Part shown: in pieces, positions 1 through 64,000 of the stretch
How positions within the stretch are numbered: position 1 is the stretch's first letter
Layout of the letters: every line of letters begins with the position of its first letter
NCBI GenBank assembly: GCA_038231275.1
Contig: JBBRLQ010000006.1
Span: 128,001 to 192,000, forward strand
From: Polyangiales bacterium
Lineage (GTDB): Bacteria > Myxococcota_A > Polyangia > Polyangiales > Polyangiaceae
Direction of reading: 5' to 3'
Length of the DNA stretch: 64,000 bases
Translations under genes and position numbers: made by a program
Notes under the pieces: generated by a model
The model's database searches: none
Told to the model about the DNA's origin: nothing
What the model saw: the letters and a program-made list of their open reading frames with translations, nothing else

Positions 1-487
1 TCTTCAGCTCGGGATCGTCGCCCGCCGTCCCCGCGAGCGGCGCGCGCGCACGAAGCGCCTCGAGCGCACGCGGGGAGCCCATGCGTCCGAGCGACTGCGC
101 GATCGTCTTCAGCACCGGCGCGCTCGTCTCGCTGCCCCACGCGACGAGCAGCGCGTCCTCCGCCTCTTTCGTCCGCACGCGGCCGAGCTCGCCCAGCGCG
201 TTGCGCCGCGTCTTCGGATCCGCGTCCGTCGCCGCGTGGAGCAGGAAAGGTGCGACCTCGGGCGCCGTCAGCCGGCCGATCACCCGGACGAGCCGCGCCC
301 GGACCCGTGGGGCGACCTTCTCTGCGAGCGCGATCGCGCGAGGGGCCAGCGGCGCGCCGATACGGACCAGAGCGCGGGACGCCAGCTCGGCCGGTTCGTC
401 CTCCTCCGACAGCATCTCCACGAGCGCTTCGGTGTCACGGATGCTAGGCGTAAAGCCAGGATCCGTTAGCCTTTTGCGAAGATCCAC
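1..487 (-). CDS. HEAT-repeat protein, N-terminal part (runs off window start)
   Basis: Manual minus-strand translation from GTG at 487: MDLRKRLTDPGFTPSIRDTEALVEML...DADPKTRRNALGELGR...TIAQSLGRMGSPRALEAL. HEAT/PBS-lyase-like helical repeats; absent from the ORF track because it is truncated. Confidence 0.7.
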   Translation of the reverse strand, partial: MDLRKRLTDPGFTPSIRDTEALVEMLSEEDEPAELASRALVRIGAPLAPRAIALAEKVAPRVRARLVRVIGRLTAPEVAPFLLHAATDADPKTRRNALGELGRVRTKEAEDALLVAWGSETSAPVLKTIAQSLGRMGSPRALEALRARAPLAGTAGDDPELK

Positions 488-556
488 GCGATTCGCAGGG
501 CCTGCCACGAAGGCACCGTAACCGGCCTGACCCCTCGCGCGTACAGGTATCGACCC

Positions 557-1315
557 ATGCGCCGCCCCGAAGACCCCAAGCAAGCCCCCAAAACGTCGTC
601 GAGCCACCCCGAAGATCTCTTCGTGCCTTCGATGGGACGACGCTCGTTCCTGCGGCGCGTCGCGGGCGCCGGCACAGTCGCGCTCGCCCTCGGCGGCGCA
701 ACGTACGTCTTCGCGAGCGAAGAAGAGGAGAAGAAGGCACGCGGCACCCAGCGCGCCGATGGCCGCCCCCGCCTCCCCCCGAACCAATACCTCCTCAAGC
801 GCCTGCGCCCGATGGGCGGCGAAGAAGGCGACCCGAGCCCCGGCGCGTTCCGCATCAAGGTGCATGGCGAGGTCGAGCAGCCGTTCGAGATCGATTTCGC
901 CGAGCTCCTCAAGATGCCGCAGATCGAGCAGGTGTGCGACGTGCACTGCGTCACCAAGTGGACGATGCTCGACGCGAAGTGGACCGGCGTGCGCGTCGCC
1001 GATCTCGCCGCGCGCGCGAAGCCGAAGCCGTCGGCGCGCCACGTCGTCTTCGAGGCCGCGCACGGCTACACGTCGAACGTGCCGCTCAAGGAGGCGCTCA
1101 TGCCGAACGTTCTCGTCGCGCACAAGCACGAGGGCACGCCGCTCGGGCGTCCGCACGGCGCGCCCGTTCGCGCGCTGGTCCCCGATCTGTATTTCTGGAA
1201 GAGCGCGAAGTGGCTCCGCGCGATCCGCTTCGTCTCGCGCGACGAGCCGGGCTACTGGGAGACGCGCGGCTACCACAACCACGCCGATCCCTGGACCGAG
1301 GAGCGTTACGGTTGA
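557..1315 (+). CDS. Tat-exported molybdopterin-dependent oxidoreductase (sulfite oxidase/MsrP/YuiH family)
   Basis: RRSFL twin-arginine signal; DVHCVTKW (Mo-ligating Cys), HGAPVR, YFWKSAKWL, GYWETRGYH motifs. Confidence 0.9.
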   Translation: MRRPEDPKQAPKTSSSHPEDLFVPSMGRRSFLRRVAGAGTVALALGGATYVFASEEEEKKARGTQRADGRPRLPPNQYLLKRLRPMGGEEGDPSPGAFRIKVHGEVEQPFEIDFAELLKMPQIEQVCDVHCVTKWTMLDAKWTGVRVADLAARAKPKPSARHVVFEAAHGYTSNVPLKEALMPNVLVAHKHEGTPLGRPHGAPVRALVPDLYFWKSAKWLRAIRFVSRDEPGYWETRGYHNHADPWTEERYG

Positions 1316-1884
1316 AGGCGACGAAGACCGCCTTCCCGTGGCGGGCGTGGCTGCGGGCGATTCATCGGGACATGGGCTACGTCGCCGTCGGGCTGACGTT
1401 CATCTACGCGCTGAGCGGCCTCGCCGTGAACCACATCGCGCAGTGGGACCCGAACTTCACCGGCTACGAGAAGACCTACGAGCTCGCGCCGCTCACCGGC
1501 GACGCCGACGCGGTGGCGAGCGCGGTCCTCGGCAAGCTCGGCGTGAACGACAAACCGCGCGAGGTCTACTCGGCCGCGCCGGACTCGGTCGAGATCGTCT
1601 TTGACGCGCGCACCCTGCACGTGAACCCGCTCACCGGCCACGTCATCGACGAGGGGAAAAAGCCGCGATTTTTGCTGCGCGTCGCCAACTGGCTGCACTT
1701 GAACCGCGGCAAGCCGGCGTGGCGGTACATCGCCGACGCGTACGCCGTGGCGCTCCTCCTCTTGTCTACGTCGGGCATGTTCATGATCAAGGGCGGCAAA
1801 GGCATCATCGGACGCGGAGCCTTTTTGGTGGCGGCCGGCGCGGCGATTCCCATCTTGTACGTGACGCTCGCAGGCGGGCCGTAG
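1312..1884 (+). CDS. PepSY-associated TM helix protein
   Basis: TTG start overlapping upstream TGA; RAIHRDMGY, SGLAVNH, NWLHLN conserved-His TM motifs. Confidence 0.8.
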   Translation: MKATKTAFPWRAWLRAIHRDMGYVAVGLTFIYALSGLAVNHIAQWDPNFTGYEKTYELAPLTGDADAVASAVLGKLGVNDKPREVYSAAPDSVEIVFDARTLHVNPLTGHVIDEGKKPRFLLRVANWLHLNRGKPAWRYIADAYAVALLLLSTSGMFMIKGGKGIIGRGAFLVAAGAAIPILYVTLAGGP

Positions 1885-1902
1885 CCCCCGTATCGTCAGC
1901 CG

Positions 1903-2862
1903 ATGAAGGCGCTCACGTTCTCGCGCTTCGGCGGGCCCGAGGTCCTCGAGCTCCGGGACGTGCCCGATCCGGTGCCGTCGCCTGGCCATGCGCTCGTTCG
2001 CACGAAGGCCATCGGGATGAATTTTGCCGATGTGTACCGCAGGAAGGGCAACTACCACCTGGAGGGATCGCCGCCGTGGATCCTCGGGTACGAAGGGGCC
2101 GGCGTCGTCGAGGTCGCGGCGGACGGCGTGCGCGTGGGAGAGCGCGTGGCCTTCGCGGACGCGCCTCACGCGAACGCGGAGCTCGTGAGCGTTCCGGTCG
2201 ACAAGCTCGTGCCGCTGCCCGACGACGTGTCGTTCGAGACGGGCGCGGCGCTCCTTCTTCAGGGGCTGACGGCGCACTACCTCGTGCACGACAGCTACGC
2301 GCTGAGGTCCGGCGACGAAGCGCTCGTGCACGCGGCGGCCGGCGGCGTCGGGCTCCTGCTCGTCCAGATCGCCAAGCTCAAAGGCGCACGCGTCACCGGA
2401 CTGGTTTCGTCGGAGGCCAAGCGCGCCTCGGCCGAAGGCGCCGGCGCCGCGGCGGTGCACGTGTACGGGAAGGGCTGGGCCGACGACGCGCGCGCGGGCA
2501 CGCCCGAGGGTCGCGGCTTCGACGTCGTGTACGACAGCGTCGGCGCGACGCTCGATCGCAGCCTCGCCGCCGCGCGCACCGGCGGGCACGTGGTCTTCTA
2601 TGGAATGGCGGGCGGCGATCCTGCGCCGGTCGATCCTCGCCGACTGATGGACGAGAGCAAGACACTCACCGGCGGTGATCTATGGAACGTCCTCACCTCG
2701 CGTGACGAGCGCGTGCGGCGCGCAGGAGAGCTCTTTTCGTGGGTCCGGAGCGGCGCGTTGCGCGTGCACGTCGGCGGCATCTTCCCGCTCGCCGACGGAC
2801 GCCGCGCGCACGAGACCCTCGAAGGTCGCGCGAGCACCGGCAAGCTGCTGCTAATTCCTTAG
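1903..2862 (+). CDS. qor: NADPH:quinone oxidoreductase (zeta-crystallin/MDR family)
   Basis: GGPEVL, LGYEGAG, LQGLTAHYL, HAAAGGVG, YDSVG, STGKLLL. Confidence 0.9.
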   Translation: MKALTFSRFGGPEVLELRDVPDPVPSPGHALVRTKAIGMNFADVYRRKGNYHLEGSPPWILGYEGAGVVEVAADGVRVGERVAFADAPHANAELVSVPVDKLVPLPDDVSFETGAALLLQGLTAHYLVHDSYALRSGDEALVHAAAGGVGLLLVQIAKLKGARVTGLVSSEAKRASAEGAGAAAVHVYGKGWADDARAGTPEGRGFDVVYDSVGATLDRSLAAARTGGHVVFYGMAGGDPAPVDPRRLMDESKTLTGGDLWNVLTSRDERVRRAGELFSWVRSGALRVHVGGIFPLADGRRAHETLEGRASTGKLLLIP

Positions 2863-2884
2863 CATCTTACCAAGCGACTCTCGA

Positions 2885-3841
2885 TCAGGCGTCGGCGTCG
2901 CCGAAGATCGTGAGCGCGAGCTCCACGCAGTCGCGGCAGATGATCGTGCCGTTGCTCTCCGCGGTGTCGCCGGCGATCTGATCGCAGAACGCGCACGTGG
3001 CCTCGGTCTTCGCGATCACGAGGCCCGCCGCGCACGACGCGCAGACCGCCGCGGTCTCACGCCGCGTCGCGCTCGTACCGGAGACGAGGCGCCGATCGGA
3101 CGCGCTCCTGTCACAGAAGCTGCACCGAGCGGCGGCGCGCGGCGCGGGGATGCTCGCGCGGCTCTGCGGGATCTCGAACTGACCCGAGTCGTCGGCGCCG
3201 GACGGCAGCGTCTCGCGCCCTTCGTCGACCGGCTCGGGCGCCTCCATCCCCAAGAGCGCGTGCAGGAGGTGCCATCCGTTGCCGAACGCCGAGAAGCCGT
3301 CGCCGACCAGGACCGTGTCGACCGCCGCGTGCTTTTCCACGATCCGCCGAACAGAGAGCTGCGCGCGCGCGGCGTCCTTCAGCTTCTCCTGCGGGAGCAT
3401 CGTGAGCGAGCCGGCGCGGTGCGCGCGGACCAGATCTCCGAAGATGAGCGTCGTCCGCTCGAGCGAAAGCGCGAGCTCGCCTGGGGTCTTGCTGCCTTCG
3501 AGCTCGAAGACGAAGAGGCCGCGCACGAGCTCCTCGCCGTCGGCGAGCCAGCGCTGGCAACGGACCGGGAACGTCTTCTCCTCTGCACGCGGACCCGCGA
3601 TCTGCGCGCCGAGCTCCGCAGCGAGCGCCTCCGTCGCGCGCACGTGATCGGAGTTGGTGACGACGATCCACGAGGCGCCGCCGAGCGCGGCGAGGTGCGC
3701 GCGATCGTGCGGCGTCATCGGCAGCGGATCGACGAGCACGTTCCCCTCGGGGCGCACCCACAAGAGGCCGTTGAAGTCGACGTCGCGTGCCTCGTCGAAC
3801 ACCGACCACGCGTACAGATCCGCCCGGTGAAGCCGTTTCAT
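2885..3841 (-). CDS. Metallo-beta-lactamase-fold protein fused to two ClpX-type C4 zinc fingers
   Basis: N-terminal VLVDP...TNSDHVR...GSKTPGE...GD; C-terminal CSFC..CASC and CAFC..ICRDCVEL. Confidence 0.75.
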   Translation of the reverse strand: MKRLHRADLYAWSVFDEARDVDFNGLLWVRPEGNVLVDPLPMTPHDRAHLAALGGASWIVVTNSDHVRATEALAAELGAQIAGPRAEEKTFPVRCQRWLADGEELVRGLFVFELEGSKTPGELALSLERTTLIFGDLVRAHRAGSLTMLPQEKLKDAARAQLSVRRIVEKHAAVDTVLVGDGFSAFGNGWHLLHALLGMEAPEPVDEGRETLPSGADDSGQFEIPQSRASIPAPRAAARCSFCDRSASDRRLVSGTSATRRETAAVCASCAAGLVIAKTEATCAFCDQIAGDTAESNGTIICRDCVELALTIFGDADA

Positions 3842-3883
3842 TCGCCGCCTAGTCGACCCCGCCTGGCCCGCGAGCGCAAGCCG

Positions 3884-5296
3884 CTACTTGGCCTTGAAGT
3901 CGTACCAGAGCTTCTTGAGGCGCCAGAGCCGGTCGGGACCGAGGTCGTCTCCCTTGGGCTGCATGAACCGGATCTTCTGCTCGAGCGGCACGAACGCCTC
4001 GCGCGCGTGGTACTTCGTCTGGATCTCTTCGTACGAGCCGAAGTCGTACACCTCGCGCAGCTCCTCGGCGGTCAGGTACGAGACGCCCCACAAAGAAGGC
4101 ACGTCCACGAATTTTTGCAGCGCCCGCAGCGCCGCGAAGCTCGTGTAGCCCTTCGCCCACGGCTCGCCGTAGATCCCGATGTCGACGACCATCTCGGGAT
4201 GCGCCGCCATCTTGCGCGGTGTCGCGAACGCGAGGCCGAGCGAACCGCCGCCGGCCGGACAATTCCACAGCGGGTGTACGTCGAGGTTTTTTTGGACGTA
4301 CGCGATGCCCTCGTCGAGTCGGCTCAGGCGAATTCCCATGTCCTGGTTCACGAGCGAGCGTTCGGCGATCTCGATCGGCAAGTTCCCCTTGAAGCCGCTC
4401 GTCTTCACCTTCGCCTCGACCTCGCGATCGAGGTAGGCGCGGCCCAGGCGCGTGTGGCTGAAGATCTTCAGGTCGGCGATGATTCCGGCGAGCCACAAGA
4501 GGCCGCGTTGGTGGCGGAACATGTACTGGTGCGTGGGGATGAGATCTTCCTCTCCCTTCTTCGCGAGCGCCTCTGCGTGTTGGTAAAACCAGGGGAGGCC
4601 CGGCGTCATCGCCTCGAAGACCGGGACCTTCGCGTCGACCTCTGCGTAGTCGCCGGTGCAGAGGACGTACGACGACACGCCAAGGACGAACCCTTCGACG
4701 AACTCGTGGCCGGCGAGCGCGTCGGTGAAGGCGGCGACGTACTCGCTGCGCTTCGTGAAATGGCGGTAGGCCGTGCGCACGAAGGGGAGCGCCTCGCCGA
4801 GGTCGAGCGTCGCGCGCGTGACGATGCCGAGGGTTCCGTAGGAGCCGGGGAGGTGCGAGAGGAGATCGGCGTGGCTCGTCTTCGTCGCCTCCACGACGTC
4901 GCCGTTGCCGAGGACGACCTCGAGCGCCGCGAGGCTCGCGGGGAAAACGCCGTGGCGGTGCGAGCTCGTCTCGATGCCGAGGCCGTTCACGAGGCCGGCG
5001 ATCGTGAACGTCTCGAACTCGGGCACGACCTTGGGCATGAGGCCGACAGGGAGCGTCGCTTTGCACAGCGCGCCGAGCGTGAGCTGCCCTTCGACCGTGG
5101 CGGTGCGCTTCGCTTCGTCGATCGCGAGCACGCCGTCGAGCCCTTCGACGTCGACGGGGTGCGCGTCGTTCTTGTAGGCGAGATCGTGCGGTGTGTGACC
5201 GGGGTGCGCTTTGCGGATCGTGAGGCGCTTCCCCTTCGGGCGCGCGCGCACTTGCTCGGCGACTCGGCGAACGCGTTCGTCGTGGGCATCGGCCAT
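3884..5296 (-). CDS. FAD-binding oxidoreductase, Delta24-sterol reductase (DHCR24/DIMINUTO)-like
   Basis: VVPEFETFTIAGLVNGLGIETSSHRHG, GSYGTLG, PWFYQH, QDMGI, PLWNCP, VDIGIYGEP; start placed at MADAHDERV. Confidence 0.8.
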   Translation of the reverse strand: MADAHDERVRRVAEQVRARPKGKRLTIRKAHPGHTPHDLAYKNDAHPVDVEGLDGVLAIDEAKRTATVEGQLTLGALCKATLPVGLMPKVVPEFETFTIAGLVNGLGIETSSHRHGVFPASLAALEVVLGNGDVVEATKTSHADLLSHLPGSYGTLGIVTRATLDLGEALPFVRTAYRHFTKRSEYVAAFTDALAGHEFVEGFVLGVSSYVLCTGDYAEVDAKVPVFEAMTPGLPWFYQHAEALAKKGEEDLIPTHQYMFRHQRGLLWLAGIIADLKIFSHTRLGRAYLDREVEAKVKTSGFKGNLPIEIAERSLVNQDMGIRLSRLDEGIAYVQKNLDVHPLWNCPAGGGSLGLAFATPRKMAAHPEMVVDIGIYGEPWAKGYTSFAALRALQKFVDVPSLWGVSYLTAEELREVYDFGSYEEIQTKYHAREAFVPLEQKIRFMQPKGDDLGPDRLWRLKKLWYDFKAK

Positions 5297-5324
5297 GCGG
5301 CCAGCGTACCAGCCGACGCGAGCG

Positions 5325-7211
5325 TCAGAGCGTCGACAGGTAGGCGACGAGATCCGAGACGTCGCCCGGGGCGAGCGCGCTCGTGTTGCCGTGCTTGTCG
5401 CCGCCGCCGCAGCTCCCGAAACGATCGGCGAGAGTCTCCGCGCAGCCGGCGTGGAGGAACGGCGCGCGGTGGGCGACGCCGACGAGCGACGGGACCTGGA
5501 GCCTGCCACCGGTGCCGACGTCGACGGTGGCGTTGTTCGTGAGCTGCGGACCCGCGTGGCATGCGGAACAGCCCGCGCTTCCCGCGAAGAGGACACGACC
5601 GCGCACCGCAGCGATGGGATCGGCCGACGTGATCGCGGCCGGCGCGGGGATGGCGAAGAGCCAGCCTTGGAGTGCGTCGCGCTTGTCGTCGGAGATCTCG
5701 GGACCGCTCATCCCTTGCTGATAAACCTGCCGAACGAGCGCCGCGACGCCCGCGAGCTCGCCGGACCAGTGGTAAGGCGCGGTCCCCGAGAGCGTTCCCT
5801 TCAGCGACGGCGTTCTCCTGCGGCCCTGCGCAGTGAACGACCACACGAGGCCGTCGTCGCCGCCTTCCGCGTGGCAGGACGCGCACGCGACGCCGGCGCC
5901 GGTGTCGGAGTGGAAGATGGCGTGTCCGGTGTCCTCGCGCGACGGCGCGTCGGGAATCGCGATCCGCACCGGCTCCTTGCCGTACGCGATCGGCGCCACG
6001 ACGAGGGCGGCGGGCTCGCGCACGAAGGCGACGACGGTGCGATCGTCGACGAAGACGACGGACGTGATCTGCCCGCCCAGCGTTCGTACGGGCGTCGAGG
6101 TGCAGCGCGTGGAGCCCGAGGAGGACCGCGTGACGCCCGCGGTATAGTGGATTTGGAGCGACGCGCCGTCGTGGGTGTGCCCCTTCGCAGCGGCGACGAT
6201 CGCGAACGCGTCGCCGGACGGATTGACCGCAACGTCCACGGGGAGCGTGGCGCCGCGGAAGACGACGCCGTCGTCGGGATCGCCGAGCCATGTCAACTGC
6301 GCGGCGACGGCCGGCGCGGGCGCGGGACCGCTGAAGCCCGCGCACGGACCCCCGCCGGAATAATAGGGAGGGACCTCGCCACCGCCGATCGCGTGGTTGT
6401 CGATCGTGCGGCTCGCGAGTTGGTGGATGACGAGCGGACTCTGTCCGGCCGCGCCGGGGACCATGCGCCACGCGATCGCCGCGTTCATGAGCGGCGCGAC
6501 GGTGTCGCCTGGACGCACCCGTGTGCGCACGGTGCCGGCCGCGGAGACGGTGAGCACCTCCGCCGAGCGAAAGCGACTCACATGGACGTCGCCAAACTCG
6601 CCGACGACGACGTCGCGGAGATCGAGGTCGAGGCTCAACGTGCGAGTCGGCGCACCACCCTCGGCGGGGATCGTCACGAGCTCACCGCCGGCGCACGCGA
6701 CGTGGACCGCCGATGCAGACGGGTCGTAGGCGACGCCACGAGGCGCTGCGCACACGTCCTGACGTCTCACGATCAAGCCCTTTTCCACATCGATCGTGAC
6801 GAGCGCGCCCCCGCGGCGCAGCGCGACGAACGCGGTGCCGGCGCCGTCGGTCGTCACGCGGCCGGGCTCGTCGCCGTCGGCCAGCGGGATCGTCCTCACC
6901 GTGCGCGCATCGATCTCCGCGACGTAAATCGCGTCGCGATCGGGATCGGCGGCGATCACGTATCGCTTCGTGCTCCAAGACCGCGAGACCGTCGTCGTGG
7001 CAATCGTCCCACCGCTGAGCGCAGGGGCGCCGGAGAAGCGCCGCGTGTCGCCGAAGTCGGGCGCGCCTGCACGCGTGATGCGGGACGTGCCCCCGTCGTA
7101 GGCGGGCGGCGTGTACGGAGTGCCGCCGCTGTCGTCGCTCGAGCCCCAATGCCCGAGGCTGCTGCAACCCGCGAGGACGAGCGCGTACGCGCCCACGAGC
7201 GAAGCTCTCAT
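5325..7211 (-). CDS. Lipoprotein: beta-propeller plus di-heme cytochrome c (bCcP/MauG-like)
   Basis: Lipobox LAGC; YVTN-like propeller repeats; CASCH and CSACH; RRTPSL, TAPYHW, VPSL..APFLH. Confidence 0.8.
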   Translation of the reverse strand: MRASLVGAYALVLAGCSSLGHWGSSDDSGGTPYTPPAYDGGTSRITRAGAPDFGDTRRFSGAPALSGGTIATTTVSRSWSTKRYVIAADPDRDAIYVAEIDARTVRTIPLADGDEPGRVTTDGAGTAFVALRRGGALVTIDVEKGLIVRRQDVCAAPRGVAYDPSASAVHVACAGGELVTIPAEGGAPTRTLSLDLDLRDVVVGEFGDVHVSRFRSAEVLTVSAAGTVRTRVRPGDTVAPLMNAAIAWRMVPGAAGQSPLVIHQLASRTIDNHAIGGGEVPPYYSGGGPCAGFSGPAPAPAVAAQLTWLGDPDDGVVFRGATLPVDVAVNPSGDAFAIVAAAKGHTHDGASLQIHYTAGVTRSSSGSTRCTSTPVRTLGGQITSVVFVDDRTVVAFVREPAALVVAPIAYGKEPVRIAIPDAPSREDTGHAIFHSDTGAGVACASCHAEGGDDGLVWSFTAQGRRRTPSLKGTLSGTAPYHWSGELAGVAALVRQVYQQGMSGPEISDDKRDALQGWLFAIPAPAAITSADPIAAVRGRVLFAGSAGCSACHAGPQLTNNATVDVGTGGRLQVPSLVGVAHRAPFLHAGCAETLADRFGSCGGGDKHGNTSALAPGDVSDLVAYLSTL

Positions 7212-7244
7212 AGGAACCCTCCGTTTCGGTGGTGCGCTCGCTAG

Positions 7245-7260
7245 AGCAACGTCCGTACCG
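7245..7260 (-). promoter_or_regulatory. sigma54 (-24/-12) promoter of the di-heme cytochrome gene
   Basis: Minus strand CGGTACG-GACG-TTGCT, GG-N10-GC spacing, about 35 nt upstream of ATG; RBS GGAGGG. Confidence 0.65.
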
Positions 7261-7341
7261 CGGCGGCGCGCGTCGAAGTCACGGAGATCGCCGCGCGCGA
7301 GAGGCCCGCACTGTGGTGAACGGGCGACGGTGTCGTCCGCG

Positions 7342-8463
7342 TCACCCGTGCCGGACGATGTCGTGGAGAATCGCGTCGGACTCTTTCTTCGCCCACACCG
7401 CGAACTCCGCCATGAACGCTTTGACCTCGCGGAAGCGGTTCACGATGCTCGCCTTGTCTCCCATCGCGATCGCGCGCGCGAAGTGGGCGGCCTCCTGCTC
7501 GAACTTGTGGCTGATCGCGGCCCCCTCGGCGTTCGCGGTCAGGATGTCGGCGTAGAGCTCGGCGCCCTGGGAGAACATGCGCCCGACCATCGCGAGCTCG
7601 GTGCGGTAGATCGGGCTCGCGAACTGGAGCGAGCGCGGCAAGTCCGCCTTCTGTCGTTCGAGCACCGAACCGAGCACCATCGTCTTCTCGTGGACGAGCA
7701 CTTGGATGAGCGCCATCTGCGCGTCGTGCTCTTCGGCGGTGGCCTCGATGATCTCCGCGCCGAACGCCTCGAACAGATCACGGACGCGCGACGCGCCGGA
7801 CGCGCCACGCCCTGCGCAGAGGACGACCTTCTGTCGGTCCATGTCGTCGCCGCTGGGGCCGAACATCGGGTGCGTGCCGACGACGTCGACCTCTGGCTTC
7901 GTCGCGCGGAGCATCGCCTCGAGCGGCGCGCGCTTCACGCTCGTCACGTCGCAGAGGCACGCCCCCGCGCGCACGTGCGGACCGATCTCTTCGATGACCG
8001 CCAGCGTCGCCGCGATTGGCACCGCGACGATCACGAGATCGTGGCGCGACGCGACGTCGACGTTCGGCGCGCCGACGCCGAGGCCGGTCGTCTCCACCGC
8101 ATAGCCCGCGCCCGAGAGGAGGCGAGCGAGGAAGGCGCCCATTCCGGCGGTCCCTCCCAAGATGCCGACCGAGAACCGCTCGCGATGCTCGAACAGCTTC
8201 TCGCGCTGCGCCGCGCGCGACGCCGCGAAGAGGGTCCCGAACACGTCACGCAGAACGTCGCCCGGCACGCCCTCCATCGCCGCGCGCGCGTGGAGATCAT
8301 CCATGTGGGCCCCTTCGCGCTCGCGATCGAACGAGGGCAGGCCCGCCTCCGCCTTGTACGACGCGACGCGCCGGATCAGGCGCATGCGCTCACCCAGGTG
8401 CCGGACGATTTGCTCGTCACAGTGGGTGAGCGCGGCGCGGAGGCTTCGAAGATCGTCGCTCAT
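7342..8463 (-). CDS. tyrA: Bifunctional chorismate mutase/prephenate dehydrogenase
   Basis: N-terminal AroQ domain (LR...D...R...K...D.ERE); GILGGTAGMG, DVTSVK, HPMFGP, EHDAQMA. Confidence 0.92.
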   Translation of the reverse strand: MSDDLRSLRAALTHCDEQIVRHLGERMRLIRRVASYKAEAGLPSFDREREGAHMDDLHARAAMEGVPGDVLRDVFGTLFAASRAAQREKLFEHRERFSVGILGGTAGMGAFLARLLSGAGYAVETTGLGVGAPNVDVASRHDLVIVAVPIAATLAVIEEIGPHVRAGACLCDVTSVKRAPLEAMLRATKPEVDVVGTHPMFGPSGDDMDRQKVVLCAGRGASGASRVRDLFEAFGAEIIEATAEEHDAQMALIQVLVHEKTMVLGSVLERQKADLPRSLQFASPIYRTELAMVGRMFSQGAELYADILTANAEGAAISHKFEQEAAHFARAIAMGDKASIVNRFREVKAFMAEFAVWAKKESDAILHDIVRHG

Positions 8464-8515
8464 CGGCGGGGAGTGTAGAACAAACCCCGCACGCGAGCGC
8501 GCGCACGTACGAAGG

Positions 8516-8776
8516 TCAGTGCGTGTCGGCGAAAGCGCAGCCGCGATCGGTCTCCTTGATCGCGTTGTCGACGTGCTTCAGCGCCTCGACGCGCCAGCCG
8601 CCCTTGTTGTGCTCGGCCTTCTCGAGAGACGCGCGCGCGGCGCGGAGGCCGGTGAGCGCCGCCGCCATGTTCGGCTGGTCGTGACAGACGCCACCCGCGG
8701 CCGATGCGGTCTGAACGCCGATCGAGACGACGAGGCCAGTGAGCGAGACGAGCGCGATGGGCTTCCACAGGTTCAT
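8516..8776 (-). CDS. Small secreted helical protein
   Basis: RBS AAGGAG; signal peptide; QPNMAAAL...HNKGGWRVEAL; two Cys. Confidence 0.8.
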   Translation of the reverse strand: MNLWKPIALVSLTGLVVSIGVQTASAAGGVCHDQPNMAAALTGLRAARASLEKAEHNKGGWRVEALKHVDNAIKETDRGCAFADTH

Positions 8777-8901
8777 GAGTGCTCTCCTTGGGGACGGGTT
8801 GGGGCTCCACGAAAATCGCGGACGGTGCGTCCGACGGTCCCTACGCGCGCGAGATTCACCTCGCGTCACGCGATAGGCAAGCCCCGACGAAGAGATCACT
8901 C

Positions 8902-9005
8902 GACGTGGACGCGCACGCGTCCGGGCACGACCCCTCAGCTTGCAAGGAGACGATCTCGACGCGACGCCCGCAGACGTGGACGCGCGGACGTCCGGGGGTG
9001 ACCCC
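8902..9005. repeat. Two 33-bp imperfect direct repeats, each with a GGAC-N8-GTCC dyad (probable operator pair)
   Basis: GACGTGGACGCGCacgCGTCCGGGcacGACCCC at 8902-8934 and GACGTGGACGCGCggaCGTCCGGGggtGACCCC at 8973-9005. Confidence 0.7.
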
Positions 9006-9107
9006 ACACGAGGGCAAACGATCGCGCTTATTTTTGCGGCCTTCGGGCTCGTCACGACGGCCGACGAAGGACGCACGAGCTAAGCTGCTCCTTCGATGGA
9101 GGTCTTC

Positions 9108-9704
9108 ATGTCGCGTGGTCGAATCGTTTTCGTGGCGAGTGTGGCGGCGGGGATCTTGGCCGCGTGCAGCGGAGACGACACAGCCCCCCTCGGACCGAAG
9201 GACAGCGGCACGATCGACGCGACGGCCGACGACGGGAGCTCCGGCGCGATCGACAGCGCGCCGCCCGACGTCGCGGTGCCCGACACGAGCACCGGAGGCG
9301 GCGGCCCGATCGCCTGCGGGCAAGTGCCGACGTGCGATGGCAAGACGCAAGACTGCTGCCTCGACGCGCCCGCGGTGTGCGCGGCGAAAGGAGCGTGCAC
9401 GGGAAATGTCCTGTCCTGCTCCGGCACGATCAGCTGCGCGACCGGCGACGTGTGCTGCGCTTCGACCACGCGACTCGACGGCGGCGCGGGGGACGCGGGC
9501 GACGGAGGAGACGGCGGCGGCGGAGGCATCGGCACGGTGAAGGCGACGTGCGAGACGACATGCGCCAAAGGGCAGCTCCAACTCTGCACCGACAACGCCG
9601 ACTGCACGGTCCCCGGCGACGAGTGCCGCAAGGGCCCTAGCGGCCTCAAGGGGTGCCGCAAGATCGTCGACGGCGGCGCAGCCGACGCGAGCGACAGCGG
9701 CTGA
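9108..9704 (+). CDS. Cys-rich lipoprotein
   Basis: Lipobox LAAC; Asp/Gly-rich linker; many Cys; RBS GGAGG. Confidence 0.8.
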   Translation: MSRGRIVFVASVAAGILAACSGDDTAPLGPKDSGTIDATADDGSSGAIDSAPPDVAVPDTSTGGGGPIACGQVPTCDGKTQDCCLDAPAVCAAKGACTGNVLSCSGTISCATGDVCCASTTRLDGGAGDAGDGGDGGGGGIGTVKATCETTCAKGQLQLCTDNADCTVPGDECRKGPSGLKGCRKIVDGGAADASDSG

Positions 9705-9726
9705 CTCGGGCGACCCGTTTCGCGGA

Positions 9727-10758
9727 TCAGACCGCCAAATCGCTCGGCCTCTCGTCCGGATGCACGAGCAGCGTGCGCACCGCCCAGAGCTCCTCGAAGA
9801 CGCGGTAGCGCGCCGTGTTCTCCAGGTACGCCGCGCCCGTCGAGCCGCCGGTGCCGATCTTCTTCCCGATGAAGCGCTCCACCGTGCGCGCGTGGTGGTT
9901 ACGCCAGAGGATGAAGCTCTCCTCGAATTGGATCAGGTCCTCGCAGAACTGGTAGGCCCCGGCGAATTTCTCCGGCCACGTGTAGACCGCGAGGGCGACT
10001 TGGAAGCCGTGCTGCGCGAGCTGCGCCTTCAGCGTCTTCTCCCGCGTGTCGCGCTCGCGCGTGTAGCCGTCGCGCTCCAGCTCGTCGCCGCTGAACATCT
10101 TCTCGAGGCGCTTCTCGCGCTCCATTCCGTGCTCGAGCGCGCGCGCCACCACCCACTCGCGATCGGCGCTGCGGAGCGGAATCTCCGCGAGGTACGGCAA
10201 GAGCAGCTCGCGCAGACTGCCGCTCCTCTGGACCTCGTCGAGCTGGTCGATCATCTCTTTGGGGAAGCCGGCGAACTCGCGGTAGTCCTTGCCGCCGTAG
10301 GTGATGCGCTGATCGTTGGTGAGACCGCACAGCGTCTCGATGAGGCGCAGCTGGAGCGACTGGAAGCCGCTCGCCGGGGTTAGCGCGTTGCGGAAGCCGA
10401 GAAAATCGATCGGGCGCATCGTCTCGATGACGTGGATCTGCTGCACCATGATCGACCACACGCGGTTCGCCCGCTCCATGTAGTGGTGCGTGCGGATCAT
10501 CGCGAGCTCCGAGACGTCGCGCTCCTTCATGATCCCCTGCACGTGGATCATCTCGTGGAGCGTCAGCTTGAACCAGAGCTCGTAGACCTGGTGCACGATG
10601 ATGAACTGCATCTCGTCGTGGTGCGTCGTGACCGGTCGCTGCGCGCCGAGGAGCTGCGGCACGGCGAGGTAGTCCCAGTAGTTGCGGCGCGGCTCGGCGG
10701 TGCTGAGCGCGGGCGCGCTGTCCTGGGGGGCCGGCGCCTTGGTCTTGCCATCGCTCAT
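9727..10758 (-). CDS. kynA: Tryptophan 2,3-dioxygenase
   Basis: YWDYL, HDEMQFIIVHQVYELWFK, PASGFQS, VERFIG, GTGGSTGAAYL. Confidence 0.93.
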   Translation of the reverse strand: MSDGKTKAPAPQDSAPALSTAEPRRNYWDYLAVPQLLGAQRPVTTHHDEMQFIIVHQVYELWFKLTLHEMIHVQGIMKERDVSELAMIRTHHYMERANRVWSIMVQQIHVIETMRPIDFLGFRNALTPASGFQSLQLRLIETLCGLTNDQRITYGGKDYREFAGFPKEMIDQLDEVQRSGSLRELLLPYLAEIPLRSADREWVVARALEHGMEREKRLEKMFSGDELERDGYTRERDTREKTLKAQLAQHGFQVALAVYTWPEKFAGAYQFCEDLIQFEESFILWRNHHARTVERFIGKKIGTGGSTGAAYLENTARYRVFEELWAVRTLLVHPDERPSDLAV

Positions 10759-10793
10759 CGCCGCAGAATGTACCTTGCGTCGCCGGGCCACGA

Positions 10794-11357
10794 ATGGAAA
10801 ATGAGCCTGTGTTCGAGCTCGATCGCCGCATCTTCCTCGCCGTGTACGGCGGGGCCGACCACGGCGCGCTCGCGTTCGTCATGGTCGCTCTGACCGTGCT
10901 CGGCAGCGGCTGGAGCATGATCGGGCTCGTCCCGCTCCTGGTGATTTCTCGGACGCGGCGCGTCGCGATCGCGCTCGTCCTCACCCTCGCCGGGACGTCC
11001 GGCCTCGTCTTCGCGCTTAAGCTCGCCTTCGCGCGCGTCCGTCCCCTCCACGCCCTCGAGGGGGTTCGCGGCCTCTTCGACGCGCCGACCGACTTCTCGT
11101 TCCCGAGCGGGCACGCGGCCGGCGGCTTCGCGTTCGCGGCCTTCGTGACGACGTTGCTCCTCGTCCGGCCTCGCACCGCACGGACGCTCCCCGTGGCGGC
11201 GGGTCTCTTCGTCCTCGCGGCCGGAATCGCGATGTCCCGCGTGTACCTGGGGTGCCACTTCCCGGGCGACGTGCTGGCCGGCTCGCTCGTCGGGCTCGGT
11301 ACCGGCGTGGCGGGAGGTCGCCTGTACACCTTTCGACGCGCCGCCGACCCGCCGTAG
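10794..11357 (+). CDS. PAP2-family membrane phosphatase
   Basis: K..FARVRP, SFPSGH, SRVYLGCHFPGDV. Confidence 0.92.
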   Translation: MENEPVFELDRRIFLAVYGGADHGALAFVMVALTVLGSGWSMIGLVPLLVISRTRRVAIALVLTLAGTSGLVFALKLAFARVRPLHALEGVRGLFDAPTDFSFPSGHAAGGFAFAAFVTTLLLVRPRTARTLPVAAGLFVLAAGIAMSRVYLGCHFPGDVLAGSLVGLGTGVAGGRLYTFRRAADPP

Positions 11358-11422
11358 CCAGTCGTCTGTCCGCCTCATGCCAACCTAGCGGCGGCCCCGA
11401 AGCACGGTATAGTGGGGTTGAA

Positions 11423-12631
11423 ATGCGACGGCTTTCTTCGTGGGCGGTGCGCCTCGGTGCGTCGGCGACGGTCTTCGTCCTCGGCGCGATGTATGTAGGA
11501 TGCAACGACGTATTGATTCCGCAGACCGGCGCGGACAGCGGCGGCGGCGGTGTCGACGGCGACACGCCCGGCTTCGACGCCGATCTCGGCGGGGGTGACA
11601 GCAGCAGCCTCGACGCGGGCGCCGGCGGAGACGTGCGCTCGTCCAAGATCGACTGCACGGGCCAGGACGCGGCGTTCGGTCCGCCCAACGATCTCGGTTG
11701 CACCGGCCTCTACTCGGACTGGGCCAAACGAACCGTGAGCCCCGAGGCCAAAGAGTTCGATCCGGGCCTCCACCTCTGGAGCGACGGCGCCGACAAGACG
11801 CGGTGGATCTCGCTCCCGGCTGGCCAGAAGATCGACACGACCGACATGAACGAGTGGCGCTTCCCCATCGGCACCAAGCTGTGGAAGGAGTTCCGCATCA
11901 CCGGCCACCGCGTCGAGACTCGCCACTACTGGAAGCGCGGGGACAACGACTGGGTGCGCACGACCTACCGCTGGAGCGACGACGAGCTCGCGGCGCAGTC
12001 CTTCACCGAGGGCGCGCAGAACGTCGGCGGCGGCACGTACGGCATCCCGGCCGTCTCGCAGTGCGATTCGTGTCACTCGGGGCGCATCGACAAGGTGCTC
12101 GGCTTCGACGCGGTCAGCCTCTCGTAACCGAAGTCCAAGTACGGCGGGCAGACGCCGGCCATGACCGCGGTCGCCGCGCTCCTCACAGCGCCGCCCACGG
12201 TGGCGCTCACGATCCCCAACGACACGAGCGGCAAAGCGGCCGACGCGCTCGGATGGCTCCACGCGAACTGCGGCGCCTCGTGCCACAACCCGTCGCCGAG
12301 CTCGTTCGCCGGCGTGACCGGCCTCTTCATGAGGCTCGAGGTCGGACCCGCAGGGCTCGGCGCATACGACGCGACGAACACGTACAAGACGGCGGTCTGC
12401 CAGACGTCGCGCTTCCAGCAAGATCCGCCGACCGGCGGTTGGGTGCGGATTTTCCCCGGCAACCTGAATCGCAGCCTCCTCCCCTTCCGCGACGGACGGC
12501 GCAACGATCCGTTCATCCAGATGCCGCCCATCGCGTCGAACATCCCGGACCTCGAGGGCGTCAAGCTCGTGCAGGACTGGGTGCAGACCGGCACGTTCCC
12601 CACGCAAAACACCCCCTGCCCCCAGCCCTGA
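11423..12631 (+). pseudogene. SO2930-like di-heme c-type cytochrome lipoprotein interrupted by an in-frame TAA (12125-12127)
   Basis: ORFs ending 12127 and starting 12161 are in the same frame and read through as one protein (LWSDGADKTRW, KLWKEF, CDSCH, then LHANCGASCHN, QMPP); lipobox-like YVGC. Nonsense mutation or sequencing error. Confidence 0.7.
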
Positions 12632-12641
12632 GGTCAATCCC

Positions 12642-12926
12642 ATGAGCGTGCCGCGACGAAGGCTCGGTCGGAAGCTCCTCGTCGCGTCGATCGGCGTGGC
12701 GAGCGTGAGCTACGTGGCGTGCGGGAGCAGCGACATCTCGAACGGCACCGGGGATGGCGGCGTGAACAAGGACGCGACCGACGAGCACGTCGTCGGAAAC
12801 CTCGCGGGCCCGGCGGACGGCAACTTCGTCGATCGCACCCCTCCGCCCGAGGACGCGCCGGTCGATCAGCTCGTCGCGAACCTCGTCCCGCCGCCGTCCG
12901 ACTCCGGTCTCGACGCGAAAGAGTGA
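12642..12926 (+). CDS. Small acidic lipoprotein with repeated V-[GA]-N-L motif
   Basis: KLLVASIGVASVSYVAC signal/lipobox; DEHVVGNLAGP and DQLVANLVPP. Confidence 0.75.
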   Translation: MSVPRRRLGRKLLVASIGVASVSYVACGSSDISNGTGDGGVNKDATDEHVVGNLAGPADGNFVDRTPPPEDAPVDQLVANLVPPPSDSGLDAKE

Positions 12927-12931
12927 GCGGG

Positions 12932-13750
12932 ATGGCCGAGGCCAGCAAGGGCGAGCTGTTCGAGCTCGAGATGCTCGGCGAGGGCATCGAGCGGCGCTAC
13001 CGCAAGATGCGACCCGAGGTGGAGGCGATGCCCTGGGGCACGCTCGACACGACCGGCATCCCCGCGAAGGCGGTGCTGCTCGCGCGCAAGCAGTGGACGG
13101 GCGCGGCCTTCCAGGAGCATCGCACTGGGATTGCGTGCGCGGCGACGTTGCGCGCACTCTTCGAGTGCCGCGCGCCGCTCGATCTCATCGCGATGGCCGC
13201 GCGTTTCCCGATGGACGAGCTCGTCCACGTCGAGCTGTGCGCGCGCATGGCGATGGAGCTCGGCGGCGGCACGGAGATCATCCACGACCCCGACGAGATG
13301 ATTGTCGAGGCCGATCCGGCGCTGCGCCCGCTCCTTCGTTGCGCGGAGCTCGTCGTGCGCTTCTTCTGCGTCGGCGAGGCGCTCTCGATCCCGCTCCTGC
13401 GCGGCACGTGGCACGCCGCGCGGCATCCACTCCCGCGCGCGGTGCTCGCGCGGATCGTGAAGGACGAGGCCGCCCACGGGACCTTCGGCTTCACGTTCCT
13501 CGACTGGGCGCTCGGGTCACTCGACGAATCCGATCGCCGGCACCTCGGCGCGCAGGCCGACCGGTCCATCCGCGCGGTCCATCGGCAGTGGGACAACATC
13601 AAGAAGACGCGCCTCGGCCTCTACGACGAGGTCGCCGGCGACGCGCTGGCGTGGATGCAGTCGGACGCCTACCTCGCGCTCGCGGCGCGATCACTCGAGG
13701 ACAAGGTACGCAAGCCGCTGCTCGCGCGCGGCATTCCGATCACCGCGTAG
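12932..13750 (+). CDS. Ferritin-like diiron-carboxylate protein
   Basis: QEHRT, DELVH, CVGE, DEAAH give an E..ExxH..E..ExxH ligand set. Confidence 0.85.
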   Translation: MAEASKGELFELEMLGEGIERRYRKMRPEVEAMPWGTLDTTGIPAKAVLLARKQWTGAAFQEHRTGIACAATLRALFECRAPLDLIAMAARFPMDELVHVELCARMAMELGGGTEIIHDPDEMIVEADPALRPLLRCAELVVRFFCVGEALSIPLLRGTWHAARHPLPRAVLARIVKDEAAHGTFGFTFLDWALGSLDESDRRHLGAQADRSIRAVHRQWDNIKKTRLGLYDEVAGDALAWMQSDAYLALAARSLEDKVRKPLLARGIPITA

Positions 13751-15092
13751 GGACCTCGGCGATCGGCGTTCCCGGACGGGAGGGCGCGCCGCGATCGTCG
13801 GGGAGAACCGAGACGCTCGTGTGCTCGAAGCGCACGCGCACCGCGGCGTCGTCGATGCGTGCGCTCTGCATGTAATAACTCTGCAAACGCTCGGGCGTTC
13901 CGTGGAGGGCGAGGCTCCACACCGTCCCCCATTGCCGCTGCGTGCGGTAGCCGTTCCGATCGCGGGCGTGCGGGATCTCGCGCTCGGTGCCGTCGGCGTG
14001 AATCGCGACGATGCGGAGATCGGGCATCTCCGTCCCGACGCAGTGCTCGAAGGTCGGGTAGCACGCGAAGGGGTAGGACTGCATTTGGCCACGCGCGCCT
14101 TGCACGACGACCCCGACGAGGACCGCGACCCCGACCCCGACCGCCGACGCCGACTCCGACTCCGACGCCGACCCCGACTCCGACCCCGACTCCGACTCCG
14201 ACGCCGACGCCGACGCCGACTCCGACTCCGACCCCGACTCCGACCCCGACTTCGCGCGCGTCCATCGTGCAACGCGGCGTTCGATCGGCCGCATGTCGAG
14301 CAGCATCACGTAGCAGCCCCAAAGGCTCAGAAACGGGATCAAGAAAATCGCCTGCGTGCCGAGATGAAACAGGACGCCGAGCATCGCGCCCCACACGCGG
14401 AGGCGCGGGACGAGGAACAGCGCGGGCGCGCCGAGCTCGAACGCGAGGACGCCGAGGCCGCCGGCGTGGAGGAGCCACGGGTGATGATCGATCCGAAACG
14501 TCGGGACGACGCCGTGCTCGGCCCACTTCCAATAGAGCTGATTCTGCAGATTGTCCGAGAGCGCCCACGCGAGGCCCGACGTGTGCAGCTTGTGGAAGCC
14601 GGGGAAGAAGTACACCGCCGCGAGGAGGAGGCGCGCGACGAAGAGCGGACGCGCGTACGCGAGGGCGACGGCTCCGATGGGGCGCGTGCGGGCGTCGACG
14701 GCGAGCGTGTGATCGCAGGGGCTCGCCGCAAGAATGGCGGCGAGCCAGAGGAGGTGCATGTCGTGCCAGACCTGGCCGGTCATCTGCGCGATCGCGCCGA
14801 GGTAGAAGGTGCCGAGGGTCATGATGACGAGCGCCGGACGCGCGCGCACGCCGACGATCGCGAGCAGCGCGGCGAACGCGGTGACCAGCTCGACGACGAT
14901 CGCGAGATCGGCGCGGATCGGCACGATCGCCGCGAACCATCCGAGGCCTTCTGGCGCGACGCGCAGCGCCGGCGAGAGCGCCGCGACGCGGACACCTTCA
15001 CGAAGCGTCGGTCCCGCGAGGATGAGCGCGGGGACGGCGATGCGCAGCGCCGCGAGCGTCGCGGCGGGCTCCGGACGGAGGCGAGACCTCAG
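13740..15092 (-). CDS. HTTM-domain membrane protein (vitamin-K-dependent carboxylase/SdpB-like)
   Basis: LAALRIAV, WHDMH, VYFFPGFHKL, FELGAP, FHLGT, YPFACYPTF; start uncertain (CTG overlapping upstream TGA). Confidence 0.75.
   Translation of the reverse strand: MRSRLRPEPAATLAALRIAVPALILAGPTLREGVRVAALSPALRVAPEGLGWFAAIVPIRADLAIVVELVTAFAALLAIVGVRARPALVIMTLGTFYLGAIAQMTGQVWHDMHLLWLAAILAASPCDHTLAVDARTRPIGAVALAYARPLFVARLLLAAVYFFPGFHKLHTSGLAWALSDNLQNQLYWKWAEHGVVPTFRIDHHPWLLHAGGLGVLAFELGAPALFLVPRLRVWGAMLGVLFHLGTQAIFLIPFLSLWGCYVMLLDMRPIERRVARWTRAKSGSESGSESESASASASESESGSESGSASESESASAVGVGVAVLVGVVVQGARGQMQSYPFACYPTFEHCVGTEMPDLRIVAIHADGTEREIPHARDRNGYRTQRQWGTVWSLALHGTPERLQSYYMQSARIDDAAVRVRFEHTSVSVLPDDRGAPSRPGTPIAEVPTR
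14126..14250. repeat. (CCGACN)n hexamer tract inside the HTTM gene (encodes SESGSES...VGVG)
   Basis: About 20 tandem CCGACT/CCGACC/CCGACG units. Confidence 0.9.
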
Positions 15093-15445
15093 CGCCGTTG
15101 ATCGCTCTGCGCGGGCGAGGCGACGTCGCGATCGAGGCGCGCGTCGAGGTACGTGCCGTGACTGGCGACCGCGTTGCGGCACGCCGCGTAGAGGAACGGG
15201 TCGACCTTCTCGAGGTCGGCCAGGGTGACGCCGCTGGCGACGACGACGCCGCGGGCGTCCCTCACCTCGAGCTGATCGCCGACGAGGAACGTCACCTTGT
15301 AGTCGCGCGTCTGGAGCGCGAAGGTCGCCTTGTGCTGCCGCGCGTCGGCGGCGCTGCGAGGCGATATGCCGGGATCTTCGACGGGCGTGCCGCACGAGGG
15401 CAACGCGAGCGCGGCGAGCAGAACCAAGGCGGCGTGGGTTCGCAT
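15089..15445 (-). CDS. Small hypothetical lipoprotein
   Basis: Lipobox LPSC; high GC3; abuts the HTTM gene. Confidence 0.7.
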   Translation of the reverse strand: MRTHAALVLLAALALPSCGTPVEDPGISPRSAADARQHKATFALQTRDYKVTFLVGDQLEVRDARGVVVASGVTLADLEKVDPFLYAACRNAVASHGTYLDARLDRDVASPAQSDQRR

Positions 15446-15486
15446 GCACGGAGTATCCCCCCGCGGCGGCCCGATTTCCAGTCCCG

Positions 15487-16350
15487 CTACTTCGCGCAGC
15501 GGATGCCGATGTCTTCGGCGCCGGAGCCCATCGGGTGCGTCCAGCGGCGCGAGGCGCGGAGGCGGTCCGGCGAGTCTTGCCAACTACCGCCGCGCTTGGC
15601 GTGCTGCGGCGCGGTCGCGGGGCCTTGGGGATCGTCGGTCGGACTGCTCGCGTAGTAAGCGGCGTCGTAGAAATCGTTCACCCACTCCCAGAGATTTCCG
15701 CCCATATCGAGGGCGCCGGCCGCCGAGGGCGCTGTCGGGTGCGAGCCCACCACGTCGGTCTTCACGGCGTCGCTCGTCGCGCGGCACGCGCCTGCTGCGT
15801 TCGCGGAGTTCGCCGCGGCCGTGGCCGAGAAGCTCGCGAGCGTGCAGGTCGGGGATGCGTTTCCCCACGGGTAGAGGCGGCCGTCGGTACCGCGCGCGGC
15901 CCACTCCCACTCGGCCTCGGTGGGCAGACGCTTGCCACGCCACGCGCAGTACGCGTGCGCCTGATCCCAATCCACCCACGCCACCGGGTAGCGCGCGTGG
16001 CCGGACGGATCGAAGTCGCGCGACGGCGCCACGCACGCACCGGCGGCCACGCACTCCTGGTATTCGCGCTGCGTCGTCTCGAGCGTGTCGAGCGCGAAGG
16101 CGTGGACGTTCACCGTGTGGGCCGGCTTCTCGTCGTCGTTGCAGGCGACGTCGATCGCGACGTTGCAGCCCATCGTGAACGCGCCGGCCGGCACGACGAG
16201 GAGGCCTCCCCCGAGGAGCGGCGCAGCGCCATCGGCGGCGGCGTCGGCGGGCGGCGACTCTCCGGTCTTCGGGCTGGAGGACGTGCACGCGACGACGCCG
16301 AGCGCGCCGAAGATCGCGAAGAACGACGCGGCGCGTGCGAGGAGCGTCAC
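15487..16350 (-). CDS. SUMF1/formylglycine-generating-enzyme-family lipoprotein
   Basis: FTMGC, DEKPAH, RLPTEAEWEWAARG, DMGGNLWEW, RGGSW, GIRCA; lipobox VVAC. Confidence 0.9.
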   Translation of the reverse strand: MTLLARAASFFAIFGALGVVACTSSSPKTGESPPADAAADGAAPLLGGGLLVVPAGAFTMGCNVAIDVACNDDEKPAHTVNVHAFALDTLETTQREYQECVAAGACVAPSRDFDPSGHARYPVAWVDWDQAHAYCAWRGKRLPTEAEWEWAARGTDGRLYPWGNASPTCTLASFSATAAANSANAAGACRATSDAVKTDVVGSHPTAPSAAGALDMGGNLWEWVNDFYDAAYYASSPTDDPQGPATAPQHAKRGGSWQDSPDRLRASRRWTHPMGSGAEDIGIRCAK

Positions 16351-17306
16351 GGCACCCCCGGCGCGAGCGTGCGGTCCAGGAAACGAAAGGTGTCGCGCCA
16401 GTGATCGCGAGCGTTCTGGCGCCAGACGAACGCGTGGAAGGCGTGCGGCTCGCCCGGGTAGAGCACGAGCTCGTTCGTCACGCCGAGCGCCGTCAGCGCG
16501 CGCGCGAGGCGACGCGAGTCGTCCAAGATCGGATCTTTGGTTCCGCACGGAATGAAAAACGGCGGGAGCGGGCGCGCGGGCCGTGGCGCGCCCTCGAGGA
16601 CGACGAGCGGATCGGCCAACGCGAACCCATGTGTCCTCGCGCTCTCGGGGAGGTACGCCGTCTCCACTTCGACGAGCCGGTCGAGGACCCACGGCGGCAG
16701 CGGCCTCCGTCGGCCGAAGCGCGCCGAGTCGCTCACCTGGAGAATGCCGCACGCGGCCAGCGTCGCGCGCGGAACGAGACCGGTGTCGAAAATGCGCTTC
16801 GCGTACGGCTCGGGCCTCTCGCAGGTCGCCGCCAGCGTCATCGCGGTGACGAGGTTCCCTCCCGCGCTCTCCCCCGCGAGGACGAAGCGGCCAGCGTCGC
16901 CGCCGAGGCGCTCGATGTTTGCGGCGAGCCACTCGTACGCCTGCGCGCAGTCCTCGAGCGCGCCCGGGAACGGCGAGCGCGGCGCGAGGCGGTAGTTGAT
17001 CGTGATCGTGAGGTAGCCGCGCCGCGCGAACATCAGCGCCATCACCCAGTGCGAGTCCTTCGACAAAATGCGGAATCCGCCGCCATGCACGTAGAGGACG
17101 ACGGGGAGCGGTCCCTTCGCGTCCTTCGGCCGGTAGACGTCGCAGAGGTGCTCTTCGGCGCCGCTCGTCGTGTACGGCACGTTCGCCTCGACCTCGACGC
17201 CATGCCGCTCCGGGCGGGCCAGCGGATGGAGCTTCGCCACGCGCGACGTGCCGCGGAAGAACCCGTCGACCAGGAACGCGCCCACGCGGCGGCGGAAGAC
17301 GCTCAT
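16347..17306 (-). CDS. Alpha/beta hydrolase (HSL-family esterase)
   Basis: HGGGF, YRLAP, GESAGG, DPILDD, HAF. Confidence 0.92.
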   Translation of the reverse strand: MSVFRRRVGAFLVDGFFRGTSRVAKLHPLARPERHGVEVEANVPYTTSGAEEHLCDVYRPKDAKGPLPVVLYVHGGGFRILSKDSHWVMALMFARRGYLTITINYRLAPRSPFPGALEDCAQAYEWLAANIERLGGDAGRFVLAGESAGGNLVTAMTLAATCERPEPYAKRIFDTGLVPRATLAACGILQVSDSARFGRRRPLPPWVLDRLVEVETAYLPESARTHGFALADPLVVLEGAPRPARPLPPFFIPCGTKDPILDDSRRLARALTALGVTNELVLYPGEPHAFHAFVWRQNARDHWRDTFRFLDRTLAPGVP

Positions 17307-17319
17307 GGCGATCGCAGCG

Positions 17320-17613
17320 TCACGAGAGCGACGCGAAGATCCCGATGACCCCCAGGATCGAGATGGCGAACCCGATCCAGAAGGCCACCGCGAGCGTGCC
17401 TGGCTCGCCGCGCTCCTTGCGGAGCTGGACGTAGCGGTTCATCGGCCCGAACGACGTGAAGAGGCGCCCGATGAAGAAGCGCGCTGCGAAGCCCGGCGGC
17501 TCGAACGCCGGATCGTTCTCGCGCAGCCATTTCTCTGCCATCGTCGCCGCGATGAGCCAGGTCATCTGCCCCAGGAACATCACGACGAAGAGCCCCCAGA
17601 CGTAGTCGTGCAT
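17320..17613 (-). CDS. Small membrane protein
   Basis: Two hydrophobic segments; high GC3. Confidence 0.65.
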   Translation of the reverse strand: MHDYVWGLFVVMFLGQMTWLIAATMAEKWLRENDPAFEPPGFAARFFIGRLFTSFGPMNRYVQLRKERGEPGTLAVAFWIGFAISILGVIGIFASLS

Positions 17614-17665
17614 GGGCGCATCGTAGCGCGACGGGGAGCGCGAAGTCACCGGGCTGCGCGCGCGG

Positions 17666-18289
17666 TCAGAAGACGTCCGATGGAGACTGGCGCGGCGGCG
17701 GCGCATCCAGGCGCGGCGGCGGCGCATCCAGGCGCGGCGGCGGCGGGGGCGCGGGCACGGGCGCGCTCACGATGCGCGGCGCGGTCGGGCCGGGCTGCAG
17801 CGGAGGGGCGACGGCGACGGGATCCGGCGCGATGGGCGAGATGCGCGATGGCGCCGGCACCCGCGGCTCGATCGGATCCCCGCGACGCGAAGGCGACGCC
17901 AGGACCGGCGGCGCTGTGATTCGCGACGATGCTGGAGACTTGGGATAGGTCGCCTCCGAGGGGCGCGTCGTGATGAGGGCGACGAGAACGAGCGCTCCGG
18001 CAGCAATTGCGGCGGAAAGCATCCACACGCCGCGGGTCGACTCCCGAGGGATCACGATCGTCGCCGCCGCGCGACGCACGTTGGTCCGCGCGACACGACG
18101 CTTCCGCTTCGATCGGAGCCGCACAGTCCCCGTCGGCCCCCAATCGCCTCCGAGCTCGCGCCGCTCGGCGATGCGCACCGTACCGCGCGGCCCGAGATCC
18201 CGACGCGCGATCGGCGATGGATCGATCACGAAGGGCTCGACGCCCTCCACGACCTCGACCTTGCTGTCCTCGGGTGGGTCTTCCTTCAT
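17666..18289 (-). CDS. Hypothetical single-pass Pro-rich protein
   Basis: One TM segment; duplicated GPxGTVR; PPPRLDA twice from a 21-bp tandem repeat. Confidence 0.6.
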   Translation of the reverse strand: MKEDPPEDSKVEVVEGVEPFVIDPSPIARRDLGPRGTVRIAERRELGGDWGPTGTVRLRSKRKRRVARTNVRRAAATIVIPRESTRGVWMLSAAIAAGALVLVALITTRPSEATYPKSPASSRITAPPVLASPSRRGDPIEPRVPAPSRISPIAPDPVAVAPPLQPGPTAPRIVSAPVPAPPPPPRLDAPPPRLDAPPPRQSPSDVF

Positions 18290-18427
18290 GGTCCTATCCC
18301 GATAAGGATAGCCAAGCGCCCAGGCCCGGTCACGGAGAACGGCGAACGACGCCGAAGAACGCTCCTACCTCGTCCCCACGATGGAGACCGGGACGAGCAC
18401 CACAAGTGGTACGATCCGCCCGACGTC

Positions 18428-19381
18428 GTGCGTTCTCCGCTCCTCTGCCGCCTCTCGATCTGGGGGATCTTGCTCGCCTCTTCGGGGTGGTCGACGCGCC
18501 TCCTCGCGGAGGAGCCCACGCCCGAAGCACGTGTCCGTGCGCAGCTGCGCTTCTCGGACGGAGAGGCGGCGTACAAGCGCGGCGATTACCGCGCGGCAGC
18601 CGAGGCGTTCGACGCCGCGTACCGGGAGATTCACCACCACGTCCCTTTGATCAACGCCGCGCGCGCCTGGGCGAGGACGGGCGACAACGCACGGGCGGCC
18701 AACGCGTACGATCGCTTCCTCGACGAGGCACCCGCGCAGGATCCCGATCGGGCTACCGCGACGGCGTGGCTCAAGGAGCAATCTCCGGCGCTCGGCCAGC
18801 TCCACATCACCGGCGACGCGTTCGATCGGATCAAGGTCGACGGCGTCGTGGTCGACCGGGCGCGCATCTTCGTCGCGCCCGGCGTGCACGAAATCGAGGG
18901 GACGAAGGGATCACGCGCCGCCCGACGCAGCGAAAAGGTGGGCGCGGGCGAAGAAGTGCACGTGCGCCTCGAGCTCGCGCCGAGCGCCACACCCGCCGAC
19001 CCTCCCCACGCCGCGCCGACGCCTCCGCCCGACGCCGCGTCACCCCCGACCACTTCGCCGAGCGCGCCGCCCCGCCGCGGCGTCTCCCCGATCGTCGTCG
19101 CGATCGGCGGCGGCCTCACCGCGCTCGTCGGCGGGCTCGCGATCGCCTCGGGCGCCGACACCATCGCGTACAAGCACGGCACCTTCGCCGGCAACGAGAA
19201 CCCCGACACGCTCGGTGACGGCGTCTACCGCGAGCGCCGCACGAACGTCCTCCTCGGCGCGACGATCGGCCTCTTCGCGTTGACCGGCGCGGCGGCGCTC
19301 TTCCTCGTCGACTGGCGCGGAAACGGTACGCTCGTCGGTGCGGCAGGACCTGGCGGCGTCGCCGTCTCGGGAGCGTTCTGA
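18428..19381 (+). CDS. TPR/PEGA-type exported protein
   Basis: Signal peptide, TPR-like helices (YRAAAEAFDAAY), PEGA-like VDG..PGVHEI, C-terminal hydrophobic segments. Confidence 0.75.
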   Translation: MRSPLLCRLSIWGILLASSGWSTRLLAEEPTPEARVRAQLRFSDGEAAYKRGDYRAAAEAFDAAYREIHHHVPLINAARAWARTGDNARAANAYDRFLDEAPAQDPDRATATAWLKEQSPALGQLHITGDAFDRIKVDGVVVDRARIFVAPGVHEIEGTKGSRAARRSEKVGAGEEVHVRLELAPSATPADPPHAAPTPPPDAASPPTTSPSAPPRRGVSPIVVAIGGGLTALVGGLAIASGADTIAYKHGTFAGNENPDTLGDGVYRERRTNVLLGATIGLFALTGAAALFLVDWRGNGTLVGAAGPGGVAVSGAF

Positions 19382-20799
19382 TGACCGCGACCCCCCGCCA
19401 ACGGATCGGATCCTACGAGCTCCTCGTCGAGCTCGCCTCGGGCGGCGTCGGCACCGTCGACATCGCGCTCCAGCGCGGCGCGGCAGGCTTCGAGCGCCTC
19501 GTGGTGGTGAAGCGCGTCCACCGCTTCCTCCTCAAGAACAAGGACTCGTACGCGATGTTCCGCGACGAGGCGCGCCTCGCGTCGAGCATTCGCCATCCGA
19601 ACGTCGTGCCGGTCGTCGACGTGGTCGAGCTCGACGGCGAGCTCCTCTTGGTGATGGATTACGTCGAGGGCGTGTCGCTCAGCACGCTCCGCAAGGCGTA
19701 CACCGACGCGGGCTCGAGCTTGCCGGCGCCGATCGCGTCGCGCATCCTCTCCGATGTCCTGTCGGGCCTCCACGGCGCCCACGAGGCCGCCGATTTGCGG
19801 GGAAAAAAGCTCGAAATCGTGCACCGCGACGTGAGCCCGCAGAACGTGCTCGTGGGCATCGACGGCGTCGCGCGCGTGATCGATTTCGGCATCGCGAAGG
19901 CGGTCGGGCGGCTCACCGAGACGCAGAGCGGCCTCATCAAAGGGAAGTTCGCGTACATGTCGCCCGAGCAGGTCGAGTCGACGGACCTCGATCGACGGAG
20001 CGACGTCTTCTCGGCCGCGGTCGTCCTGCACGAGGCGCTCACCGGCCAGCGACTGTTCCAAGCCGAGAGCGACATCGCGACGCTGCGTAAGGTGGTCAAG
20101 GGAGAGATCCCCGATCCGTCGTCGCTCGTCTCCGGAGTGCCCCCGGCGATCGACGCGGCGCTCCGCATCGCCCTGGCGCGCGATCGCGAGCAGCGCTTCG
20201 CGACGGCGCTCGCGTTCCAGAGCGCGCTCGAGTCGGCGGCGCCGCCGGCCCCCTGGCGTGACGTCGCAGAGGCGGTGCTCCGGATGTGCGGCGTCGAGCT
20301 CGAGGGGCGGCAGGCGCAGCTCGCGACGGCCCTCGGCGCAGACGCGCAGCGCGTCACGGCGCTTCCACCGAGCGAGCCGGCGAGCGTCCGTGTGCTCGCG
20401 CCGACCGAGGGCGACACACGCGTTGCGGCAACGGCGGACGTGGCGCGCGCGCTGCGCCCTCGATCGACCGCGTGGGTCATCGTCCCGCTGGCCGTCGCGA
20501 CGCTCGGTGCGGGGCTCTTCTTGGCGTGGCCGCGCGGCGGGACTGCGGTTCGCACGACGCCGCCCCCGGAGGTCCCACCGGCGCCGCCGCCCAGCGCGAT
20601 GGCCCTCGCCTCGACGACGACGACGTCCGATCCGCCTCCGATCCCGACCGCTTCTCCGCCCGACGCGGCGCCGCCACCGTCGCCCGATCGCACGGGGCGC
20701 ACGCGCGGTCCGAAGACCCCGCCGCCGCCGGGCGGCACGAAGCCGGGGGGAAACGGCGACGACTTGCGCCACGACTTCGACGCCGGACGCCCCTTCTGA
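19381..20799 (+). CDS. Ser/Thr protein kinase
   Basis: VVVKR, HRDVSPQN, DFG, GKFAYMSPEQ; TM segment and Pro-rich tail. Confidence 0.95.
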   Translation: MTATPRQRIGSYELLVELASGGVGTVDIALQRGAAGFERLVVVKRVHRFLLKNKDSYAMFRDEARLASSIRHPNVVPVVDVVELDGELLLVMDYVEGVSLSTLRKAYTDAGSSLPAPIASRILSDVLSGLHGAHEAADLRGKKLEIVHRDVSPQNVLVGIDGVARVIDFGIAKAVGRLTETQSGLIKGKFAYMSPEQVESTDLDRRSDVFSAAVVLHEALTGQRLFQAESDIATLRKVVKGEIPDPSSLVSGVPPAIDAALRIALARDREQRFATALAFQSALESAAPPAPWRDVAEAVLRMCGVELEGRQAQLATALGADAQRVTALPPSEPASVRVLAPTEGDTRVAATADVARALRPRSTAWVIVPLAVATLGAGLFLAWPRGGTAVRTTPPPEVPPAPPPSAMALASTTTTSDPPPIPTASPPDAAPPPSPDRTGRTRGPKTPPPPGGTKPGGNGDDLRHDFDAGRPF

Positions 20800-20804
20800 G
20801 CGCC

Positions 20805-21851
20805 ATGTCCCGCCGCCTCTTCGCCGTCGCCCTCGTCCTCGCGGTCCCCTCCGCAGCGACGGCCGTTGGCGCGGGCCTCGGCGCGTGCGCAGCGTTCGAC
20901 GACATCGTCCTTCCCACCGACGCGAGCGTTGCGGACGTCCTCGACGCGCCCGACGACGCCCCGCTCGACTCCGGCGAGGGAGGCCTCGGCCCGAGCTACC
21001 TCACGACGTCGCAAGCGGCCCACCTCTGCGGGCTCCTCCTCGACTGCCCGACCAACGTCGCCGAGGGCTACCTCCTCTCGTCGCAGATGCCGGCGATCGC
21101 GTTCGAGCCGAACAAGGGCGCGTTCTCGCTCTGTATGCACTGGCTGACCGAGGTCCTCCACGCGGGGCACATCGGCTTCGAGAAACAGCGCGCGCTGCAA
21201 CAGACCCTCGCCGGCGCGACCGACTGCGCGGGCCTGCAAGCGCTCTTGCCGATCGAGCAGCTCGACGCGAGCCCGTGCGGTACGGCGGGAACCGTGTGCA
21301 GCCTCGATCAAGCCAAGATCGTCCGCTGCAGCGACGCGGGGCTCTTCGTCGAGCACTGCCGCGCCCCTTTCTATCCCGAGGGCGGCACCTGCACGACGGT
21401 GGCCGGCTCACCGACCTGCCTCGTCGACGGCTGTCCGGCGCCGCAGTGCGCGGGCGGCATCTTCGGTCTTTGCATCGTCAACAAGAGCGTCGTCTTCGAC
21501 TGCTCGCTCGTGCACCGTGATTGCACGAGCACGCCGTCCCCGCAGTGCGCGACTGGCGCGACGTGTGGAGGCTCGGGCCTCTCCTGCCAAGGCGCGAACA
21601 TCGCTGCGTGCGTCCTCGGGAGCAGCATCGTGTTCGAGTGCCCTCCCGCGAGCATCTGCTCGAGCTTCAGCCCGTCGGCGTTCTTCTGCGCGAAGGCCGG
21701 CGCGACGTGCACGCCCGGCACCGTCACCGATCGCTGCGACGGTACGCAGATCGTCTATTGCGGAGGCGGGATCGAATCGCGCGTCGACTGCGCGCGCGTG
21801 CAGAGCGGGTGGACGTGCAAGAACACGCCGTCCGTTCACTGCGCCCCCTGA
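20805..21851 (+). CDS. Cys-rich lipoprotein
   Basis: Signal with LGAC; DAS/DAP/DSG linker; dense Cys repeats in the C-terminal half. Confidence 0.75.
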   Translation: MSRRLFAVALVLAVPSAATAVGAGLGACAAFDDIVLPTDASVADVLDAPDDAPLDSGEGGLGPSYLTTSQAAHLCGLLLDCPTNVAEGYLLSSQMPAIAFEPNKGAFSLCMHWLTEVLHAGHIGFEKQRALQQTLAGATDCAGLQALLPIEQLDASPCGTAGTVCSLDQAKIVRCSDAGLFVEHCRAPFYPEGGTCTTVAGSPTCLVDGCPAPQCAGGIFGLCIVNKSVVFDCSLVHRDCTSTPSPQCATGATCGGSGLSCQGANIAACVLGSSIVFECPPASICSSFSPSAFFCAKAGATCTPGTVTDRCDGTQIVYCGGGIESRVDCARVQSGWTCKNTPSVHCAP

Positions 21852-21866
21852 CGCGCCGAACCCGCT

Positions 21867-23171
21867 TCACCCCTTCGCGAGGCCGTATTTTCGCAGGAAC
21901 GCGCGCACGTGGTGGCGTTCGATGCCGCTGCGGCGCGCCATCTCGCTGACGTTGCCCGTGCACTGATCGGAGAGCGCGCCGAAGTAGTCGCGCTCCCATC
22001 CGTGCACCGCCTTCTTCTTGGCGGCGGCGAACGCGGTGACCGGAAAGCGCGCGCCTTCGGGCTCGGCGCGGGTCAGGGCGAACACGTCGTCGATCGCCTC
22101 GGGCGTGTCGGCGAGCGTGACGGCGACGGACGCGACGTTGACGAGCTCGCGCACGTTGCCCGGCCAGTCGTAGGTGTCCATGCGCCGCTCGATCCAGTCG
22201 TAGACCGCGCTGGCGTGCTCGGGCCGGCCGGCGCGCGTGCACACATCCTGAACGAGCTCGGCGATGTCACTTCGCCTCTCGCGAAGGGGCGGCAGCTCGA
22301 CGCGGACCTGCGCGATGCGGAAGTAGAGGTCGCTGCGGAAGCGATCGGCGTTCATCTCTGCGGAGAGATCGCGTCGCGTGGCGGCGACGATGCGCACGTC
22401 CATCGGCTCGAAGGCGGAGCCCCCGACGCGCTTCACCTGACGCTCGGCGAGCGCGCGGAGGAGCTTGGGCTGGAGATCGATCGGAAGCTCCCCGAGCTCG
22501 TCGAGGAAGAGCGTGCCGCCGTCGGCCTCGCGCAATGCGCCGTTGCGACGCTCGGTCGCGCCGGTGAACGAGCCCTTCTCGTGGCCGAAGAGGATGCTCT
22601 CGGCCAACGTCGGAGGGATCGAGCCGCAGTCGACGACGACGAACGGCCCTTTGCTGCGCGGGCTTCCGTCGTGCAGCGCGCGCGCGGCGAGCTCTTTGCC
22701 GGTGCCAGTCTCCCCGAGGACCAGGACGCTGAGCGGCGTCGGCGCGACGCGCTCGAGGACACCGAACACGCGGCGCATCTTGGGCGAGCTGCCGACGAGC
22801 GGCCCGAAGCGATCGATGAGCTCCGCCTCGACGCGCTTGGTGGCCGCGGCGGGCTCCACGGTGACCGACGGCCCTCCCACGACGATCTCGGTGGGAGCAG
22901 TCACGAGCCCCTCGGTCACGCGGAACGTCCCGACGCGCGTACCGTTGGTGCTGCCCAGATCGCGCACGAGGATTCCGTCGTGCACCGCGCGCAGCTCGCA
23001 GTGGAACGCGCTCACACGACGATCGTCGAGGACCAAGTTGGCGCCGGGATCGCGCCCGATCACGACGGGGTCGACGTCGATCGCGACGCTGCGTCCGTCG
23101 CTCGCGCGCACGACGCCGCCGCGTACGGTCCAGTGCAACTGCCGCGCGACCGTGGTGGCGACACCGCTCAT
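21867..23171 (-). CDS. FHA-domain sigma54-dependent enhancer-binding protein
   Basis: FHA ([13 protein letters not shown]), [29 protein letters not shown], Fis HTH. Confidence 0.95.
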
Positions 23172-23218
23172 CCGAGGAGTATACGAGCAGCCGTGAAGGC
23201 GGGGGACACCGATGCGCG

Positions 23219-23311
23219 GCTGGACAGATCGGTGTTCAGCGTCCTCGATCTGCCGGCGAACAGCCGAAGCCCGGCCGCGTCGCCGGGCCGTGAACGGATC
23301 GGTGTTCAGCG
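23219..23311. promoter_or_regulatory. Paired dyad enhancer sites TG(G/A)AC-N8-GTTCA, 70 bp apart
   Basis: TGGACAGATCGGTGTTCAGCG at 23221 and TGAACGGATCGGTGTTCAGCG at 23291. Confidence 0.75.
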
Positions 23312-23363
23312 CGGGACCAGTCTAAAACCAGGCAAATCACGCCAAATTTACGAGACCCGCGCC

Positions 23364-23379
23364 TGGCACGTTCGCTGCT
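23364..23379 (+). promoter_or_regulatory. sigma54 (-24/-12) promoter
   Basis: TGGCACG-TTCG-CTGCT, GG-N10-GC, divergent from the enhancer-binding protein gene. Confidence 0.8.
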
Positions 23380-23392
23380 CTAGCTCCTCCTC

Positions 23393-24250
23393 ATGAAGAC
23401 CACCTTCACCACCGCTTCGGTTCTTTCCCTCCTCGCTTTGGCGCTCGGCTCCGGCTGCGCGGTCAAGAGCACCTCCACCAACTCGACGACGGGCAGCGGC
23501 TCTGACGCCGTCGATCAAGGCTCCGACGTCAACGACGCCGAGGGCAGCGCCGAGTCGCTCGGGTCGTCGCTCGTCGGGGGCACGAGCGGATCGCTGCACG
23601 TCGCCTCCGCCGGCGAGATGACGATGCACGGCGGGACCCTCCAGCTCGCCGACGTCGGCGCCGAGGCGAAGGGCTTCTACAGCCCCGCCGGCTGCCTCAC
23701 CGTCGCCGCGGACCTGACGAAGAGCAGCGCGAAGTACACCTTCAACGACTGCACCGGCCCGTGGGGCATCCTCCACCTCACCGGCGAGGTCGACGTGACG
23801 TGGTCGTCGAGCGGGGCGAACCAGATCACGATCAACTACTCGGCGACCGCCCTCAAGGTGAACCACGCCACGATCGACTGGACAGCGACGGCCAACGTCA
23901 CCGGCAACGGCGGCGCGCGCGACATGATCTGGGACGGAAAATTCTCCGGCACGACCGCCCACGGCCGCGCGTTCCAGCGCACCAACCACAAGGAGTACAA
24001 GTGGACGGTGGGCCAGGCGTGCTTGAGCGTCTCCGGGACGTCGGACGGCACGGTCACCGGTCACGAGCTCAAGACCGAGGTGAAGAGCTTCTCGATCTGC
24101 GCGGGCGGCTGCCCGGAGGCTGGCAGCGAGATCACGATCACCGACGTGACGACCAGCAAGGTCTACGACGTGAAGTGGAACGCCGGCAGCGCGACGTACA
24201 CCGATCCGGCGGGCAACAGCGTCACGTACACGCCACTCTGCGCGCGCTGA
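23393..24250 (+). CDS. Lipoprotein (Ser/Thr-rich, predicted beta-rich)
   Basis: Lipobox-like GSGC; six mature-domain Cys. Confidence 0.85.
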   Translation: MKTTFTTASVLSLLALALGSGCAVKSTSTNSTTGSGSDAVDQGSDVNDAEGSAESLGSSLVGGTSGSLHVASAGEMTMHGGTLQLADVGAEAKGFYSPAGCLTVAADLTKSSAKYTFNDCTGPWGILHLTGEVDVTWSSSGANQITINYSATALKVNHATIDWTATANVTGNGGARDMIWDGKFSGTTAHGRAFQRTNHKEYKWTVGQACLSVSGTSDGTVTGHELKTEVKSFSICAGGCPEAGSEITITDVTTSKVYDVKWNAGSATYTDPAGNSVTYTPLCAR

Positions 24251-24568
24251 CGAAGAGCCTTCGACGGCGCCCCGTTCCGAGCGCAGACGGGGCGCTCGGG
24301 AGGCGCGGGACGCGGCACGGCAGCGGCTCCCGGTCGAGCGAGCGCGTGCGGTAGTGCGAGGCTTTTAACCAGCTCCCAAATCGCCGCATCGGACGAGGCG
24401 CGCCGGCAGCTTGCCCGCGTCACGGAGCGCCTCGACGACCTTCTCGCTCAGGCGAATGCGCGCACGTAAAAGAGGGGCGCCGACGGCGGCAAAGGCCTCC
24501 GAGCGCGGACGACGACCGTCGCGTCGCGGAAGTGGCCGGCATACAGCTCTTCGGCGTGGCTGCGTTTC

Positions 24569-24721
24569 TCACGCGGCGATTCGTCGTGCCCGGCGCGCTG
24601 GGGATGATTTTTCGTGCACGGGATGGGGATGATCCTCCACCACACGCTTCGATGGTTCGAGGTCGGTCGCGGCGAGAAGGGCAACGAGAACGGGTCCCTC
24701 GCAGAACTGCAGCGGTTCCAT
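24569..24721 (-). CDS. Possible small protein (50 aa)
   Basis: MEPLQFCEGPVLVALLAATDLE...RRARRIAA fills an otherwise empty region; weak codon support. Confidence 0.3.
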   Translation of the reverse strand: MEPLQFCEGPVLVALLAATDLEPSKRVVEDHPHPVHEKSSPARRARRIAA

Positions 24722-24810
24722 CGGGTTCCACGGTTGAGCAACCCCCGCGGAACCTCTCCCTGCGCGCGGGAGTTGCGCTCGGGACCCGGTCCGATCCACA
24801 TTACGGGCGC

Positions 24811-25203
24811 ATGCCTCGGGCGCTCCTCCGTCTCGTCGTCGCCTTCGCCGCCGCGCTCACCGCGTGGCTGGTCGCGGCGCCGGCGTGGGCGAGCATGTCG
24901 GCCCCGCAGTGCGACCACCGCGGCGCGATCACGTTCGCGCCGCCGCCGCAGCTCCAGCCGATGCAGCAGTCGATCGACGCGACCGACGACGACATGACGT
25001 GCGTGGAGAAGATGCTCGCGGCCGAAGGTGTCCACCAGGGCAACGCGCCGCCCCCGTCGCCGAGCGCGACAGAGCCCGTGGCCGCCCCTGCGTTGCCGAT
25101 CCTCCCTGCGTTCGCGCCGCGCGCGTTGCCGCCCGAGCTCGACGTGGATGCGCGCGCCCCTTGTGGCGTGCGCACGTCCCTCGAACGTCCCCCTCGAGCC
25201 TGA
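24811..25203 (+). CDS. Secreted leader protein ending ERPPRA (candidate translation-arrest peptide)
   Basis: Sec signal (..APAWA), three Cys, Pro-rich linker, C-terminal RPPR; upstream of the DsbA genes. Confidence 0.7.
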   Translation: MPRALLRLVVAFAAALTAWLVAAPAWASMSAPQCDHRGAITFAPPPQLQPMQQSIDATDDDMTCVEKMLAAEGVHQGNAPPPSPSATEPVAAPALPILPAFAPRALPPELDVDARAPCGVRTSLERPPRA

Positions 25204-25355
25204 GCGCCTCGAGCGTTCGCCCAGTTTTTTAGGCCTTCGCGCGCCCGTCGCGCGCGGACGGCACGTCGTGCGCCCTCGCGTGCGCGGCGTCGCCGAGCCG
25301 CACGCGCCGTCGCGCAAGAATTCGCAGTACCTCTCTCGAACCAAGGAAATCGTCC

Positions 25356-27383
25356 ATGTCCAAAGAATCCAAGAACGACGCCGACGCGTCGCCGAGCAGC
25401 TTCGAAGGCGCCGGCGGGATGAACACGGGGGTGGCCATCGTCGGCTTCATCCTCTGCTTCATCTCGGGCGCCGGCCTCATGTGGGGCTACGACTCGCACC
25501 GCCTCAAGAAGGGCGAAATCGGCGCGGACAGCACCGCGTCGGCCGGCGGCGGCGGCAACTGGAGCGACGAGGACTCCCCCGTCCCCGTCTCCAGCAAAGA
25601 TCCGATGTTCGGCAAGCGTGACGCCCCCGTCACGATCGTCGTCTTCTCGGACTTCCAGTGCCCCTTCTGCTCACGCGGTGAGGCGACCGTCGACCAGGTC
25701 AAGACGACCTACGGCGACAAGGTCCGCGTCATCTGGAAGAACGAGCCCCTCAGCTTCCACCCGAACGCAAAGCCGGCCGCCGAGGCCGCGCAGGGCGTCT
25801 TCGCGATGAAGGGCGCCGAGGCTTTTTGGAAGTTCCACGACCTCGCGTTCAAGAACCAGCAGACGCTGAGCGACGACAACTACGTCGCGTGGGCAGGTCA
25901 GGCCGGCGTGACGGACATCGCCAAGTTCAAGGCGGGTCTCGCCGCGCACACGTGGGCGGACAAGGTCGAGAAGGACCACGCCATCGCGCAGAAGGCGGGC
26001 GTCAACGGGACGCCGGCGTTCTTCATCAACGGCTCGCTCCTCTCGGGCGCGCAGCCGTTCGACAAGTTCAAGACCGTCATCGACCAGGAGCTCGACAAGG
26101 CCAAGGCGAAGATCGCGTCCGGCACGCCCAAGGACAAGGTCTACGTGGCGATGTCGAACGAGAACAAGAAGGCCGCTCCGGCCGCCGCGCCGAAGGACGA
26201 GGACGAGGGTGAGAAGGAAGACACCAAGACGGTCTTCAAGGTCCCCGTCGGCCAGAGCCCGCAGCTCGGCAACGCGAACGCGCTCGTCACGATCGTCGAG
26301 TTCAGCGATTTCCAGTGCCCGTACTGCAAGCGCACCGAAGACCAGCTGAAGAAGATCCGCGAGACCTACGGCGACAAGGTCCGCTTCGTGTGGAAGGAGG
26401 AGCCTCTTCCGTTCCACCCGCGCGCCGAGCCGGCCGCGGAGCTCGGACGCGCCGCGCGCGCCGAGAAGGGCGACAAGGGCTGGTGGGCCGCGCACGACGC
26501 GATGTTCGATTCGCAGCCGAAGCTCGACGACGCGGATCTCGAGGCGGTCGCCGCCAAGATCGGCATCGACAAGGGCAAGGCGATGGACGCCATCAAGACC
26601 CACAAATACAAGAAGGAGATCGACGCGGACTCCGAGCTCGCGGACGATCTCCAGGCCAGCGGCACGCCGCACTTCTTCATCAACGGACGCCGCCTCGTCG
26701 GCGCGCAGCCGTTCGAGAAGTTCCAGAAGATCATCGACGAGGAGATCAAGCACGCGCAAGACGTGCTTGCCAAGGGCGTCGCTCCGGCGAAGCTCTACGA
26801 GGAGCTCGTCAAGGACGGCAAGGGCGCGCCCGAGCCGGAGAAGAAGACCGTCGTCCTCGCGCAGAACTCGCCGGCGAAGGGCAACACCAAGTCGAAGATC
26901 ATCATCCAGGAGTTCAGTGATTTCCAGTGCCCGTTCTGCTCGAAGGTCGAGGACACGGTCAACCAGGTCATGAAGGACTACGGCGACAAGGTGCAGCTCC
27001 AGTGGCGCAACCTCCCGCTCCCCATGCACGCCGACGCCCCGATGGCGGCGCAGGCGGCGCAAGAGGCCTACAAGCAGAAGGGCGCCGACGCCTTCTGGAA
27101 GATGCACGACAAGCTCTACGGCGGACAGAAGAACCCCGAAGGCTTGAAGCGCCCGGCGATCGAGGGCTACGCGCAGGAGCTTGGCCTCAACATGGACAAG
27201 TTCAAGACGGCGCTCGACACCAGCTCGCACAAGGCCGAGATCGAGGTCGACGAGAAGGCCGCCAAGGACGCCGGCATCAGCGGCACCCCGGCGTTCGTGA
27301 TCAACGGGTACTTCATCAGCGGCGCGCAGCCGTACCCGAAGTTCAAGAAGCTGATTGAGCGCGCGATGGCAGAGGCGAAGTAA
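25356..27383 (+). CDS. Membrane-anchored DsbA-family protein with three thioredoxin-fold domains
   Basis: FSDFQCPFC, FSDFQCPYC and FSDFQCPFC, each followed by GTP.F.ING..GAQP; N-terminal TM. Confidence 0.93.
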   Translation: MSKESKNDADASPSSFEGAGGMNTGVAIVGFILCFISGAGLMWGYDSHRLKKGEIGADSTASAGGGGNWSDEDSPVPVSSKDPMFGKRDAPVTIVVFSDFQCPFCSRGEATVDQVKTTYGDKVRVIWKNEPLSFHPNAKPAAEAAQGVFAMKGAEAFWKFHDLAFKNQQTLSDDNYVAWAGQAGVTDIAKFKAGLAAHTWADKVEKDHAIAQKAGVNGTPAFFINGSLLSGAQPFDKFKTVIDQELDKAKAKIASGTPKDKVYVAMSNENKKAAPAAAPKDEDEGEKEDTKTVFKVPVGQSPQLGNANALVTIVEFSDFQCPYCKRTEDQLKKIRETYGDKVRFVWKEEPLPFHPRAEPAAELGRAARAEKGDKGWWAAHDAMFDSQPKLDDADLEAVAAKIGIDKGKAMDAIKTHKYKKEIDADSELADDLQASGTPHFFINGRRLVGAQPFEKFQKIIDEEIKHAQDVLAKGVAPAKLYEELVKDGKGAPEPEKKTVVLAQNSPAKGNTKSKIIIQEFSDFQCPFCSKVEDTVNQVMKDYGDKVQLQWRNLPLPMHADAPMAAQAAQEAYKQKGADAFWKMHDKLYGGQKNPEGLKRPAIEGYAQELGLNMDKFKTALDTSSHKAEIEVDEKAAKDAGISGTPAFVINGYFISGAQPYPKFKKLIERAMAEAK

Positions 27384-27401
27384 GTTCTTCGCCGATTCGG
27401 A

Positions 27402-27441
27402 CGAAGGCCCGGGGAATGAATTCCCGGGCCTTCGCCTTTTT
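27402..27441 (+). terminator. Rho-independent terminator
   Basis: CGAAGGCCCGGGGAA-TGAA-TTCCCGGGCCTTCG followed by CCTTTTT. Confidence 0.8.
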
Positions 27442-27457
27442 GTGAGAGGTACATCGC

Positions 27458-29413
27458 ATGCGGTCCCCCTTCGTCGTCTCGCTCCTGCTCGCTGCAACCG
27501 CATGCGCCGCCACGAAACCGCCCGCGTCCGCCGCTGCCGTCGCCGACCCGAACGCCAAAGTCACCTCGACCCCGGTCGTCAAAATCGACCCCGACTCCGC
27601 GACCGCCTCCGACGAAGACGACACCCCGATCCCCGTCTCCAAGGACGATCCCACCTGGGGCAACCGCTCCGCCCTCGTCACGATCGTCGAGATGACCGAT
27701 CTCCAGTGCCCCTACTGCGCGCGCGCCGACAAGAGCGTCGCCCGCCTCCGCGAAGCGTACGGCCCCGAGCAGCTCCGCGTCGTCTGGAAGCACCACCCGC
27801 TCCCCTTCCACGCCAACGCGCGCCCCGCCGCCGAATGGGCCCAAGGCACCTTCGCGCTCGGTGGCGCCCAGGCGTTCCTCTGCTTCGAACAAAAAGCGAT
27901 GGACGACCAGTCGCGCCTCGCCCCCGACGCGTACGCGATGTGGACCAAAGAGTGCGGCGTCGACGCCGGCTCGGTGCGCGCAGGGGTCGATTCCCACCGC
28001 TGGTCCGACGTCATCGATCGCGGCATCGCCCTCTCCTCCAAGCTCGGCGCGTCCGGCACGCCGACCTTTTACGTGAACGGCGCCAAGATCACAGGCGCGC
28101 AGCCGTACGAAAAATTCGTCGAGGTCGTCGACGGACCAATCGCGATCGCCAAGCTCCTCCTCTCGAAGGGTGCGCCGCGCGACAAGCTCTACGTCATCGC
28201 GTCGACGGTGAACCAGGAGGCGGAGAAAGAGGAGGCCGATGAGCCGGTCGCCGACACCAAGACGGTCTTCAAGGTCCCGATCGGCCAGAGCCCCGTGCGC
28301 GGCCCCGCCGCGGCGCCGGTGACCATCGTCGAGTTTTCGGATTTTCAGTGCCCGTTCTGCAAGCGCTCCGAGGCCACGGTCGTCGAGCTTCGGAAAAAAT
28401 ACGGCGACAAGATCCGCGTCGTCTGGAAAGACGAGCCCCTCCCGTTCCATCCGCGCGCCGAGCCGGCCGCCGAGGTCGCGCGCGAGGCCCGTGCCCAGCG
28501 CGGCGACGCGGGGTTCTGGGACGCGCACGACGCGCTCTTCGACGTACAGCCGAAGCTCGAGGACGAGGACCTCGCCGGCGTCGCGCAGAAGCTCGGCATG
28601 AACGTCGGCAAGGTGAAGGACGCGATCAAGGCGCACCGCCACAAGAAGGGCATCGACGCCGACGCCGACCTCGCCGACGACCTCGACGCCACCGGCACCC
28701 CGCACTTCTTCATCAACGGTCGTCGCCTCGTCGGCGCGCAGCCGATCGACAAATTCACGGCGATCATCGACGAGGAGCTGAAGCACGCCGAAGATCTGCG
28801 CGGCCGAGGCATCGCCGCCGCGAAGGTCTACGAAGAGATCATCAAGGACGGCAAAGGACCCAAGCCGCTCGAGAAGCGCACGCTCGCCGCCGCGCCCGAC
28901 GCCCCGTTCCGCGGACCTGCCGGCGCGCCGATCGTCATCCAGGAGTTCTCGGATTTCCAGTGCCCGTTCTGCGCGCGCGCCGAGACGACGCTGACCGATC
29001 TCGAGAAGGCGTACCCCGGCAAGGTGAAGATCATTTGGCGCCAGATGCCGCTGTCCTTCCACGAGAACGCGCACCTCGCGGCCGAGGCGTCGATGGAGGC
29101 CTGGAAGCAAAAGGGCAACGCCGGCTTCTGGAAGATGCACGATCGCATGTACGACAACCAGAAGGAGCTCTCCCGCGAGGCGCTCGATCGCTACGCGAAG
29201 GACATCGGCCTCGACATGCAAAAGTGGGCGGCGGCGCTCGACGGCGGGACGCACAAGGCCGCCGTCGACAAGGACGCGAAGCTCGGGAGCGACGCCGGCG
29301 TGCAAGGAACCCCCGCGTTCTTCATCAACGGGTACTTCTTGAGCGGAGCCCAACCGCTGCCGAAGTTCCGCAAGGCCGTGGAGCAGGCCCTGGTCGACGC
29401 GGCGAAACACTGA
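27458..29413 (+). CDS. Lipoprotein DsbA-family paralog with three thioredoxin-fold domains
   Basis: Lipobox-like ATAC; CPYC/CPFC/CPFC; GTP motifs; long stretches near-identical to the upstream gene. Confidence 0.93.
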   Translation: MRSPFVVSLLLAATACAATKPPASAAAVADPNAKVTSTPVVKIDPDSATASDEDDTPIPVSKDDPTWGNRSALVTIVEMTDLQCPYCARADKSVARLREAYGPEQLRVVWKHHPLPFHANARPAAEWAQGTFALGGAQAFLCFEQKAMDDQSRLAPDAYAMWTKECGVDAGSVRAGVDSHRWSDVIDRGIALSSKLGASGTPTFYVNGAKITGAQPYEKFVEVVDGPIAIAKLLLSKGAPRDKLYVIASTVNQEAEKEEADEPVADTKTVFKVPIGQSPVRGPAAAPVTIVEFSDFQCPFCKRSEATVVELRKKYGDKIRVVWKDEPLPFHPRAEPAAEVAREARAQRGDAGFWDAHDALFDVQPKLEDEDLAGVAQKLGMNVGKVKDAIKAHRHKKGIDADADLADDLDATGTPHFFINGRRLVGAQPIDKFTAIIDEELKHAEDLRGRGIAAAKVYEEIIKDGKGPKPLEKRTLAAAPDAPFRGPAGAPIVIQEFSDFQCPFCARAETTLTDLEKAYPGKVKIIWRQMPLSFHENAHLAAEASMEAWKQKGNAGFWKMHDRMYDNQKELSREALDRYAKDIGLDMQKWAAALDGGTHKAAVDKDAKLGSDAGVQGTPAFFINGYFLSGAQPLPKFRKAVEQALVDAAKH

Positions 29414-29430
29414 TACCTGAAGCTGAGCCC

Positions 29431-30021
29431 GTGCTCGTTCGTCGCGCTCCCGTAAGGCAGACAACTTCGCGCGTCGCGATCGCCGCCGCGCTCTTCGCGC
29501 CCCTCACGATCGCGAGCGCGGCGGGCGCGGTGGAGCACGAGCACCACGTCGGCCTCGGCGCCGGCCCTGCCGCGCTGAAGGTCGACGACAAGGCCGGCAT
29601 GATGGTCGGCGCAGGCGGCGCGGTGCACTACGCGTACGGCTTCACCGACGCGTTCAACTTCGTCGCCGAGTACTCGAGCGCGATCGTCGCGCTCGACGCC
29701 AAGCTCGACACCCCGACGACGCCGCACACCCGCCCGAGCACGCTCGACACGCTCGGCGTCGGCGCCGCGTACGTGTTCGACGTCCTAAGATGGGTGCCCT
29801 ACGCGACGGCGATGGCCTCGGGCTCGCTCTTGCACGGCGGCACGATCGACGGCAGCCTGATCACCGGCGGCGTCCAGCTCGGGCTCGGCGTCGACTACAA
29901 ATTCAACTTCAGCTGGGCGGCCGGGGTGGCGTACCGGCAGCACCTGTTCCTCACCAAGATGAGCACCTACCCTTCGTACTCCCAGCTGATCTTCCGCGTC
30001 GAATACGCGTGGGGTCGGTGA
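29431..30021 (+). CDS. Small outer-membrane beta-barrel protein
   Basis: Signal peptide; alternating strands (WVPY, LGVDY); C-terminal RVEYAW. Confidence 0.7.
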   Translation: MLVRRAPVRQTTSRVAIAAALFAPLTIASAAGAVEHEHHVGLGAGPAALKVDDKAGMMVGAGGAVHYAYGFTDAFNFVAEYSSAIVALDAKLDTPTTPHTRPSTLDTLGVGAAYVFDVLRWVPYATAMASGSLLHGGTIDGSLITGGVQLGLGVDYKFNFSWAAGVAYRQHLFLTKMSTYPSYSQLIFRVEYAWGR

Positions 30022-30035
30022 CTTCGAGAATCGCC

Positions 30036-30806
30036 ATGCGCACACGTTCCCTCGCCTTCGCGGTCCTCTCGTTCGCGTCGTTCGCCTCGCTTTGCGTTGC
30101 CGCGTGTGGCGGCAAAGAGAAGCCGCCGATGCAGGCCGAGAACCTCCCTCCGCCCGCCGTCGACGCCGCCACGCCGTCGGACCTCGATCCCGGCACCGCG
30201 ACGCCCAAGCCGGCCGAGGCGGAGTGGAAGGTCCTCGTCGATCTCGACGTGCGCGCCGCCAAGACACCCGTCCCCAAGCCAGAGACCTTCGTGAAGCTGA
30301 TCGACGCAAAATACAAGGCGTACCGAAAAGCGAAGAAGGACTGCAAGATGAACAACGACGCGATCCTCTCCGTCGAGGGCGGCGTCCAAGGCGCGTTCAC
30401 GAAGAAGGACGCGGCCGAGATGCTCTACCTGGTGAGCATCGCGCCGTGCGACCAGAAAGACGGCGCCGTCCACACGCTCCTCATCTTACAAGGCGGCCAC
30501 GTCGTCATGAGCGAGAAGGTCGCCGAGCACGATCTCGTCGAGGTCCGAGATCTCGACCAGGACGGCGACAACGAAATCCTCCTCGTCGGCGGGTGGCCTC
30601 CCCAAGTCAAGGCGCGCCTCATCGACACCGAGGAAGGCAAGCTCGAGACCCTCTTCGACTTCGGCGAGATTGCCAAAGGCAGCTGCGACGGCGCCAACGC
30701 GACGGGCGACAGCGCGGTGATTCGCTACCGCAAGGGAGCGACGTCGATGGAGTACAAAGCGGAAAAGAAGCCGAAAACGTGCCCGGCGGCGGCCCCGACG
30801 AAATAG
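30036..30806 (+). CDS. Hypothetical lipoprotein
   Basis: Lipobox VAAC; DLDQDGDNEI Ca-binding-like loop; alternative GTG start at 30018. Confidence 0.75.
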   Translation: MRTRSLAFAVLSFASFASLCVAACGGKEKPPMQAENLPPPAVDAATPSDLDPGTATPKPAEAEWKVLVDLDVRAAKTPVPKPETFVKLIDAKYKAYRKAKKDCKMNNDAILSVEGGVQGAFTKKDAAEMLYLVSIAPCDQKDGAVHTLLILQGGHVVMSEKVAEHDLVEVRDLDQDGDNEILLVGGWPPQVKARLIDTEEGKLETLFDFGEIAKGSCDGANATGDSAVIRYRKGATSMEYKAEKKPKTCPAAAPTK

Positions 30807-32033
30807 CTATTTCGCCTGGGAGAGCCCGAACCCCTCGTGCAGCGTCCGCACCGCGAGCTCCGTGTACTTCGACGCGACGAGGCAGCTCACCTTGATCTCG
30901 CTCGTCGAGATCGCCTGGATGTTGATCCCCTCGTCGGCCAGCAGCTTGAACATCTTCGCCGCGACGCCCGCGTGCGAGCGCATCCCTAGCCCGACGATCG
31001 AGACCTTCACGACCTCCTCGTCGTAGCGAAGCTCCTTCGCGCCGAGCGCCTTGCCGATCTCCTCGAGGAACGGCTTGCCGCGCGCGAGATCCGTCTTCGC
31101 CACGGTGAACGTCACGTCGGCGCGCTGCCCGCGTCCGCTCGTCGCCGACTGGATGATCATGTCGACGCTGATGTTCTTCTCGGCGATCTGACCGAACAAA
31201 CTAGCGACGACGCCGGGCTTGTCCTCGACGCCGACGATGACGACGCGCGCCTCGTTCTTTTCGTACGCCACGCCCGCGACGACGACGTCCTCGAGGGTTT
31301 TGTCTTCACTCGTCACCCAGGTACCCTCCGCGTCCGAGAACGAGCTTCGCACGTGCACGGGGACGCCGTATTTCATGGCGATTTCGACGCTGCGGATCTG
31401 GAGCACTTTCGCGCCGAGCGACGCGAGCTCCAGCATCTCTTCGTAGCTGATCTTGGCGATCTTGCGAGCCGACGGACAGATGTTCGGATCGGTCGTGTAG
31501 ACGCCGTCGACGTCGGTGTAGATCTCGCACGCGCTCGCGCCGATGGCGGCAGCGACCGCGACGCCGGTCGTGTCGGATCCGCCGCGGCCGAGGGTGGTGA
31601 TGTCGCCGTTCTCGTCGACGCCCTGAAAGCCGGCGACGACCGCGATCTGGCCCTTCTTCACGGTCTCGAAGATCTTCGAGCCCTCGATCGTCTTGATGCG
31701 CGCCTTGGTGAACGCGCCGTCGGTGAGGATCTTCACCTGGTGGCCGAGGAGCGAGCGCGCCTTGCCCCCTTCGGTCTGGATGGCGAGCGCGAGGAGGGCG
31801 GCGGCGACCTGCTCGCCGGTGGCGGCGATCACATCCATCTCGCGCGCGTCGGGGATCTTCGTCACGTCGTGCGCGAGACCGAGGAGGCGGTTGGTCTCGC
31901 CGCTCATCGCGCTGACGATCACGACGACGTCGTTCCCCGCGCGCTGCGAGGCGAGAGCCCGCCGCGCAACGTTCCGAATTTTTTCGATCGACCCCACCGA
32001 AGTGCCGCCGAACTTCTGGACGAGGAGTGCCAC
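30807..32033 (-). CDS. lysC: Aspartate kinase
   Basis: VQKFGGTSV, TLGRGGSD, TDVDGVYTTDP, two ACT domains, STSEIK. Confidence 0.97.
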   Translation of the reverse strand: MALLVQKFGGTSVGSIEKIRNVARRALASQRAGNDVVVIVSAMSGETNRLLGLAHDVTKIPDAREMDVIAATGEQVAAALLALAIQTEGGKARSLLGHQVKILTDGAFTKARIKTIEGSKIFETVKKGQIAVVAGFQGVDENGDITTLGRGGSDTTGVAVAAAIGASACEIYTDVDGVYTTDPNICPSARKIAKISYEEMLELASLGAKVLQIRSVEIAMKYGVPVHVRSSFSDAEGTWVTSEDKTLEDVVVAGVAYEKNEARVVIVGVEDKPGVVASLFGQIAEKNISVDMIIQSATSGRGQRADVTFTVAKTDLARGKPFLEEIGKALGAKELRYDEEVVKVSIVGLGMRSHAGVAAKMFKLLADEGINIQAISTSEIKVSCLVASKYTELAVRTLHEGFGLSQAK

Positions 32034-32118
32034 CTTGGGTAGCGTGCGTACCGCTTCCGCCCGAGAAAATCCAGCAGATCAGCCTGGAAATGAAGGGGAA
32101 ACGCAGGGGAAACGGAAC

Positions 32119-32523
32119 GTGACGGGCGCGTCGGGATATCTCATCGAGACGTTCGTGACCTTGGTCGCGGTGTGCCTCATCGCGTTCGTCGTCCTCTATG
32201 GGGCGCGGCGGCTCGGCATCGGACGCGCGCAGGGGCCGATTCATCTGATGGGGCACCTGCCGCTCGACGGGCGGCGCTCGGTCTACCTCGTGAAGGTCGG
32301 CGATCAGGTGCTGGTCGTCGGCGTCGCCGAGGGAGGCATGACGAAGCTCGGTGAGGTCCCCGCGGCGTCTCTTCCCGCGATGACGATCCCGTCGGGCGCC
32401 CCGTTCGCGACGATCCTCGCGCGCGCGTTGATGCGAAAGCCCGTCTCGGCAACGACTCCCGCGACACCAACGCCGACGACGAGCGACGCCGCGAAATCGG
32501 AACGCGGAGAGGGGCACGCATGA
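32119..32523 (+). CDS. fliO: FliO/FliZ-like export-gate chaperone
   Basis: N-terminal TM, LPLDGRRSVYLVKVGDQVLVVGV; coupled to a fliP-like gene. Confidence 0.75.
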   Translation: MTGASGYLIETFVTLVAVCLIAFVVLYGARRLGIGRAQGPIHLMGHLPLDGRRSVYLVKVGDQVLVVGVAEGGMTKLGEVPAASLPAMTIPSGAPFATILARALMRKPVSATTPATPTPTTSDAAKSERGEGHA

Positions 32524-33194
32524 AGGCGGACGATCTCCTCGGCCGACCGATCGCGCTCGTCGTCGCGCTCGCGCTCGTCTCGCTCCTTCCCTTCGCGTTC
32601 ATGAGCGTGACGGCGTTCGTGAAGATCTCGACGGTGCTCCAGATCGTGCGCTCGGCGATCGGCGCGCAGAGCGTGCCGTCGAGCACCGTGGTCATGGCCC
32701 TCTCGGCCGCGCTGACGCTCCTCGCGATGGCGCCGGTCGGGCAGAAGATCATCGCGCGCGCGTCGCCGATGTTCGCGGGGAAGGAGGTGCCGGAGACCAT
32801 CGCCATCGTGCGCGGCACCGTGGACGCCGTGCGCGAGCCGATGCGCGACTTCATGCGCGCCAACGCGAGCACCAAGGAGAAAGGGCGATTTCTCATGGTC
32901 GCCCGCGACGCGCGACCCGAAGCCGAACGGCCGCAGATCAAAGACGATGACCTCACCGTGCTCATCCCCGCGTTCGTCGTCACCGAGCTCACCGAGGCGT
33001 TCGCAGTCGGCTTCCTCATCTTCTTGCCGTTCCTCGTCGTGGATCTCGTCGTCGCCAACGTCCTCCTCGCGCTGGGAATGCAGATGCTCAGCCCGACGCA
33101 AGTGAGCATGCCGTTCAAGCTGCTCTTGTTCGTCGCCATCGATGGGTGGGGGCTCTTGGCGCAAGCGCTCGTCGCCGGCTACGCCAACACGTGA
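32520..33194 (+). CDS. sctR: Type III export gate protein FliP/SctR
   Basis: TAFVKIS.VL..RSAIG.Q..P, IPAF..TEL..AF..GF..FLPF, LGMQM..P..SMPFKLLLFV..DGW. Confidence 0.92.
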   Translation: MKADDLLGRPIALVVALALVSLLPFAFMSVTAFVKISTVLQIVRSAIGAQSVPSSTVVMALSAALTLLAMAPVGQKIIARASPMFAGKEVPETIAIVRGTVDAVREPMRDFMRANASTKEKGRFLMVARDARPEAERPQIKDDDLTVLIPAFVVTELTEAFAVGFLIFLPFLVVDLVVANVLLALGMQMLSPTQVSMPFKLLLFVAIDGWGLLAQALVAGYANT

Positions 33195-33256
33195 CGCCGT
33201 CGCGTACGCTCGAGTCCACGCCCAACCCAAGTCCACTCCGCGCCGACGAGTAACGC

Positions 33257-33284
33257 TTGACTTCGGACGCCCTGCGCGTAGATT
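33257..33284 (+). promoter_or_regulatory. sigma70-type promoter of the tRNA
   Basis: TTGACT-16 bp-TAGATT then a GC-rich discriminator. Confidence 0.65.
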
Positions 33285-33309
33285 CGGCCGCCGTTTCGAC
33301 AAAAAAGCC

Positions 33310-33382
<73 letters not shown>

Positions 33383-33415
33383 CCGGAAGGTGGTCAGGAA
33401 GTTTTCGGGGGACAC

Positions 33416-34240
33416 ATGCCGCGCGCGACGATCTCCGCATTGTCGGCCGCGCTGGTCGTGACCGCCGTCGCGTGCCGCGGAATCCTCGGGGTGGACGATC
33501 TCCCTCCGCTCGCGACCGGAGACGCCGGCTTTGACGCGGACGGCCTCGACGCGCCGATCGAATCGGGCGCGCGGTATTGCTCGACGCTCTCTCCGGCGCC
33601 GCAGCTGTGCGCCGACTTCGACGGCGACGGCCCATACGGCGAAGGCTTCGACAATGGAACGCAGAACCCCGACCCCGGCGCGCAGAAAGGGGGAACGCTG
33701 GCCCTCGACACGACGTCGTCGCGCTCCGGTCCCGCGTCTCTCTTTCTCCAGACGCCGTCGGTGCTCCAGTCGAGCGACGCCGCGGCGGCGATCCTCTTGA
33801 AGACGCTGCCGAGCGTGACGCCGCGCCTCGCGGTCGCGTTCGACATGCTCGTCGACACCGAGGACATTCCCTCCGGCAATGGCTTCGTCATCCTCGCCGC
33901 GGTCGACTTCGGCATCGGCGCCGCGATCTTCCTCCGCGACGCGCGCGGGCCGGCGATCTCGGTCGCGCCGGACGGGCTCACCGTGCACCTCTCCTCGCGC
34001 TTTCCGGTCGGGGCGTGGAGGACGGTGGAGCTGACGATCGTGAACGCGCCGGTCGACGGCGGCACCGACGGGCTCGTCATCGGCGGTGTGGACGGAGCGA
34101 AGGGAGGCTCGACGGCCCTTCCAGCGAAGTACCAGACGGTGACGACCAAGCCGCACCTCACGATCGGGCCGTCGGCGGGCGGGCCGGCGGGCGCGTTCAA
34201 GGCGCACGTGGACAACGTGCGCGTCTACTACGGCCTTTGA
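33416..34240 (+). CDS. Lipoprotein, predicted beta-sandwich (LamG/concanavalin-like)
   Basis: Lipobox AVAC; CADFD; W..VEL; C-terminal VDNV. Confidence 0.7.
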   Translation: MPRATISALSAALVVTAVACRGILGVDDLPPLATGDAGFDADGLDAPIESGARYCSTLSPAPQLCADFDGDGPYGEGFDNGTQNPDPGAQKGGTLALDTTSSRSGPASLFLQTPSVLQSSDAAAAILLKTLPSVTPRLAVAFDMLVDTEDIPSGNGFVILAAVDFGIGAAIFLRDARGPAISVAPDGLTVHLSSRFPVGAWRTVELTIVNAPVDGGTDGLVIGGVDGAKGGSTALPAKYQTVTTKPHLTIGPSAGGPAGAFKAHVDNVRVYYGL

Positions 34241-34282
34241 GACGCGTGAGACGAGACGGGTGAAACCGGCGAGGAGATCGAG

Positions 34283-35008
34283 ATGACGGCGAAGCGCGTT
34301 CGCGTCGCGGCGTTCGAGCTGCCTGCGCGCTGGGCGGAGCCGGAGAAGGCGCTCTCCGACGTGCGTGCTCTATTGGCGCGAGGACCGGCGACCGATCTCG
34401 CGCTTTTGCCGGAGGCGAGCCTCACCGGCTACGTGTCGCCGGATCTCGCGTCGGATCTTCGCGCCTTCGCGGAGCCGCTCGACGGCCCGACCACTGCCGC
34501 GCTCGGCGCGATCGCGCGCGCGCACCGCACCTGCATCGTGGGCCCGCTCATCCTGAAGGAGGAAGAGCGCTTCTCGAACGCGATGGTCGCGCTAGGCCCC
34601 GACGGCGCGCTCCTCGCGACCTACCGGAAGCGTCACCCGTGGTACGTCGAGACGTGGGCGACGCCCGGCGAAGCGCCGCTCGCGACGTTCGCCGTCGCCG
34701 GGTGCACGTTCGCGCTGGCCATCTGCTTCGATCTGCATTTCGTGGAGGACGAGAGCGCGCGGGAGCTCGAGGCCGCCGACGTGCTCCTCTTCGCGAGCGC
34801 GTGGGTCGAGAAGGAGGACTCGCGCCCCGAGGTCCTCGCGACGCTCGCGCGACGCTTCGACCTCGCGATCGTCAACGCGAACTGGGGTCACGGCGAGCCG
34901 CACGTGTGGGGACAAGGTGGCTCGCGCATCGTCGACCGCGCGGGCACCCTCCTCCAGGACGCGCGCGGAGACGGGCCGCAGCGCATCGACGCAGCATTTT
35001 CGCTTTGA
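34283..35008 (+). CDS. Carbon-nitrogen hydrolase (nitrilase superfamily)
   Basis: LPE, YRK, ICFD catalytic E-K-C triad. Confidence 0.9.
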   Translation: MTAKRVRVAAFELPARWAEPEKALSDVRALLARGPATDLALLPEASLTGYVSPDLASDLRAFAEPLDGPTTAALGAIARAHRTCIVGPLILKEEERFSNAMVALGPDGALLATYRKRHPWYVETWATPGEAPLATFAVAGCTFALAICFDLHFVEDESARELEAADVLLFASAWVEKEDSRPEVLATLARRFDLAIVNANWGHGEPHVWGQGGSRIVDRAGTLLQDARGDGPQRIDAAFSL

Positions 35009-35044
35009 CCTCCCGCGCGCCAGGGGAAATTGTACGATCCGAAA

Positions 35045-35299
35045 ATGCTCGAGGTGAAGGTCACCGTCCTCCAGAACGGCAAAGAGATCCCGCTCGCCCA
35101 GGCCCGCGACGTAAATGTCCGCACTGCGCTCGGCAAGGTGGCGAAGGAGGTAGGCGCGAAGCTCACCCCGGTCCTCTGCCCCGTTCACGCGCAGACCGTC
35201 ACCAATGTTCGCATCCAGGTCGGCCCTTCGGGCGCCGACATCGCCTACGACGCCTGCTGCGACAAGCTGAAGGAAGCGGTCGCCGCCGTTCTCGGCTGA
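35045..35299 (+). CDS. Small protein with CPxH...CC putative metal site
   Basis: High GC3 ORF; CPVH and ACC. Confidence 0.75.
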   Translation: MLEVKVTVLQNGKEIPLAQARDVNVRTALGKVAKEVGAKLTPVLCPVHAQTVTNVRIQVGPSGADIAYDACCDKLKEAVAAVLG

Positions 35300-35341
35300 A
35301 AAGGCCTCAAGGTTTTTGGGATGTGGCCGTTCCACTTTCCG

Positions 35342-36730
35342 ATGAGCCAAGCTGCTGTTCTCGCCCCCAAGCCGGCGGTCCACATCGGGGCCAACGGTCG
35401 ACCCGAGTATCACGTGGGGGACGTCATCGACGGGCGCTACGAGCTCGTCCGCGATCTCGGGCGCGGCGCCGCCGGGGTCGTGTTCGAGGCGCGGCATCGC
35501 TTCACCCACCGCCGTGTCGCGCTGAAGCTCGTCTCGCCCGACAGCCCGCGCGCCGTCCAAGGGGAGCTCCGCGCCCGCCTCGTCCGCGAGGCCCGCGCGC
35601 TCGCCGCAGCGCGCCATCCTTCGATCGTCGACGTGCTCGACGGCGGGGTCGCCGCGTGCGGTACCCCCTACATCGTCCTCGAGATGCTCGAAGGAGGCCG
35701 GACGCTCGAAGGCCTCCTGGCGACGCGCGGCAAGCTGAGCGTGAAGGACACCGTCGCCGTCGGCCTCCAGCTGTGCGACGCGCTCGCCGCCGCCCACAGA
35801 GCAGGCGTCGTGCACCGCGACGTCAAGCCCGGCAACATCATGATCCTCCAGGACCACACCGGCGAAGTGCTCAAGCTCGTCGACTTCGGCATCGCCCAGG
35901 TCAGCGCGCGCGAGGGCAAGCTGACGAGCTACGGCGCCATCATCGGGACGCCCGAATACATGGCGCCCGAGCAGATCATGATGACCGGGGAGAGCGACGA
36001 GCTCGTCGACGTGTACGCCGTCGGCATCACGATCTTCGAGTGCATCGCGGGCCGCGTCCCGTTCGTCGGCAACTACCAGCAGGTGCTCTTGCAGGTGGGC
36101 TCGAACTCGGACGCGCCGTCGCTCGTCTCGCTCTGCCCGATCGCAGGCGCGCGCCTTTCGGCCGTCGTCTCCCGCGCCATCGCGAAGGATCGCGCGGCGC
36201 GGTACCAGAGCATCGAGGCTCTCTCTCTCGATTTGGCGGCTGCCATCCCCGGCGCGCGACGTCGCACGCAGTTCTTCCCCCAGGGGCCGCACCACGGCGC
36301 GAACGCGCCCGCGAACGCGAACGCCGAGGCTCCTTCGGAGCCCCGCCCCACGCCTGCCTCATCGGCCACGATGAAGGCGTTCGTACCGGTCGAGCAGCGA
36401 CGCCGCGCCGTCCGCGCCAACTACGCGACCCCCGTGCAGATCGTTCTCGCGGATGGCGTCCACGTCGACGGGCGTAGCGAGGATCTCTCGGAGGGCGGCT
36501 TCCTCATCATCCTCGACACCGGCACCGAGATCACACACGACCAAGTCGTCCGTCTGCGGTTCGCGCTGCCGATGGACGGCAAGGTAGTCGCCTGCTCGGC
36601 GCAAGTCCGCTGGGTGCGCGCGACGCACGGCCGCCGCGCCATGGGTGTGCAGTTCGTCGATCCGCCGGCGGAGCTCGGGCCCCAGATTTCTCGGTACATC
36701 GAGCTGATGGGCGTGCCCAAGGAAGGCTGA
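35342..36730 (+). CDS. Ser/Thr protein kinase with C-terminal PilZ domain
   Basis: HRDVKPGN, DFG, GTPEYMAPEQ; RRAVR and DLSEGG PilZ motifs. Confidence 0.92.
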   Translation: MSQAAVLAPKPAVHIGANGRPEYHVGDVIDGRYELVRDLGRGAAGVVFEARHRFTHRRVALKLVSPDSPRAVQGELRARLVREARALAAARHPSIVDVLDGGVAACGTPYIVLEMLEGGRTLEGLLATRGKLSVKDTVAVGLQLCDALAAAHRAGVVHRDVKPGNIMILQDHTGEVLKLVDFGIAQVSAREGKLTSYGAIIGTPEYMAPEQIMMTGESDELVDVYAVGITIFECIAGRVPFVGNYQQVLLQVGSNSDAPSLVSLCPIAGARLSAVVSRAIAKDRAARYQSIEALSLDLAAAIPGARRRTQFFPQGPHHGANAPANANAEAPSEPRPTPASSATMKAFVPVEQRRRAVRANYATPVQIVLADGVHVDGRSEDLSEGGFLIILDTGTEITHDQVVRLRFALPMDGKVVACSAQVRWVRATHGRRAMGVQFVDPPAELGPQISRYIELMGVPKEG

Positions 36731-36750
36731 CCGCGCGTGTCCGAAGAGGG

Positions 36751-37536
36751 ATGACGGGCACCACGGGCGCGCCATCCACCGGCACCACGAGCGAAGGCTC
36801 GGTCTCCTTCTCGTTGAAGGAGCTCACGCGCCTCGAAGACGAGCGCGTCGCCTTCGAGCGAGACGAGGCGAGGCGCCGGCGCGAAGAGCTCGAGCGGAAC
36901 GCAGCCGACCAGGCAAAGCGAGCGCAAGAGGCCGTCGACGCCCGCGCGCGGGCCGAGGACGAGCGACGCAAAGAGCTCGAACGCCACGCGCGCGAGGAAG
37001 ATGCGCGGCTCGAGGGGCAGAAGCGCGCGTTCGTCGAGCGCGAGCGACTGGCCGCAGAGCAACGCGCGCGGGACGGCGAGGTCGCACGCCTGCACACGCA
37101 CGAGCTGGAGCTGACGCGCCTGCGCACCCAAGGAGGCGGCGCCCGGATCGCATGGAGCGTCGCCGTCGCGAGCCTCGTTTGCCTCGTCGCCGGCGCGATC
37201 GCCTACGCCGCCGTTCTGCGCCCCGACGCCGATCGACAGCTCGCCCAGGCCCGCGCAGACGTGGTGCGAAGCGGTGAGCTGGTGAAGGAAGCGGAGCGCC
37301 AGGTCTCGGATCTCGGGAAGCGGGTCGACGGTCTCGCCGGGCAGCTCCAGGCGTCGGAGGAGCACGCGCGCGATCTCGAACGCCAGCTCGACGACGCCAA
37401 GAAGAAGGTCGGTGACCGCCGCGCCGGCGTCGCGCCGCCTCCCACACCGCGCCCGCCCCCCATCCCGACGCGCCCGACCGGGCTGATCGACGGCCCATGC
37501 AAGTACCCGGGTGACCCGCTCTGCGCAGGGAAGTAA
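36751..37536 (+). CDS. Coiled-coil single-pass membrane protein
   Basis: SVSFSLKEL N-terminus, E/R-rich coil, TM, C-terminal C..GDPLC. Confidence 0.75.
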   Translation: MTGTTGAPSTGTTSEGSVSFSLKELTRLEDERVAFERDEARRRREELERNAADQAKRAQEAVDARARAEDERRKELERHAREEDARLEGQKRAFVERERLAAEQRARDGEVARLHTHELELTRLRTQGGGARIAWSVAVASLVCLVAGAIAYAAVLRPDADRQLAQARADVVRSGELVKEAERQVSDLGKRVDGLAGQLQASEEHARDLERQLDDAKKKVGDRRAGVAPPPTPRPPPIPTRPTGLIDGPCKYPGDPLCAGK

Positions 37537-37551
37537 GGTCAGCGGCGCCTC

Positions 37552-39342
37552 ATGCGCCGCGCGCGTTCGCCCCTCTCGCTCATCGCCCTCGCGTTCGCCT
37601 TCGCGGACATCGCGTGCGGGCCGGCGTCCCATGACGTCAACGTCCCGAAGCCCGCGACGCCGGACACCGCCGCGTCGGAGAAGGCGCACCCACCTGTCGT
37701 CGTCACGATCGTCGTCGATCAGCTGGCGGCGTGGATCGTCGACGAACGCATCGGCGAGCTGCCCCCGACCGGCGGCTTCGCGCGCCTCGTCCGCGAAGGC
37801 ACCCGCGTCCGCGAGATCCGCTACGCGCACGCCGCGACGGACACCGCGCCCGGCCACGCCGCGCTCTACAGCGGCGAGACGCCGCGCGAGAACGGCATCT
37901 ACGGCAACGAGTGGATCGACGAGCCCACCGGCAAACGCGTCAGCGTCATGCTGGATCCGAAGGTCGAGATCGTGAACGCCGACGGCGTCGTCGCGGGCGC
38001 GCGCGCGGCTTCAGCGGCGAAGGTGGGCGCGACGAACCTCGCGACGCTCCTCCGCGCCGCGAAGCCCGACGCCTACATCGTGAGCGTGTCGCTGAAGGAT
38101 CGCGGCGCGATCTTCGGCGGCGGGAGGTCTCCGAACGCGGCCGTTTGGTACGACACCGGGCGCGGTCAATGGATCACGTCGACCGCGTTCGCGCGCGACC
38201 TGCCGGGCTGGGCGCGCGCGCGTCCTCCACTCGCGACGCTGCCCAACACGTGGACCCTCGCCGATCCGGCGTGGGTGAAGGCGCACGCGCTGACGCCCGA
38301 CGAGCAGAACGGCGAGGGCGATCTCGGCGGGCTCGGCACGACGTTCCCCCACCCGCTGAAGACCGCGCGCGATCCGAAGAACGCTTTCCGCGCGACGCCA
38401 ATGGCGAACGACGCAGTTCTCGATCTGGCGCTGGCGTCGCTCGATGCCACCGGCGCGAAGGGACGCCCGACGCTCCTCGCGATCTCGCTCTCTGCGAACG
38501 ACTACGTGGGCCACACGTTCGGGCCCGACTCGTGGGAGGCGTGGGACGAGCTCCATCGCCTCGACGCGTCGCTCGCGCGCTTCTTCGCCGCGCTCGACGC
38601 ACGCTTCGGCCCGAACGGGTGGGCCGCGGTGCTCTCGGCCGATCACGGCGTCACGCGCATGCCCGAGGCCTTGCAAGGCTGCGCCGCCGGCATGTCGCAG
38701 GATCACTGGCAGCGCGCGTGCGACGCTGGCGTTCGCATCCTCCCCGATCCCCTCGCCGGCGAGCTCGACGCCGACGCCGTGAAGGCCATCGGTCCGGGTC
38801 ACTGGGTCGCGGGCGTCGCCGATCCTTACGTCTTCATCACCGCCGCGGCGCAGCGTCTCGACGACGCAAAGCGCCGCGCCCTCGACGACGCCCTTCGCCG
38901 CGCCTTGCTCGCGCGACCGGGAATTCGATCCGTGTACATTGCACGCGACGTCGCCCGCCAGACGTGCCCGCCCGACGCCGACGAATCCGAAGCGGCGCTC
39001 GTCTGCCGCTCCATTCCTGCGGGTCCTGCGGGCGACAAGGCCGGAGAGGTCGGCGAGCTCTACATGCTGACCGCCCCCGGCGCCTTCTTCGATGCAAGCG
39101 TCGTCGTCGGAAAGGGCACGAGCCACGGATCGCCGTACCTCTTCGATCGCGCCGTGCCGCTCTTCGCGCGCGCGCCGGGGCGGGTCGCCGCGGGCGTGCT
39201 CGTCGCGGGCCCGATCGGCTTCGGCGCCTTCGCGCACACCGCCGCGTCGCTCCTCGGGATCGCCGCGCCCCGCGCCGCCGAGCGCGCGCCGAACCTCGCG
39301 GACGTGACGTTTCGCCCGTCGACCGCGGGGAGGACAAGGTAG
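37552..39342 (+). CDS. Alkaline phosphatase superfamily lipoprotein (PafA/PhoK-like)
   Basis: VVDQ, TAPGHA (Thr nucleophile), SLKDR, DYVGH, ADHG, HGSPY. Confidence 0.9.
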   Translation: MRRARSPLSLIALAFAFADIACGPASHDVNVPKPATPDTAASEKAHPPVVVTIVVDQLAAWIVDERIGELPPTGGFARLVREGTRVREIRYAHAATDTAPGHAALYSGETPRENGIYGNEWIDEPTGKRVSVMLDPKVEIVNADGVVAGARAASAAKVGATNLATLLRAAKPDAYIVSVSLKDRGAIFGGGRSPNAAVWYDTGRGQWITSTAFARDLPGWARARPPLATLPNTWTLADPAWVKAHALTPDEQNGEGDLGGLGTTFPHPLKTARDPKNAFRATPMANDAVLDLALASLDATGAKGRPTLLAISLSANDYVGHTFGPDSWEAWDELHRLDASLARFFAALDARFGPNGWAAVLSADHGVTRMPEALQGCAAGMSQDHWQRACDAGVRILPDPLAGELDADAVKAIGPGHWVAGVADPYVFITAAAQRLDDAKRRALDDALRRALLARPGIRSVYIARDVARQTCPPDADESEAALVCRSIPAGPAGDKAGEVGELYMLTAPGAFFDASVVVGKGTSHGSPYLFDRAVPLFARAPGRVAAGVLVAGPIGFGAFAHTAASLLGIAAPRAAERAPNLADVTFRPSTAGRTR

Positions 39343-39354
39343 GGTGGTCGACGA

Positions 39355-40545
39355 ATGGACGAGGGTGACAGCCCCGTAGAGGAGGAGCTTGATCTCTCCG
39401 GCACGCTCGTCGGCGGAAAGTACCGCGTCGACCAGCTCGTCGGCTCCGGCGGCATGGGCACCGTGTGGTCGGGCATGCACGAGGTCCTCCGCACGCGCGT
39501 CGCGATCAAGTTCATTCGCCCGATGTTCGCCGAGCGCGAGGAGGCGCGCCGTCGCTTCGAGATCGAGGCGCGCGCCGCCGCCAACGTGCAGAGCAAGCAC
39601 GCCGTGCAGGTGTACGACTACGGCGTCGAGGACCACGGCCTGCCGTACATCGTGATGGAGTTCCTCGAGGGCGAGTCGCTCTCCGACACGCTCATTCGCC
39701 GCGGCCCGCTCCCCGCGCAGGAGGCCGCGAAGATCATCGGCCAAGCGTCGCGCGCCCTACAAAAAGCGCACGACGCGGGCATCGTCCACCGCGATCTCAA
39801 GCCCGACAACATCTTCCTCGCGACGAACGTCGAGGACGCGGGCAGCGATCTTCCGTACACGGTGAAGCTCGTCGATTTCGGCATCGCCAAGCTCCTTCAC
39901 GAGCCGGCGGGAATGGGGGCAGGGCAGTTCGGCGGCCCCACACAAGCCGGCGCGGTCATCGGCACGCCCAATTTCATGAGCCCCGAGCAGCTCACGATCG
40001 GCGGCGCGCCCGGCGCCCTGACGGATCTCTGGTCCCTCGGCGCGTGCACCTTCAGCGCGATGACGGCGCGCATCCCGTTCGAGGGCGAGGTGCTCGGCGA
40101 CATCGTCCTCAAGGTCTGCGTCGCGCCGATGCCCGTGCCGTCACAGTGGAACCCCGATGCCCCCGAGGGCTTCGACGCGTGGTTCGCGCGCGCGTGCAAT
40201 CGCGATCCCGCGAAGCGCTTCCAAACGGCCACCGAGCTCGCAGAGACGCTCGCGGCGGTGTGCGGCATCGGGCGCCTGCATGTCGCGACGCACGACGAGG
40301 ATCGCGTGCAGTACGTCCTCAAGGCGAACCCGAGCATGGCGGACATCGAGCTGCCCGACGACATGCCGACCGGCACGATGTCCTCGAAGACCGCGCTCCT
40401 CGCGGGGCTCTTGCTCGGCGTCACGCTCGTTGTCGGCGTGATCACGTTCCTCGCGTGGCAGGGTCGCGCACAAGTGGACGACACGCCGCCGGTGCCCGTC
40501 GCGGTCGACGCCGGACCACGCGCCGCGCCCTCCGCCAAGCGTTGA
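39355..40545 (+). CDS. Ser/Thr protein kinase
   Basis: GSGGMG, VAIK, HRDLKPDN, DFG, GTPNFMSPEQ; TM. Confidence 0.95.
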   Translation: MDEGDSPVEEELDLSGTLVGGKYRVDQLVGSGGMGTVWSGMHEVLRTRVAIKFIRPMFAEREEARRRFEIEARAAANVQSKHAVQVYDYGVEDHGLPYIVMEFLEGESLSDTLIRRGPLPAQEAAKIIGQASRALQKAHDAGIVHRDLKPDNIFLATNVEDAGSDLPYTVKLVDFGIAKLLHEPAGMGAGQFGGPTQAGAVIGTPNFMSPEQLTIGGAPGALTDLWSLGACTFSAMTARIPFEGEVLGDIVLKVCVAPMPVPSQWNPDAPEGFDAWFARACNRDPAKRFQTATELAETLAAVCGIGRLHVATHDEDRVQYVLKANPSMADIELPDDMPTGTMSSKTALLAGLLLGVTLVVGVITFLAWQGRAQVDDTPPVPVAVDAGPRAAPSAKR

Positions 40546-40610
40546 GGTCTCACGCGTCCCGCGCGTCCGCGAGAGCTCCGCTGGGCCACGCGGCGCCCAT
40601 GATCCTCGTG

Positions 40611-40682
40611 TCATAGATATGATATCATTCGATTTTTATCGATCGCGATTGGGTGGCGATCCCGCCATTTAATATTAACCTT
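40611..40682. promoter_or_regulatory. AT-rich regulatory region with dyads upstream of the globin
   Basis: CATAGATATG and perfect palindrome ATGATATCAT; markedly AT-rich against the genome. Confidence 0.5.
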
Positions 40683-40754
40683 CTGACGGGCTCGTACTAT
40701 CCTCGAGCGCTCACAAGGGTCTTGATTGCTTCGAACGATTCAAGGAGGCGAGGA

Positions 40755-41525
40755 ATGAACTTCACGAGGGCGCGCGCAAGAGCGCTTATTGGTATTCTCG
40801 GCTTTGCGGCCACGGCGGCGTTTGCAGCCTGCGGCGGCGATGACACGAGCCCGGTTACTGGCGGCGACGCCGGCAAGGACACTGGCTCGAGCGGCACCAG
40901 CGGCTCCAGCGGTTCCAGCGGTAGCAGCGGCTCCAGCGGCTCCAGCGGCAGCAGCGGCAGCAGCGGCTCCAGCGGCAGCAGCGGCTCCAGCGGCGACAGC
41001 GGAGCCACGACGCTCTACGATCGCCTCGGCGGTCACACGGGCATCAAGAGCATTCTGACGGACACCGTCGGCAAGCTCCTCCAGGACCCGCACCAGAAGA
41101 CGTACTTCGTCCTCAACGCGCCTCCGCAGGGCCTGCACCCGTCGGGTGCGGACATCATCGACTGCTTCACCGCGCTCGCCGACTCCGCGATCCCGGGCGG
41201 TCCGGGCACCCCGTACCCGCCGGCGAAGCTCGCCAGCGGCTACACCTGCCGCGACCTCGTCGAGGTTCACCACGGCACGCTGGCCGACGGCGGCACCACC
41301 CGCGCGGACGACGTGAACTACCACATCCCGAACGGAATCTTCAACGACTTCATCGGGATCGCTGCGGCCACGGCCGCCGGCGCACCGCACAACATCAAGC
41401 CCGCCGACGTCCAGGCCCTCGGCGCGCTTCTCGGCGCGACCAAGGCTGCCGTCGTCGATCCGAGCCAGCCGGACGCCGGCGACTTCGACGCCTCGGACTA
41501 CCTCGACGCCGCGTCGGACGGCTGA
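40755..41525 (+). CDS. Lipoprotein truncated hemoglobin (group I, 2/2 globin)
   Basis: Lipobox FAAC; (SGS)n linker; TLYDRLGG, GGP..Y, RDL..VH proximal His, F..F. Confidence 0.75.
   Translation: MNFTRARARALIGILGFAATAAFAACGGDDTSPVTGGDAGKDTGSSGTSGSSGSSGSSGSSGSSGSSGSSGSSGSSGSSGDSGATTLYDRLGGHTGIKSILTDTVGKLLQDPHQKTYFVLNAPPQGLHPSGADIIDCFTALADSAIPGGPGTPYPPAKLASGYTCRDLVEVHHGTLADGGTTRADDVNYHIPNGIFNDFIGIAAATAAGAPHNIKPADVQALGALLGATKAAVVDPSQPDAGDFDASDYLDAASDG
40887..40995 (+). repeat. 9-bp tandem repeat encoding (SGS)n linker
   Basis: About 12 AGCGGCTCC/AGCGGCAGC units. Confidence 0.9.
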
Positions 41526-41552
41526 TCGAAGGACCAAGGAAAGAGCAGTTCG

Positions 41553-42251
41553 ATGACCGTCGGGCAAGCAGTAATCGCCCCGAACAAGATCTACCGTACG
41601 GCGCGCGCGATCGGACTGATCGCGCTCGCCGGTACGGCGGTCGTCGGGCTCTTGCATACGAAGGCCGGGAAACCCCTCCTCGCAAAAATGGGGGGGTGTC
41701 CTGCCGGCTTCGCTACGCGTGATGACATGGACCACGTGCGAAAGTACGCGGCCACGTTGACGCCTCCCACGGGAGGCCAAGCTCCGGCGCGACCGGCGCT
41801 CGGGTTCGTGCTCGACGCGACCACCGAGGACGAGTTCGCGGCCTGGACCAAGAAGAACAAGCTCAATTGCGAGGACAACTCGCGGCTCGGGCAGGTGACC
41901 TGCACCGGAGTTCCGTCGCCCGTCGTCGGTGAGCCCGACGCGTCGCCGATCGACGATCTCACCGTCGAGTTCAACCCGGCGCACAAGATCGTAAACATCC
42001 TCATCCTTCGCCACGGCCTCGTGAGCAGCGGTGCGGTCTCGATGTTCGACGCCCGCGTCGCGCAGCTCGAGAAGGAGCTCGGTCGCGCCCCGAACCGTCT
42101 GGTGCCCACGGGCCCTGCGTACTTCGACGAGGCGCCGATGACCTCCGCGGTGGTCGAGTTCAAGTACAAGGACTACCAGTGCGAGATCTCCGCGACGACG
42201 ATGATGGACAAGACCGTCACGATGCGGGAGCACTACTACTCCACGCTTTGA
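41553..42251 (+). CDS. Hypothetical exported protein
   Basis: N-terminal hydrophobic segment; GGCP; high GC3. Confidence 0.75.
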   Translation: MTVGQAVIAPNKIYRTARAIGLIALAGTAVVGLLHTKAGKPLLAKMGGCPAGFATRDDMDHVRKYAATLTPPTGGQAPARPALGFVLDATTEDEFAAWTKKNKLNCEDNSRLGQVTCTGVPSPVVGEPDASPIDDLTVEFNPAHKIVNILILRHGLVSSGAVSMFDARVAQLEKELGRAPNRLVPTGPAYFDEAPMTSAVVEFKYKDYQCEISATTMMDKTVTMREHYYSTL

Positions 42252-42297
42252 CCTGAATTGTGCTCAACCCCGCGGCGCGGCGACCGTTTTACGTCGT

Positions 42298-44103
42298 GTG
42301 GTGCAGGGGAGCGACGACGAGCTGGTGGGGCGAACGATCGCCGGCAAGTACGAGCTTCGTACGTGCGTGGGCAGCGGTGCGATGGGCGCGGTCTACCTCG
42401 CACACCAGCTCGCGCTCGACAAGCCGATCGCGCTGAAGATCCTGCGCCGTGATCTCGAGGACGACGCGGTCTTCGCGGCGCGCTTCTACGTCGAGGCAAA
42501 GGCGGCGTCGAAGCTCGACCACCCGAACTCGACGCACGTGCTCGACTTCGGACGTGAGCCGGACGGGTTGATGTACATCGCCATGGAGTACCTCGAGGGG
42601 CGGGCGCTCTTCGATGTCCTCAAGGACGAGTGGCCGATCGCGCCGGCGCGCGCCGTCGACATCATGATGCAGGCGCTCGCGGCGATCGCGGTCGCGCACG
42701 ACATCGGCGTGCTCCATCGGGATCTGAAGCCCGAGAACATCATGATCCTGCCGAACGTGAACGACGAAGGACGCCTCTGCGATCTCGTGAAGGTCTGCGA
42801 CTTCGGCATCGCGAAGCTGAGCGGCGCGCCACCTGCCCTCACGCCCGCCGCGGGCATGCCGAAGATCGCGGGCGGAGGCACGGGGCGTCGCCTCACCGAA
42901 ATCGGATCCATCATGGGGACGCCGGCGTACATGTCGCCCGAGCAAGCGAAGGGCGAGACGGTCGACGCACGCAGCGATCTCTATTCGCTCGGCGTCATCC
43001 TCTACGAGCTCCTGACCGGGCAGACGCCGTTCGAAGACGAGATCCCCGCCAAGCTCGCGTACAAGCACGTCACCGAGACGCCGCGGTCGCCGTCGGACCT
43101 GGACCCGAGCATCGCGCGTGAGCTCGCCGCGGTGTGCCTGAGGGCGCTCGAGAAGGATCCGCGGGATCGCTTCGTCAACGCGCGAGACATGCGGTCGGAG
43201 CTGCGGGCGGCGCTCGCGAGCGCGCAGAAGCGCACGAGCAGCGCCGAGTTCACGATGACCAGCGCCTCGCTCGGAGCGCCGACACGCGCGACGGGCTCGA
43301 GCGCGCCGACGATGTCCATCTCCCCGGCGGTCAGCGCGCCGATCGCGTCGCCGATGCGTCGCGCGGCGCGATGGCTCGCGGGACCGGTCGCCGTGGCCGT
43401 CTTCGCGCTGCTTGGCGCGTCTGCGCTCCCAAAGACTCCGCCACGCGCGGTCCCGGTCCCCATCGCGAGGGCAACCCCGACGCAAGTGGCCGAGGTAGTG
43501 CACGCCCTCGCCGCGCCGTCACCGGTCGCCTCTCCGCCAAACACGCCGGTCACGACCCCCATCGCCGCCGCGACGACGTCGAAGCCGACGAAAGCACGCC
43601 CCGCCGCAACGGCGATCCTCGCGGCCCGTGTCGACCCCGACGTCACGACCGCCACTCCGACGCCGACGCCGACCCCGACCCTGACCCCGAACCCGACTCC
43701 GACTCCGACTCCGACTCCGACTCTGACTCCGACCCCGACTCCGACTCCGATCCCGACTCCGGTTCGTGCTCTCCCCGCGTTCGATCCCTCGCACGCACGC
43801 GTGGCGATCGCTGGCGTCTCCACCGAGCGGCTCAGCCCGAGGGACGTGAGCGCGCTCCTCGCGCGGGCGGATCTCAAGCGGTGTTACGTCGCGTCCGTCG
43901 CGCGTGGCGAGCCCGAGGCCCCCGGCGCAGTGACGCTCACGCTCGACGCCGACGATTTTCGCGTGGAGCGCGCTCGAGCAAGCGGGGCCGCGAGCTCGCC
44001 GTCCCTACGGAGTTGTGTCGAGCAGGCCCTCCTCGGAGGGCGAGTCCCCAGCGCCGACACGGGCAACGCGTCGGCACGGATCGACTTGCAGTTCAGCCCG
44101 TGA
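42298..44103 (+). CDS. Ser/Thr protein kinase with PT linker and AgmX/PglI (TonB-C-like) C-terminal domain
   Basis: HRDLKPEN, DFG, GTPAYMSPEQ; TM; LKRCY...G.VTLTL...LRSCV. Confidence 0.9.
   Translation: MVQGSDDELVGRTIAGKYELRTCVGSGAMGAVYLAHQLALDKPIALKILRRDLEDDAVFAARFYVEAKAASKLDHPNSTHVLDFGREPDGLMYIAMEYLEGRALFDVLKDEWPIAPARAVDIMMQALAAIAVAHDIGVLHRDLKPENIMILPNVNDEGRLCDLVKVCDFGIAKLSGAPPALTPAAGMPKIAGGGTGRRLTEIGSIMGTPAYMSPEQAKGETVDARSDLYSLGVILYELLTGQTPFEDEIPAKLAYKHVTETPRSPSDLDPSIARELAAVCLRALEKDPRDRFVNARDMRSELRAALASAQKRTSSAEFTMTSASLGAPTRATGSSAPTMSISPAVSAPIASPMRRAARWLAGPVAVAVFALLGASALPKTPPRAVPVPIARATPTQVAEVVHALAAPSPVASPPNTPVTTPIAAATTSKPTKARPAATAILAARVDPDVTTATPTPTPTPTLTPNPTPTPTPTPTLTPTPTPTPIPTPVRALPAFDPSHARVAIAGVSTERLSPRDVSALLARADLKRCYVASVARGEPEAPGAVTLTLDADDFRVERARASGAASSPSLRSCVEQALLGGRVPSADTGNASARIDLQFSP
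43652..43761 (+). repeat. (CCGACN)n hexamer tract encoding (PT)n
   Basis: About 18 units. Confidence 0.9.
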
Positions 44104-44134
44104 AGGCGAACCGCGAGAACGGGAAAGCGCGGCG

Positions 44135-44395
44135 CTACGCGGCGTGGCGGCGGCGGAGCTGCACACGCATCAGATCGAAGCTCGGAGCGTCGAGGCCTCG
44201 CGCGCGGCGGAGCAAGAAGAGGGCGTGATGGATCTCCATCTCGTCCGGAATGCTCGTCGAGCCCTCCATGCGGATTCGATCACGCGCGAGGTTGTCCGCG
44301 GCGGTGAGCTCGTCACCCTCCGCAGCGTCGAGGTAGGCGAGCGCCTCCTCGAGTGAAACCGTCGCCAAGCTCCTGAGCACGGGATATCTCGCCAT
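44135..44395 (-). CDS. Small hypothetical protein
   Basis: RBS GAGGTG; MARYPVLRSL...RRRHAA. Confidence 0.7.
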   Translation of the reverse strand: MARYPVLRSLATVSLEEALAYLDAAEGDELTAADNLARDRIRMEGSTSIPDEMEIHHALFLLRRARGLDAPSFDLMRVQLRRRHAA

Positions 44396-45043
44396 CCAGT
44401 CACCTCGCTCGTGAGTCACGAAACAGGATGAAATCTTCGCTGCAACAAGTCGTCCAGACGCCCCATCGAGGGCGACGCCCTTCGTCGGCGTGGCCAGGTT
44501 GACGACGCGCTCCTGCGCGCGCGAGCGCAGCCCCAGCGCGAGCGGGCGCAATTTCTGGAAGAGCGCCTCCACGTAGTAGTCGAGCTGCACGACGGGCGCC
44601 GCCGCCAGGACCGCGGGGCGACCGACATGAAGCCTGACGAGCCCCGTCAATCGGCTGACGCGGGCGGCGCGCAAGAGCTCGGCGCCGCAGAGGCGAAGCG
44701 GGGACTGCGTTCGAGCACGGGTGCGGGTCGGCAACCCCGTCAACAATCGCCGGTTGATGAACTTGGGAGGCCCGAGGGGTACTGCGCGGCCTCTTGCCGC
44801 TCCCTCCACGCTGCGTCGCCCACCCTTTGCTGCGCCCCGTTCACTCTCGGCTTCCGCCATTACCCCTCGCCGCTTCTTCAAATTTGCGGGAAATTTGGCG
44901 AACTCGAAGATTATCCGACACTTTCCTCGAGCTTCACTTCGATAAACGTAGCGCGCAAGGGACAGCGCTCCAACTTTTTTGTTGCGGATAGGTGGGACAG
45001 GACCGCACGTGCATGCGCGCGAGCACGGCTATAGTGCGAGGTC

Positions 45044-45670
45044 TTGAAGGCGCGCGCGAAGCGAACGGGGAGCCCGAAGCGAGCGGGACCGGACAAAGAG
45101 GCCACGCGGGACGCGTTGATCGCCGCGGGGATGGAGCTATTCGCGAGGGACGGCCTCGACGGCCCCAGCCTCGACGACATCTGCGCGCACGCCGGCTTCA
45201 CGCGCGGCGCGTTCTACGTGCACTTCGAGGACCGCGACGATTTCCTGGTCGCGGTGATGGATCGCGTCGGCACGAGGATCGTGGACGAGCTCTTGGTCGC
45301 GGGCGGCGCCGACGGGATCCTCGGCGCGGCGCAGCGTTTCATCGAGGCGAGCGCGTCGGGGAAGTACCCGCTCATGCCGGCGGGCGGGATCCGGCCGCAT
45401 CAGCTCCTCGACGCGTGCGCGCGCTCACGCCCACTCCGCGAACGCTACCTCGGCCTCGTGGACATGAGCACGGCGCGCGTCCGCGAGCTCCTCGCGCAGG
45501 GTCAGAAGGACGGCCTCGTGCGCGAAGATCTCTCGTCGGAGAACGCGGCGATGATGGTGATGGCCGCGGTCGTCGGCGTGCAGACGCTCGCCGATCTCGG
45601 CGTCCCGATCTCGCTCGGCACTCTGGCCGCCGACGTGCTGCGCCTGCTCGCGCCGCCGCTCAAAGCCTGA
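45044..45670 (+). CDS. TetR/AcrR family regulator
   Basis: SLDDICAHAGFTRGAFYVHF HTH; TATAGT -10 just upstream. Confidence 0.92.
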   Translation: MKARAKRTGSPKRAGPDKEATRDALIAAGMELFARDGLDGPSLDDICAHAGFTRGAFYVHFEDRDDFLVAVMDRVGTRIVDELLVAGGADGILGAAQRFIEASASGKYPLMPAGGIRPHQLLDACARSRPLRERYLGLVDMSTARVRELLAQGQKDGLVREDLSSENAAMMVMAAVVGVQTLADLGVPISLGTLAADVLRLLAPPLKA

Positions 45671-45724
45671 AGGACGAAAGCGGCTCGCTCAGGAGGCGTT
45701 TCGCTCCGCTGCGCTTCGCTCCAC

Positions 45725-47356
45725 TCAGGGAGGCGCGGTCTCGAGCCATCGCAGCATCGCGCTGCCGGCGTGCTGCGCGTAGTCGATGCGGAGCTGCCAG
45801 TCGACCTCGCTGCCCGGCATCGCTCCGGCCACCGCCTGCGGATCGGCGAAGAGGTGCGCGGCGCCCGGACGAAGCTGCTGACGAACCAGGAGCGCGAGCG
45901 AGCTGCGGAGCTGGCGATCGAGCGCGGCGAGCTCCGCCTCCGAGCCGTGCGCGAGGGCCAGCGCGTGCCGTGTCGCGACGCCGGCCTCGCACCGACTCGC
46001 GACCGGCGTGAGGCGCGGCGTGACGATCGGCCCGACGCCGAAGGCCCCCGCCGCGTCGAACGGCGTCTCGCCCGGCCCGTACTGCATCCGTCGCCCGTAG
46101 GCGTGCCAGCGAACGCAGAAGTCGAGCGCCGACGGATCGGGCGCGCGCTCCCATAGATCGTCCATGACCTGACAAGTCCAGTGCTCTTCGCCGAAGTAGT
46201 AGCGCGACCCGAAGAAGCTCCACGCCGGGCCGACGAGGTACGAGAGCGCGCGCGACGACGCCGTGAGATCCGCCGCGTCGTGCGTGACGAGGTGCGCGCG
46301 CGACAAGGCGAGCGCTGCTTCGCCGGAAAAATAGAGGTATTGCACGTCGACCGCGTGGCGCGCGCTGCGGTCGTAAAGGTGACGCAGCTCGCCGTCGGGG
46401 CGCTGCTGCGAGCGGAGGAAACGCGCAAGCTCGGCGACGTTCTGCGAGAACGACGGGTCGAGTCCGGTCCGCACCAGCTCGACGAACGCGATGAGGGCGA
46501 GCGACGCGGAGCCGATTTCGACCTGATCGTCGTCGCCCACGCAGCGCTCGTCGCCGCACGTTACCATCGCCTTGTCGCGCAGGAGCCACGCCGCGCGGAG
46601 GGCCGCGATGCCGAGCTCCGGCTCACCCGACGCGTGCGCGGCCTGCGTGAGGAAGTACGTCGCGCCGGCGTGGCGAGGCCAATCGTAGCCGCCGAGGTCC
46701 TTGTTCTTCGGCGCGTCGACGAAGTAACGGAAGTGTCCGTCGACGTTCTGGCCGCGCGCCAGATAGCGTGCCGCCGCGATCGCCGCCTCCTTGACCATCG
46801 CCGGCGTGAGCGCGTCCGCCGTGACGCCTTCGTGCGGCGGCGGCTCCGCATCCACGATGCGCTCGGTCCGGATTCGTGTCAGCTCTGCTCGCGCGCGCAG
46901 CTCGGGGACCGACGCCCCGAGGCGCTCGGCGAGGAGCCCGATCACGTCGTCGACGCGCACGCCGACGGTGAGCCCCAAATCGGCGATCGACGCGCCATGG
47001 TCGTACGACTGGCGCGCGAGCAGATCGTCCGGCGTCACGTAGGCGGTGCGACCGTCGAGCGTCGCGCGAACGCCATCGCGGCCCGGGACCAGCGAAATCG
47101 CGAACGCGATGTCCGGCGCGGAGAGGATGGACCCTTCGCGCACGATCGTCTCGCGAACGACGGTGCCCGCGGTCGCGAGCGGCAACGGGTCGGGCGTGGC
47201 CGAGCGCGCGACGAGGACACCGTCCTTCCACACGCTCGTGATCGTGACCTCCGATGCCGGCGGTCGTCCACGCGCGCTCGCGTGGACGAGCACGCATGCG
47301 ACCGCAAGGAAGGCCGTGTAGACGGTGAGGACGATCGCGAGCGCGCGCGGTGTCAT
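45725..47356 (-). CDS. Membrane-anchored (alpha/alpha)-barrel protein of unknown function
   Basis: Q..DGHFRY, YDWPRHAG, QQRPDG, YFSGEA, EHW, RIDYAQHA. Confidence 0.7.
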   Translation of the reverse strand: MTPRALAIVLTVYTAFLAVACVLVHASARGRPPASEVTITSVWKDGVLVARSATPDPLPLATAGTVVRETIVREGSILSAPDIAFAISLVPGRDGVRATLDGRTAYVTPDDLLARQSYDHGASIADLGLTVGVRVDDVIGLLAERLGASVPELRARAELTRIRTERIVDAEPPPHEGVTADALTPAMVKEAAIAAARYLARGQNVDGHFRYFVDAPKNKDLGGYDWPRHAGATYFLTQAAHASGEPELGIAALRAAWLLRDKAMVTCGDERCVGDDDQVEIGSASLALIAFVELVRTGLDPSFSQNVAELARFLRSQQRPDGELRHLYDRSARHAVDVQYLYFSGEAALALSRAHLVTHDAADLTASSRALSYLVGPAWSFFGSRYYFGEEHWTCQVMDDLWERAPDPSALDFCVRWHAYGRRMQYGPGETPFDAAGAFGVGPIVTPRLTPVASRCEAGVATRHALALAHGSEAELAALDRQLRSSLALLVRQQLRPGAAHLFADPQAVAGAMPGSEVDWQLRIDYAQHAGSAMLRWLETAPP

Positions 47357-47769
47357 GGTCGGCCAGGCCGACCTGCGCGCCCCGGCCACCCCAGCCAGAG
47401 GAGCTGCGTCGCGGGCAGCGCGACGAGGTAGGGCAGCCCCAGCGCGGCGACGAGGACGAGGATGACCGCGCCGCCCTTTCCTACCGGGCCATAGATGCCG
47501 GCGAGGTAGCTCGCGGTGATCGCGAGCGTGGCGACGAGCGCGAGGCCCAGCGCGAGGACGATCACCGAGGTCGCACGCGCGACGCGCGGCGCCCAAGCCC
47601 GGCCGAGCATGAGCCCAACCCCCGAGACGGTGAGCAGGAGGATGACCACCGCGGCGCACCCATCGATCGCCCCCGCGCGCGCAGGCAACCCGCGGAACAC
47701 GCCGATCGCGACGAGACACGCCGCCACCAGGTCCAAAAACCCGAACGCGAGACGACCCCGGACGCTCAT
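47353..47769 (-). CDS. Four-TM membrane protein
   Basis: Hydrophobic ORF; stop overlaps the next ATG. Confidence 0.7.
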
Positions 47770-47866
47770 GGGACGGGACGGTACCTCTTTCACGGCGTCT
47801 TTCCCACCGCGAGACAGGCGGCGGGCTCCACTCTCGCGACGAGACGAAGTAGCCTCGGATCGCGTC

Positions 47867-48778
47867 ATGAACATTCTCCGAACGCCCGATGAATCCTTCC
47901 GCGCGCTGCCTGACTATCCGTTCGCGCCGTCGTATTCAGAGGTCGGTGACGGCCTGCGCGTCCATTACGTCGACGAGGGCCCCCGTGGCGGCACGCCGAT
48001 CGTCATGCTGCACGGTGAGCCCTCGTGGAGCTTTCTCTACCGCAAGATGATCCCGCCGTTTGCGCGCGCGGGATTTCGCGCGCTGGCGCCCGACCTCGTC
48101 GGCTTCGGCAAGTCCGACAAGCCGTCCGATCCTTCGGACTACACGTATGCGCGCCACGTCGGATGGATCAGCGCTTGGCTGCGCGCCCTCGACGTCAAGA
48201 ACGCGGTGCTCGTCTGCCAGGATTGGGGATCCTTGATCGGACTGCGCCTCGCCGCCGAGACGGATCACTTCGCACGCGTCGTCGTCGCCAACGGGTTCTT
48301 GCCGACGGCGAACCAGAGCGTCCCCCTCGCCTTTCGGGCCTGGCGCGCCTTCGCGGCGTATTCGCCGGTGTTCCCGATCGGACGCATCGTCGCCGCCGGA
48401 TGCGTCGGCAAGCTCGCGCCCGAGATCGTCGCCGCTTACGACGCCCCGTTTCCGACGCGCGCCCACAAGGCCGGGGCACGCGCGTTTCCGCTCCTCGTTC
48501 CCACGACGGAGAGCGATCCAGCCACTGCCGCAAATCGCGCGGCGTGGGCAACGCTGGGCCGTTGGGAGAAACCGCTGCTCACGCTCTTCGGAAAGAACGA
48601 TCCCATTCTCGGCCGAGCCGACGCGCCGCTGCAGAAGCAAATCCCCGGCGCGAAGGGACAACCACACGAGCGCTTTTGGGGAGGGCACTTCGTGCAGGAG
48701 GATCGCGGGGACTACCTCGCCGAACGGATCCTGAAGTGGCTCGAGACCGGCGCACCTGGGGAAGCCCCGCACGCGTGA
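47867..48778 (+). CDS. Haloalkane dehalogenase
   Basis: [23 protein letters not shown] nucleophile, GHFVQED. Confidence 0.92.
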
Positions 48779-48818
48779 AGCGAGGCGACGCGACGTGGAG
48801 CGCCACGTTCTACCCGTC

Positions 48819-50279
48819 TCAGAATTGCCCGTAAATGAACGGGGCGCGCGTGCTCGCAGCCGCGTTGAGGGCGAGCGCCGCGAGGGCGAGGAGCACGCCC
48901 TGCACGAGGGACGGCGAACGCGCGAACGCGCCCTTCACGCGATCGATCCACGCGTCGGGTACCCAATGGGTGACGGCGCCGAGTGCCATCACCGCGCCGA
49001 TTTGCCAGGTCAGGTGCGGCACGCCTCCGGTGACCTCGCCGATGCGGAGGAGCACCAGCCTGGCGTGCCCGAGCGTCGGCGCGCGGAAGAAGATCCATGC
49101 AAAGCACACATAGTGGAACGTGAAGAACGTCGCCACGACGCGCCCGACCCCGCGCGGCTTCCCTTCCCCGAAGCGGCGCTGCCACACGCGCGTGACGCCG
49201 AGCGCCGCGCCGTGGAGAAATCCCCAGATGACGAAATTCCACGACGCGCCGTGCCACAGGCCGCCGAGCACCATCGTGATCATGAGGTTCCGGTACGTGG
49301 ACAGCGGCCCGCCGCGCGAGCCGCCGAGCGGGATGTACAGGTAGTCGCGCAGCCACGACGACAGCGAGATGTGCCACCGCCGCCAGAAGTCCTGGAGGTT
49401 CACGGCGGTGTACGGCGCGTCGAAGTTCGGCGGGAGCTTGTAGCCGAAGAGGAGCGAGCTCCCGAGCGCCACGTCGGTGTAGCCGCTGAAGTCCGCGTAG
49501 ATCTGGATGGCGTACGCGTACACGCCAATGACGACCTCGAGCGAGGTGAAGCGCTCGGGGTTGCCGAAGACGCGGCCGACGAAGGCGACCGTGAGGTAGT
49601 CGCCGATGATCATCTTCTTCGCGAGTCCCTGCGCGATGAGGAAGAGGCCCCTGCCTTGCTCGCCGTCGTCCCGCGTCGGCGTCGCCGCGAGCTGCGGCAA
49701 CATCATGCGCGGACGAACGATCGGGCCGGCGACGAGGTGCGGGAAGAAACAGACGAAGAGGAGGTAGTCGAGGTACCGGTCGCTCGCCTTGATCTCGCGA
49801 CGGTAGACGTCGATCGTGTAGCTCATCGTCTCGAACGTGAAGAACGAGATGCCGAAGGGCAGCACCAATCGCAGGTGACTCGGCTTCACGCCGACGCCGA
49901 GCGCGTGCGCGACCTCCGCGAACGAGTCGACCGCGAAGTTCCAGTATTTGAACACGGCGAGGACGCCCAGGTAGTAGACGATCGACGCGAGGAGCAGCGC
50001 CTTCCGGGCGTGCGGGTTCTCGGTGCGTTCGAGCTTCCTGCCGATCCAGAAGTCGAGCGAGCTGCCGACGAAGATGATCGACAAACAGAGGAGAGCCCAC
50101 GACCACGGCCCCAGCGGCGCGCCGTGCTCCTTCGCCTCCTCCCACGTGCCGTAGTAGTAAAATCCGTAGCTGATCGTGACGAGGAAGAGGACGCGCGCGA
50201 GCCGGCTCTTGTGGACGAGCCAGAAAATCGCGAACGCGAGGACGAGGAAGACCCCGTAGAGGGGACTGTTGAAGAGCAT
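48819..50279 (-). CDS. MBOAT O-acyltransferase (AlgI/PatA type)
   Basis: LPFGISFFTF, FFPHLVAGPI, DFSGYTD, FWRRWHISLS, GLWHGA. Confidence 0.95.
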   Translation of the reverse strand: MLFNSPLYGVFLVLAFAIFWLVHKSRLARVLFLVTISYGFYYYGTWEEAKEHGAPLGPWSWALLCLSIIFVGSSLDFWIGRKLERTENPHARKALLLASIVYYLGVLAVFKYWNFAVDSFAEVAHALGVGVKPSHLRLVLPFGISFFTFETMSYTIDVYRREIKASDRYLDYLLFVCFFPHLVAGPIVRPRMMLPQLAATPTRDDGEQGRGLFLIAQGLAKKMIIGDYLTVAFVGRVFGNPERFTSLEVVIGVYAYAIQIYADFSGYTDVALGSSLLFGYKLPPNFDAPYTAVNLQDFWRRWHISLSSWLRDYLYIPLGGSRGGPLSTYRNLMITMVLGGLWHGASWNFVIWGFLHGAALGVTRVWQRRFGEGKPRGVGRVVATFFTFHYVCFAWIFFRAPTLGHARLVLLRIGEVTGGVPHLTWQIGAVMALGAVTHWVPDAWIDRVKGAFARSPSLVQGVLLALAALALNAAASTRAPFIYGQF

Positions 50280-50286
50280 CCGTCTG

Positions 50287-50333
50287 CGACCCCGACTCCG
50301 ACTCCGACTCCGACGCCGACGCCGACTCCGACT
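50287..50333. repeat. (CCGACN)n hexamer tract in the divergent MBOAT/SGNH intergenic region
   Basis: About 8 units just upstream of the MBOAT ATG. Confidence 0.85.
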
Positions 50334-50371
50334 GACGTACCACGAAATCCCGCGTACGATACCCACGTCGT

Positions 50372-51808
50372 ATGCATCCGCTGTTCGGCAAGACCAGCCG
50401 CGCGCTCGTGGTCATGGGCCTCCTCCTCGCGCTCCCCTACGCGTCGCCGAAGCTCCGTAAATTCCGGATCGCGCCGCTCGCTTCGGACCGCGCCGCCGAA
50501 GCGAGCGCCGTCCCCACCGCCGACGCGCTCGCGGTCGGGGAGGCGACGCTCTCCGCCTCCAAGAACGAGGCCACGATCACCAACGCTCTCCCCGAGACGA
50601 CCAAGCCGATCGAGGTCGACCCGTCCGTCCTCGCCAAGGCCGCCGGCTCGCTCGCCCTCGAGGACGAGACGGGGCACGCGATGGATGCATTTTACACGCA
50701 CCTCGCCGCGACGATCCGCAAGGATCCAGGCGCGATCACGCGCGTCCTGCACTACGGCGACTCGCTCATCACCAGCGACTTCATCAGCGGCACGATGCGC
50801 CGCAAGATGCAGGGCGCGTTCGGCGACGCCGGGCACGGGTTCATCCTCATCGCCAACGCGTGGGACTGGTACTTCCACAACGACGTGGCGCACTCGGCGA
50901 GCGAAGGGTGGTCGATGAGCCGCATCACCGGGCCGCTCAACGGCGACGGGATGTACGGCCTCGGCGGCGTCTCGTTCCGCGCGAGCGGCCCTGCGTCCGC
51001 CACGTTCGCGACGAAGGACGCCGCGAAGGGCGCCGAGTTCGGCACCAAGGCGTCACGCTTCGATCTCTACTACCTCGAGCAGCCAGGCGGCGGCGGCGTG
51101 GGGCTCTACGCGAAGGGGCTCGCGCCGGAGACGCTGTCGACGCAAGGTCCGAAGAAGGTGTCGCGGGTCCATTCGATCGCGGTCCCCGACGGCCCGGCGC
51201 AGCTCACGATCAAAGCGTGGGGCGAGGGCGCGCGCCTGTTCGGCGTCGCGATGGAGCGCGACGTACCCGGTGTCGTCTACGACGCGCTCGGGGCGAACGG
51301 CGCGCGCGTGAAGCTCCTCGAGGCGATGAACGCCGATCACTGGACCGAGCAGATGCAGCTGCGAAAGCCCGCGCTCGTGATCCTCCAGTATGGAACGAAC
51401 GAGACGGCGTGGGGCTTCGACGAGAGCTACGAGAAAGTGCTGACCGGAATCGTGCAGCGCGTGAAGGCGGCGGCGCCCGACGCGTCGATCTTGATCCTGG
51501 CGCCGCTCGATCGCGCCGAGAAGGTCGCCGGCGGCATGAAGACGATGCCGGTCATCCCAAAGCTCGTGGCCGCGCAGAAGAACGTCGCGCGCGACGAGAA
51601 AGTCGCGTTCTGGAACACGTACGAGGCGATGGGCGGCGAGGGCGCGATGGGAAAGTGGGTGAAGGCGAACCCGCAGCTCGCCGGATGGGATCTCACCCAC
51701 CCGACGCCCGAAGGGGCAGAGCTCATCGGCGGCATGCTCTACGCGGCGATCGTCGCGGGATACCAGGCGTACGCGAGCACGCACCCCGACGCGCCGAAGG
51801 TGCCGTAG
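50372..51808 (+). CDS. SGNH/GDSL protein (PatB/Ape-like O-acetyltransferase or esterase)
   Basis: YGDS, GANG, YGTNE, DLTH. Confidence 0.85.
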   Translation: MHPLFGKTSRALVVMGLLLALPYASPKLRKFRIAPLASDRAAEASAVPTADALAVGEATLSASKNEATITNALPETTKPIEVDPSVLAKAAGSLALEDETGHAMDAFYTHLAATIRKDPGAITRVLHYGDSLITSDFISGTMRRKMQGAFGDAGHGFILIANAWDWYFHNDVAHSASEGWSMSRITGPLNGDGMYGLGGVSFRASGPASATFATKDAAKGAEFGTKASRFDLYYLEQPGGGGVGLYAKGLAPETLSTQGPKKVSRVHSIAVPDGPAQLTIKAWGEGARLFGVAMERDVPGVVYDALGANGARVKLLEAMNADHWTEQMQLRKPALVILQYGTNETAWGFDESYEKVLTGIVQRVKAAAPDASILILAPLDRAEKVAGGMKTMPVIPKLVAAQKNVARDEKVAFWNTYEAMGGEGAMGKWVKANPQLAGWDLTHPTPEGAELIGGMLYAAIVAGYQAYASTHPDAPKVP

Positions 51809-51855
51809 TTTTTCCCTGGCAACGGGCGGCAGAACCGGCGCATCGCACCCGGGCC

Positions 51856-52890
51856 ATGCCCACCAAAGCCTACGCCGCGCAAAACGCCACGTCCCCGGTC
51901 GCCCCGTTCTCGATCGAGAGGAGGGAGCCGCGCGAGAAGGACGTCGTCATCGAGATCTCGCACTGCGGCGTCTGCCACTCGGATCTGCATCAGGTCAGAA
52001 ACGAATGGCAAAACTCGATCTACCCGATGGTGCCGGGCCACGAGATCGTCGGCAAGGTCACGCGCGTCGGCGCCAAAGTCACGAAGCTGGCCGTAGGCGA
52101 CACCGCCGGCGTCGGGTGCCTCATCGACTCGTGCGGCGAGTGCGCTTCCTGCAAAGCGGGGCTGGAGCAGTATTGCGCCGGCTTCGTCGGGACGTACAAC
52201 GCCTACGAGAAGGGCACGAAAGACATCGCGCAGGGCGGCTACTCCGAGCGCATCGTGGTCGACGAGGCGTTCGCGCTGAAGGTCTCCCCCAAGCTGGACC
52301 TCGCGCGCGTCGCGCCGCTGCTCTGCGCCGGGATCACGACGTACTCGCCGCTCCGCCACTGGAAGGTCGACAAGGGGCAGCGTGTCGGCGTCGTCGGGCT
52401 CGGTGGTCTCGGCCACATGGGCGTCAAGTTCGCGCGCGCGTTCGGCGCCGAGGTCGTCGTCTTCACGACGTCGCCGAGCGACGCGCTCACTCTCGGCGCG
52501 CACGAGGTGGTCATCTCCAAAGACACCGCCGCGATGACCGCGCAGGCCGGCCGCTTCGACGACGTGCTCGACACGGTGTCGGCGCCGCACGACTACAACG
52601 CGCTCGTCAGCCTCCTGAAGCGTGATGGCGCGCTTACGCTCGTCGGCGCGCCCCCGACGCCGGCGCAGATCTTCGGCTTCGGCCTCATCATGCAGCGACG
52701 CAGCGTCGCCGGCTCGCTCATCGGCGGCATCGCCGAGACGCAGGAAATGCTCGATTTCTGCGCCAAGCACGAGATCATGAGCGACGTCGAGGTCATCCCC
52801 GTGACGAAGGTGAACGAGTCCTACGAGCGCATGCTCAAGGGCGACGTGAAGTACCGCTTCGTCATCGACATCGCCACGCTCCGCGCGTGA
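51856..52890 (+). CDS. NADP-dependent Zn alcohol dehydrogenase (YahK/CAD family)
   Basis: CHSD, GHEIVG, C..C..C...C, APLLCAGIT, GLGGLG. Confidence 0.93.
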   Translation: MPTKAYAAQNATSPVAPFSIERREPREKDVVIEISHCGVCHSDLHQVRNEWQNSIYPMVPGHEIVGKVTRVGAKVTKLAVGDTAGVGCLIDSCGECASCKAGLEQYCAGFVGTYNAYEKGTKDIAQGGYSERIVVDEAFALKVSPKLDLARVAPLLCAGITTYSPLRHWKVDKGQRVGVVGLGGLGHMGVKFARAFGAEVVVFTTSPSDALTLGAHEVVISKDTAAMTAQAGRFDDVLDTVSAPHDYNALVSLLKRDGALTLVGAPPTPAQIFGFGLIMQRRSVAGSLIGGIAETQEMLDFCAKHEIMSDVEVIPVTKVNESYERMLKGDVKYRFVIDIATLRA

Positions 52891-52914
52891 CGGCCGCGGC
52901 GCCGGCGCCGGCTA

Positions 52915-54399
52915 CTACTGCAAATTCGCGTTCGCGATGATGCTCGCGGCCGGCGGCGGCGACGGGAGCACCGGGGCCGGCGACGGGGAGGCCGGGACCG
53001 GCGGCGGCACGGTCGTCGGCGCGAGCCCGTTCTCGCCGCGCCACGCGCCGTACGCGCGGATGAGGTCGGCCGCGAACGTGTTCGCGAGGAACGCATAGCC
53101 GTCGCGCGTGAGGTGGACGTGATCCTTCGTGGCGCGCGAGCTGGGCTCGTTGGCCCACGCGGCGATCGAGCCCTCGCCACCCATCGCGGCGAATTGGTTG
53201 TAGTATGCACACCCGGCCGCCCGGGCGACGCGCTGCTGGGTCTCGATGACCTCGACGAGCTTGGGCATGGTCGCCCATCCGTGATCGGTCGTGCGCGTCG
53301 CGCGATCGGGCGGGCCCATCAAGAGGCACGCGGCGGTGGGGACGGCGCGGGCGATGCGGCCGAGGAGATCGACGAGCTGGCGTTCGTACGTGGCGGGCGA
53401 CGTGTCGTCCCCGGCCTCGTTGGTGCCGTACGCGAGGACGACGAGATCGGGCGCGCGGTGGCGGAGCTGCTCGCTGAGGTGCGCCTCGTTCCACTGGAGC
53501 GCCGTCGTCACGCGCGCGCCGTTGATGCCGAGCGCGTCGAGGGTGAGCCCGACCTGAGGGCGATCGAGCAGCATGCCGAAGATGCGCACGTCGCCGTCGC
53601 CCACCGCGCGGACCTCCACGTGGTGCGGCGCGTCGGCGACGTCGAAGGACTGGAACGCCGAGCCGACGGTGGCCGCGCTGGTCCCGACGCGCCCGACCTT
53701 GGCGCCGTCGACGAACACGTCGAACGATCCGCCGCGCGGCTGCTGGAGGAACGAGAGCTCGATCTTCGGCGCCTTGGTCGTGAGCTCCGCCCAGGCGCGC
53801 GCGCCGTGCTGGCTGGTCGCGATGGATGCGCCGCCGAGGCCGTAGAGACCGTCACCAACGAATTTTCCCTTCACGTAGCGACCGCGCTCGCTCGGGAAAT
53901 CTTTGGTGCTGCCGACGCGGAGCCCCTCCTGCACGTAGTGCGGGTAGACGTGGCCGATGCCGACGAAGCCGCGGCCACCGTCGCCGAAGCGGGCCTGGAG
54001 CGCGCGCCGGATCGGGCCGGTCTCGTAGTCGGCAGCGGTGTGCGAGTCGCCAAACTGGAGGATGCGAACGTCGTCGTGGGCGCGACCTTCCTCGACGCGG
54101 GCCAGCGACTCGAAGAAACGCTTCAGCGCCGGGTACCCCTCGAGCGAGCCGACGGTGCCGGGGACGCGCGGCTGGCCAATCGTCACGAGCGGCGCTGCGG
54201 CAGGCGCGGCCGGTGCGACCGGTACGACCTGAGGCGTCACATCGGTTCCATCGGCGACCGTGGGCGATGCCGGACGGTAAATCCGCGGCGACGTGGCCAC
54301 GTCCTCGCTCTGCGGCGGAGGGCCCGCGCGGTACGGCGCCGCGTCCGCGCACGCGGAGACGGCGACGAGGAGCGTGGTGGCGAGGAAGGGACTACGCAC
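52915..54399 (-). CDS. SGNH/GDSL lipoprotein (PatB/Ape-like)
   Basis: Lipobox VSAC; FGDSH, GING, YGTNE, DHVH; paralogous to 50372..51808. Confidence 0.85.
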   Translation of the reverse strand: MRSPFLATTLLVAVSACADAAPYRAGPPPQSEDVATSPRIYRPASPTVADGTDVTPQVVPVAPAAPAAAPLVTIGQPRVPGTVGSLEGYPALKRFFESLARVEEGRAHDDVRILQFGDSHTAADYETGPIRRALQARFGDGGRGFVGIGHVYPHYVQEGLRVGSTKDFPSERGRYVKGKFVGDGLYGLGGASIATSQHGARAWAELTTKAPKIELSFLQQPRGGSFDVFVDGAKVGRVGTSAATVGSAFQSFDVADAPHHVEVRAVGDGDVRIFGMLLDRPQVGLTLDALGINGARVTTALQWNEAHLSEQLRHRAPDLVVLAYGTNEAGDDTSPATYERQLVDLLGRIARAVPTAACLLMGPPDRATRTTDHGWATMPKLVEVIETQQRVARAAGCAYYNQFAAMGGEGSIAAWANEPSSRATKDHVHLTRDGYAFLANTFAADLIRAYGAWRGENGLAPTTVPPPVPASPSPAPVLPSPPPAASIIANANLQ

Positions 54400-54526
54400 G
54401 GCGAGTGTAAATCGTGACAGAAACCGGAGTTCGGCGGAAGTTTTCCGCCGGATTTGCCGCCGGCGCAAGCCCGAACGGGCGGGCGCCCCGTCCGCCGTGC
54501 CTCGGGAGGTGATATGTCTCGGCGCG

Positions 54527-54976
54527 ATGTGGGAGGGCGCGAAAGCCACGTTCGCCGTCGCCTGGGTGACCCTCCAGGCCGTCCTCGTCGCCGGGTCCGG
54601 GCAGCGCCCCGACGGAGCCTTCGGCTTCCGCATGTTCAGCGAGTCGTCGACGATCGAGGTCCACCTGTTCCGCGATACCGCAGACGGCGCGCGCGTGGAG
54701 GTCGAGGGCGGCGAGTGGGTCGCCAAAGATCGCGACGGGATCCCGCGCCGCATCTCCTGGGGCGCGCACGTGAAAGAGCCGAACCTCACGGTCTTCGGCG
54801 TCACGATGCACGCCGCGTACGGAGCCGCCGCGCAGACGCAGCGCTGGTCGGCGGCGCTCGAGTACGTGGCCCGCCACATCCCCGACGACGCCGAGACGCG
54901 CGCCCTCGCGCTCGAGCTGTGCGTCCGCCGCAACGGCCGACCCAAGACCGTCACGCACGTTCAGGTCCGGCGGTAG
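54527..54976 (+). CDS. Small partner of the HTTM protein (SdpA-like/carboxylase lumenal-domain-like)
   Basis: N-terminal TM then DGAFGFRMF; 4 bp upstream of the HTTM gene. Confidence 0.6.
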   Translation: MWEGAKATFAVAWVTLQAVLVAGSGQRPDGAFGFRMFSESSTIEVHLFRDTADGARVEVEGGEWVAKDRDGIPRRISWGAHVKEPNLTVFGVTMHAAYGAAAQTQRWSAALEYVARHIPDDAETRALALELCVRRNGRPKTVTHVQVRR

Positions 54977-54980
54977 CGCG

Positions 54981-56081
54981 GTGCCCGAGCTCTTCCGGCG
55001 GTGGGCCAACGAGGTCGGCGACGCGTTCACCCTCGGCCTGGTTCGTTCGATCATGGGCGGCTTCCTCTTCTTGCAGGCGCTGTCGGCCGCCGGCGATCTG
55101 GCGCGCGTCGGCTACTTTGGCGACCACTTCCACCTGCCGTTCATTCCCGAGCGCTTCGTGGCGTCGCACGACGCGTACGTGGTGATCCTCGCGGTGCGCA
55201 TCCTCCTCGCGGTGATGGTGACGGTCGGCCACCGCGCCCGGCTGGCCCTCTTGGGGAGCGCCGCGCTCGGCGTCTACACGCTCCTCTGCAACCGCGTGGA
55301 GTTCCACCACAACCGCTACTCGCTCTACTGCTACGCGTTCTTGATCGCCCTCGGCCCGTGCGATCGCGCAATCGCGATCACGCGCGACGAGTCGCCCTCG
55401 CACGGCGCGCCGATGTGGGCGCAGCGCCTCGCGCAGCTCCAGGTGTCGATCGTGTACCTGGCCTCCGGCGCGTCCAAGCTGCTCGATCCCGACTGGCGCG
55501 ACGGCCTCGTCCTCTCCGATCGCTTCGCGCGCTACGCGTACCAGGCGCTCGAGAAGGGCGTGCCGCAGTCGGTGGTGGACGCGTTCGGCACGCCAGCGGC
55601 GACGAGCGCGCTCGCGAAGGCGGCGATCGCGACCGAGCTGTTCTTGGCGATCGGGCTCCTCGACAAGCGAACGCGCGTCTTCGCGCTGTGGTGGGGCACG
55701 ATGTTTCACCTGACGATCGAGGCGACGAGCAAGGTCGAGATCTTCACGTGGCTGACGCTCACGATGTACGCCCTCTTCGCGACGCCGGACGTGCGGGCGC
55801 GAAAGCTCTTCTTCGATCCGTCGCGCGCGCGTGGACGGACGATCGCGCGCACCGTGCGGCTGCTCGACTGGCTCGCCCGGTTCGACGTAAAGGCGTGGAC
55901 GCCCGACGATCTGAAGCAGGGGCACTCGATCGTCGTCGTCCGCCGCGACGGGACGCGCGCGACGGGCATCCGCGCGCTCGCCATGTGTGCCCGCACGCTC
56001 CCGCTACTGTTTCCGCTCTGGGCGCCGCTCGCGTTCGTAGCGAGCTTCACGAAGGGCGGCGACGCGAGCGCGCAAGCGTGA
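54981..56081 (+). CDS. HTTM-domain protein with degenerate DCC1-like C-terminal domain
   Basis: FHHNRY, IVYLASGASKL..DW.DG, ELFL, FHL.IE; FFDPS...RLLDW...DG..TG..A. Confidence 0.8.
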   Translation: MPELFRRWANEVGDAFTLGLVRSIMGGFLFLQALSAAGDLARVGYFGDHFHLPFIPERFVASHDAYVVILAVRILLAVMVTVGHRARLALLGSAALGVYTLLCNRVEFHHNRYSLYCYAFLIALGPCDRAIAITRDESPSHGAPMWAQRLAQLQVSIVYLASGASKLLDPDWRDGLVLSDRFARYAYQALEKGVPQSVVDAFGTPAATSALAKAAIATELFLAIGLLDKRTRVFALWWGTMFHLTIEATSKVEIFTWLTLTMYALFATPDVRARKLFFDPSRARGRTIARTVRLLDWLARFDVKAWTPDDLKQGHSIVVVRRDGTRATGIRALAMCARTLPLLFPLWAPLAFVASFTKGGDASAQA

Positions 56082-56105
56082 CGCGAAGGGAGTAGAGTTC
56101 TCGGG

Positions 56106-56789
56106 ATGCGGGCGCTCCTGGTCGAGGACGATCGAAGGGTCGCGGAGGTCGTGAAGGCCGCCCTTGGCCGCGAAGGTCACTCGCTCGTGACGGCCACGTC
56201 GTGCGCGCAAGCGGAGGAGGCGCTCGACGGCAACTCGTTCGCCGTGGCGATCCTCGACGTCGGGCTCCCCGACGGATCCGGGCTGGATCTGTGCAGAGCC
56301 ATCCGCGCGCGTGGCCTCGATCTGCCGATCCTCCTTCTCACGGCGCGCAACGGCGTGGAGGACCGCGTAGGCGGGCTCGACGCAGGCGCCGACGACTATC
56401 TCGGAAAGCCCTTCGCGCCGGCGGAGCTCGCCGCGCGTGTGAGAGCCCTCGGGCGTCGCGGTCCGCGCTGGAGCGAGTCGTCGCGCGCGTACGGCGCGAT
56501 CGTCATCGATCGCGATCGCCGAACGGTCACGCGGGACGGCGCTCGGGTGCCGCTCACGCCGCGCGAGCTCGACGTCGTCGTGACGCTCGCGTGGCGCGAC
56601 GGTCGAGTGGTCGCGCGCGACGAGCTGCTCGAGATCGTGTGGGGCGAGATCACCGAAGGGGCCGCGGGGAGCCTCGAGGTCGTCGTCGCCCGCGCGCGAC
56701 GAAAGCTCCAGACGTCAGAGGGCAGCTGCATCCGAACCATCCGAGGGACCGGCTACGCATGGGGGCTATCCGTCTCGAAGCCAGGCTAA
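56106..56789 (+). CDS. OmpR/PhoB family response regulator
   Basis: LLVEDD, LDVGLPD, GADDYLGKPF, IRTIRGTGY. Confidence 0.95.
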   Translation: MRALLVEDDRRVAEVVKAALGREGHSLVTATSCAQAEEALDGNSFAVAILDVGLPDGSGLDLCRAIRARGLDLPILLLTARNGVEDRVGGLDAGADDYLGKPFAPAELAARVRALGRRGPRWSESSRAYGAIVIDRDRRTVTRDGARVPLTPRELDVVVTLAWRDGRVVARDELLEIVWGEITEGAAGSLEVVVARARRKLQTSEGSCIRTIRGTGYAWGLSVSKPG

Positions 56790-58078
56790 GGACGCGCCTC
56801 GCGATCGTGCTCGTCCCGCTGCTCACGGCGGTCGGTGTCGCGGCGGTGGCGGTGACCGCGCACGCGCTCGACGCGGCGGACGACACGCGCGCGCGCTCGG
56901 TGGCGTACGCGGTGGCGCTGACCGTGCGGGCAGAGCTCGCCGAGGGAGATTCGTTCGCCGACGCGGCGCACGAGAGCGTCGCACCGTACGACGCGCGCGA
57001 CGTCCAGATTTTCGTGGGAGTGAAGGGCCCTGCGACGGGGCTCCCCACGGAGCTCGCGGGCGTGACGTCGGACCGCTGCGACGCGCTTTCGCGCGGCGGG
57101 GTTCCGTGGCGCGCGTGCGCGGCGAGGTTAGACGACCTCCACGTGACGGTGGCCGTGCGCACCGAGGCACATCGCGCCGTCGTGCGTACGCTTGCCCAGT
57201 GGATGCTCGCCGTCCTCGCGCTCGCGCTGCTCGGAACGTTCGTCGCGCTGCGCTTCTCGCTCCGTTCGCCGCTCCGCTCGCTGGTGCGTCTCGCAGAGTG
57301 GGCGGACGGCGCGGCGGCGACCGAGCTCGCGTCACCGCCGACCGGAGGCACGGTCGAGATCGATATCTTGTCCGCCGCGTTCGATCGCCTGGTGAAACAA
57401 CTGCTCGACGTCCTCTCGCGCGAGCGCGCGAACAGCGCGCACATCGCCCACGAACTGCGGACGCCACTCACGGCGATCACCGCAGAGCTCGCGGCGATGC
57501 CCTCCACCGGTGCCGATGCCGTCGCACGCGTTCGCTCCGACGCCGCGCGTCTCACGCGGGTCATCGACGCCATCCTCCTCCTCTCTGGACCGCCGCAGTC
57601 GAAGCGCGGCGACAGCGTGGTCAACGTCGCCGACGTCGCGCGGAAACTCGCCCCCCCGGGCGCGGCGCTCACGGCGCCCGACGAGGCGCTCGTGGAGGCC
57701 GATCCCCACCTCGTCGAGCTCGCGATCGTGAACCTCCTAGAGAACGCAACGAAGTACGCCGCGGCGGGCGCGCGCGCGGTGAAGGTGACGCGCGAGGCCG
57801 ACCTCGTGCGGGTGAGCGTGGTCGACGACGGCCCCGCCCCCGACGCCGCGGCGCGCGAGCAGATGTTCGATCGGTACTGGCGCGAGGCGGGCTCGGGCGC
57901 CGGAAGCGGCCTCGGCCTGGCGCTCGTTCGTGCCGTGGCGCGCAGGCACGGAGGCGAAGCGACCGCGCGCGACGCCGATCGCGCGCCGGGGCTCGACGTC
58001 GGCTTCACGATGGGCCCCCTCCTCGAGTGGCACGACGCGCCGCCGACGGATGAGGTCTCGTCGGCCGGCATCCGTTAA
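56759..58078 (+). CDS. Sensor histidine kinase
   Basis: Two TM, HAMP, AHELRTPL, NLLENATKY, GSGLGL. Confidence 0.92.
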   Translation: MGAIRLEARLRTRLAIVLVPLLTAVGVAAVAVTAHALDAADDTRARSVAYAVALTVRAELAEGDSFADAAHESVAPYDARDVQIFVGVKGPATGLPTELAGVTSDRCDALSRGGVPWRACAARLDDLHVTVAVRTEAHRAVVRTLAQWMLAVLALALLGTFVALRFSLRSPLRSLVRLAEWADGAAATELASPPTGGTVEIDILSAAFDRLVKQLLDVLSRERANSAHIAHELRTPLTAITAELAAMPSTGADAVARVRSDAARLTRVIDAILLLSGPPQSKRGDSVVNVADVARKLAPPGAALTAPDEALVEADPHLVELAIVNLLENATKYAAAGARAVKVTREADLVRVSVVDDGPAPDAAAREQMFDRYWREAGSGAGSGLGLALVRAVARRHGGEATARDADRAPGLDVGFTMGPLLEWHDAPPTDEVSSAGIR

Positions 58079-58092
58079 GCTGTCGTTCAGCT
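58073..58092 (+). promoter_or_regulatory. OmpR/PhoB-type direct-repeat box
   Basis: CGTTAAGCT-gt-CGTTCAGCT, 11-bp period, upstream of tolC. Confidence 0.6.
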
Positions 58093-58112
58093 TCAACGCG
58101 TAACGTAGGGCG

Positions 58113-59321
58113 ATGATCCACGGTCGTGGCGGTCTCGCAGGGGCCATGTTGCTCTTCGTCGCGATGCGCGCATCGGCGCAGGAGGTCACGTCGATCTCGT
58201 ACGACGAGGCGCTCGCGCGGGCACGCACGCACGCGCCCGATTTGGCAGCGGCGCGCGCGAGAGAGCAGGTCGCGAAGGCGGACGTGGGCGTGGCGGGCCT
58301 GCCTCCCAACCCGACCGCCCTCGCCGGGACCTCGACGCAAGCGGCGCGCCTCAGCGCCGGCGTGTCGATCCCGATGCTCATCCTGGGGCAGCGCGGGGCC
58401 GCCGCCGACGCGGCGCGTGCGGAGCTGGTGACGGTGCAGGTGGAGACGCAAGGCACGTGGAACGAGATCCGAACGGCGACCGCGCGCGCGTACGTCGCGT
58501 TGTGGCTCGCCGAGAGCGTGGCCGCGACGCGCGGCGAGGGAGCGAAGCTGGTGAAGAAGCTCGAAGACGCCGTCAACGGCAGGATCGACGTGGGCTCCGC
58601 GCCGCAGGTCGAAGGTCTTCGCGTCAAGGTCGAGCGGCTGCGCGCGGACGCTGACGCACGCGACGCCGTCGCTCAGGTGGCGAGCGCAGCGAGCGAGCTC
58701 GGACGATGGATCGGGGGGGCGTCGTACGATCTGCGCGCCGCCGGTGAGCCGCGTGTCCCCTCGGAGGTCCCTCCGCTCGCGAGCCTCATGGGCCGCGTCG
58801 ACGCGAACCCCGCGGTGCGCCGCGAGGACGCCGACGCGCGCGCTGCCGCCGCCAGAGCCGACCGTGAGCGCGCGCTCGTTCGTCCCTTGATGACGCTCGA
58901 CCTAGGCGTGGACGCGTTCGATCCGACGGTGCCCGCGACGTCGTACCGCGCGCAGCTCGGGGTGGAGGTCCCGTTGTGGCATCAGCGCGGCTACCAAATT
59001 GAGCGGGAAATCATGGCCGGGAACGCCGCGCGCGCACGCAAGCGCGCGGAGCAGGCCCATGTCGCGTCGACGCTGCTCGTCGCGTACCGGACGCTCGAGG
59101 CCACGAGCTCGCGCGTGCAGGCGCTCGCCGACGGCGTGATCCCCGCCGCGGAGGCTGCCGCGAACGCCACGGAGGAGTCGTACGCGCTCGGTCACGCGCC
59201 GCTCATCACGGTCCTCGACGCCGAACGGGCGCGCCTCGACACACGCCTCTCGCTCCTCGAGGCCCGCGCCGCGAAGGCGTTGTCGTGGATCGACGTCGAG
59301 CACTCCGTGGGGGCGCCGTGA
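58113..59321 (+). CDS. TolC/CzcC-family outer membrane factor
   Basis: Signal, PNP motif, helical OEP repeats, first gene of the efflux operon. Confidence 0.88.
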   Translation: MIHGRGGLAGAMLLFVAMRASAQEVTSISYDEALARARTHAPDLAAARAREQVAKADVGVAGLPPNPTALAGTSTQAARLSAGVSIPMLILGQRGAAADAARAELVTVQVETQGTWNEIRTATARAYVALWLAESVAATRGEGAKLVKKLEDAVNGRIDVGSAPQVEGLRVKVERLRADADARDAVAQVASAASELGRWIGGASYDLRAAGEPRVPSEVPPLASLMGRVDANPAVRREDADARAAAARADRERALVRPLMTLDLGVDAFDPTVPATSYRAQLGVEVPLWHQRGYQIEREIMAGNAARARKRAEQAHVASTLLVAYRTLEATSSRVQALADGVIPAAEAAANATEESYALGHAPLITVLDAERARLDTRLSLLEARAAKALSWIDVEHSVGAP

Positions 59322-60388
59322 AGCGCGTCATCCTCGTCGTCGCCGCCGCCATCGCCATCGGCGCATGCAAGCACGCCGCGCCCGTCGAAGAAGAAGCGCC
59401 CAAGGTCACGGTCCACTGCGTGGTTGCACACCCCCAGGCGCTGGACGAGACGGTCGCCTTGCGGGGTCGCCTCGAGCCTCCGCCCGGCGGAGACCTGCCG
59501 GTCGCGTCGACGGTCCCCGGCCGACTCGTGCAGGTCGCCGTGAAGGAAGGTCAGCGCATCGCGAAGGGTGACTTGGTCGCGAGCGTCGACGATCTGCCGT
59601 CGCGCGACGCGCTCCGTCAGTCCGAGGCCGCGGTCCTGCAGGCGCAGGCCGCGGAGGCGAACGCGACGACGACGCTCGAGCGCGCGAAACAGCTCGTCGC
59701 CCGCGGGATCGCCGCGAAACAGGAGCTCGACGACGCCGTCGCGCGTGCCGACACCGCGAAGGCCACCGTGTCGTCCGCGCAAGCCGCCGCGGATCTCTCC
59801 CGCCGCACGCTCGGTCGCGTGCAGATTCACTCGAGCTTCGACGGCGTCGTGACGAGGATCTGGCGCGGCTCGGGCGCCATCGTCGACGGAACCGCCGCGA
59901 CGCCCATCGTCCAGCTCGCCGCCACCGGTGGCGTCGAATTCGCCGCCGACGCGACCGATCGTGAGCTCGCCGCGATCGAAGAAGGCCAGGCCGCGCACGT
60001 AGAGCTCTCCCTCGGCGGCGACGCGATCGACGGCCGAGTGCGCGCGAGATCGACGGCGCTCGATCCGGCGACCGGGCTCGGCGTCGTCCGCATCACGCTC
60101 GAAAAATTGGGCACGTACCCGATGGGGACGTTCGGCCGCGTCGTCGTGACGACGAAGCACCGTGACGCCGTCGCCGTTTTGCCCACCGCCGCGCTCCGGG
60201 GAGCGGTGCTCGATGGCGCCGAGGTCGCGGTCTGCAAGGACGGCAAGGCCTCCCTCCGGCGCGTCAAGGTCGGCTACCGCAACGACACGCTCTTCGAGCC
60301 ACTCGAAGGGCTCGCCGCCGACGAGCGCGTCGCGGTGGATCACGTCCTGGGCCTCGACGACGGGACCGCGCTCGAGGAGGCCAAGTGA
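59318..60388 (+). CDS. RND membrane fusion protein
   Basis: Lipobox IGAC; VKEGQRIAKGD, I.S.FDGVV, LDPAT. Confidence 0.9.
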   Translation: MKRVILVVAAAIAIGACKHAAPVEEEAPKVTVHCVVAHPQALDETVALRGRLEPPPGGDLPVASTVPGRLVQVAVKEGQRIAKGDLVASVDDLPSRDALRQSEAAVLQAQAAEANATTTLERAKQLVARGIAAKQELDDAVARADTAKATVSSAQAAADLSRRTLGRVQIHSSFDGVVTRIWRGSGAIVDGTAATPIVQLAATGGVEFAADATDRELAAIEEGQAAHVELSLGGDAIDGRVRARSTALDPATGLGVVRITLEKLGTYPMGTFGRVVVTTKHRDAVAVLPTAALRGAVLDGAEVAVCKDGKASLRRVKVGYRNDTLFEPLEGLAADERVAVDHVLGLDDGTALEEAK

Positions 60389-63300
60389 AGGTCCTCGCCT
60401 TTCTCCAGCGCCACGCGGTCGTCGTGTGGCTCTCGACGGTATTTCTCGTCCTGCTCGGATCGGGCGCGGCGTATCGCATGCCGAGCGGCATCTATCCGGA
60501 GGTCGAATTTCCCCGCATCGTCGTCGTCGCGCGAAGCGGGGGGGCTCCCGCCGACGTGTTCCTGACCAGCGTCGCGCGCCCGCTGGAGCAAGGCCTGTCG
60601 ACGGTGCTCGGCCTCCAGCGCCTGCGATCGAAGACGATCCGCGGGGCGACGGAGCTCTCGCTCCAGTTCGCGCCGGAGACCGACATGTGGCGCGCGCTCC
60701 AGATGGTCGAGGCGCGCGTCGCGGAGATCCGTTCGGAGATCCCTGCCGACGCCGAGGTCATCGTCGAGCGCGTCACGACGGGCTCGTTCCCCGTGGTCAC
60801 ATTCAACGTTTCCGGCGCCGTCGATCCGCGCGAGCTGCGCGAGACCGCGGAGTTCGTCGTGCGCCCCGCGCTCGCCAACGTACCGGGCGTAGGCCGCATT
60901 GAGGTCCTCGGCGGCGACGTGCGCGAGGTCGAGGTGGTGCTGCGGCCCGAAGGACTCGCGGGAATTCACCTCCTCCCGAACGACGTCGCCGATCGCCTGC
61001 GCACCGCAACAGGCCTCCTCGCGGTAGGCCGCGTCGATCGCGACAGGCAGCTCGTCACCGTGGTAGGCGACGCGCAGCCGAAGACCGTCGCCGATATCGC
61101 TGCAATCCCCGTCGCCACGACCCCTCGCGGAGGGGTGATTCCGCTCGGATCCGTCGCGGAGGTCGTCGAGGGAGCCGCGGACCGTCTGGTGCGCATCGGC
61201 GGCCCGCTCGGCGAGACGGTGGTCATCAGCGTCGCGCGCCTCCCGGGCGCGAGCACGCCGGACGTCGTCGACAAGGCGATCGCGGTGACCAAGGCGCTCG
61301 CCGGATCTCTCCCGGCGGGCGTGGTCATCCACCCCGTCTACGACCAAGCAAGCCTCGTCCGCGAGTCGATGAACAGCGTGCGTGACGCGATCCTGCTGGG
61401 TGTCGCGCTGTGCGCCGCGGTCATCGCGATCTTTCTGCGCGATCTGCGCGCGGGCCTCATGGCGGCGATCTCGGTGCCGATCACGCTCGCGATCGGCTTC
61501 GTCGCGATGAAGGTCGCACACCAGACGTTGAATTTGATGTCCCTCGGCGGCATGGCCGTCGCCATCGGGCTCGTCGTCGATGACGCGATCGTGATGATCG
61601 AGGCGATCGCGCGTCGTCGCGACGAGGGCGACGATCCGGCCACGGCTGCTGCGCGCGGCACGACCGATCTTGCGCCGGCGGTCATCGGTACGACGCTCAC
61701 CACCGTCGTCGTGTTCGTCCCCCTCGCGTTCCTCGAGGGCATCGTCGGCGACTTTTTCCGGGCGCTGGCCTTCACGTTGACGGTCGCGGTGATCGTGTCG
61801 TTGGCGGTGGCGCTCGTCCTCGTCCCGCTCGCCGCTGGTCTCGCGCTTTCGCCGAAGCCGCGCACCGCGCGCGCGGGGATGGCGACGGCCTACGATCGCG
61901 TCGTGCGCGGCCTCATGCGCCACCCTGTATTCGCCGCGATCGCCTTCGCCGCGGTCCTCGTCACGGGTGTGGTCGTCGCGCCGCGCGTCGAGAGCGGATT
62001 CTTGCCGACGATGGACGAAGGCGCGTTCGTGCTCGACTACTTCCTGCCGGCCGGCACGTCGCTCGAGACGACCGAGGCAATGGCGCGCGCACTCGAGCGT
62101 GAGCTAAAGGCGACGCCAGAGATCGCGACCTTCTCCCGACGCACGGGCGCCGAGCTCGGACCGGCCGCGGCGACGCAGCTCAATCGCGGCGACATCATGA
62201 TCCGCCTCAAATCCCCTCCGATTCGCAAGCGCTCGAGCGAGGACGTCATCGCCGACCTCCGCAAGCGCATCGGCGAGAAGACGCCGGAGGTCCGCATCGA
62301 GTTCGTCCAGGTCCTCCAGGACGTGCTCAATGATTTGGCGGGAAATCCCCGTCCGATCGAGATCAAGCTCTTCGGGCAAGACTACGACAAGCTCCACGAG
62401 ATCGGCGACGGGCTGGCGGCGAAGCTCAAAGAGGTGCCCGGCATCGTGGACCTCTACGACGGGCACGAGCGCGACGCCCCCGAGCTACGGTTCGTGGCGC
62501 GGCGCGATGCGATCGCGCGCTTCGGGACGACCCCCGACGACGTCAACCTCCAGCTCCAGACCGCGCTCCTCGGCGCGCGCGTCGGGACGGTGCGCCGCTT
62601 CGATCGCCTCGTCGGCATCCGCGTTCGCTACCCCAACCCGGTGCGCTTCGACGCCGAGCACGTCCTCGACCTGCCGTTCGCGACGAAGGATCAGACGACG
62701 ACGTTCCGCGCGGTCGCCGAGACCGTCGACCACGTCACACCGTCGCAGCTTCTGCACGAGGCGTTGCAGCCGATGGTCGACGTGACGGCCGATCACGAGC
62801 ACCGCGATCTCGGGAGCGTCGCGCGCGACGTCGAGGCCATCCTGGCGAAGGAGCATCTGCCGCAGGGGTACCGGGTCGTCGTCGGCGGACAAATAGAGGG
62901 TCAAAGGGCCACGATTCGCGATCTGTCGACCATCGGCGGCGTCGCCGTGCTCCTCGTGTTCACGGTGCTCTCGGGGCAATTTCGGCGACTGGGCCTCGCG
63001 GCGCTCGTGCTCGCGACGGTCCCCGTGGCGATCGTCGGCGCGCTCCTCGCGCTGCTCGTGACGGGCACACCGCTGAACGCGTCGTCGCTCATGGGATCGG
63101 TGCTCCTCGTGGGGCTGGTGGTGAAGAACGGTGTGCTGCTCCTCGAAGAGGCCGAGAGGCTGTTCGACGAAGGTCAGGACGCCATCGAGTCCGTCGCGCG
63201 GGCGAGCGAGCGGCGCTTGCGGCCGATCGTGATGACCACGACGGCGACGCTCGCGGGCCTGGCGCCGCTCGCCCTCGGCATCGGCGCGGGGGCCGAGCTC

Positions 63301-63411
63301 CAGCGACCGCTCGCGATCGCGGTCATCGGCGGCCTCCTCACGTCGACGGTGGCGAGCCTCGGCTTCTTGCCCCCGTTCGCGGTGCTCGCGCTTCGCCGAA
63401 AGGCGACCTGA
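60385..63411 (+). CDS. RND efflux permease (CusA/CzcA/AcrB family)
   Basis: LNLMSLGG, GLVVDDAIV, FLPTMDEG, RLRPIVMT, PLAIAVIGGL. Confidence 0.95.
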   Translation: MKVLAFLQRHAVVVWLSTVFLVLLGSGAAYRMPSGIYPEVEFPRIVVVARSGGAPADVFLTSVARPLEQGLSTVLGLQRLRSKTIRGATELSLQFAPETDMWRALQMVEARVAEIRSEIPADAEVIVERVTTGSFPVVTFNVSGAVDPRELRETAEFVVRPALANVPGVGRIEVLGGDVREVEVVLRPEGLAGIHLLPNDVADRLRTATGLLAVGRVDRDRQLVTVVGDAQPKTVADIAAIPVATTPRGGVIPLGSVAEVVEGAADRLVRIGGPLGETVVISVARLPGASTPDVVDKAIAVTKALAGSLPAGVVIHPVYDQASLVRESMNSVRDAILLGVALCAAVIAIFLRDLRAGLMAAISVPITLAIGFVAMKVAHQTLNLMSLGGMAVAIGLVVDDAIVMIEAIARRRDEGDDPATAAARGTTDLAPAVIGTTLTTVVVFVPLAFLEGIVGDFFRALAFTLTVAVIVSLAVALVLVPLAAGLALSPKPRTARAGMATAYDRVVRGLMRHPVFAAIAFAAVLVTGVVVAPRVESGFLPTMDEGAFVLDYFLPAGTSLETTEAMARALERELKATPEIATFSRRTGAELGPAAATQLNRGDIMIRLKSPPIRKRSSEDVIADLRKRIGEKTPEVRIEFVQVLQDVLNDLAGNPRPIEIKLFGQDYDKLHEIGDGLAAKLKEVPGIVDLYDGHERDAPELRFVARRDAIARFGTTPDDVNLQLQTALLGARVGTVRRFDRLVGIRVRYPNPVRFDAEHVLDLPFATKDQTTTFRAVAETVDHVTPSQLLHEALQPMVDVTADHEHRDLGSVARDVEAILAKEHLPQGYRVVVGGQIEGQRATIRDLSTIGGVAVLLVFTVLSGQFRRLGLAALVLATVPVAIVGALLALLVTGTPLNASSLMGSVLLVGLVVKNGVLLLEEAERLFDEGQDAIESVARASERRLRPIVMTTTATLAGLAPLALGIGAGAELQRPLAIAVIGGLLTSTVASLGFLPPFAVLALRRKAT

Positions 63412-63414
63412 TCG

Positions 63415-64000
63415 CTAGACCTTCTTCTGCCACTCGCTGCGCTGCACCACCGGGAGCTGCAGGGCGCGCTCGCGATCGAGGTCGAGGTTGCCGACGTGGA
63501 GGCTTAGCGGCGCCTGGACCCATTTGTAGATCGACTGCGTGAAGAGGCGACCGAATTTGCTCACCCACGCATCGAGCTTCTTGCCGTCCTCGGTCGGGAA
63601 CATCGCGCCGAGCGCGAGGCGCACCTCCTCCTCGCCCATCTTCTCGCCCGCGTAGAGCGCGAAGCACGCGTCGAGGATGGGGAACGGCATCAGATCCTTC
63701 TCGTCCTCCATGTCGTCGGCGAGCTCGGCGGACGCGGGCTTCTTGAGCGTGAGCCGGATCCCCTCGGAGCCGGTCGTCTCGAGCAGGTAATCGAGGAGGT
63801 AGTTCACGACCGTCTTGGGGACGTTCGCGATGACGCTGAGCGCCCCTTCCATGTCGCCGCCGATCGTCGTGTAGCCGACCGCCTTCTCGCTCATGTTGCT
63901 CGTCTGCAGGAAGAGGCCGGCGGCGCTGTTGGACCACGTCCACATGCGCTCGGCGCGGATGCGCGCCTGCACGTTCTGCCGCGACATCGGCGTGAGCTTC
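63415..64000 (-). CDS. nadE: NAD(+) synthase, C-terminal part
   Basis: QNVQARIR, TSNMSEKAVGYTTIGGDM, VPKT, ASAEL. Confidence 0.9.
   Translation of the reverse strand, partial: KLTPMSRQNVQARIRAERMWTWSNSAAGLFLQTSNMSEKAVGYTTIGGDMEGALSVIANVPKTVVNYLLDYLLETTGSEGIRLTLKKPASAELADDMEDEKDLMPFPILDACFALYAGEKMGEEEVRLALGAMFPTEDGKKLDAWVSKFGRLFTQSIYKWVQAPLSLHVGNLDLDRERALQLPVVQRSEWQKKV

What the first reader, a model, noticed from the sequence alone, without database searches (positions are those of the whole stretch)
24811..25356. Candidate ribosome-arrest leader (signal peptide, Cys, C-terminal RPPR) controlling a DsbA locus
Seen: a 130-aa ORF with a Sec signal, three Cys and a Pro-rich spacer ends L-E-R-P-P-R-A-stop, 152 nt upstream of the first DsbA gene. 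Its last codons (GAA CGT CCC CCT CGA) are atypical for this GC3-rich genome. They form the 5' arm of a hairpin (CGAACG 25182-87 with CGTTCG 25214-19; CTCGAG 25193-98 with 25208-13), followed 5 nt later by T6 (25225-30). A second long hairpin spans about 25257-25311. Known: secreted arrest peptides ending in RAPP/RxPP-like motifs (SecM, ApdA/ApdP, CutF/CruR of DUF2946) couple export or metal status to downstream expression. Inference: this may be a monitoring substrate that reports export or disulfide-folding capacity and tunes DsbA output, a pairing I do not know to be described. RPPR is a variant of the known motifs, and the stem-to-U gap is non-canonical for a terminator.
Basis: partly seen in the sequence, partly recalled or inferred. 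Interest (0 to 1): 0.8.

Follow-up and report, generated by a model that had tools for sequence, protein, structure and literature searches.

The report
Conserved RPPR leader peptide before DsbA
A small secreted peptide gene that always sits in front of disulfide-bond enzyme genes in one group of soil bacteria has the hallmarks of a ribosome-stalling sensor, which would let the cell tune these enzymes to its need for them, though stalling itself is untested.

Summary
Window 24811-25203 (+) encodes a real 130-aa protein with a signal peptide that ends LERPPRA-stop, 152 nt before a membrane-anchored triple-DsbA gene.

It is a large, unnamed family: 360 clusters at 50% identity. In 76 of 76 genomic loci a multi-DsbA gene follows on the same strand. 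The Pro-Pro pair is invariant in all 76, flanked by R (63 of 76, otherwise H or E) and R (68 of 76), with 0-5 residues before the stop. The codons vary synonymously, so selection acts on the peptide.

Two conserved Cys lie a fixed 94 and 65 residues before the second Pro, while the sequence between is free. Nine other families of the class carry unrelated signal-plus-Cys leaders that also end in RPP before DsbA genes.

The best reading (0.55) is a ribosome-arrest or pausing leader that reports export or disulfide formation.

Three results weigh against it:
- RPPR is not avoided in this genome.
- E. coli rules class it as a weak staller.
- No Shine-Dalgarno-masking structure is predicted.

The closest precedent is the RAPP/RGPP arrest peptides reported upstream of DsbA and thioredoxin genes in 2025. 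I file this as a new variant of a known kind.

The parts
24773..24802 (+). Promoter-like element: TTGCGC (24773-78), 18-nt spacer, CACATT (24797-802), ending 8 nt before the leader ATG. There is no Shine-Dalgarno, so the mRNA is probably leaderless.
   Evidence: TTGCnn-18 nt-CAnnnT, ending 6-13 nt before the start codon, is present in 26 of 30 loci. An SD-like 4-mer precedes 2 of 30 leader starts, against 23 of 30 dsbA starts. The function is inferred.
24811..25203 (+). Leader ORF, 130 aa (P0001), a member of a large unnamed family.
   Evidence: GC3 is 0.89. It matches 80 of 201 genomes of its family and 360 clusters at 50% identity. It has no Pfam or NCBIfam match.
24811..24891 (+). Sec-type signal peptide (residues 1-27, ending A-W-A).
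   Evidence: The sequence shows it. AF2 gives a helix at residues 2-27 with pLDDT 90-95. It is conserved in the alignment. No signal-peptide predictor was run.
24901..24954 (+). Conserved mature N-terminal motif A-P-x-C-D-x-R-G-A-x-x-x-A-P-x-P-x-L, including Cys34 (codon 24910-12).
   Evidence: P32, C34, D35, R37, A39, P46 and L48 are invariant in 30 sequences.
25000..25002 (+). Cys64, the second conserved Cys, 64 residues before Pro128.
   Evidence: C64 is at least 90% conserved. The C2-to-P2 distance is 63-70 in 29 of 30 loci, with a median of 65 in 171 further proteins.
25165..25200 (+). Conserved C-terminal block G-V-R-x-x-L-E-R-P-P-R-A. The candidate arrest core E-R-P-P-R is at 25183-25197.
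   Evidence: In 76 loci, PP is present in 76 of 76, the residue before is R in 63, H in 11 and E in 2, and the residue after is R in 68. RPPR occurs in 178 of 185 proteins. The codons vary synonymously.
25201..25230 (+). Stop codon, overlapping terminator-like hairpin (25201-25219) and T6 (25225-30).
   Evidence: Called by the consensus scan. It is kept, with the T-run directly at the stem, in sister species L002, but is not seen in the other 28 loci. It is not more stable than shuffles.
25236..25318 (+). Long G+C-rich hairpin in the intergenic region.
   Evidence: Present in the minimum-energy fold. A comparable hairpin occurs in L002. Whole-region z = -0.87. Its function is unknown.
25322..25355 (+). 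dsbA 5' UTR: TCGCAGT, a pyrimidine tract, and the SD AAGGAAA (25343-49).
   Evidence: Similar T[CT]GCA[GA]T plus pyrimidine tract plus SD arrangements are seen by eye in many of the 30 loci. The SD is predicted to be about half unpaired.
25356..27383 (+). dsbA1: 675 aa, an N-terminal membrane anchor and three DsbA/Thioredoxin_4 domains (CPFC, CPYC, CPFC).
   Evidence: Pfam Thioredoxin_4 at 5e-78 in 3 stretches, and DSBA at 5e-69.
27458..29413 (+). dsbA2: 651 aa, a lipoprotein-like signal (LLAATAC) and three DsbA domains.
   Evidence: Pfam Thioredoxin_4 at 1e-66 in 3 stretches. NCBIfam NF041057. The lipobox was read by eye.

Best explanation
The ORF is the first cistron of a leader-dsbA1-dsbA2 operon. 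It most likely encodes a cis-acting regulatory nascent peptide, not a working protein.

Proposed steps:
1. A sigma-70-like promoter ends 8 nt before the ATG and gives a probably leaderless mRNA. (Inferred.)
2. The signal peptide takes the nascent chain to SecYEG during translation. (Inferred.)
3. The ribosome pauses or arrests on the invariant R-P-P. The likely register is Pro128 in the P site and Arg129 in the A site, the same register as R-x-P in the RAPP/RGPP arrest peptides. (Inferred.)
4. At that moment Cys64 is 64 residues, and Cys34 is 94 residues, from the peptidyl-transferase centre. About 50 residues are enough to reach the periplasmic mouth of SecYEG, so both Cys are just outside. 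(The distances are shown. Their meaning is inferred.)
5. DsbA-dependent oxidation of the Cys pair, or simply ongoing export, pulls the chain and ends the pause. If oxidising or export capacity is short, the pause lasts longer. (Inferred.)
6. A long pause raises expression of the downstream DsbA genes. How is not resolved. In the window and its sister species the stalled ribosome would cover the 5' arm of a terminator-like hairpin at the stop codon. In other genera a block of Rho loading or mRNA stabilisation is more likely. Unmasking of the Shine-Dalgarno is not supported.
For: - Family size: the leader matches 80 of 201 genomes of the window's family and 360 clusters at 50% identity in the representative library.
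- Synteny: a multi-DsbA gene follows on the same strand in 30 of 30 loci and in 46 of 46 further loci, with a gap of 84-409 nt in the first 30. In metagenome contigs it follows in 28 of the 30 loci with at least 300 nt of DNA downstream.
- Motif in 76 loci: PP is present in 76 of 76. The residue before is R in 63, H in 11 and E in 2. The residue after is R in 68, Q in 4, T in 2, S in 1 and Y in 1. The tail is 0-5 residues.
- Motif in proteins: of 185 proteins from two searches, 178 have RPPR within the last 12 residues.
- Peptide-level selection: each of the four motif codons uses 3-5 synonymous codons across 30 loci.
- Geometry: C1 to P2 is 91-103 residues (median 94). C2 to P2 is 63-70 (median 65) in 29 of 30 loci. 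The sequence between is free, and the stretch between the signal and C1 varies by 0-50 residues.
- Convergent design elsewhere in the class: 10 of 15 further DsbA gene starts are preceded by an unrelated ORF with a signal peptide and Cys that ends xRPP[RNS] plus 0-8 residues. Two more such ORFs lie beside DsbA genes. The last Cys is 54-57 residues before P2 in 10 of these 12.
- No fold: AF2 gives pTM 0.25, with only the signal helix and one short helix. There is no Pfam or NCBIfam family.
- Rare codons at the motif: 52 of 150 codons are A/T-ending, against 552 of 3696 elsewhere in the leaders. In the window P = 0.0025.
- Literature, R-x-P core: the core R-x-P with Pro in the P site defines the RAPP-like arrest peptides. 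Ala-to-Pro at x keeps much of the arrest in ApdP, and R, Q and H alternate at the first position in the 'RQH' family (PMC12992588 section 7; PMC10987492 passages).
- Literature, geometry and force: about 50 residues span the distance from the peptidyl-transferase centre to the periplasmic exit, and DsbA-dependent disulfide formation exerts force on a SecM arrest peptide (PMC7513700 passages).
Against: - No stalling data exist, and none can be made with these tools.
- RPPR is not avoided in this genome's proxy proteome: 72 observed, 52 expected from composition, and 80-103 for its permutations. RGPP, by contrast, is depleted at 21 against 58 expected.
- The E. coli-based rules of Qi et al. 2018 class ERPPR, DRPPR, FRPPR, YRPPR and YHPPR as weak polyproline stallers (S5 table passages).
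- In ApdA and ApdP the A-site residue must be Pro, and Gly-to-Arg abolishes ApcA arrest (PMC7897499 passages). Arg in the A site therefore does not fit the known RAPP mechanism.
- The dsbA Shine-Dalgarno is predicted to be about as open with the stalled-ribosome footprint forced unpaired as without it (mean 0.56 in both cases). Almost none of its pairing partners lie in that footprint.
- No structure is shared by the 30 loci just after the stop: z < -1.64 in 10 of 30, median -0.58.
- C/G > 1 in 22 of 30 gaps, but the leader coding sequence shows the same bias, so a Rho site is not shown.
- A promoter for dsbA inside the gap is not excluded.
- One metagenome lineage (L149 and L150) has the leader in front of an M13 peptidase gene instead.
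Confidence: 0.55

Rival explanations
1. The ORF encodes an ordinary small periplasmic protein that works together with the DsbA proteins, for example as a dedicated substrate, adaptor or redox partner. The conserved RPPR tail acts in the periplasm, for example as a binding or turnover motif. Co-transcription is the only link to dsbA, and there is no translational sensing.
For: The ORF has a signal peptide and two conserved Cys, and it is always next to DsbA genes. RPPR is classed as a weak staller and is not avoided in the genome. No RNA switch is predicted.
Against: No fold is predicted (pTM 0.25). Only about 18 N-terminal and 10 C-terminal residues are conserved. The motif is not anchored to the C-terminal carboxylate, because the tail is 0-8 variable residues. 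The spacer between the Cys and PP keeps its length while its sequence is free. In other families the whole protein is replaced, yet signal, Cys, a spacer of about 55 residues and RPP remain.
Confidence: 0.22
2. The leader does pause at RPP, but it senses a thiophilic metal such as copper through its Cys, as CutF does with CxxxC. It then switches on DsbA-like proteins that repair metal-damaged disulfides. It does not sense DsbA or export capacity.
For: In the leaders of other families the last two Cys form C-x4-5-C, 54-62 residues before RPP. That resembles the CxxxC plus proline-rich tail of CutF (PMC9973294 passages; abstract of 10.1101/2025.02.05.636593). RAPP/RGPP leaders are common before copper genes (PMC12992588 section 13).
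Against: In the window's own family the Cys are 26-34 residues apart, which is not a usual metal site. There is no DUF2946 match. No copper gene is seen beside the operon in the window.
Confidence: 0.1
3. The leader and dsbA are separate transcription units. The hairpin plus T6 after the stop is simply the leader gene's terminator, and dsbA has its own promoter in the 152-nt gap.
For: A terminator-like site lies at 25201-25219 with a T-run and is kept in the sister species. The gaps are long at 84-409 nt. A conserved T[CT]GCA[GA]T element lies about 30 nt before many dsbA starts.
Against: The hairpin plus T-run is seen in only 2 of 30 loci, and its stability is at chance level. Universal same-strand adjacency (76 of 76) and the conserved promoter in front of the leader (26 of 30) suggest one unit. 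The scan found no sigma-70-like promoter in 24300-25700, but it also missed the leader's own promoter-like element.
Confidence: 0.1

Closest known systems
RAPP/RGPP ('RQH') arrest peptides: ApdA, ApdP, ApcA, CruR and the Streptomyces lividans set, including SLIV_27375 upstream of a thioredoxin-domain gene (Sakiyama 2021; Fujiwara 2024, 2025)
   Same: These are small secreted or membrane proteins. The conserved Arg-x-Pro core lies a few residues before the stop. They sit upstream of, and on the same strand as, the gene they are thought to control. The first position alternates between R and H. SLIV_27375 also carries two conserved Cys. DsbA-family genes are listed among downstream genes of RAPP/RGPP ORFs.
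   Different: The motif here is [ED]-R-P-P-R, with Pro instead of Ala or Gly and Arg instead of Pro at the presumed A site. That change abolishes arrest in ApdA, ApdP and ApcA. The four-residue motif is not avoided in the genome. There is no sequence similarity outside the motif. SLIV_27375 has four membrane helices, not a cleavable signal. Arrest has not been tested here.
CutF of Rhodobacter capsulatus and CruR of Bordetella pertussis (DUF2946)
   Same: CutF has a Sec signal, Cys in the exported part and a proline-rich C-terminal stalling motif, and it controls the next gene. CruR has a 162-nt gap and acts through Rho (passages; abstract).
   Different: The leader has no DUF2946 match. CutF melts a stem-loop over the Shine-Dalgarno, and none is predicted here. 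The downstream genes here are DsbA-type, not copper genes.
SecM, VemP and MifM monitoring substrates
   Same: They share the logic: an exported nascent chain whose arrest is ended by pulling force, and which feeds back on a gene of the same pathway.
   Different: The arrest sequences are unrelated. The downstream genes are Sec or YidC parts, not DsbA. Their mechanism rests on unmasking the Shine-Dalgarno. (These statements on SecM, VemP and MifM come from the abstracts listed and from my own knowledge.)
EF-P-dependent polyproline pauses (XPPX)
   Same: The leader has a Pro-Pro pair with charged neighbours.
   Different: Such pauses are short, occur inside ordinary proteins, and are classed as weak for xRPPR. 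They do not explain the position at the stop, the fixed spacer or the synteny.

Membership tests
RAPP-like (RQH) arrest peptides | A small protein with an N-terminal signal peptide or membrane segment | tested here: met
   The signal-like N-terminus is seen in the sequence, is conserved, and gives an AF2 helix at residues 2-27. No dedicated predictor was run.
RAPP-like (RQH) arrest peptides | C-terminal core [R/Q/H]-[A/G]-P-P, with the third residue in the P site and Pro in the A site | tested here: not met
   The core is R-P-P-R (H-P-P-R in 11 of 76 loci). R-x-P fits with x = Pro. The fourth residue is R in 68 of 76 loci and is never Pro.
RAPP-like (RQH) arrest peptides | The motif lies within a few residues of the stop, upstream of and on the same strand as the controlled gene | tested here: met
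   The tail is 0-5 residues in 76 loci. DsbA follows in 76 of 76 loci.
RAPP-like (RQH) arrest peptides | Motif-dependent accumulation of peptidyl-tRNA, or a toeprint | not testable with these tools
   This needs in vitro translation and toeprinting.
RAPP-like (RQH) arrest peptides | The four-residue motif is avoided in the proteome | tested here: not met
   RPPR is 72 observed against 52 expected. RGPP is 21 against 58 expected, in 5054 proxy ORFs of the window's own genome.
CutF/CruR (DUF2946) | A match to Pfam DUF2946 | tested here: not met
   P0001 has no Pfam family at E <= 0.01.
CutF/CruR (DUF2946) | A stem-loop covers the Shine-Dalgarno of the next gene and is opened by the stalled ribosome | tested here: not met
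   The mean unpaired probability of the SD zone is 0.56 with the region left free and 0.56 with the footprint forced open, in 30 loci. This is in silico only.
SecM | The arrest sequence FxxxxWIxxxxGIRAGP | tested here: not met
   It is not present in the 130-aa sequence. The motif is as quoted in PMC12992588 section 7.
Intrinsic terminator or attenuator | A G+C-rich hairpin directly followed by a U-run, conserved in relatives | tested here: inconclusive
   The scan calls 25201-25219 plus the T-run. It is canonical in L002, absent by eye in 28 of 30 loci, and has z = -0.10.
C-terminal sorting signals (MYXO-CTERM, PEP-CTERM and the like; recalled) | A motif followed by a membrane helix and a basic tail | tested here: not met
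   Only 0-8 residues follow the motif.

The most novel reading that the evidence does not exclude
These leaders would be the first monitoring substrates for oxidative protein folding. The nascent, half-exported chain presents a Cys pair to DsbA exactly when the ribosome sits on a new arrest core, R-P-P with Arg (or N, S, Q or T) in the A site. Disulfide formation would release the ribosome, so DsbA synthesis is set by feedback from DsbA activity. The design, a signal peptide, Cys, a spacer of 55-65 residues, RPP and a stop, would have been kept or re-invented across a whole class of bacteria while the rest of the sequence turned over.
Probability: 0.3. Interest if true: 0.85.

Novelty: new variant of a known kind. 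Interest (0 to 1): 0.72.

Why it matters
Known monitoring substrates report on Sec, YidC or copper status. A leader that reports on disulfide-bond formation would extend nascent-chain sensing to oxidative folding.

It would also give a natural force sensor for co-translational disulfide formation, and it would add an arrest core whose A-site residue is not proline.

The family is large, at 360 clusters, and the design is easy to test: a few point mutants, changes of spacer length, DTT, and dsbA mutants.

Even if arrest fails, the family is an unnamed, strictly DsbA-linked gene that annotation pipelines call 'hypothetical'.

Tried and rejected
- **Rfam** on 24000-26000 at E <= 1: no match.
- **Pfam and NCBIfam** on the leader: no match.
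- **Shine-Dalgarno unmasking by the stalled ribosome:** no support in 30 loci.
- **A shared hairpin just after the stop:** none.
- **C over G bias as a sign of a Rho site:** the bias is the same as in the coding part, so it is not decisive.
- **A sigma-54 promoter** at the TCGCAGT element before dsbA: rejected by eye, because there is no GG element at the right distance (sequence).
- **C-terminal sorting signal:** rejected, because no membrane helix follows the motif.
- **RNA evidence:** the two runs found held only small shares. Their contigs lay on short conserved pieces, mostly in dsbA, from relatives. Nothing bridged the leader and the gap, so nothing can be said about transcripts.
- **Near relatives for hairpin covariation:** the metagenome scan with the protein found none. 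The scan with alignment A1 gave 34 loci, all 32-67% identical over their best segments.
- **Protein Atlas:** it did not hold P0001 or P0005.
- my first pattern for the DsbA start in five loci found nothing. I redid it. Two loci fetched (L096, L098) gave no match to my local profile and were dropped before the counts.
- **Complex prediction:** not used, because enzyme-substrate pairs are a poor use of it.
Full report
**What is in the window**

It runs from ATG 24811 to TGA 25201-25203 and encodes 130 aa. The protein has a signal-like N-terminus, Cys at positions 34, 64 and 118, and a Pro-rich middle. It ends L-E-R-P-P-R-A.

The next gene starts at 25356, which is 152 nt downstream. It encodes a 675-aa protein with an N-terminal membrane anchor and three DsbA/Thioredoxin_4 domains. 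A second triple-DsbA gene follows at 27458-29413, and then an outer-membrane beta-barrel ORF.

A consensus scan calls 25201-25219 plus the T-run terminator-like.

The region folds no better than shuffled sequence: z = -0.87 for 25170-25360 and z = -0.10 for 70 nt from the motif onward. Rfam has nothing there.

The rare-codon remark is correct. GAA is 12.8% of this genome's Glu codons, CGT 7.2% and CGA 6.2% of its Arg codons, and CCT 5.9% of its Pro codons. Four of the last seven sense codons end in A or T, against 14 of 130 in the ORF (P = 0.0025).

**The ORF is a real gene and belongs to a large unnamed family**

GC3 is 0.89. A single-sequence search of 41 related genomes found it in 8. A four-sequence profile found it in 80 of 201 genomes of the window's family. 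One homolog carries the source label 'Polyangiaceae bacterium'. A 30-sequence profile found 360 clusters at 50% identity in the representative library, 238 of them at E <= 1e-10. Neither Pfam nor NCBIfam has a model for it.

**The C-terminus is the most conserved part**

The table gives the counts for 76 genomic loci: 30, and 46. Two further loci, L096 and L098, gave no local profile match and were dropped.

| Position | Residues (of 76) |
|---|---|
| Pro-Pro pair | present in 76 |
| Residue before PP | R 63, H 11, E 2 |
| Residue two before PP | E 39, D 22, Y 8, F 5, L 1, S 1 |
| Residue after PP | R 68, Q 4, T 2, S 1, Y 1 |
| Residues before the stop | 0 in 26, 1 in 40, 2 in 8, 3 in 1, 5 in 1 |

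Of 185 proteins returned by two searches, 178 have RPPR within the last 12 residues and four more have RPPQ, RPPK or RPPE. The three exceptions are a 91-aa fragment, one protein that ends at ERPP, and one with a different tail.

These sets were found with profiles that include the motif. Some circularity therefore exists, although most scores rest on the N-terminal half.

The four motif codons use 3 to 5 synonymous codons each across 30 loci. The constraint is therefore on the peptide, not on the RNA. A/T-ending codons are enriched at the five motif codons, 52 of 150 against 552 of 3696 upstream. The loci are related, so this is a trend and not a test.

**Synteny is complete**

A membrane-anchored multi-DsbA gene follows on the same strand in 30 of 30 loci, with a gap of 84-409 nt. 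It also follows in 46 of 46 further loci. These include the second copies in three very large genomes.

In 34 metagenome loci found with the profile, 32 reach the stop codon and all 32 carry the motif. DsbA follows in 28. Two loci have too little DNA downstream to tell. The last two, L149 and L150, carry the same sequence and are followed by an M13 peptidase gene.

**The architecture is that of a sensor peptide, not of a folded protein**

Four things are conserved:
- the signal peptide;
- a short motif right after it, A-P-x-C-D-x-R-G-A...A-P-x-P-x-L;
- a second Cys about 30 residues later;
- the last 12 residues, G-V-R-x-x-[LVI]-[ED]-R-P-P-R.

Everything between is variable. The third Cys of the window protein is not conserved.

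The distances are fixed. From the first Cys to the second Pro there are 91-103 residues (median 94). From the second Cys there are 63-70 (median 65) in 29 of 30 loci. By contrast, the stretch between the signal and the first Cys varies by 0-50 residues. The larger protein set gives the same medians, 95 and 65.

AlphaFold2 with the 30-row alignment gives pTM 0.25 and only the signal helix plus one short helix.

**The same design recurs with unrelated sequences**

In five genomes of the family that the profile had missed, four have an upstream ORF ending VYHPPR, VFRPPRSR, VFRPPRR or VYRPPRN.

In a class-wide sample, DsbA relatives were found in 59 of 61 genomes. I looked at 15 gene starts of membrane-anchored multi-DsbA genes. 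Ten are preceded by an ORF with a signal peptide and several Cys, ending in xRPP[R/N/S] plus 0-8 residues. Five showed none (L105, L128, L132, L137, L139). Two more such ORFs lie beside other DsbA genes (L108, L114). Nine families besides the window's own are involved.

In 10 of these 12 leaders the last Cys lies 54-57 residues before the second Pro, often as C-x4-5-C. I found these ORFs by looking for the motif. My rough estimate of a chance RPP in the last 13 residues of an upstream ORF is a few percent per locus, and chance would not bring a signal peptide and the Cys spacing with it.

**A conserved promoter-like element precedes the leader**

TTGCnn, exactly 18 nt, then CAnnnT, ending 6-13 nt before the start codon, is present in 26 of 30 loci. 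An SD-like 4-mer precedes only 2 of 30 leader starts, against 23 of 30 dsbA starts. The leader is therefore probably translated from a leaderless mRNA and is the first cistron of the unit. This is inferred.

**How a pause would act on dsbA is open**

- The Shine-Dalgarno zone of dsbA is predicted to be about half unpaired whether or not the footprint of a ribosome on RPP is forced open (mean 0.56 both ways). Its few pairing partners do not lie in that footprint.
- The hairpin plus T-run at the stop codon is seen in the window and, in better form, in the sister species, but not in the other 28 loci. In these two a ribosome with Pro128 (25192-94) in the P site would cover the 5' arm (25201-07).
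- The gaps are slightly C-rich, with C/G > 1 in 22 of 30, but so is the leader coding sequence.
- CruR, a RAPP leader with a 162-nt gap, is reported to act through Rho (passage in PMC9973294). That makes a Rho-type coupling a fair guess for the long gaps here.

**Comparison with what is in print**

- Sakiyama 2021 (PMC7897499, passages) and Fujiwara 2024 and 2025 (PMC10987492, passages; PMC12992588, abstract and sections 7, 8, 13, 14) define arrest peptides with an R-A/G-P-P core. The third residue sits in the P site and Pro in the A site.
- In those papers Arg is irreplaceable. Ala can be Gly, and partly Pro, Ser or Asp. R, Q and H alternate at the first position in the 'RQH' family.
- The 2025 paper lists DsbA-family and thioredoxin-domain genes among those downstream of RAPP/RGPP small ORFs. 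It also shows arrest for SLIV_27375, which has four membrane helices and two conserved Cys and lies upstream of a thioredoxin-domain gene. No regulatory test is reported in the sections I read. I did not see its supplementary lists, which may name taxa.
- The present motif aligns as R-(P)-P with Arg in the A-site place. That fits the first three positions and the R/H alternation, but not the fourth.
- Elfageih 2020 (PMC7513700, passages) states that about 50 residues span the distance from the peptidyl-transferase centre to the periplasmic exit of SecYEG. It also shows that DsbA-dependent disulfide formation pulls on a SecM arrest peptide. The 54-65-residue spacers found here match that geometry.
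- Full-text searches found no paper on this family or motif. The terms were 'arrest peptide' with DsbA; 'RPPR' with 'ribosome stalling'; and a five-term search on uORF, DsbA, translation arrest, disulfide and monitoring substrate. The library holds open-access papers and preprints only.

**Evidence against arrest**

- RPPR is not avoided in the proxy proteome of the window's genome: 72 observed, 52 expected, and 80-103 for its permutations. RGPP is depleted at 21 against 58.
- Qi 2018 (PMC5811046, passages and S5 table passages) classes xRPPR and YHPPR as weak stallers in E. coli.
- Arg in the A site abolishes arrest in ApcA, and any non-Pro residue there does so in ApdA and ApdP.

If the peptide stalls, it must therefore do so through its own upstream context (G-V-R-x-x-[LVI]-[ED]), or only on its own ribosomes, or only as a tunable pause.

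**Verdict**

- I put 0.55 on a pausing or arresting regulatory leader that links export or disulfide formation to DsbA synthesis.
- I put 0.22 on an ordinary DsbA-associated periplasmic peptide, 0.10 on a metal-sensing version of the leader, and 0.10 on separate transcription units.
- It is a new variant of a known kind. The logic and the R-x-P core are those of RAPP-like monitoring peptides, and a DsbA link was noted in silico in 2025. The motif, the family, the fixed Cys-to-PP geometry and the class-wide recurrence are not in the papers I could search.

Noticed in passing
window 24773-24802; loci L001-L036: A promoter-like TTGCnn-18 nt-CAnnnT element ends 6-13 nt before the leader start in 26 of 30 loci, and almost none has a Shine-Dalgarno. 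This points to a leaderless mRNA.
   Followed up: partly
L149 111-581 and 802-1776; L150: In one metagenome lineage the leader homolog, which ends LLERPPRAA, is followed by an M13 peptidase gene instead of DsbA. The N-terminus of that gene starts MSKES like the DsbA genes, which suggests a swap of the downstream gene behind a retained leader and 5' end.
   Followed up: partly
rows for G581, G589, G406, G462: Several DsbA-like matches in other genomes of the class contain a single in-frame TGA. The best NCBIfam model for the window's DsbA proteins is a 'thioredoxin-like (seleno)lipoprotein' family. Some of these relatives may be selenoproteins.
   Followed up: no
G088, G144, G180 (L029/L067, L030/L065, L034/L068): Genomes of 12-13.6 Mb carry two leader-DsbA units each, both with the motif and both followed by DsbA.
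   Followed up: partly
window 25322-25339 and the same place in other loci: A T[CT]GCA[GA]T element followed by a pyrimidine tract lies about 20-35 nt before many dsbA start codons (by eye). It is not explained.
   Followed up: no
whole genome G000: RGPP is strongly under-represented in proxy ORFs (21 observed, 58 expected) while RAPP is not (80 observed, 89 expected). The RGPP result agrees with the proteome-wide avoidance reported by Fujiwara 2025.
   Followed up: no
window 32355-33194 (+), 21867-23171 (-), 19219-20799 (+): The neighbours include a FliP-family gene, an FHA-domain sigma-54 activator and a Ser/Thr kinase. In four of the five genomes looked at a kinase-like ORF lies divergently upstream of the leader.
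   Followed up: no
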